Shown here piece after piece: positions 1-24,371 of a stretch of 24,371 nt of DNA. Numbering within the stretch: position 1 is the first letter of the stretch; every line of letters starts with the position of its first letter. Source of the DNA: a virus. Lineage: Duplodnaviria; Caudoviricetes. A program made the position numbers and the translations under genes. Below the pieces are notes generated by a model, which saw nothing but the letters and a program-made list of their open reading frames with translations, made no database searches and was not told the origin of the DNA. The stretch lies in IMG/VR virus record IMGVR_UViG_3300030372_002798, positions 1 to 24,371 of that record. The stretch is one strand, 5' to 3'.

Positions 1-263
1 CCTGGGAATCCAACAATATTAGCATTTGTATTATCTGTCATACTAAATGATGTACTTGCCAAATCGTGGTCATAACTATAAAACTCTGTCATATTATGTG
101 GAGCAGAGCCATCTGGTCTATCTGCACTATCGTTCGCAGTATTTATAGTTGCAACAGTACCATCAGATAAATCTTCTAATGAACTATTAGCAGTTGTACC
201 ACTTCTACCAAACTCTCCATTAATATCACTAATGCTTATTTGTCCAGAAGAAGTAAGTGTCAT
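1..263 (-). CDS. Partial virion/fibre-tip protein (runs off left edge; not in ORF track)
   Basis: ATG at 263 with upstream GAGGTAGG SD. Reads MTLTSSGQISISDINGEFGRSGTTANSSLEDLSDG...HNMTEFYSYDH with no stop to the window edge. This MxLxSSGxISxxDIxxEFG start is typical of small proteins downstream of S74-chaperone fibres. Confidence 0.75.
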   Translation of the reverse strand, partial: MTLTSSGQISISDINGEFGRSGTTANSSLEDLSDGTVATINTANDSADRPDGSAPHNMTEFYSYDHDLASTSFSMTDNTNANIVGFP

Positions 264-306
264 TTCCTACCTCTTATGCGATTTATTAATCTAATAACAT
301 AAGCTA

Positions 307-3285
307 TCATTTCTTAAGTTCCTCTATTTCTGCTTTAAGTTCTTTTACAGCTTCTACTAATACACCAACCATTTTTTCATAGTTTACTGTTTTGAAGTCT
401 TTTTCATCTCCGTCACGCCCAAACTCTCCAACTCTTAAAGTTTTCACAGAAACTACTTCTGGTAATACTTCTTCAACTTCTTGTGCAATTAATCCAATAT
501 CGTGTTGTCCTTTTCTTGATGTAGCAGTCCAGTCAAACTCAACACCTCTTAATTTCATTACTTTATCAAGTCCATTTTCTATCGTAGAAATGTTTTCTTT
601 TAATTGTCTATCAGATGGAGAACTACTAAACGCTACAACATCTCCTTTAAAATGTGCTTCTCCAGCATTTGTAATTTTTGCAACTGCATCTGCTGTGCCA
701 CTATCTAAATCATTATCAGTACCAGTAATAACTCTTACTTCTCCAGTACCATTGTTAGTTTCATCTGGACATAAATAAACATGATTTACACCAGTTAATG
801 ATACTCCATTAGCAACTGCTGAATTTGTATCATCATCTAATACTAATCTGTTTGTACCATTACTTCTTCCGTGTATATCATCTACATCAAAAACACCAGA
901 AACATTAAGAGTTCCGTCTATATCTGTGTTATCTAAATTAGTAGTTCCGTCTACATCAATATTTCCAGATATATCTAAAGACGACCCTTCTATTTCTCCG
1001 TGTACTAATACTCCTCTACTTCCAGCACTTCCAATTTCTGTTCTTTGTCCTACATCACACATAATAAATGGCGCTCCTGCTCCAGAATCCCATATTTGAA
1101 ATACACCACTACCAGATACATCAAAACTTGATTCTCCAGCTACTGTTATATTTACACCGTCATTCCAAGCAATGTTGGAAGAAAAAGTAGCCATATTTAA
1201 AGTAGCACTACCAGAATTTGAGCCACCAGTTAAATTTGTACCAGCTACAACTGCAGTAATATCTCCAGTGTTAGCAGTAGCTCCACTTGCTATTCCGTCA
1301 AGTTTGCTTCCGTCAGAAGCAATATCTCTTCCGTCTACTGTTCCAGATAATGTTAAATTACCAGAACTATCTATTTTAAATCTTTCAGTCATTGTGATAG
1401 CTGTATCAATAGTACCAGTAGTTGCTCCAGCATTGAAGAACTTTAATTCATTATCAAAGTATAATGCTCCTCTTGTAAAGTTTGAATTGTCAGCACTATT
1501 AATAAATTGTTCATCTGCATCTGTTTTTGGTTTTACTCCATATCCAAATACATTTGCTCCAGATGAATATGCCATACCCCAAGTATTTAAATAATCTTTA
1601 TTAGCATCTCCATAACCAATAGCATAAGCTACTGCTCCATTAGTTGCTGCTGGATTAGATACAATACCTGGACTTGTTGTATCCTCACACTCTACATATA
1701 GTCTTTCGTATGGAGTACCAGCTGCGATACCAACATAATTGTTACCAGCATCAACTTTAAGCATATTAGCTTGTCCATTAGATTCTACCCTAAAGTCTGC
1801 ATCATGGCTTCCTTCATTAACTACTAATCCATATTGTAATACTGAATTACCAGAAACTGCTAAATCTCCTACAACACTTGCTCCACTTGTATCAATGTGC
1901 ATACGCTCAGTACCACTTGAACTACCTGCTGTTGCTCCAGTTCTAAAACTTAACACACTACCAGATTGGAATATTGCACTTGTAGATGTACCAGTAAAAA
2001 ATATTCTTTCTGAATTTGATGTAGTACTTCCGTCTGCATCCATATTTATACCATTGGCATTGTCTCCACTTACTGTTAATAAATGACCATTAAAAGTAAG
2101 ATTGGCTTCTGCGTTCATAGCGTCTGTTCCAGTAGCAGTTACAATTCTGTTATTGCTACCATTAGACATAAAGTCTGATACATCTACACTTATAGTAGTG
2201 CTTGATATATCTATACCAGTTCCTGCTGTATCAAGTGTTGCGTCTAACTGCGTTTGAATATTAGAAGTTACTCCGTCTACATAATTTAATTCTGCTTTGG
2301 TAGCAGTAATACCTAAGTTAGTAATCGCATTGGCTTGTTGTGTGCCAGTTAATCCTTGTGAAGCTGTATCTACTCTTAGTCTATTGCCTAATGAAGTAGA
2401 TGTTGTTGTTGCGAAGTTAGCATCATCTCCTAAAGCTGCTGCTAATTCGTCTAATGTATTTAAAGCACTTGGTGCTGAATTAACAATACCAGCTACTTCT
2501 GCGTCTACATACGCTTTAATACTTTGTTGTGATGCTGCCGCTGTTGCACTATTAGAAGCCATATTGTCTTCGTCTTTTAAAGTTAGTTGAGTGTTGGCAG
2601 TCATATCGTCTACGACTAAATCTATTGTACCATCTCCATCCTGATAGGTAGCTGCAATTCTTGTTTCAGTATTTGATGAGAACATTGCTCCTACGATGTC
2701 CTGTACTTGTTCAGTTGATAATTGTGTATTATCATTTGCAGTCATGTCATCAACTACAAGGTCTATTGTACCATCGCCATCTTCATAAGTGGCACTAATA
2801 CGAGTTTCGGTGTTGCTTGAGAACATAGCCCCTACTATATCTTGGACTTGCTCAGTAGATAATTGAGTGTTGTCGTTAGCAGTCATATCATCAACTACCA
2901 AGTCAATAGTTCCATCTCCATCTTGGTATGAAGCACTGATGCGTGTTTCGGTGTTAGAGGTAAACATAGCTCCAACAATATCTTGAACATTTTCTGTAGT
3001 AAGTTGAGTGTCAGTATCTAAATCATCTACAACTAAATCAATAGTTCCATCTGAATCTTGATAAGTAGCGGTAATTCTTGTTTCTGTATTGCTACTAAAC
3101 ATAGCTCCCACTATGTCTTGGACCGCTTCAGTATCCAATGAAGCACTACCACTTAAATCTACAATACTGCCATTATCATTGATATATAATTTATCAGCAC
3201 TTCTGTCAAACGCTAATTCTTTATCTGTAATATCACTGGTAGTAGGTGTACCACTACCAGCTTTAATCTTAATGGTATTCGCCAT
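307..3285 (-). CDS. Long fibre protein with C-terminal peptidase S74-type intramolecular chaperone
   Basis: 992 aa, rich in G/S/T/D/N. Fibre motif SAPSALNTLDELAAALGDDANFATT. C-terminal SDRQLKENI...GLIAQEVEEVLPEVV...VNYEKMVGVLVEAVKELKAEIEELK is the autocleaving chaperone signature. GGAG SD. Confidence 0.9.
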   Translation of the reverse strand: MANTIKIKAGSGTPTTSDITDKELAFDRSADKLYINDNGSIVDLSGSASLDTEAVQDIVGAMFSSNTETRITATYQDSDGTIDLVVDDLDTDTQLTTENVQDIVGAMFTSNTETRISASYQDGDGTIDLVVDDMTANDNTQLSTEQVQDIVGAMFSSNTETRISATYEDGDGTIDLVVDDMTANDNTQLSTEQVQDIVGAMFSSNTETRIAATYQDGDGTIDLVVDDMTANTQLTLKDEDNMASNSATAAASQQSIKAYVDAEVAGIVNSAPSALNTLDELAAALGDDANFATTTSTSLGNRLRVDTASQGLTGTQQANAITNLGITATKAELNYVDGVTSNIQTQLDATLDTAGTGIDISSTTISVDVSDFMSNGSNNRIVTATGTDAMNAEANLTFNGHLLTVSGDNANGINMDADGSTTSNSERIFFTGTSTSAIFQSGSVLSFRTGATAGSSSGTERMHIDTSGASVVGDLAVSGNSVLQYGLVVNEGSHDADFRVESNGQANMLKVDAGNNYVGIAAGTPYERLYVECEDTTSPGIVSNPAATNGAVAYAIGYGDANKDYLNTWGMAYSSGANVFGYGVKPKTDADEQFINSADNSNFTRGALYFDNELKFFNAGATTGTIDTAITMTERFKIDSSGNLTLSGTVDGRDIASDGSKLDGIASGATANTGDITAVVAGTNLTGGSNSGSATLNMATFSSNIAWNDGVNITVAGESSFDVSGSGVFQIWDSGAGAPFIMCDVGQRTEIGSAGSRGVLVHGEIEGSSLDISGNIDVDGTTNLDNTDIDGTLNVSGVFDVDDIHGRSNGTNRLVLDDDTNSAVANGVSLTGVNHVYLCPDETNNGTGEVRVITGTDNDLDSGTADAVAKITNAGEAHFKGDVVAFSSSPSDRQLKENISTIENGLDKVMKLRGVEFDWTATSRKGQHDIGLIAQEVEEVLPEVVSVKTLRVGEFGRDGDEKDFKTVNYEKMVGVLVEAVKELKAEIEELKK
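2584..3132 (-). repeat. Four tandem 45-47 aa intragenic repeats (TEQVQDIVGAMFSSNTETRISATYQDGDGTIDLVVDDMTANDNTQL)
   Basis: Directly visible in the translation, aa ~52-234, with periods 45, 47 and 47. Confidence 0.95.
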
Positions 3286-3301
3286 AGTTTTCTCCTAAAT
3301 A

Positions 3302-4174
3302 TTAATAAGTGCCACCATCTACAGTAGCTCCATCTAAAGCTCCAGTAAGAGTAAGTGTGCTAAAAGTAGCTCCACCTAAACTACCACTAAACACTTCACT
3401 TGAATTTGATGCGTCTGGAATATATTTAAACAATCCATCACTATCATCATATCCAAAGAATCCAACTTTAGCCGCACTACCAGTATGGTATCTAAATTCA
3501 ACACCTCTGTCTTTATTATCATCACTTCCTGGAGCAGAATCTCCACCCAGTGTAATAATAGGGTCATCTAAAGTCGTTGTTGTAGAGTTTACAGTAGTTG
3601 TAGTACCATTAACAGTAAGATTGCCACCTACAGTAAAGTTACCAGTTGAACTACAATTACCTGCTAAAGCAATATTATCTACTATTTTAGCAGCAGTTAC
3701 TTGGTCATCTGCAATGTGAGCAGTGTCAATAGAGCCATCAGTGTAGTGTTCGCTATCAATAGCGTCATCTGCAAGTTTTGCTCCAGTTATAGCGTCAGCT
3801 GCAATTTCTGCAGTTACAACACCACCAGTTTTAATAGTTACTACTCCACTACTTACATCAAAGTTATCGCTTGAAAAAGATGCAATACCTTTTGCACTCG
3901 TTGAAGCAAAGATGTTTGAGTCAGTTAAATCTACTGCAAGAGTTTGAGAGTTATCATTAGCATTACCAGATGCTGCAGTTTTAGAAATACCATTACCTGC
4001 ACTTAAATCTTCCAAAGTAGGTAAGTGAAATACTTCAACACTACTATTGTTATGTCTACCAATGAATAATTTTTTACCTGCCTGGTTTAATGCCAACTCT
4101 CCACTAACTAAAGTTCCTGGAGCTGCGTCTGTAGAGTTACTACTATGTCTTTTAATTTGGACTATATTAGCCAT
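3302..4174 (-). CDS. Fibre-like virion protein
   Basis: 290 aa. N-terminus IQIKR...GELALN...KLFIG resembles fibre anchoring domains. Contains VTxAKIAD-type repeats and GNLTVNGTTTTVNSTT. Ends DGGTY. AGGAG SD. Confidence 0.75.
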   Translation of the reverse strand: MANIVQIKRHSSNSTDAAPGTLVSGELALNQAGKKLFIGRHNNSSVEVFHLPTLEDLSAGNGISKTAASGNANDNSQTLAVDLTDSNIFASTSAKGIASFSSDNFDVSSGVVTIKTGGVVTAEIAADAITGAKLADDAIDSEHYTDGSIDTAHIADDQVTAAKIVDNIALAGNCSSTGNFTVGGNLTVNGTTTTVNSTTTTLDDPIITLGGDSAPGSDDNKDRGVEFRYHTGSAAKVGFFGYDDSDGLFKYIPDASNSSEVFSGSLGGATFSTLTLTGALDGATVDGGTY

Positions 4175-4187
4175 TTTATTCTCCTAA

Positions 4188-4466
4188 TTATGTATAAGTT
4201 CCACCCTCAAGGGTTTTATTGTCTAATGCTTGACTTGATGCGACATCTACAATGTCGTCATTATTTGTTCCTCCTACTGTCTTATCATCTAATTGATTTA
4301 GCTCTGATGTAGTAGCAGTTAATCCATCTGTAATATTTATTTCAGACGCACTTGCAGTAACACCATTTAACTTTGTTAAGTCAGATTGTGTTACTCCACT
4401 ACTATCTACTTTCGTTACTGCAGAATCAATCGTTCCACCATTATGTGATGATATATAATTAGCCAT
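4188..4466 (-). CDS. Small virion protein (fibre adaptor-like)
   Basis: 92 aa with GVTASASEIN and GLTATTSELNQLD repeats, also seen in the long fibre as GITATKAELNYVDG. Ends EGGTYT. AAGGAG SD. Confidence 0.65.
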   Translation of the reverse strand: MANYISSHNGGTIDSAVTKVDSSGVTQSDLTKLNGVTASASEINITDGLTATTSELNQLDDKTVGGTNNDDIVDVASSQALDNKTLEGGTYT

Positions 4467-4484
4467 ACTTTCTCCTTATAGTTA

Positions 4485-4505
4485 TGGGGAGCATAAAGCT
4501 CCCCA
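4485..4505 (-). terminator. GC-rich hairpin after the capsid gene (attenuator or mRNA-stabilising stem)
   Basis: TGGGGAGC-ATAAA-GCTCCCCA, a perfect 8-bp stem 10 nt past the MCP stop. No long U-run follows, so readthrough is likely. Confidence 0.6.
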
Positions 4506-4514
4506 AATTAACTA

Positions 4515-5387
4515 TTATGATGGGTTTGCAAAGTTTACAATTCCCGCTGTAGCATCATTAGCTGCTTTCGCTAAACAAGCTCCAAACAGAGTATCTGCAA
4601 CAACTGAAGTTGCAAGATGGTCAATATCATACTCGGATTGCACACGAGGTGAAATCTGTTGAGCATAATAAATTGAATCTCTATTGAAGATTGACGCTGT
4701 TTCGTCTCCAGTACCACCATCATCATCCCAATCTGTGCTTGAGAATAGATTTAAGCCGTATGCTTTCATAATCATACCGCTTGCTAATGGATTTTCGCCA
4801 TCTCCTCTCTTATGAGCTTCTGCAAAATCGCCTAAGCTTAAAAGAGACATATATGCTGCAGGAGAAGCGTATAAATAGTGTCCTCCATCTGCATAGTCAT
4901 GGTTTCCATCAAGAAGTTTTTGTAATCCACTTCTTAAAAGAGCTGTAGTAAATACATTGTCTGTAGCTAAAGTAACATCATTTTGTGATGCTGATTGAAT
5001 AATACCAGCAATATATGCTTCTACTTTTTTAGCTAAAGCATAGCCCATAGCTCTTGTATATTGATTGAATAAGTCTGCTGACTCTTGCACACGAACAATG
5101 TCGTCAATTCTCTTAGCATTATACCAGTGTTGGTCTACTGTTAATTGAGTTTCTACATCTGTTTCGTTTGCGTATGTAACCGCAGTACCAGCTGATTTTG
5201 CAACCGCTGATTCTTCAGTTACTCTTGGGATATGTAAAATATCTCCACCTTGAGATAACATAGATGAGAAGTCAGTAACTTGATTTCTTAATCTAAAGTT
5301 TCTCTCGGCATAATTTAGGATAGCGTCTCTCCACATTTCTGGGATAAACACTGCCGCTGTTGTTGGGGTAACATTTCCACTTGCCAT
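4515..5387 (-). CDS. Major capsid protein (HK97 fold)
   Basis: 290 aa with N-terminal FIPEMW, GDILHIP, and GYALAKKVE long helix. Follows a scaffold gene, has a strong AAGGAG SD and a downstream hairpin. Confidence 0.85.
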   Translation of the reverse strand: MASGNVTPTTAAVFIPEMWRDAILNYAERNFRLRNQVTDFSSMLSQGGDILHIPRVTEESAVAKSAGTAVTYANETDVETQLTVDQHWYNAKRIDDIVRVQESADLFNQYTRAMGYALAKKVEAYIAGIIQSASQNDVTLATDNVFTTALLRSGLQKLLDGNHDYADGGHYLYASPAAYMSLLSLGDFAEAHKRGDGENPLASGMIMKAYGLNLFSSTDWDDDGGTGDETASIFNRDSIYYAQQISPRVQSEYDIDHLATSVVADTLFGACLAKAANDATAGIVNFANPS

Positions 5388-5412
5388 TTTTAATTCTCCT
5401 TAGAATTTAAAA

Positions 5413-5952
5413 TTAATTTTTCTTATAAGAGTTTAAAACATCTGACCAGTTTGATTTCCTTTCATCTTGATTTAAATCCTTAAAAGGATTTTCTGATAGA
5501 TTCTTTCTTTGTAGCCCTGCCTCTGCTTGTTTCACATTTGGCTTGGGTTGTTCTCCAAAGTCCTCTACCATATTTCTTAATGTTGAAATATCGACTGATT
5601 CGTATTTTTCTCTTCTATCTTCTGGCAACTTATTAAGCAGACGATTTTTTTCATCTGTCTCATAGCGGGTTAAGGTTTCATTAGTAGAATTATATTTTTC
5701 TTCTAACTCTTTAGCCTTTTGTCGTTCCTCCGCAAGCAAAGTTTGATACTCTCCATCTTTTTCAAGTTTCTCTGCTCTTGCCAGTTCTTTCTCTTTGTTT
5801 AATGATTCCATATTTTCACGAAGTTTATTTCGTTCTGCTATGACTTCATTAAAGCGAGAAAATGGTACGCTATTGTCTTTTTCTACGACTTTAGTGTCTT
5901 GAGGCTCTTTAACGCCATCCTCTTGGGCTTCTATTTTTATATTTTCTTCCAT
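5413..5952 (-). CDS. Capsid scaffolding protein
   Basis: 179 aa charged coiled-coil with VPFSRFNEVIAERN motif, immediately upstream of the MCP. Confidence 0.8.
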   Translation of the reverse strand: MEENIKIEAQEDGVKEPQDTKVVEKDNSVPFSRFNEVIAERNKLRENMESLNKEKELARAEKLEKDGEYQTLLAEERQKAKELEEKYNSTNETLTRYETDEKNRLLNKLPEDRREKYESVDISTLRNMVEDFGEQPKPNVKQAEAGLQRKNLSENPFKDLNQDERKSNWSDVLNSYKKN

Positions 5953-6020
5953 TTTTACTCCTTTTGTGGATATATTATTAATATAAAATGTAAATTTTAT
6001 ATGTTAATTTTACAACTTAT

Positions 6021-7340
6021 ATGAATAAAGTTCCAAAAGAATATCAATTTAAGAAGAAATGGTTTGAATATATGGGTTACGAGCCGCATCCAGGACAAGA
6101 AAAGATGCACTATCCAGAAAATCCAAACGCTTCCTTCTTTGTAAACATCTGTGGTAGAAGATATGGAAAGACTACCGCGGCGTATCGTGAAGCAGAATTT
6201 TATGCTGCACAACCAAATAAAAAGATTTGGCTTGTTGGATTATCATATAAGAAATCAAGACTTATGTTTCGTGAAGTATATGCAAACATGGTTAAGGGAA
6301 ACAAGAAAGATATTGTTGCTGCATCTGAAAAAGAACAGTATATAAGATTTGCTTGGGGGAGTACAGTAGAAGGAATGTCTGCAGACAATCCATCTTCTTT
6401 GCTTGGGGAGGGATTAGACTTGGTTATTATTGACGAAGCTGCAAAAATGCCAAGAAAGATTTGGGATATGTATTTATCTCCAACCTTATCTGACAAGAAA
6501 GGTAAAGCTATTTTTATTACTACTCCAAATGGATATAACTGGATTTATGATTTATATTTATTAGGTAAACAAGACCCTAAGTGGTATTCAACATCATCTC
6601 CAAGTTGGGAAAACTACCATGCGTTCCCAGATGGTATTAATGACGAGTTTCTACAAGAAAGAAAAAGAAATTTATCAAAAGAAATATTTGACCAAGAGTA
6701 TGGAGCGAAGTTTGCATCATTTCAAGGTAAGGTATATCCATTTGATAGAGACTTAGATGTTAAAAAGGTTGAGTACCAACCACATCTTCCAACTTATTGC
6801 ACTATTGACTTTGGCTATAGAATGCCAGCAGTTGTGTTTTTACAAACATATAGAAATAATGGTGTTTGGTATATAAATATAATTGACGAAATTATACATA
6901 AGAAAAATGTTGCTACAGAAACATTAGCACAAATGATTTTAGATAAAAATTATCCTATCCTTCGATACTATGGAGACCCAGCTGGATACAATGTACAAGG
7001 GCAAACTGGGATGGGAGATATAGAAATCTTTAAAAATTCCGGTATTAATGTTAGATTTAGGACTGATAAAGCAAGTAGAAACATTGCATCTTCTGTAAGT
7101 TATGTCAGAGGATTCTTTGAATCTGCTTCTGGAGACAGAAAAATATCAGTATCTGATAAATGTACTGGAATTATAGAAGATTTTGAAAACTACCGCTATC
7201 CAGAAGAAGTAGAAGGTAGAACTTTATCTAATGACCCAATTAAAGATGGGTTTTATGAACATGGTTGTGATGCGTTTAGATATTTTATAACTAATCGTTT
7301 CCCAATGGTAAACAACGAATTAATAAGGATTGCAAGATGA
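6021..7340 (+). CDS. terL: Terminase large subunit
   Basis: Walker A CGRRYGKT, Walker B LVIIDEAA, coupling motif ITTP, RNase H-like TIDFG, YYGDPAG and C-terminal HGCDAFRY. Confidence 0.95.
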   Translation: MNKVPKEYQFKKKWFEYMGYEPHPGQEKMHYPENPNASFFVNICGRRYGKTTAAYREAEFYAAQPNKKIWLVGLSYKKSRLMFREVYANMVKGNKKDIVAASEKEQYIRFAWGSTVEGMSADNPSSLLGEGLDLVIIDEAAKMPRKIWDMYLSPTLSDKKGKAIFITTPNGYNWIYDLYLLGKQDPKWYSTSSPSWENYHAFPDGINDEFLQERKRNLSKEIFDQEYGAKFASFQGKVYPFDRDLDVKKVEYQPHLPTYCTIDFGYRMPAVVFLQTYRNNGVWYINIIDEIIHKKNVATETLAQMILDKNYPILRYYGDPAGYNVQGQTGMGDIEIFKNSGINVRFRTDKASRNIASSVSYVRGFFESASGDRKISVSDKCTGIIEDFENYRYPEEVEGRTLSNDPIKDGFYEHGCDAFRYFITNRFPMVNNELIRIAR

Positions 7341-8713
7341 TATTAACGCCTCAAGAGATTATAAAAAAGTCTTTAAAAGAATTTAAACTTCAGTCAGTTT
7401 CTAATAAAAGAGAAGAAGTAATTAAGTATTTAGATTATTACACTGGAACAGAAACTAATAAATACATAGAAAACTATTTTGATACAGACGCATTTAGAGA
7501 AATACCTCAGTATTCTGCAAACATTACAAAGAAATTTATTAATAAGATGTCAAGGCTATATACTGTAGGAGCTAAAAGAAGCCCTAAAGGTGTTTACGAA
7601 GATATGACTATGAAAAAGAATGTAAAGATGAAACACATTGAAAAAATGACAAAATTGTTAGGTACTGTAGCAGTTGGAGTGTTTTATAAAGAAGAAGATG
7701 ACAAAAAATACTTTGAATATGTACCAGTTTACTATTTTATGCCTTTTTTTGACGACAATGATGTATTTAATCCTTACGCAATTACTTATCCTAACTTTAT
7801 GCCAGTAGATGATGCTTACAATAACGATAAAATGACTTATTCTTATTATGACCAAAAAAGATATATAAAATACGACCAAGAAGGTAATATCTTAGAAGAA
7901 ATAGCTAATGAAAGTGGAGTTTTTCCTTTTGTTTTCTTTCATAGAGAGGACCAAATAGATTCTTTCTTTGTTGAAGGAGCAAATGACATTATTTCTGCTA
8001 ACGAACATATTAATATCACTATGACAGAAATGCAATTAGGTTTAAGATACCAAATGTTTGGACAACCAGTTGCTTCTGGTATTATTGCAGACCAAAATAT
8101 TGCAAGAGCAGGGTCAAATGAGATTCTTATGCTTGGAGAAAATGGGAATTTTGACATTGTATCTCCAAAAGGCAACCTTGAGTCTGTTATTGAGAATATA
8201 AAGCTACAATTAGAGCTTGTAGCCCTTAATAACCACCTTTATATCACATTTTCTGATACTGGAGGCGAAGTTCCTTCTGGTATTGCCTTAAAAATTAAGG
8301 ATGTTGAAAGAATGGAAGACTATCAAGACGATAAAGAGATGTTTCGTATCTTTGAACACAAGATGTATAAGGTAGAAGAGGCTATTGCGTCTTATAATAG
8401 CATAAAACTACCAAAAACAGAAGATTTTATGATAGATTTCTATGATGTTGAGTATCCAATGACTACTCAAGATATGATTCTTCAAAATAACTTTGATTTA
8501 CAGAACAATTTGACTACACAAGCACACATTCTAATGAAAAACAACAAAGATTTAGATTTAGAGGCTGCAGTAGAGCAAATTGCACAAAATAAAGAGATAA
8601 ATCAGTTATTAGCAGGTAATTTTGAGCAAGAAGAAGAAAATGAAGAAGCCAAAGTCGAAAATGTAGAAGAAAATCAACAAGAAGAAGAAGATGAAGTTGT
8701 TTCTGACGATTGA
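7337..8713 (+). CDS. Portal protein
   Basis: 458 aa, ATGA-coupled to terL. N-terminal YLDYYTG, PFVFF, SGIALK motif of SPP1-like portals, acidic C-terminal tail. Confidence 0.85.
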   Translation: MILTPQEIIKKSLKEFKLQSVSNKREEVIKYLDYYTGTETNKYIENYFDTDAFREIPQYSANITKKFINKMSRLYTVGAKRSPKGVYEDMTMKKNVKMKHIEKMTKLLGTVAVGVFYKEEDDKKYFEYVPVYYFMPFFDDNDVFNPYAITYPNFMPVDDAYNNDKMTYSYYDQKRYIKYDQEGNILEEIANESGVFPFVFFHREDQIDSFFVEGANDIISANEHINITMTEMQLGLRYQMFGQPVASGIIADQNIARAGSNEILMLGENGNFDIVSPKGNLESVIENIKLQLELVALNNHLYITFSDTGGEVPSGIALKIKDVERMEDYQDDKEMFRIFEHKMYKVEEAIASYNSIKLPKTEDFMIDFYDVEYPMTTQDMILQNNFDLQNNLTTQAHILMKNNKDLDLEAAVEQIAQNKEINQLLAGNFEQEEENEEAKVENVEENQQEEEDEVVSDD

Positions 8714-9308
8714 TTTCGATTTTGACCCTTTAAAAAAGGCTTTGCCAAAACTTATGGTAAAGAGAATCAATGATGACATAGAAATAGTCAAAAAACAGAT
8801 AGAGAAAGGCTTAAAAACATCAAAAAGTCCAGTAACTGGTAAAATGTTTGCTCCTATAAGTGAAGTTACAAGAAAAGTAAGAAAAATTAGACGACAAACA
8901 AGAAAATCAAAAGATAGACCACTTGTAGCAACTGGAAGAATGGGCAGATTAAAGATTAAGAAGGCTACCAGACAAGGAAAGTTAGCTTTTTATGGATTTA
9001 TACAAATGGGAGCTGACTATGGACAGTATCATCTACAAGAACAAACAATTCAAACTAATTTTAGTGCAGTTGGTAGAGCAAGAAGCAAAAAAGAAAAAAT
9101 ACCAGGTGGCGAAAGAAAAACTATGAACAGAAAATCAACTTTTTTCAAAGTAAAAGGCAAAAAAGTTCCTGCAAGAATTTGGTTTGGAGAGCCTAAAAAT
9201 TATACTGGAAAGAAAAGTTTTCGTAGTTTTATGTTTGCAGTAAAGCGTAAATTGAAAGAAGGCAAAATTATAATTAAAAAACCTATTGGGAGTATTAGTC
9301 TTGGATAA
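8691..9308 (+). CDS. Virion morphogenesis protein (Mu gpG / P2 gpS-like)
   Basis: Basic 205 aa protein with the pattern SPVTGKMFAPISEVT...PLVATGRM...YGQYH...VPARIWFG. Follows the portal. Confidence 0.6.
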   Translation: MKLFLTIDFDFDPLKKALPKLMVKRINDDIEIVKKQIEKGLKTSKSPVTGKMFAPISEVTRKVRKIRRQTRKSKDRPLVATGRMGRLKIKKATRQGKLAFYGFIQMGADYGQYHLQEQTIQTNFSAVGRARSKKEKIPGGERKTMNRKSTFFKVKGKKVPARIWFGEPKNYTGKKSFRSFMFAVKRKLKEGKIIIKKPIGSISLG

Positions 9309-9546
9309 ATTAAAAGAATTATTAAATAAACTTTTTGAAAAAATAGAAGATGTTGAACAAATAGCAGTTCACAACAACAATTTGCTTGGGTTTATGTTAT
9401 CTAATAGAGCAAAAAGCGAAAAACCTAAATCTGCAGTATATTTTAATCCAGAAACTCACAAAATACTCGCTATACATTTGGATATGGAATTAATGGAATA
9501 TTTAGAGGAAAATAATATATCTTTGGATTCTTTTGGAGATGCTTAA
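9286..9546 (+). CDS. Hypothetical protein
   Basis: ORF overlapping the upstream gene end. The start may be the TTG at 9301 behind GGGAG. Confidence 0.55.
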   Translation: MGVLVLDKLKELLNKLFEKIEDVEQIAVHNNNLLGFMLSNRAKSEKPKSAVYFNPETHKILAIHLDMELMEYLEENNISLDSFGDA

Positions 9547-10097
9547 GAGTTCTTTTCTTCAAGCTTCTCAAGCTTTTGTAGCCACTCTTTTCTTTTTGTT
9601 TTCGTGTGTCTACCAGGTCCTAAAGGTTTTAACCCAACCTTCTTGGCACGACTTAGTAGTTTTTTGGATTCTGATTTCTGTTTATTCAACTTCTCTATTG
9701 GCGATTCTTTATTTTCTCCTAAGAGTTCTGTTATATCCTCTTCTACCTCAATAACATTCTCTATTTTTCTATGACCTTCTAAAAATCTTTCAAAAGGACT
9801 TTCTACTTTAACCTCAACATTTTTAATAAGCTTACCAGAGTGTTCTAATATTAATCTACCTGCTTGAACATTACCATTAATGGCTTCTTTGTACATAGAT
9901 TGTAATACAGAAGGTAGTTTTGCTCCAAACGACTGCATATAGGTTTGATACAAGGATTCAACAAACTCTTTATCGCTTAACCAGTTTGTTATAGTGTTTC
10001 TATGTACTCCAATCTCTTTAGAAATATCAACAAGAGTCATATCTGGATTATTAACATAGATAGTAGCAAACTCTGCTTGTTTCTTATTAAGATTCAT
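9543..10097 (-). CDS. HTH protein, probable terminase small subunit
   Basis: N-terminal LNKKQAEFA...TLVDISKEIGVHRNTITNW helix-turn-helix, then a helical segment with AINGNVQAGRLIL. Size and location near terL fit TerS. Confidence 0.65.
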   Translation of the reverse strand: MNLNKKQAEFATIYVNNPDMTLVDISKEIGVHRNTITNWLSDKEFVESLYQTYMQSFGAKLPSVLQSMYKEAINGNVQAGRLILEHSGKLIKNVEVKVESPFERFLEGHRKIENVIEVEEDITELLGENKESPIEKLNKQKSESKKLLSRAKKVGLKPLGPGRHTKTKRKEWLQKLEKLEEKNS

Positions 10098-10231
10098 CCT
10101 TGTCCTCTTTTTTTCTTTTTATAATACTTGGTAGACATTTTATTTCCATACTTGGTATTATGCCCTCGCCCTTGCCTTGTTTTTTTCTTTCCATTGGTAT
10201 GTCTTTTGACTTGTGGTCGTAATCCTCTCAA
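10094..10231 (-). CDS. 45-aa highly basic protein (not in ORF track)
   Basis: TTG start overlaps the upstream stop (TTGA) and the stop overlaps the TerS-like ATG (ATGA). GGAG SD. MRGLRPQVKRHTNGKKKTRQGRGHNTKYGNKMSTKYYKKKKRGQG. Confidence 0.7.
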   Translation of the reverse strand: MRGLRPQVKRHTNGKKKTRQGRGHNTKYGNKMSTKYYKKKKRGQG

Positions 10232-10443
10232 AGTTCTGTCTCTCCTAACACATCACTATCTTTGAAATCAGAGAAATGCCCATCATAGACCTTAATTAAT
10301 GGCTTACTTAGTATTCTCTTTGCTTTTACTTTGCCACATTCATCACAAGGATGTATTATATCTTTATTTCTATTTTTAACACTCATGATGGTACTGACAA
10401 TCTTTTTGCACTTGCACTTACACATATATTCATAAATGGGCAT
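10228..10443 (-). CDS. FmdB-family zinc-ribbon protein
   Basis: MPIYEYMCKC...CDECG...KRILS signature. AAGGAG SD. Confidence 0.85.
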   Translation of the reverse strand: MPIYEYMCKCKCKKIVSTIMSVKNRNKDIIHPCDECGKVKAKRILSKPLIKVYDGHFSDFKDSDVLGETEL

Positions 10444-10453
10444 TCATATCTCC

Positions 10454-10609
10454 TTATTTTTTTAATGCTTTACGAACTTCTGCCCAAACTTCATCATCAA
10501 GTTTGTTAGAAGATTTAGCTACAAGGAAGTCTCCAACTTTAAGTAATACAGCGACTAAAACTTTTTCGCTTAATACACCAGTAAGCATTTTGCTAATAAT
10601 AATATTCAT
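10454..10609 (-). CDS. Small hypothetical protein (amphipathic)
   Basis: Start reassigned to ATG 10609 behind AGGAG. MNIIISKMLTG...SSNKLDDEVWAEVRKALKK. Confidence 0.65.
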   Translation of the reverse strand: MNIIISKMLTGVLSEKVLVAVLLKVGDFLVAKSSNKLDDEVWAEVRKALKK

Positions 10610-10610
10610 A

Positions 10611-10772
10611 TTATCTCCTGCGTTTTTTCTTAATATCATCTTTCGGACACTTAAACATATTAATCACTTTTGTTTGCTCTGCATTCCCAGTCTGCAATCC
10701 ACAATGTAATACTTCTTTACGCATTGCTGCGAAACTACATTTGGCTTTAATCATGGGACAGTATTCAAACAT
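10611..10772 (-). CDS. 53-aa Cys-rich protein (not in ORF track)
   Basis: TAATG-coupled to the upstream gene. MFEYCPMIKAKCSFAAMRKEVLHCGLQTGNAEQTKVINMFKCPKDDIKKKRRR has four Cys and fills the gap exactly. Confidence 0.65.
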   Translation of the reverse strand: MFEYCPMIKAKCSFAAMRKEVLHCGLQTGNAEQTKVINMFKCPKDDIKKKRRR

Positions 10773-11095
10773 TATCCTTTCCTTTTTTGACCTTTACTTG
10801 GTTGTCGCTTCCTTCCACTTGGACCACTCCATAAGAACTTATCTGCCCAATATGCTGCCGACATTCTGCCTTTTTTTATATTAGCTGCATGTCTTGCTTT
10901 GAAGCTTTTACGAGCCTCTGGACTATAGTTATGTCCATAGCCTTTTGCTCCAAATCTTATCAGCTTTAAATCGTGTCCACTTGATGCCAAAACCACTGCC
11001 TTCTTCTTTGGATGAGAAGGTGTCATTTTCGGCTTGTTTACGCTTTTTAAGCCATAACGCTTGAGCATTGCTTTTTTCTTATCTGAATGTGCCAT
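10772..11095 (-). CDS. Basic conserved-looking phage protein of unknown function
   Basis: 107 aa with IRFGAKG...RKSFKARH...SAAYWADKFLW, a motif set I recall from aquatic phage hypotheticals. Confidence 0.75.
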   Translation of the reverse strand: MAHSDKKKAMLKRYGLKSVNKPKMTPSHPKKKAVVLASSGHDLKLIRFGAKGYGHNYSPEARKSFKARHAANIKKGRMSAAYWADKFLWSGPSGRKRQPSKGQKRKG

Positions 11096-11310
11096 ATGGT
11101 TTGAATTTACTTAGGCGAATTGTTTTGTGCAACCTTGCGAATTTTAATTTGCCTTTTTTGTGGAATGCGACATGTCTTGCTATCGGAATGCTCTATCCCT
11201 CCTATGCCATTTATTTTGATCAGGGCTTTTTGCATGTATTTCCGGCATCTTACCAAATATCTAAAATATAGCATGTTTCAATTTGACGATTTTGACACAT
11301 GATTGCTTTT

Positions 11311-11324
11311 TGTGATCTAGTGAA
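11311..11324 (+). repeat. TGTGATCTAGTGAA motif, left copy
   Basis: TGATCTAGTGAA recurs at 14588-14599. GATCTAGTGAA is inverted at 14396-14406. A one-mismatch copy lies at 14559-14572. Confidence 0.85.
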
Positions 11325-11499
11325 GCCCTTCCACAGTATGAATTTTGTCAAAAATGAGTGAGAGGTGAACAAGTGAAAAAAATCACAAATATTCACAATT
11401 AAAACTTCAACAAATTACAATCAAACTATCTTTGTCTTAGTATAGGTAATTAGAAAGGAAATCAAAGATTTCAACTATGACACATATATATAATATGTA

Positions 11500-11528
11500 T
11501 TGATATTGTATAGGTAATTCAATAGATT
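11500..11528 (+). promoter_or_regulatory. Sigma70-type promoter of the island operon
   Basis: TTGATA-N17-TAGATT. The spacer contains GTATAGGTAATT, which is repeated at 11440-11451. Confidence 0.6.
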
Positions 11529-11534
11529 GTTTTC

Positions 11535-11849
11535 ATGATAGCAAAGAAAAATAACCAACTATGGATGTCAAGCAAACTTGACACCATGAAAGTGAGTAAA
11601 AATATCATGAAAGCGACTTTTAAAAATACATTGATTCTATCTTTTGCCATGTGTTTCATTGGTATGGTTTTTTCCATAACTGATGTTGTATTGGTAATCA
11701 TAGAAGTTGGATTCAATACAATGAATCAAGAACAAATAGAAAGATTCACTTCTTCATATTTGCTTTTCGTTTCATTTGGGATAATTGGGATAATTGCTCA
11801 ATTCTCAATTATCAATATTAACAATAAACAAATAGAGGTAAAGAGATGA
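11535..11849 (+). CDS. Two-TM membrane protein
   Basis: Hydrophobic segments LILSFAMCFIGMVFSITDVVLVII and YLLFVSFGIIGIIAQFSII. ATGA-coupled to the amidoligase. Start uncertain. Confidence 0.7.
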   Translation: MIAKKNNQLWMSSKLDTMKVSKNIMKATFKNTLILSFAMCFIGMVFSITDVVLVIIEVGFNTMNQEQIERFTSSYLLFVSFGIIGIIAQFSIININNKQIEVKR

Positions 11850-13459
11850 GTAAAATCAAAATATATGAAAATCCATCACATTCATTTGATGCTCAAAAAG
11901 TGAAGGACATTGTGTATCAAGATTCCCTTGATAACACTGGAAATACAAATGTTCTTTTGTATGGCAATTACACATACAATGAAGATGAAAAGGTTGGACA
12001 ATTCGAAAAGGCATTTTTGTTTGACAATGACCAAACAAGCAACAATCTTGTTTGTATAGGAGACAAAAGCCAAGTTGTAAGATTCACAACTTTGGATTGG
12101 GGGGAAGGAGAATTTTTCTCAAATCCAAATTCATACAATTCATCACATGATTGGTTGCCATTTCAAGATGCAACTGAATATTCTGATGGGCAATACTTTG
12201 TGTTGAGAAATGAAGTCCTTCACATTCATGATTTGGAAATGTATGTTCCTTTGAATTTTGGCAAAGGATTTAGACAAATTCATTTTTGTAAATCATGCAA
12301 TGAACACTACAAAAGAAGATGTAAATGTTTGAATAAATCAAGACCATCTGGACATAGTCCGAATCAAGTTTACTTTTGTGATGTTGAAAAAGGGTTTGAT
12401 GTTAATTCAATTAAATCATTGAATCACTTGACAACAAACACAAAAACATTTCTTGGCTTTGAGTGGGAATTAGGATTTGAAAATCCAAATTTATCAACAA
12501 ATGAAATTGCATTTGCATTGTATAGACACATTAAAAATAAAGATGTGAATTTGTTCAATTTGTTTGGCGATAACATGAGAGATGGAAGCATTGACAACTA
12601 CTATTCAAAAGGAAGTGAGATTGGAAGCAATGTGATGAGTTTTGATTACTATCAAAAATATGCAACTATGATTGAAGAAGTTTCTGAATTTGCAAATTCA
12701 AGAGACATCTTTGGAAGCAATTTAGGATTTCACATCAACATTTCAAGAGATTCATTTGTTGATGAAAATGAAATTTTGAACTTTCTTGTTCTTACTCAAA
12801 CATCAGTTGAAATATTAGTGAAATTGAGTGGTAGAAGGGATGAAGGAAGCAATATGAATAATTATTGTCCTATTGATATTCCTTTTGGTTTTAGAGATGA
12901 AGAAGTTGAAAAAATAAATCGTGGATTGACTTCATTGGCAATGAATAAAAAATTGGCATCTAAAATCTTTAATGGAAATGCGATAGGCGATAAAATGACA
13001 TGGATGGCATTTCATAAAAATGCAATGATAGAGTTTAGATTGCCTTCTTCATCAACTGATAATGAAGGACATGCTTTTTCAAAAACATGTAGACATTTGG
13101 AATTAGTGTTTGCAATGGTGGAATATTCAAGACAACACACAATCGATAAAATGCGTTTTGATATGTTCTTGGATTGGATTCATGAAAATGAACACTTTGT
13201 AAATATTTACAATGCGATTGTTTGCAATGATGACATCATGGAATTAATTGAACAAGCAACTTCTTTTGCAAAGCAATTATCAATCGCAAAGCCAAACTTG
13301 GAATTTGATTTTGACAATGACAATACAAGTGAAATGGAAAATGAATTTGGGTTGTGGATGGATAAATGCAAAAATGCAAAAGAAGTTGATGATTCAACAA
13401 AGCAAATCAAAGATAAATACAATAAAAAAGTAAAAGATAGAAAAGAAAGGAAGGTGTAA
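11846..13459 (+). CDS. Putative amidoligase (COOH-NH2 ligase, Amidoligase_2-like)
   Basis: Catalytic pattern FLGFEWE, DGSI, SEIGS, GFHINISR, IEFRLP. Cys cluster CKSCNEHYKRRCKC precedes the domain. Adjacent to a GATase. Confidence 0.85.
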   Translation: MSKIKIYENPSHSFDAQKVKDIVYQDSLDNTGNTNVLLYGNYTYNEDEKVGQFEKAFLFDNDQTSNNLVCIGDKSQVVRFTTLDWGEGEFFSNPNSYNSSHDWLPFQDATEYSDGQYFVLRNEVLHIHDLEMYVPLNFGKGFRQIHFCKSCNEHYKRRCKCLNKSRPSGHSPNQVYFCDVEKGFDVNSIKSLNHLTTNTKTFLGFEWELGFENPNLSTNEIAFALYRHIKNKDVNLFNLFGDNMRDGSIDNYYSKGSEIGSNVMSFDYYQKYATMIEEVSEFANSRDIFGSNLGFHINISRDSFVDENEILNFLVLTQTSVEILVKLSGRRDEGSNMNNYCPIDIPFGFRDEEVEKINRGLTSLAMNKKLASKIFNGNAIGDKMTWMAFHKNAMIEFRLPSSSTDNEGHAFSKTCRHLELVFAMVEYSRQHTIDKMRFDMFLDWIHENEHFVNIYNAIVCNDDIMELIEQATSFAKQLSIAKPNLEFDFDNDNTSEMENEFGLWMDKCKNAKEVDDSTKQIKDKYNKKVKDRKERKV

Positions 13460-13461
13460 AA

Positions 13462-14073
13462 ATGTGTATAGCAATTTTAAAGCCTAAAAAAGCAACAATA
13501 GATGTTGCAACATTAAATGATTGTTGGGATGCCAATTCACATGGTGGTGGATTTGCATTTGCAATGAAAGGAAAATTGAATGTGTTCAAATCGTTGGAAA
13601 AAGATTTGTTCATTGATACTTTGATGGAATCAATGGCAAATCATAATGCAAACTTTTTGATTCATATGAGAATCGCAACAAGTGGAATAAAAGACATGAT
13701 GATTAATTGCCATCCTTTTAGGATTGACAATAAGAATGTTTTTTGTCATAATGGTGTGATTCACAATGTCAATTCAGATGATGACATTTCAGATACAAGA
13801 TATTTTAACAAAGATATTTTGCAACAAATGAAATTCAATTTAAAAAATAAATCACATATTAAATTAATTGAAGGCTTCATTGGTAATGGCAACAAATTGA
13901 TTTTCCTAAATTCAAAAGGGGAATTTACCATTGCAAATGAAAAGGTTGGAAGTTGGCAAAATGGTGTATGGTTTTCAAATCTCAATCATTCATGTGATTT
14001 GGAAGACGATTATCAATCATGGCAAAATAACTTGTTCACAATTAAAGACTATCAAAAGAAGATGAAGTTGTAA
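13462..14073 (+). CDS. Class II (Ntn) glutamine amidotransferase
   Basis: N-terminal nucleophile Cys2 (MCIAI), NSHGGG, HMRIATSG, NCHPF, HNG, SDT and WFSN motifs. Confidence 0.92.
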   Translation: MCIAILKPKKATIDVATLNDCWDANSHGGGFAFAMKGKLNVFKSLEKDLFIDTLMESMANHNANFLIHMRIATSGIKDMMINCHPFRIDNKNVFCHNGVIHNVNSDDDISDTRYFNKDILQQMKFNLKNKSHIKLIEGFIGNGNKLIFLNSKGEFTIANEKVGSWQNGVWFSNLNHSCDLEDDYQSWQNNLFTIKDYQKKMKL

Positions 14074-14090
14074 GAACTTCACATTGCCAA

Positions 14091-14131
14091 AAAAAGATGC
14101 TCAATCATTCATTTGGTTGGGCATTTTTTTT
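14091..14131 (+). terminator. Rho-independent (probably bidirectional) terminator
   Basis: A-run, then stem ATGCTCAATCA / TGGTTGGGCAT with G-U pairs and a 6-nt loop, then a T-run. Lies just after the GATase stop. Confidence 0.8.
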
Positions 14132-14208
14132 GCCCAAAATCAATGAATAAAGACCAAAAACACCAAAAAACACTAATACCAAAGTTCACATAAAAGCATT
14201 TTAAAGCG

Positions 14209-14352
14209 TTTTAAAGGCATTTTAACGCCTTGATTTTTTGCCAAATCCATCAAAATCCATCAAAATCAATGAAAAATCATTAATACAAATGTTCATCTAA
14301 TCAAAAGAAAATCGATTTTAAAGGCATTTTAACGCCTTGATTTTTTGCCAAA
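14209..14352. repeat. 37-bp perfect direct repeat, two copies 107 bp apart
   Basis: TTTTAAAGGCATTTTAACGCCTTGATTTTTTGCCAAA at 14209-14245 and 14316-14352, with internal inverted AAGGC/GCCTT. Confidence 0.9.
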
Positions 14353-14395
14353 CACAACAAAAACGGTGGTTTTGATAAATATTCACATTTTTTGA

Positions 14396-14689
14396 TTCAC
14401 TAGATCCTTAAAGGATTTTGATCCTTCACTTTTTTGGAGTTTGATCAGGAATCGATTTTCTAGATCAATTCAAATTCATGTTTCAAAATTCAAAAATTCA
14501 AAATTTAAAAATCAAAAATTCAAAATTTAAAAATTGCAAAAATATCATTTTCACAAAATGTGATTTAGTGAAATTCAAATTTTTTTTTGATCTAGTGAAA
14601 GCTGCAACTTGAAAAATTTTTTTCATGCGTCAAATTTTGCCCAAATTTTTGCCAATTTTCAAAAAAATTTTCAAATTTCATTTCCCTAG
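14396..14689. repeat. Cluster of GATC/CTAG sites and GATCTAG motifs
   Basis: GATC at 14403, 14420, 14443, 14463 and 14589. CTAG at 14400, 14460, 14592 and 14686. Confidence 0.85.
14482..14543. repeat. A-tract array including a 22-bp tandem repeat
   Basis: CAAAAATTCAAAATTTAAAAAT at 14491-14512 and 14513-14534, within (C/T)AAAA(A)TT units. Confidence 0.85.
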
Positions 14690-14776
14690 TTTCTCATAAT
14701 GGAACATTTTTGACTTTAAAAAACATGATTGCAGCTCTTATTTGCAGCTTTTTTTCACTTGGCAGCACTTTTTTTA

Positions 14777-14806
14777 TTGACTTTGTATCCCCCCTATATA
14801 TAGATT
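14777..14806 (+). promoter_or_regulatory. Sigma70-type early promoter
   Basis: TTGACT-N18-TAGATT preceded by T-tracts. Shares TTGAnnTTGTAT...ATAGATTGT with the promoter at 11500. Confidence 0.55.
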
Positions 14807-14815
14807 GTATACATT

Positions 14816-15160
14816 ATGACTATTAACAAGAGAGAGGTAAGAGAAGCAATCCAATTAGTTGAATGGCATAGAGAATATCTAATGCAGATTGGGTTGCATC
14901 CAACACAAACCAAGAAAAGAAATGTGTATTTACAAACCAATAAATATAACAAGTTTGGAATTGAAGATATAAAATTCTTTTCTTATAAAGCATCTAAACA
15001 AAATCAAAAGGTATGTAAAGAGTTGAAGTTGTTTATTCGCTTATTATCTAATGTTGATAGTATATGTGAAGTTGAGTTAAGTAAAAAGAGTAGAATAAAT
15101 TGGAATCAATTTAAAAAGAAAAAAGAGGTTGAAGATGAAGCAAGTGATAATATATCCTAA
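14816..15160 (+). CDS. Hypothetical early protein
   Basis: 114 aa ORF directly after the promoter, with no SD. Confidence 0.6.
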   Translation: MTINKREVREAIQLVEWHREYLMQIGLHPTQTKKRNVYLQTNKYNKFGIEDIKFFSYKASKQNQKVCKELKLFIRLLSNVDSICEVELSKKSRINWNQFKKKKEVEDEASDNIS

Positions 15161-15317
15161 TGTAAACAAAGTAAGTGATGAAAAGTGCAAAGATGCGATA
15201 GATTACTTTTGGAAAGAAGATATGATGAACAATGGCATGAACTCTGATGAAAGATACTATTGTCAGATACTTTTAAAAAGAGTTGCTAATACATTAAATA
15301 TGAAGTTGGAGGGTTAG
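15135..15317 (+). CDS. Hypothetical protein
   Basis: GAGGT SD before ATG 15135; part of the packed gene array. Confidence 0.6.
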   Translation: MKQVIIYPNVNKVSDEKCKDAIDYFWKEDMMNNGMNSDERYYCQILLKRVANTLNMKLEG

Positions 15318-15321
15318 AAAC

Positions 15322-15612
15322 ATGTTGCAGGTAAGTTTAGAAGAACTACAAAACATAGTTATAAATTCAGATGGCAAATTGTTTAGTGCAAGTTTTATAA
15401 AGAACGACGGTAGCATAAGAGATATTGTGTGTCGTTTGGGTGTTAAGTCTTATATCAAGGGAAGTGGAAAACCTTCTTATTCATTAAAAAAAGATAATCC
15501 ATATCAATTGGTATTTGATTTTCAAAAAAGTGCTTATCGTGTTATAAACATGGAAACACTATTTAAGATTAAATTCCAAAATAAAACATATTTTAGGGAG
15601 GATGTAAAATGA
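15322..15612 (+). CDS. SH3-like beta-barrel (WYL_2-like) phage protein
   Basis: Pattern FSASFIKNDGSIRDIVCRLGVK...VFDFQKSAYRVINMETL. GGAGG SD. Confidence 0.65.
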   Translation: MLQVSLEELQNIVINSDGKLFSASFIKNDGSIRDIVCRLGVKSYIKGSGKPSYSLKKDNPYQLVFDFQKSAYRVINMETLFKIKFQNKTYFREDVK

Positions 15613-15824
15613 AAGTAGGAAACTTAGACGAAAAAGAAACTAATCAATTACATGATTTGTTGGATAAAGCATGTATTCTTTGGCAATACTATGAAAAAGA
15701 ACATGTGGATTCAGATATGTCTAACAAAGAATGGGAGGAATTTGTTAGTATAAACAAAGAAGTTTTTTCTGATGGATGTATGTCAGTGTTAATGAATGAT
15801 TTAGATTATGAGGTAATAAAATGA
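15609..15824 (+). CDS. Hypothetical acidic protein
   Basis: GGAGG SD, ATGA coupling. Confidence 0.65.
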   Translation: MKVGNLDEKETNQLHDLLDKACILWQYYEKEHVDSDMSNKEWEEFVSINKEVFSDGCMSVLMNDLDYEVIK

Positions 15825-15991
15825 AAGAAAACATGTATTGGGATATAGTTAAATCAGAATCAGAACTTAAAAAAGATGGTGTGCAATGGTATTATTATAA
15901 TAGTGATGGCATTTGCATAGCAGAGGAATTTAAACCAAATAAGGAGAATAAATCATGCAACACTATTGGTATGACGCAGAAACAGACATAA
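15821..15991 (+). CDS. 56-aa hypothetical protein (not in ORF track)
   Basis: GAGGT SD, ATGA coupling. MKENMYWDIVKSESELKKDGVQWYYYNSDG... Confidence 0.6.
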   Translation: MKENMYWDIVKSESELKKDGVQWYYYNSDGICIAEEFKPNKENKSCNTIGMTQKQT

Positions 15992-16089
15992 TGTATGTAG
16001 CATGTTTGCAATCATATGAACTTATATTAATTATTATATTGCCTATCTTATGTTGGGAAGTGTGCAAATGGTTATGGAGGTTAAAATGA
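15955..16089 (+). CDS. 44-aa single-TM protein (not in ORF track)
   Basis: AAGGAG SD. MQHYWYDAETDIMYVACLQSYELILIIILPILCWEVCKWLWRLK. ATGA-coupled to the next gene. Confidence 0.6.
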   Translation: MQHYWYDAETDIMYVACLQSYELILIIILPILCWEVCKWLWRLK

Positions 16090-16292
16090 AATATGCAGAA
16101 GAAATAAAACTATTTAATGTTTATTATAATTACGACAATAGTATGACTTATGAAACTACAACAGATAACTTTGATAAGTGGTTAGAACAATATAATAAAC
16201 AAAGAATAGCAGATGGTAATATGCCAGAAGATAAAGATGAATTTGAAGTGCAAGAAGTAGGTTTAATCTTATTTGAAAAGAGGGAAGTATGA
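16086..16292 (+). CDS. Hypothetical protein
   Basis: Start reassigned to ATG 16086 behind GGAGGT. Confidence 0.65.
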   Translation: MKYAEEIKLFNVYYNYDNSMTYETTTDNFDKWLEQYNKQRIADGNMPEDKDEFEVQEVGLILFEKREV

Positions 16293-16531
16293 GTAAAAAA
16301 TATTCAGATAGACAAATCAATTCAATGATTACATATCTTAGAGTTTATAAAATTGCAGAAGTCCAATACATTGATAGACAATTTGTAGATAGTAAAAAAG
16401 AAATGCAAAGAAGTGTAGATAGTGGGGATTATACTCTATATGATTATATGAGCAATTCACACCTTACATTATCGCAAGTCATTAGTAGTGCGATTGATTC
16501 TGGATGGAAGGAAGATTGGGTGGTATCATGA
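16289..16531 (+). CDS. Hypothetical protein
   Basis: ATGA coupling on both sides. Confidence 0.65.
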   Translation: MSKKYSDRQINSMITYLRVYKIAEVQYIDRQFVDSKKEMQRSVDSGDYTLYDYMSNSHLTLSQVISSAIDSGWKEDWVVS

Positions 16532-16734
16532 AACTTTTGACACATGTTTGGAATTATATTACAGGACTTTGGACGGTAAAACCAGATTGCTGCGAAGATG
16601 GGGAATTATATAGTGTATGTTGCACTTCAAAACCTTATGGTAATATCCACGAGTTTCAAGGAGAGCATTTTGGATTGTGTGGAGATTGTAAAGAACATAC
16701 AGATTTTGAAAAGGAGGAGTGTTGTGAGTTATAA
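16528..16734 (+). CDS. Cys-rich small protein (probable Zn-binding)
   Basis: SVCC...GLCGDCKEH pattern. Start reassigned to the ATGA-coupled ATG at 16528. Confidence 0.65.
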   Translation: MKLLTHVWNYITGLWTVKPDCCEDGELYSVCCTSKPYGNIHEFQGEHFGLCGDCKEHTDFEKEECCEL

Positions 16735-16975
16735 ATATCAATGGAAAAAAATAGGCGACCATGACTATTTAGTCAATGTATTTCACATGGGTCAATGGAT
16801 TTGTCTTAATTGCGAAGATATTGTTATGGAAGATTATACTTACGAAAAAGATTGTGGTTGTTGCAAACCTAATTTAGTAATGTATCAAGATTGGGTAATA
16901 GATAATTTCAAAGCAGATGGATATAATAGGAGGAAACATGTCAATGAAAAAAAATGTTGCGAACTTTGCGAATAA
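16724..16975 (+). CDS. Cys-rich small protein
   Basis: Start reassigned to GTG 16724 behind AGGAGG. Contains CLNC, CGCC and CCELC. Confidence 0.55.
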   Translation: MSYKYQWKKIGDHDYLVNVFHMGQWICLNCEDIVMEDYTYEKDCGCCKPNLVMYQDWVIDNFKADGYNRRKHVNEKKCCELCE

Positions 16976-17156
16976 GTTAGAAAAAATGACAAGAGAGCAT
17001 TGTAGAGATATAAATGAGATTAGAGTTGAAAGTATGGTTAAGAAAATGTGCATGACACCATTTGATAATTATAATCAAGCACAAAACGAAACAATTATAA
17101 AACAAATTTTTTTAGAAAGTAAACTTAGTTGGAGGAAAAAAGATGGAATTAGTTGA
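16938..17156 (+). CDS. Hypothetical protein
   Basis: AGGAGG SD before ATG 16938. Confidence 0.6.
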   Translation: MSMKKNVANFANKLEKMTREHCRDINEIRVESMVKKMCMTPFDNYNQAQNETIIKQIFLESKLSWRKKDGIS

Positions 17157-17214
17157 TGTGTTTACAATAATAGTAATAGGAGTTATTTATTTAATTATAG
17201 AAGGAGGAATGTAA
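17143..17214 (+). CDS. 23-aa hydrophobic micro-protein (not in ORF track)
   Basis: GGAGG SD. MELVDVFTIIVIGVIYLIIEGGM. Fills the intergenic gap. Confidence 0.45.
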   Translation: MELVDVFTIIVIGVIYLIIEGGM

Positions 17215-17215
17215 A

Positions 17216-17482
17216 ATGTGGTTTAAGAAAAAGAAAGAAGTAAAAACTTTAAAAAGTGGTAGAAGTAGGAAAGCCAATGGTAAAACTGCAAAAGTGTTAA
17301 ATCATTTGATGGAAAATGGTAGCATTACATCAATGGAGGCATTTGAAACATACAATGCGACAAGGTTAAGTGCTATTATATATAACCTGCGACAACAAGG
17401 TCATGATATTTTGACACATGAAACACTTATAAGCAACGACAGTGGTTATACTTATGCTACCTACTACTTGGTTGAAAACTAA
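17216..17482 (+). CDS. Winged helix-turn-helix DNA-binding protein
   Basis: KVLNHLMENGSITSMEAFETYNATRLSAIIYNLRQQGHDI is a common phage wHTH pattern. Confidence 0.8.
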   Translation: MWFKKKKEVKTLKSGRSRKANGKTAKVLNHLMENGSITSMEAFETYNATRLSAIIYNLRQQGHDILTHETLISNDSGYTYATYYLVEN

Positions 17483-17529
17483 AAAGTGTTTGTATTGATT
17501 GAAAATGTATTTAAATTAATAAAAAAACT

Positions 17530-17703
17530 ATGGAAAAAAATACAAATCGTGTTATAGTTTTAAAGTTAGATGATAGGGAAGAGTGCAATATACTTTTACA
17601 CTCACTTAAAAACTTGCCAAAAAATATTGGTAATGTTAATGGGTTGAAGTTGGAAAAGTTGATTGGAACGATACAAGTAATCAGAGAAAGTCTATCAAAA
17701 TAA
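17530..17703 (+). CDS. 57-aa hypothetical protein (not in ORF track)
   Basis: MEKNTNRVIVLKLDDREECNILLHSLKNLPK... No SD, AT-rich leader. Confidence 0.5.
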   Translation: MEKNTNRVIVLKLDDREECNILLHSLKNLPKNIGNVNGLKLEKLIGTIQVIRESLSK

Positions 17704-17784
17704 AGAATTGCCCAAAGGTGTTTTACATCTTACTCACATGTTATCATAATACCTCTTCCCTTTGGGCATATAAAAGGAGAAACA

Positions 17785-17946
17785 ATGGAAAAGAAAGTTG
17801 GAGTGCAAATTGATAAGTCGTTATATACAGACTTATCTTTAATAGCAAAAAGTCAGTATCGTAGCACTGCTGCGTTAGTTAGAATGGTTTTAGGTAAATT
17901 CGTAAAAGATAATAATGGGCTTATAAATGAGGAGGACAAGCAATGA
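17785..17946 (+). CDS. Ribbon-helix-helix (Arc/CopG-like) regulator (not in ORF track)
   Basis: AAGGAG SD. MEKKVGVQIDKSLYTDLSLIAKSQYRSTAALVRMVLGKFV shows an alternating beta strand, helix, RS turn and helix. ATGA-coupled to erf. Confidence 0.7.
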   Translation: MEKKVGVQIDKSLYTDLSLIAKSQYRSTAALVRMVLGKFVKDNNGLINEEDKQ

Positions 17947-18389
17947 TGTGGACAAGTTTCGAGAGTGATGAAAAAACAAACATAATCAAAGCACTTGTTA
18001 AAGTGCAATCTCAATTAGAAAATCTAACAAAAGATACACAAGCATTTAAGTATAAGTATGTAAAGTTAGATAAGTTAGTTGATGCAGTAAAAGAGCCATT
18101 AAATAAAAACGGTATCTTTTTTAGTCAAATGCCATTAGGCGATAGCAATCAAATTGGTGTTAGAACAATATTTTATCACACAAGTGGAGAATGGATTGCT
18201 ACGCAATTATTATCTCCGATTGCAGAGTTGCAAGGACAAAACATGTATCAATCGCAAGGTAGTGCAATCACTTATTTCAGAAGATATTCTCTTGCTGCTA
18301 TGTTAGGGTTGTGTGATGTTGATGATACAGATGCACAAGGTAAGGTTGAAAAAACCTATACAGTGCAATCAGACGATTTAGATTTTTAG
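17943..18389 (+). CDS. erf: ERF-family ssDNA annealing protein
   Basis: ALVKVQ, YKYVKLD, HTSGEWI and GSAITYFRRYSLAAMLG...DDTDA signature. Confidence 0.92.
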   Translation: MMWTSFESDEKTNIIKALVKVQSQLENLTKDTQAFKYKYVKLDKLVDAVKEPLNKNGIFFSQMPLGDSNQIGVRTIFYHTSGEWIATQLLSPIAELQGQNMYQSQGSAITYFRRYSLAAMLGLCDVDDTDAQGKVEKTYTVQSDDLDF

Positions 18390-18434
18390 ATATAGCATTC
18401 CCACGAGAGAATGCTACAAAGAAAGGAGCGAACA

Positions 18435-18707
18435 ATGAAGTTCAAGGTAATAGAATCTAATGATTATAGTTATGATGCAAAAGACAAAAATGTTTTTACT
18501 GCGTCTAAACTATATGACATTATGATTAGTGTGAAGAGGAATCCAAAACGAATGACTTTTAATCCAGTGGAATTATATTATCAAAGATTATATAGTGTTT
18601 GGAACATGCATAGAAATGACAAGATTTATTTTGCAATAATTATAACTATGTTATCAACAAGTTTGTTTTGGTATATAGCAATTTTAATTGAATTTGGAGG
18701 TATTTAA
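18435..18707 (+). CDS. Hypothetical protein with C-terminal TM helix
   Basis: AAGGAG SD before ATG 18435. Hydrophobic IYFAIIITMLSTSLFWYIAILI. Confidence 0.6.
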   Translation: MKFKVIESNDYSYDAKDKNVFTASKLYDIMISVKRNPKRMTFNPVELYYQRLYSVWNMHRNDKIYFAIIITMLSTSLFWYIAILIEFGGI

Positions 18708-19016
18708 ATGTTGAAAGAATTAGAAGTGGATTTTTATAATAAGGATGATTTTTGGAAGAAAAATCAAGATGAGAGATATGAGTATTTCAAAAACTTTCTT
18801 ATAGCCATGATTGGTTTAACAGAAATAACTAACGATGAAAAGATGATTGAATCTTATAATAATGTACATACACAACTTGCATTGCTTATAATATTTTTAA
18901 CAACCACAGATGATGAAAGGCAAGAGGAAATAGAACTTAAATGGTTAGATAAGTTTTATAAAGATACAAGAGTTTCTTTCTTTTCAACACATGAAGGAGT
19001 AAGCGGCAAGGCATGA
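18708..19016 (+). CDS. Hypothetical protein
   Basis: GGAGGT SD; coupled to the initiator gene. Confidence 0.65.
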   Translation: MLKELEVDFYNKDDFWKKNQDERYEYFKNFLIAMIGLTEITNDEKMIESYNNVHTQLALLIIFLTTTDDERQEEIELKWLDKFYKDTRVSFFSTHEGVSGKA

Positions 19017-19759
19017 GTGGTTGGATTAAAATACATAGAGATATAAAACATCATTGGATATTTCAAAGAGAAGATTATCTCAAGGCGTGGTTATTTCTTA
19101 TATTAAGAGCCAATCATAAGGACAATAAAACTTTATATTCAGATATTTTACCAGAGATAGTTGATATAAAAAGAGGCGAAATTGTAAGCAGCTTACAGAA
19201 GTTAGGTTATGAGTTAAAGTGGACACCATCAAAAGTTAGAAGATTTTTACAAAAACTTCAAAAAGATAATATGATTACGATTCATAATGAAAAAAGATGG
19301 ACACACCTAACTATCAATAACTACGACACTTACCAAGATGTGCGACACACCAATGAAACAGAAACGAAACACCAACGAAACATTGGCGAAAACAATATAA
19401 GAATGAATAAGAAGAATAAGAATGTAAAGAAGTCTTTATCACAAAAAGAGCAATTAAATCTTATATTTGTAAACTTGGAGGATTTGCAAAAGGAGTTTCC
19501 AAAGGTAAAGGTAGCCTTGGAGTTTCAAAAGATGAGAGATTGGTTAGCTGCTAATGGAAAAAGATATAAGAACTATAATGCTTTTTTTAGAAATTGGTTG
19601 CGTAATGCAAATGAAAAATTCTTAGATTCTGATGAAGAGACAATTTCTTACACTTATAAGTGCAACAAGTGTGGGAAGGAAAGAAAAAATCAACAGTATA
19701 AAGATTTGTTTGTAGAATGTTGTGATATGCAAATGGTTGCACACTCGGAGGTAAAATGA
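19013..19759 (+). CDS. Phage replication initiator / replisome organiser
   Basis: MSGWIKIHR...W, IKRGE, wHTH segment, TINNYDTYQ, a repeat-encoded linker, YKNYNAFFRNW and a C-terminal CNKC...CC Zn-ribbon. Confidence 0.82.
   Translation: MSGWIKIHRDIKHHWIFQREDYLKAWLFLILRANHKDNKTLYSDILPEIVDIKRGEIVSSLQKLGYELKWTPSKVRRFLQKLQKDNMITIHNEKRWTHLTINNYDTYQDVRHTNETETKHQRNIGENNIRMNKKNKNVKKSLSQKEQLNLIFVNLEDLQKEFPKVKVALEFQKMRDWLAANGKRYKNYNAFFRNWLRNANEKFLDSDEETISYTYKCNKCGKERKNQQYKDLFVECCDMQMVAHSEVK
19343..19432. promoter_or_regulatory. Candidate replication origin (iterons plus A-rich tract) inside the initiator gene
   Basis: ACACCAA(T/C)GAAACA at 19347-19360 and 19369-19382, extra GAAAC units, then ATAAGAA three times. 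Lambda O-like arrangement. Confidence 0.6.
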
Positions 19760-20226
19760 GTTATATAGATGGAAGTAGATATGAGAAAGATTGGAAGCCT
19801 AAATACAAAACAAGATGGGTGTATGAGATAATGCAAAGAAGAGGTGGATTGAGGAAGTTCTATTTTAACACTGCAAGACAATTAAATAGTTTTAGAAACT
19901 TAACAAGAGAACATTCATCTCAACATATTATGCCAGATAGTTCTTCTTTGTTTAATGTAAGAGAAAGTTGCTTTAGTCAAAGGGTAGATTTAAACGACCC
20001 TTATACCATACCTTGCACTACTTTAAAATATTATGGTTGTGAAAATGATTACGCCTTTCAAAAAAATCAAGAGTATTGGAAAAAATGTGCAGAAAATTTA
20101 GAACAAAAAAGATTAAATGGAACGACACCACCAGATTATGTTAATATGACTGATTGGGTAAAGATGTCAAAAAAAGAAAAGAAGGAGATTACAGATGCCT
20201 ATAAACTCAAGAGACAAAGGCAATAG
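19756..20226 (+). CDS. Hypothetical protein
   Basis: GGAGGT SD, ATGA coupling. No family recognised. Confidence 0.65.
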   Translation: MSYIDGSRYEKDWKPKYKTRWVYEIMQRRGGLRKFYFNTARQLNSFRNLTREHSSQHIMPDSSSLFNVRESCFSQRVDLNDPYTIPCTTLKYYGCENDYAFQKNQEYWKKCAENLEQKRLNGTTPPDYVNMTDWVKMSKKEKKEITDAYKLKRQRQ

Positions 20227-20614
20227 AGCAGAAAGAGAAGTTGCAAAAACTATTAATAGATATTTAGGAACTAATTGCAGGCGGACACCTTTGTCGGGAG
20301 GACTTTCTATCAAGGGAGACATCATAGACATTGACCCAGATAGTGTTGCAGCACAGTATCATTTTGAGATAAAAAATACTAAAAAACTATCTTTGCCAAT
20401 ATGGTGGAAACAAATATACAATGACAATACATCAAAAATTCCAGTGAATATATTTAAAATGAATGCTAAGTTCTATGCAACATTAGAATTAACTGATTGG
20501 CTAAGCGATTTAGCAGAAGTCAAGGAGTTAAAGGAGGAGATTGGAAATTTGAAAACTGCTAATAAAGGTTTAGAAGATAGGATAACAGAACTCGAAAGGG
20601 AACTATACAAATGA
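20195..20614 (+). CDS. PD-(D/E)xK nuclease, Holliday junction resolvase-like
   Basis: NSRDKGNRAERE...RRTPLSGG...GDI...FEIKN motifs. Confidence 0.82.
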   Translation: MPINSRDKGNRAEREVAKTINRYLGTNCRRTPLSGGLSIKGDIIDIDPDSVAAQYHFEIKNTKKLSLPIWWKQIYNDNTSKIPVNIFKMNAKFYATLELTDWLSDLAEVKELKEEIGNLKTANKGLEDRITELERELYK

Positions 20615-21855
20615 GTGGATTAATACTTGAGAATCAAGTAGTGTGTTGCCCAAGATGTAATAGTAGTAATGTAAAGAAAAAAGGATTTAGGCATAACAGA
20701 GGGCAAAAAATACAAAGATGGAAGTGTAATTCTTGTGGTTATAGCACATCTGACCCTTTATATCTTGATAAAGATGTTATTATCGAAAATGTAAGATTAG
20801 CAAAACAAAAACAAAATGCACAAGATAGAAATAGAATTGCTAATAAATCTTTTAGGGAACATGCCAGATTAGATAATGCCTTAGAAGAATACAATAAAAA
20901 CTTAATTAAAGTTCTTGAAAAACATACAATACCAAAACTGACACATGTTAAAACAAAAAGTAGCAAGGCGGTCGGTGTTATACAAATATCAGATACACAC
21001 TTTAATGAAGAAGTAAATCTACCAAACAATAAATATAATTTTGAAGTAGCATCAAAAAGATTAAGAACTTATATCAGAAAGGCTAAGGTTTACTTAAAAG
21101 CAATAGGTGTAAAAGAAGTTTTAATTGCTATGACTGGAGACTTAATGAACTCTGATAGAAGGTTAGATGAAATGTTTGCACAATCTACCAATCGTTCTAA
21201 TGCAACATTTATATCAGTGCAGTTGTTAAAGCAAGTAGTTGAAGATGTCAGAACAGACTTTAAGGTTTCTCTTGCTTGTATTACTGGTAATGAAAGCAGG
21301 GTAAAAGATGAGATAGGTTGGGATGATTACATTGCAAGTGATAACTACGACTTTACTATTTACAATATTTTAAGATTCTTATATCGTGATACAGATGTAG
21401 ATTTTATTCTCTCAAAGGATGCAACAGAAGTTGTAGTGAATTTAGCAGGTATGAATCTACTTATGATACATGGACATGGGAGTATTAAAGCAAAACACGA
21501 AACATCAATAACACAAATTAAAGGTAGATATTCAAGTGGTAGGGATGTTAAGATTGATTTTGTTATATCTGGACATATACACTCTGCAAGAGTTGGAGAT
21601 ACCTATGGAAGAAGTTCTTCTCTTGTTGGAGCAAATGCTTATTCAGAAAAAAACCTTAATTTAGAAGGAAGGGCAAGTCAAAATGTTTATGTATTTTATA
21701 AAAATCAAACCATTGATGGTATTAAAATAGATTTACAAAATTATGACAAAAAGGGCTATGATATATCTAAAGAACTTCAAGAGTATGCGTACAACTCTAA
21801 ATCAGACGCTAAGTTAAAACAAGGTAAAACAATATTAAAAATAATAACAGTATGA
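20611..21855 (+). CDS. Zn-ribbon plus calcineurin-like metallophosphoesterase
   Basis: N-terminal CPRC...KKG...QRWKCNSC, a coiled coil, then SDTH, TGD, GNE, HGH and GHIH motifs. Confidence 0.85.
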   Translation: MSGLILENQVVCCPRCNSSNVKKKGFRHNRGQKIQRWKCNSCGYSTSDPLYLDKDVIIENVRLAKQKQNAQDRNRIANKSFREHARLDNALEEYNKNLIKVLEKHTIPKLTHVKTKSSKAVGVIQISDTHFNEEVNLPNNKYNFEVASKRLRTYIRKAKVYLKAIGVKEVLIAMTGDLMNSDRRLDEMFAQSTNRSNATFISVQLLKQVVEDVRTDFKVSLACITGNESRVKDEIGWDDYIASDNYDFTIYNILRFLYRDTDVDFILSKDATEVVVNLAGMNLLMIHGHGSIKAKHETSITQIKGRYSSGRDVKIDFVISGHIHSARVGDTYGRSSSLVGANAYSEKNLNLEGRASQNVYVFYKNQTIDGIKIDLQNYDKKGYDISKELQEYAYNSKSDAKLKQGKTILKIITV

Positions 21856-22859
21856 CACATGGCAGCTTATTTAGTGGTATAGGTGGTATAGATTTGGGTT
21901 TTGAGATGGCAGGTATAAAAACATCTTGGACATGTGAAATTGATGAGTGGTGTCATAAGTTATTAAAAGAAAGGTTTCCAAATGCAAAACATTATAAAGA
22001 TATTATGGGAATTAATAAAAACTCTTTGCAAAGAGTTGATATTATTAGTGGAGGTTTTCCTTGCCAAGATATATCTACAGCAGGGAAAGGAGAAGGATTA
22101 GATGGAAAGAGGAGTGGTCTTTGGTTTGAAATGTTTAGAATTATTAGGGAATTACGACCAAAATGGATTCTTATTGAAAATGTCGCAAATCTCACTAATA
22201 AAGGAGGAGTTAGAGTATTGCAAGACCTTGCCGAAGCAGGGTATGATGCAGAATGGCAAATTATATCAGCAAGAGATGTTGGAGCAAAACACATCAGAAA
22301 AAGACTCTGGATTGTCGGATATAGACAAGACATACAACACGCCCTTAAACAGAGATTGGAGAGACACATACACAGCAGTAAGATGCAGACTGGGGAAGAA
22401 AGACGAGAGGTTGTACAACAATGGTCTACCGAAGAAGTTGTTTATAGAAGAAATAATGAGTTATCCAACACCAGTAGCAACAAACATTCAAAGCCCAGCT
22501 CCCAATCAAGTAGAAAGAACAAAAGGGGGAAGTTTTATAATAAGAAGAAAAGCAAAGCCACACATGACTTATGGAGCGAGACTACAAGATGTGATAATGT
22601 ATCTACATCAACAACTTCCCAAGAAAGAACAAATCAAAATGTTAAAAGACCAAATAGAATACTTGGAGAATTTAGACTTAAATCCTTTGAAAGGCTTAAA
22701 AATGAATCCAGATTGGATAGAGTGGCTTATGGGTTATCCCAAAAAGTGGACAAATATTACGACAGAGTTAAAGGACTTGGAAATGGAGTCGTACCACAAA
22801 TCCCATTTCTTATCGGAAAAAGAATCAAACACTTAAATAATATATTGGAGGAAAAATGA
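21852..22859 (+). CDS. DNA (cytosine-5) methyltransferase, alpha-like chain lacking motif IX
   Basis: Motif I LFSGIGG, IV GGFPCQDIS, VI ENV, VIII RKRLWIVG and X GLGNGVVP. Confidence 0.93.
   Translation: MTHGSLFSGIGGIDLGFEMAGIKTSWTCEIDEWCHKLLKERFPNAKHYKDIMGINKNSLQRVDIISGGFPCQDISTAGKGEGLDGKRSGLWFEMFRIIRELRPKWILIENVANLTNKGGVRVLQDLAEAGYDAEWQIISARDVGAKHIRKRLWIVGYRQDIQHALKQRLERHIHSSKMQTGEERREVVQQWSTEEVVYRRNNELSNTSSNKHSKPSSQSSRKNKRGKFYNKKKSKATHDLWSETTRCDNVSTSTTSQERTNQNVKRPNRILGEFRLKSFERLKNESRLDRVAYGLSQKVDKYYDRVKGLGNGVVPQIPFLIGKRIKHLNNILEEK
22102..22836 (+). CDS. Nested +1-frame ORF, putative beta chain of the C5 methyltransferase (motif IX, possibly TRD)
   Basis: 244 aa open frame fully inside the MTase gene in AT-rich DNA. 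AGGAG lies 9 nt before the ATG. Contains YPTP and MNPDWIEWLMGYP (motif IX-like). Confidence 0.8.
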   Translation: MERGVVFGLKCLELLGNYDQNGFLLKMSQISLIKEELEYCKTLPKQGMMQNGKLYQQEMLEQNTSEKDSGLSDIDKTYNTPLNRDWRDTYTAVRCRLGKKDERLYNNGLPKKLFIEEIMSYPTPVATNIQSPAPNQVERTKGGSFIIRRKAKPHMTYGARLQDVIMYLHQQLPKKEQIKMLKDQIEYLENLDLNPLKGLKMNPDWIEWLMGYPKKWTNITTELKDLEMESYHKSHFLSEKESNT

Positions 22860-23116
22860 GCGAAAAGAAAAAGTTTGACATGCCAGAAAATGTAGGCTAT
22901 TTGTTTAAAAATACATACAAAGACCACAACAACCCTAAAGACAAAAGTCCAGACTATAAAGGAGACTTTAATGTAGAGGGTAAAGTTCATAGAGTTTCTT
23001 TGTGGAAAAACAAAACCAAAAAAGGCGACATAATGTTAAAGTTATCAATTTATGAGCCACAAGGTGGAGCAAAACCTACTAACGAAGCATTATCTGATGA
23101 TGAATTACCATTTTAA
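22856..23116 (+). CDS. Small SSB-like protein
   Basis: LFKN...PDYKG...VSLWKN...LSI beta-rich core with acidic C-tail SDDELPF. Confidence 0.65.
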   Translation: MSEKKKFDMPENVGYLFKNTYKDHNNPKDKSPDYKGDFNVEGKVHRVSLWKNKTKKGDIMLKLSIYEPQGGAKPTNEALSDDELPF

Positions 23117-23205
23117 GGGGGCATATATAAACAATTAACAAGAAAGGAATCTTACCTTAGTTAGTTGCAAATACATGGGTTGGCTACTCGCCTCCTTAAA
23201 TAATT

Positions 23206-23727
23206 ATGAAAACAACATATATTAGCACAAGATTAAATAGATATACATTTGAAGTAGACCAAGTTAGACATTGGGTTGAATCAAGATGTCAAGGTAAAAC
23301 TCTTAACCTTTTTGCAGGTAAAGTAAAATTAAGGTTAGATGAATTTAGAGTTGATTTAAATGAAGATATGTTAGCAGATGAATATTGTGATGCCTATGAA
23401 TTTATAGAAAAATGCGACACATTTTATGATACCATACTTCTTGACCCACCTTATGCTTATCGAAAGGCTATGGAAATGTATGAAGGTAGATATACTACCA
23501 AGTTTAAAAAAATAGCAGATTTGATACATGAAAAAAACCTAACTAAAAGAGTTATAAGTTTTGGTTATCATTCTGCTTTTATGGGTAGAGGTAGATTATT
23601 TGACTTAGAGGAGTTGTGTGTCTTTGGACATGGAGGCTCACAACATTGTACAATAGCAATAGTAGAGGAGAAATTGGTAGATGGACAACAATACAAAGAT
23701 ACTATATTTGCTGCAATCGAAAATTAA
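23206..23727 (+). CDS. Small amino-methyltransferase (N6-adenine/N4-cytosine type)
   Basis: SAM-binding LNLFAG followed by catalytic LDPPY. Confidence 0.8.
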   Translation: MKTTYISTRLNRYTFEVDQVRHWVESRCQGKTLNLFAGKVKLRLDEFRVDLNEDMLADEYCDAYEFIEKCDTFYDTILLDPPYAYRKAMEMYEGRYTTKFKKIADLIHEKNLTKRVISFGYHSAFMGRGRLFDLEELCVFGHGGSQHCTIAIVEEKLVDGQQYKDTIFAAIEN

Positions 23728-23908
23728 TGAAGGACAGATTAAGTATAAACAAGATGTTCCCATTGATGGCAGTAGAGATAATTTAAAAGAAGCGTTGGAT
23801 GAAACATTAGACTTATGTATTTATCTTGCTGCAACAGTATTAGAGTTGCATGAAAAATACAAGAAATTTGAGGCTATTAATAATCCAAAGGACAAATTAC
23901 CCTTTTAG
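23681..23908 (+). CDS. MazG-like all-alpha NTP pyrophosphohydrolase-type protein
   Basis: GQIKY...LKEALDETLDLCIYL resembles the ExxD helix motif. Confidence 0.5.
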   Translation: MDNNTKILYLLQSKINEGQIKYKQDVPIDGSRDNLKEALDETLDLCIYLAATVLELHEKYKKFEAINNPKDKLPF

Positions 23909-23948
23909 TAAAAGATAATCGATTTTAGGGCTATTTTAATGCGTTCTG

Positions 23949-24341
23949 TTATATCTCTTGCCTTATATTAAAGCTAACAGAATATATAGAATAAGCAGTT
24001 TGTGTAAATTTTAAGTCATTTGCAGTAAATCTAACATCAATATAACTACTCCCCCCATCTGCACTAAATTGAAATGCAAGTTTTCTACCTTTTACTTGAT
24101 TTACTAAAACTTCAAGTTTTGATTTATCTGCTTCTGATAAGTTAGTGTATGACAATTCATACTCTAATTGTTTGCCATATCGTTCATTTGTATAGATTTT
24201 ACCACCATAAGACTGAGATACTGTTATTCCATCATATTTTGTTGTTTCTGCAACACTCATGTCTGGATTTCTGGATGGAGAATAGTTAGCATGGCTTGTG
24301 CTACTATCTGGTCTAAATCTAACTTCTGTTATAACTGCCAT
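23949..24341 (-). CDS. Tail protein (distal-tail / lambda gpM-like)
   Basis: 130 aa: YELSYTNLSEADKSKLEVLV...KGRKLAFQF...VRF...YSVSFNIRQ. Last gene of a minus-strand unit; the upstream ORF ends at 24351. Confidence 0.5.
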   Translation of the reverse strand: MAVITEVRFRPDSSTSHANYSPSRNPDMSVAETTKYDGITVSQSYGGKIYTNERYGKQLEYELSYTNLSEADKSKLEVLVNQVKGRKLAFQFSADGGSSYIDVRFTANDLKFTQTAYSIYSVSFNIRQEI

Positions 24342-24371
24342 AATTAATCCTTAATAAATTTCATAAGCACT

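Follow-up and report, generated by a model that had tools for sequence, protein, structure and literature searches.

Introduction

The pac site of phage P1 contains seven TGATCA/G hexamers within 161 bp, which are located inside pacA, and relies on the host Dam methyltransferase (PMC10028697). Phage T5 carries near-identical DnaA-box inverted repeats at positions 6022-6152 and 9332-9462, and its FST region holds an IRC-spacer-IRD/IRD'-spacer-IRC' repeat pair together with iss (bioRxiv 10.1101/866236). Phage peptidoglycan cassettes with amidoligase and glutamine amidotransferase (GATase) genes have been hypothesised to prevent superinfection (PMC5498523).

Here, we analysed a 24,371-nt stretch of phage DNA, hereafter the window, which shares features with all three systems. 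As in P1, seven GATC sites are clustered near a terminase gene, and the initial annotation had drawn this parallel. However, only two of the seven fit the P1 hexamer, and the sites span 3.4 kb in two clusters 3.1 kb apart, both outside the gene of the terminase small subunit (TerS). In addition, 8 of 13 genomes compared, including G002 and L019 with a 93% identical TerS, lack GATC in these regions; an identity with pac is not supported. As in T5, two repeat-rich non-coding tracts with common motifs are found about 3.3 kb apart; the genes between them form a variable block, located near the (here probable) genome end and beside the terminase genes. DnaA boxes are present in both T5 tracts and also in a sister clade of the window (G004-G007), but not in the window's own flanks, and the repeats described here are 10-20 nt rather than 131 nt long, with one DnaA box per flank or none (bioRxiv 10.1101/866236). 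In contrast to T5, this is a 35-kb phage, its large terminase subunit (TerL) falls outside the T5 clade, and the block holds three other genes, with dmp, A1 and A2 not found in PHROGs and Pfam searches. The combination of an amidoligase and a GATase recalls the peptidoglycan-modification cassettes (PMC5498523); in contrast to those, the block consists here of the two enzymes and a membrane protein only, lies at the likely leading end and is TpA-poor.

Results

GATC and CTAG are strongly avoided in the window, with 7 GATC observed against 82.8 expected and 5 CTAG against 59.0, and all 12 sites are located in the two non-coding flanks of a three-gene island, which make up 4.8% of the window:

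GATC: 11218, 11314, 14403, 14420, 14443, 14463, 14589
CTAG: 11317, 14400, 14460, 14592, 14686

The restriction of the sites to two clusters, previously noticed by eye, is thus exact. Under independent placement, its probability is 6e-10 for GATC (7/7) and 3e-7 for CTAG (5/5), values that overstate the significance as four GATC/CTAG pairs overlap. No GATC is present in the three island genes (10.8 expected) or in the remaining intergenic DNA, a small sample of 763 nt. Coding regions shun GATC by their choice of Asp codon, as had also been pointed out: ahead of a codon starting with C, GAT is used in 0 of 21 cases, compared to 277 of 376 elsewhere (19 ORFs). The avoidance is not peculiar to GATC and CTAG, as ACGT (0 observed/24 expected), GGCC (0/14), GCGC (1/16) and GAACC (0/14) are likewise depleted in the window and are absent from the flanks as well. 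The GATC purge outside the flanks is still ongoing. Since about 9.9 new GATC sites would be expected elsewhere on the window's branch and none is seen, the flank sites are retained against continuing selection, which agrees with the deliberate retention suggested by the initial annotation.

The island and its borders contain the following features:

11115..11132, + strand, conserved block preceding the TerS-side operon; exact 18-mer in 13 IMG/VR stretches (alignment A2)
11153..11208, + strand, bipartite signal TTTTGTGGAATG..ATG|TCT..TATCC(G/C)C with a candidate terminase cut at 11174|11175
11215..11224, + strand, left copy of the exact word TTTGATCAGG; second copy at 14440
11313..11324, + strand, left copy of TGATCTAGTGAA, a TCT-spacer variant of TGA-NNN-AGTGAA
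11366..11377, + strand, TGAACAAGTGAA, a TGA-NNN-AGTGAA copy that reads TGAGCAAGTGAA in relatives
11500..11528, + strand, sigma-70-like promoter of the island operon, by consensus match only (20 hits in the whole scan, no more than the 21.3 given by shuffles)
11535..11849, + strand, membrane-type protein, 104 aa, no family
11846..13459, + strand, Amidoligase_2 (COOH-NH2 ligase) family protein, 537 aa
13462..14073, + strand, class II glutamine amidotransferase-like protein, 203 aa, below curated cut-offs (phrog_25883, E 6e-15)
14097..14131, + strand, hairpin and T-run, probable operon terminator; invariant columns in alignment A3, absent from the scan listing
14209-14255 and 14316-14362, + strand, 47-nt direct repeat from a repeat search
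14396..14467, right cluster with inverted GATCTAGTGAA, GATC at 14420, TTTGATCAGG at 14440 and a partial copy at 14456-14467
14483..14543, + strand, A-tract repeats of the CAAAAATT type, also in G001 and L026
14561..14599, + strand, right copies TGATTTAGTGAA (14561) and TGATCTAGTGAA (14588)
14686..14689, lone CTAG, a window-specific change; the relatives' block reads otherwise
14777..14806, + strand, conserved early promoter TTGACT..C-run..TAGATT, the right limit of the module

The direct repeat at 11313 and 14588 was confirmed, as were the inverted copy at 14396-14407 (an 11-mer match, with one mismatch over 12), the variant and the partial copy, and TTTGATCAGG is indeed a second word common to both flanks. 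The fused GATCTAG in TGATCTAGTGAA is a spacer variant of the wider element TGA-NNN-AGTGAA, which has five matches in the window (0.58 expected by chance), four of them in the flanks, and is kept with different spacers in six relatives. The TGAACAAGTGAA/TGAGCAAGTGAA copy is found at +128..+191 in the window, G001, L026, G002, L019, L010 and L023 and is missing from 8 of 15 rows. The two TGATCTAGTGAA 12-mers are located at near-equal distances from the two promoters (187 and 189 nt), a feature absent in two relatives checked by eye. DNA folding of the flanks is ordinary (z of -1.2 and +1.2), and an Rfam search gave no match above threshold. An operator of the CRP/FNR type was rejected, as inverted half-sites at fixed spacing are no commoner than chance in the window (15 versus 17.1 and 4 versus 3.6, with the CRP/FNR consensus); one 9/10 site is present at 11372, with a spacer length that differs among relatives. 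The window's flanks contain no consensus DnaA box, and the DnaA scan was at or below chance; in the AT-rich flanks, words with one mismatch to the box number 9 against 3.8 by length share, a count that was set aside.

The amidoligase name given to the island operon holds: Pfam Amidoligase_2 (PF12224) is matched in 3 of 11 family members, the window's own protein not being among them, and the protein has an Atlas score of 0.93 with 205 shared features. Searches for the GATase in viral contigs, for an isolate with this amidoligase and for solved structures matching by sequence found none. The block of membrane protein, amidoligase and GATase genes, 3.3-3.6 kb in length and TpA-poor in composition, occupies an identical place in all close relatives and is never missing or inverted (13 genomes). 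It diverges faster than the core, with 71-74% compared to 87% nucleotide identity in the aligned parts.

At the left border, the conserved block at 11115..11132 may be a late promoter or a terminase-binding region. The bipartite signal next to it is conserved in the alignment of close relatives and, by eye, also in phages whose TerL is 54-70% identical. Three of 13 metagenome contigs start at or near its ATG|TCT point (L018 at +0, L029 at +0, L020 at +9), a clustering with P 0.002-0.004 under a uniform null for contigs rather than raw reads; 0 of 7 IMG/VR loci start there, and most contigs run through the point. The module's left edge is sharp at 11177, from where the relatives diverge onward. 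Because the block begins at this conserved signal where 3/13 contigs start, it probably forms the end of the chromosome that enters first, with 11174|11175 as the candidate terminase cut. The left boundary adjoins a likely physical end, as had been suspected.

GATC is found in both flanks in 5 of the 13 genomes and in neither in the other 8, and among the CTAG-avoiders flank CTAG is found in the window alone; neither word is thus supported as the essential signal. What is conserved in relatives is the arrangement: the module has two borders that vary together as a pair, and the sites lie in these, which upholds the idea of boundary marking, but the letters differ. Each phage's two flanks carry lineage-specific common words. 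Left and right flanks share 14.8 9-mers within the same phage compared to 4.7 between different phages (14 pairs), a difference reached in 0 of 100,000 permutations, although kinship inflates it, and a 17-mer co-varies at both ends between L026 and L011. In the GATC-free sister clade G004-G007, each flank has exactly one DnaA-type box, TTATCCACA, with two per whole record. DnaA boxes are present at +106..+140 and -310..-339 in L005, L008 and L031, and the GATC motifs of the window are found at comparable places (+139; -326..-386). The left-right word sharing could also come from function-free gene conversion between the flanks.

For these comparisons, the last 4.7 kb of G001 (8 GATC, second capsid gene at 52%) was judged chimeric and dropped, as were the near-copies L024, L025, L013, L027, L028, L006 and L009; L008, L021, L023 and L029 stand outside the 13, being short and lacking both flanks or the methyltransferase region. 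No close TerL relative was found in cellular genomes, a host search via protein clusters returned no names, and no holder of RNA is listed. A literature search by title and abstract start, with most subscription papers outside its coverage, found nothing on this phage family or pattern.

Two further genes of the window bear on the interpretation:

9543..10097, - strand, TerS with an N-terminal HTH
21852..22859, + strand, C5 cytosine methyltransferase, alpha frame
22102..22836, + strand, overlapping beta frame with modular PTP-type units

The alpha and beta frames are both open in the window, G001, L025, L026, L014, L027 and L015, and the enzyme includes what we take to be motif IX. The PTP-type units are probably target-recognition units. 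In M.EcoHK31I, the beta chain is likewise encoded within the alpha gene in a different frame (PMC2836561); as a difference to that enzyme, the beta frame described here bears swappable repeat units.

Discussion

Our preferred reading, which we put forward tentatively, is that GATC and CTAG are letters in short repeats that recur at the two borders of the 3.6-kb amidoligase module, located at the chromosome end that likely enters first, and that the repeats likely serve as a pair of protein-binding signals, which would control entry or first transcription. It is based on the repeats themselves, their pairing within lineages, the fixed place of the module, the ongoing GATC purge and the spacer-variant status of the fused motif. 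On this reading, the module would enter and be expressed first, and a single factor would bind the repeats at both borders and control the module's entry or first transcription, as proposed for the T5 repeat pair. The TerS recognition helix is nearly invariant among relatives, and TerS was rejected as the reader of a changing motif; the factor is probably either a protein of the host, which in the sister clade would be DnaA, or a phage regulator that evolves fast. The window also encodes an 88-aa winged-helix protein (17216-17482) and a 53-aa protein (17785-17946). The module might then remodel the cell envelope against superinfection, in line with the published hypothesis for such genes. The letters GATC and CTAG would be lineage-specific and no obligatory switch, and the sites might survive as the value of the signal outweighs the risk, with possible help from protein cover or the phage's own methyltransferase. 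If so, this abundant family of small, unrelated phages would be a natural comparison for the T5 injection-stop signal and the DnaA-anchor idea, with border signals that are DnaA boxes in some members and GATC motifs in others, at the same positions. As to method, the leftovers of a purged restriction site may flag cis-signals and chromosome ends in uncultured phages.

With merely incidental letters, however, this paired-signal reading leaves a link to the methyltransferase unexplained: flank GATC is found in 5/5 carriers of the enzyme and 0/8 non-carriers. The border GATC could instead be a methyl mark that is recognised during packaging or entry, in the manner of P1 pac, and whose writer is likely the phage two-frame C5 methyltransferase (or else a Dam-like enzyme of the host), with DnaA boxes or other words used in enzyme-free lineages. 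G009 does not avoid GATC; its flanks have 12 sites where 2.0 are expected (p 1.5e-6), and its island genes have 1 where 8.4 are expected. The flanks of G008 hold 6 against 1.4. GATC is found at +39..+43 from the candidate cut in the window, G001, L026 and L014, and each of 11 additional loci, those whose beta frames are closest, tolerates it (O/E 0.47-0.98), compared to 25 of 43 TerL-family loci (p 0.01, with rows that are not independent). Against this, the 5/5 versus 0/8 link needs only two evolutionary changes (trees: 9 and 8 of 13 rows), the more distant carriers G026, G027 and G029 have no GATC cluster in the TerS-side gap (1-2 sites), CTAG is window-specific, and the relatives with a 93% identical TerS package without GATC. 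The window's core also still purges GATC despite a methyltransferase 92.5% identical to that of G001 (the neighbouring exonuclease is 94% identical), and hence the enzyme does not simply protect GATC; the idea that GATC simply re-accumulated once a protective methyltransferase had been gained was dismissed for the core, where the purge persists. Overall, we regard a methylation gate as rather unlikely. If it were real, the phage enzyme would be a better candidate writer than host Dam. The family would also suggest a role for orphan phage C5 methyltransferases beyond anti-restriction. It is a decidedly doubtful proposal that these small marine phages, a widespread family, exchange one signal for another at both borders of the module that enters first, with host DnaA boxes in one clade and, in a second clade, GATC methylated by the phage's own modular two-frame enzyme; entry or packaging would then be gated by a self-written epigenetic mark on an otherwise avoided site.

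Near-neutral churn seems unlikely as well. Here, the flanks would be the fastest-changing DNA, in which the GATCTAG spacer either arose once and was copied between repeats, or recombined in from a GATC-tolerant lineage, and was tolerated. Consistent with this, leftover avoided words are commoner in the flanks (O/E 0.24 over 13 genomes) than in island genes (0.10) or core (0.04), one repeated motif accounts for 4/7 GATC and 4/5 CTAG, and the same 16-mer recurs in a distant lineage that tolerates GATC, where it lies in the gap on the TerS side (5 of 22 IMG/VR matches, all one lineage). Yet even a single site would be exposed to whatever purges the core, GATC is absent from the island genes, which evolve just as fast, site positions recur across lineages, and the sixfold flank excess in G009 needs positive retention. 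Were churn the answer, the locus would be an ordinary genome-end region.

The main proposal of the initial annotation, that of a direct terminal repeat of 3.3-3.6 kb which would comprise the block and have terminase cut signals at both clusters, similar to SRL/SRR of T7, now appears improbable. Two contigs contain nothing but the block (L018 with 3168 nt, L020 with 3042 nt). The Microbacterium phage Triscuit (MH047631), whose terminase is among the nearest isolate matches (30%), has a 3,795-bp repeat (PMC7302621) close in length to the module, and both its borders read ..ATG| inward like the candidate cut, a weak three-letter likeness that the T5 borders do not share. The TerL family groups with actinophage terminases (98/97) and apart from T5 in a 19-row tree, which does not fix the packaging mode; the same clade includes circularly permuted phages. 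The coverage doubling of such a repeat was not seen at contig level, in runs that may not be virion DNA: the block has a depth of 12.7 in X1 compared to 10.7-13.6 elsewhere (12.5 for the contig across the right flank), and in X3 and X4 a related strain has 52.5 versus 54.1 and 11 versus 10.3; one strain in X2 is raised, with 220 versus 152-165 (1.35x). The right-hand contig ends are scattered 63, 230 and 262 nt past the terminator.

That the sites act as restriction decoys, or that a mobile cassette recombines at them, is disfavoured and highly improbable: the module's faster divergence and sharp left edge would suit a cassette, but there is no recombinase or integrase except Erf among the 44 proteins (the window being about 24 of 35 kb), none of the 13 close relatives lacks the module or has it inverted, and decoys leave the DnaA boxes and other words at the same places unexplained.

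Returning to the left border, the X1 depth rises to 25.6 over 11112-11590, compared to 12.7 in the adjacent DNA and 19.1 and 10.4 upstream, and the graph breaks match two strains exactly. The raised depth may be a short end repeat, marine phage repeats averaging about 450 bp (PMC7111524), or a hidden third strain.

Results and discussion

The window, which is the entire record and covers 24.4 kb of a tailed-phage genome of about 35 kb, contains 7 GATC sites against 82.8 expected and 5 CTAG sites against 59.0 expected. Exactly as the initial annotation had claimed, all of them (7/7 and 5/5) are confined to the two gaps, 11107-11535 and 14073-14816, that flank the island of membrane-protein, amidoligase and GATase genes; the three island genes have no GATC (10.8 expected) and no CTAG. 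Its claim that coding regions avoid GATC is borne out by codon choice, which actively shuns the word: Asp is encoded by GAT in 0/21 cases before a C-starting codon, but in 277/376 cases otherwise. ACGT, GGCC, GCGC, GAACC and further words are also purged throughout the window, and this genome-wide purge of several words looks like strong restriction pressure. On the window branch, no new GATC has arisen in 14,303 aligned core positions since the split from the relatives G001 and G002, where about 9.9 were expected. The purge is continuing and therefore something local keeps the flank sites, which are, as proposed, retained and represent a real, selected feature.

We conclude that this is a known genome-end architecture in a new form. 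A search of titles and abstract starts found no publication on the pattern. Tentatively, and at somewhat less than even odds, we read the flanks as a pair of signals that mark the borders of a lead module. The genes needed to follow this are:

6021-7340, TerL
9543-10097, minus strand, TerS
21852-22859 (first frame) and 22102-22836 (second frame), two-frame C5 methyltransferase, also found in L157-L167

The window also encodes tail fibre, capsid, Erf, DnaD-like, RusA-like and exonuclease proteins and has two methyltransferase genes. Its close relatives are uncultured contigs of 33.6-37.1 kb, and among public runs a marine metagenome matches it best; no host was found, as cellular genomes contained no close TerL relative and protein clusters gave no names.

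Paired motifs in the two flanks

The left and right flanks of one phage share 14.8 9-mers, compared with 4.7 between flanks of different phages; between L026 and L011, one 17-mer has altered in parallel at the two ends. The motif letters vary with lineage. TGATCTAGTGAA represents TGA-NNN-AGTGAA with one particular spacer. Another form, TGAGCAAGTGAA, is found a single time on the left in G001, L026, G002, L019, L010 and L023, and G001 and L026 also carry TGA-NNN-AGTGAA inverted in their right flanks; the element is missing from 8/15 rows. In the window the element has multiplied, with four copies that are exact and a fifth that is nearly so, which explains 4/7 GATC and 4/5 CTAG sites (partial copy counted), and two further GATC lie in GATCAGG, common to G001 and L026 at both ends. 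G004-G007 carry one DnaA-type box per flank, the only two in each record, at positions matching the GATC motifs of the window. Neutral churn of the flanks, in which such sites would be tolerated in fast-changing DNA, appears unlikely to us. TerS is an unlikely reader of the changing motif, as its recognition helix barely varies.

In both flanks of G005 and L008/L031, the palindrome CCGACT-N4-AGTCGG, which from its sequence looks like an operator, adjoins the DnaA box. In more distant relatives, two DnaA-type boxes precede TerS by about 200 nt (L103:14017-14068; L105:5318-5329). The left flank contains the sole CRP-like site of the window with at most one mismatch (11372-11387), whose spacer length varies in relatives. 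The 16-mer TTTGTGATCTAGTGAA recurs in a distant branch of the family (TerL 66-70%; L196:4001-4016, also L197, L204, L209 and L217), where it lies in the gap beside TerS, apparently to the left of that branch's cut-like signal; the remaining 17/22 matches are unrelated.

Flank GATC and the two-frame methyltransferase

Among the 13 close genomes with both flanks, GATC is present in both flanks of the window, G001, L026, G008 and G009, whereas G002, L019, L010, G003, G004, G005, G006 and G007 lack it on either side. The three flank GATC are the sole copies in L026 and in the first 35.3 kb of G001. The core of G009 tolerates GATC, and its flanks hold 12 (2.0 expected) and its island genes 1 (8.4 expected). 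The two-frame methyltransferase is found in 5/5 flank-GATC genomes and 0/8 of the rest, and 11/11 further loci with the closest second frames tolerate GATC versus 25/43 family loci. Its layout is that of M.EcoHK31I, as described in an excerpt of PMC2836561, and 40-50-aa PTP-type units of the second frame are gained, lost and swapped between phages; judged from these sequences, the enzyme is possibly multispecific. A methylation-gated mark is nonetheless improbable, if the least so of the alternatives: a single gain plus a single loss accounts for the pattern, the window core keeps on purging GATC, and in three distant carriers the TerS-side gap shows no GATC cluster. The suggested likeness to P1 pac, a methylated GATC cluster, did not hold, since the window clusters fall outside the P1 pac definition as excerpted from PMC10028697.

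G002, L010 and L019 have another, 201-aa C5-methyltransferase-like gene in place of the two-frame one, between the exonuclease and SSB genes; CCGG is 2-4 times over-represented in the three genomes, hinting at a possible target. In close relatives, a second slot (window 23206-23727; G001 21684-22220) is either empty or filled by differing methyltransferase-like genes.

The left end and the proposed lead module

A bipartite signal near 11153-11208 is conserved, and relatives' sequences diverge from 11177 onward. The amidoligase retrieved 13 metagenome contigs, of which L018 and L029 begin exactly at the 11175-equivalent and L020 9 nt later, so that 3/5 nearby starts fall within 10 nt (P 0.002, uniform null); 0/7 IMG/VR loci start there. 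L021 carries the shared upstream block, as a graph-branch break should show, whereas these three contigs have none of it. From the contig starts and the conserved signal, we infer a terminase cut between 11174 and 11175. Given this cut, the module would enter first and be read first, because both promoters point inward.

The initial annotation had proposed a terminal repeat of about 3.3 kb. Contig depth, a crude measure, showed no doubling over the module in run X1, possibly the window's own source (12.7 versus 10.7-13.6 elsewhere), nor any sign of such a repeat in X3 and X4, but a 1.35-fold depth in X2. A long repeat with cuts at both clusters is quite unlikely. Doubled depth in X1 (25.6) was limited to a 479-nt contig across the left flank, possibly owing to a short repeat or to a hidden strain. 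In a tree, TerL groups with actinophage terminases and not with T5, a grouping read with what we take to be the cluster label of AnnaSerena. This group includes the long-repeat phage Triscuit and circularly permuted phages (PMC7302621, in excerpt).

As border signals, the flanks would work most like the paired repeat regions around the T5 pre-early genes. T5 has two DnaA-box inverted repeats 3.3 kb apart (excerpt of bioRxiv 10.1101/866236), our scan of its record placed DnaA boxes at 6121-6194 and 9510, and the single box per flank in G004-G007 recalls this pair. The phage is nevertheless not of T5 type: the module lacks A1/A2/dmp, the terminase is of another clade and no long repeat is shown. 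According to an excerpt of PMC10644984, BF23 and T5 require that restriction sites are absent from the first-injected repeat, which the GATC-empty island genes fit. Sites at a leading end should thus be costly, and this cost speaks for their having some function. That they are a restriction decoy or belong to a cassette is very improbable.

Amidoligase and GATase genes lie between the TerS-side and early genes in 13/13 close genomes; the left signal and the early promoter are 3.4-4.2 kb apart, and divergence of the module outpaces that of the core. The module is TpA-poor, below the core in 13/13 genomes (rho 0.44 for window 11100-14800 versus 0.86), and in the window also CA/TG-rich. This bias is present at synonymous codon sites, and Leu is encoded by TTG 36 times and TTA 11 times, the reverse of elsewhere. 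As one idea, low TpA might let entering DNA evade AT-binding silencers. Genes of the amidoligase/GATase type have been hypothesised to change peptidoglycan against superinfection (PMC5498523, in excerpt).

Elsewhere in the window, TerL, a probable portal and two further genes (6021-9546) face TerS, opposite to the capsid and tail genes, a layout kept in relatives, and the tail-fibre gene contains four copies of a 141-nt repeat (2594-3151). The final 4.7 kb of the G001 record (35337-40030) looks chimeric, containing 8 GATC as well as an additional capsid gene at 52%.
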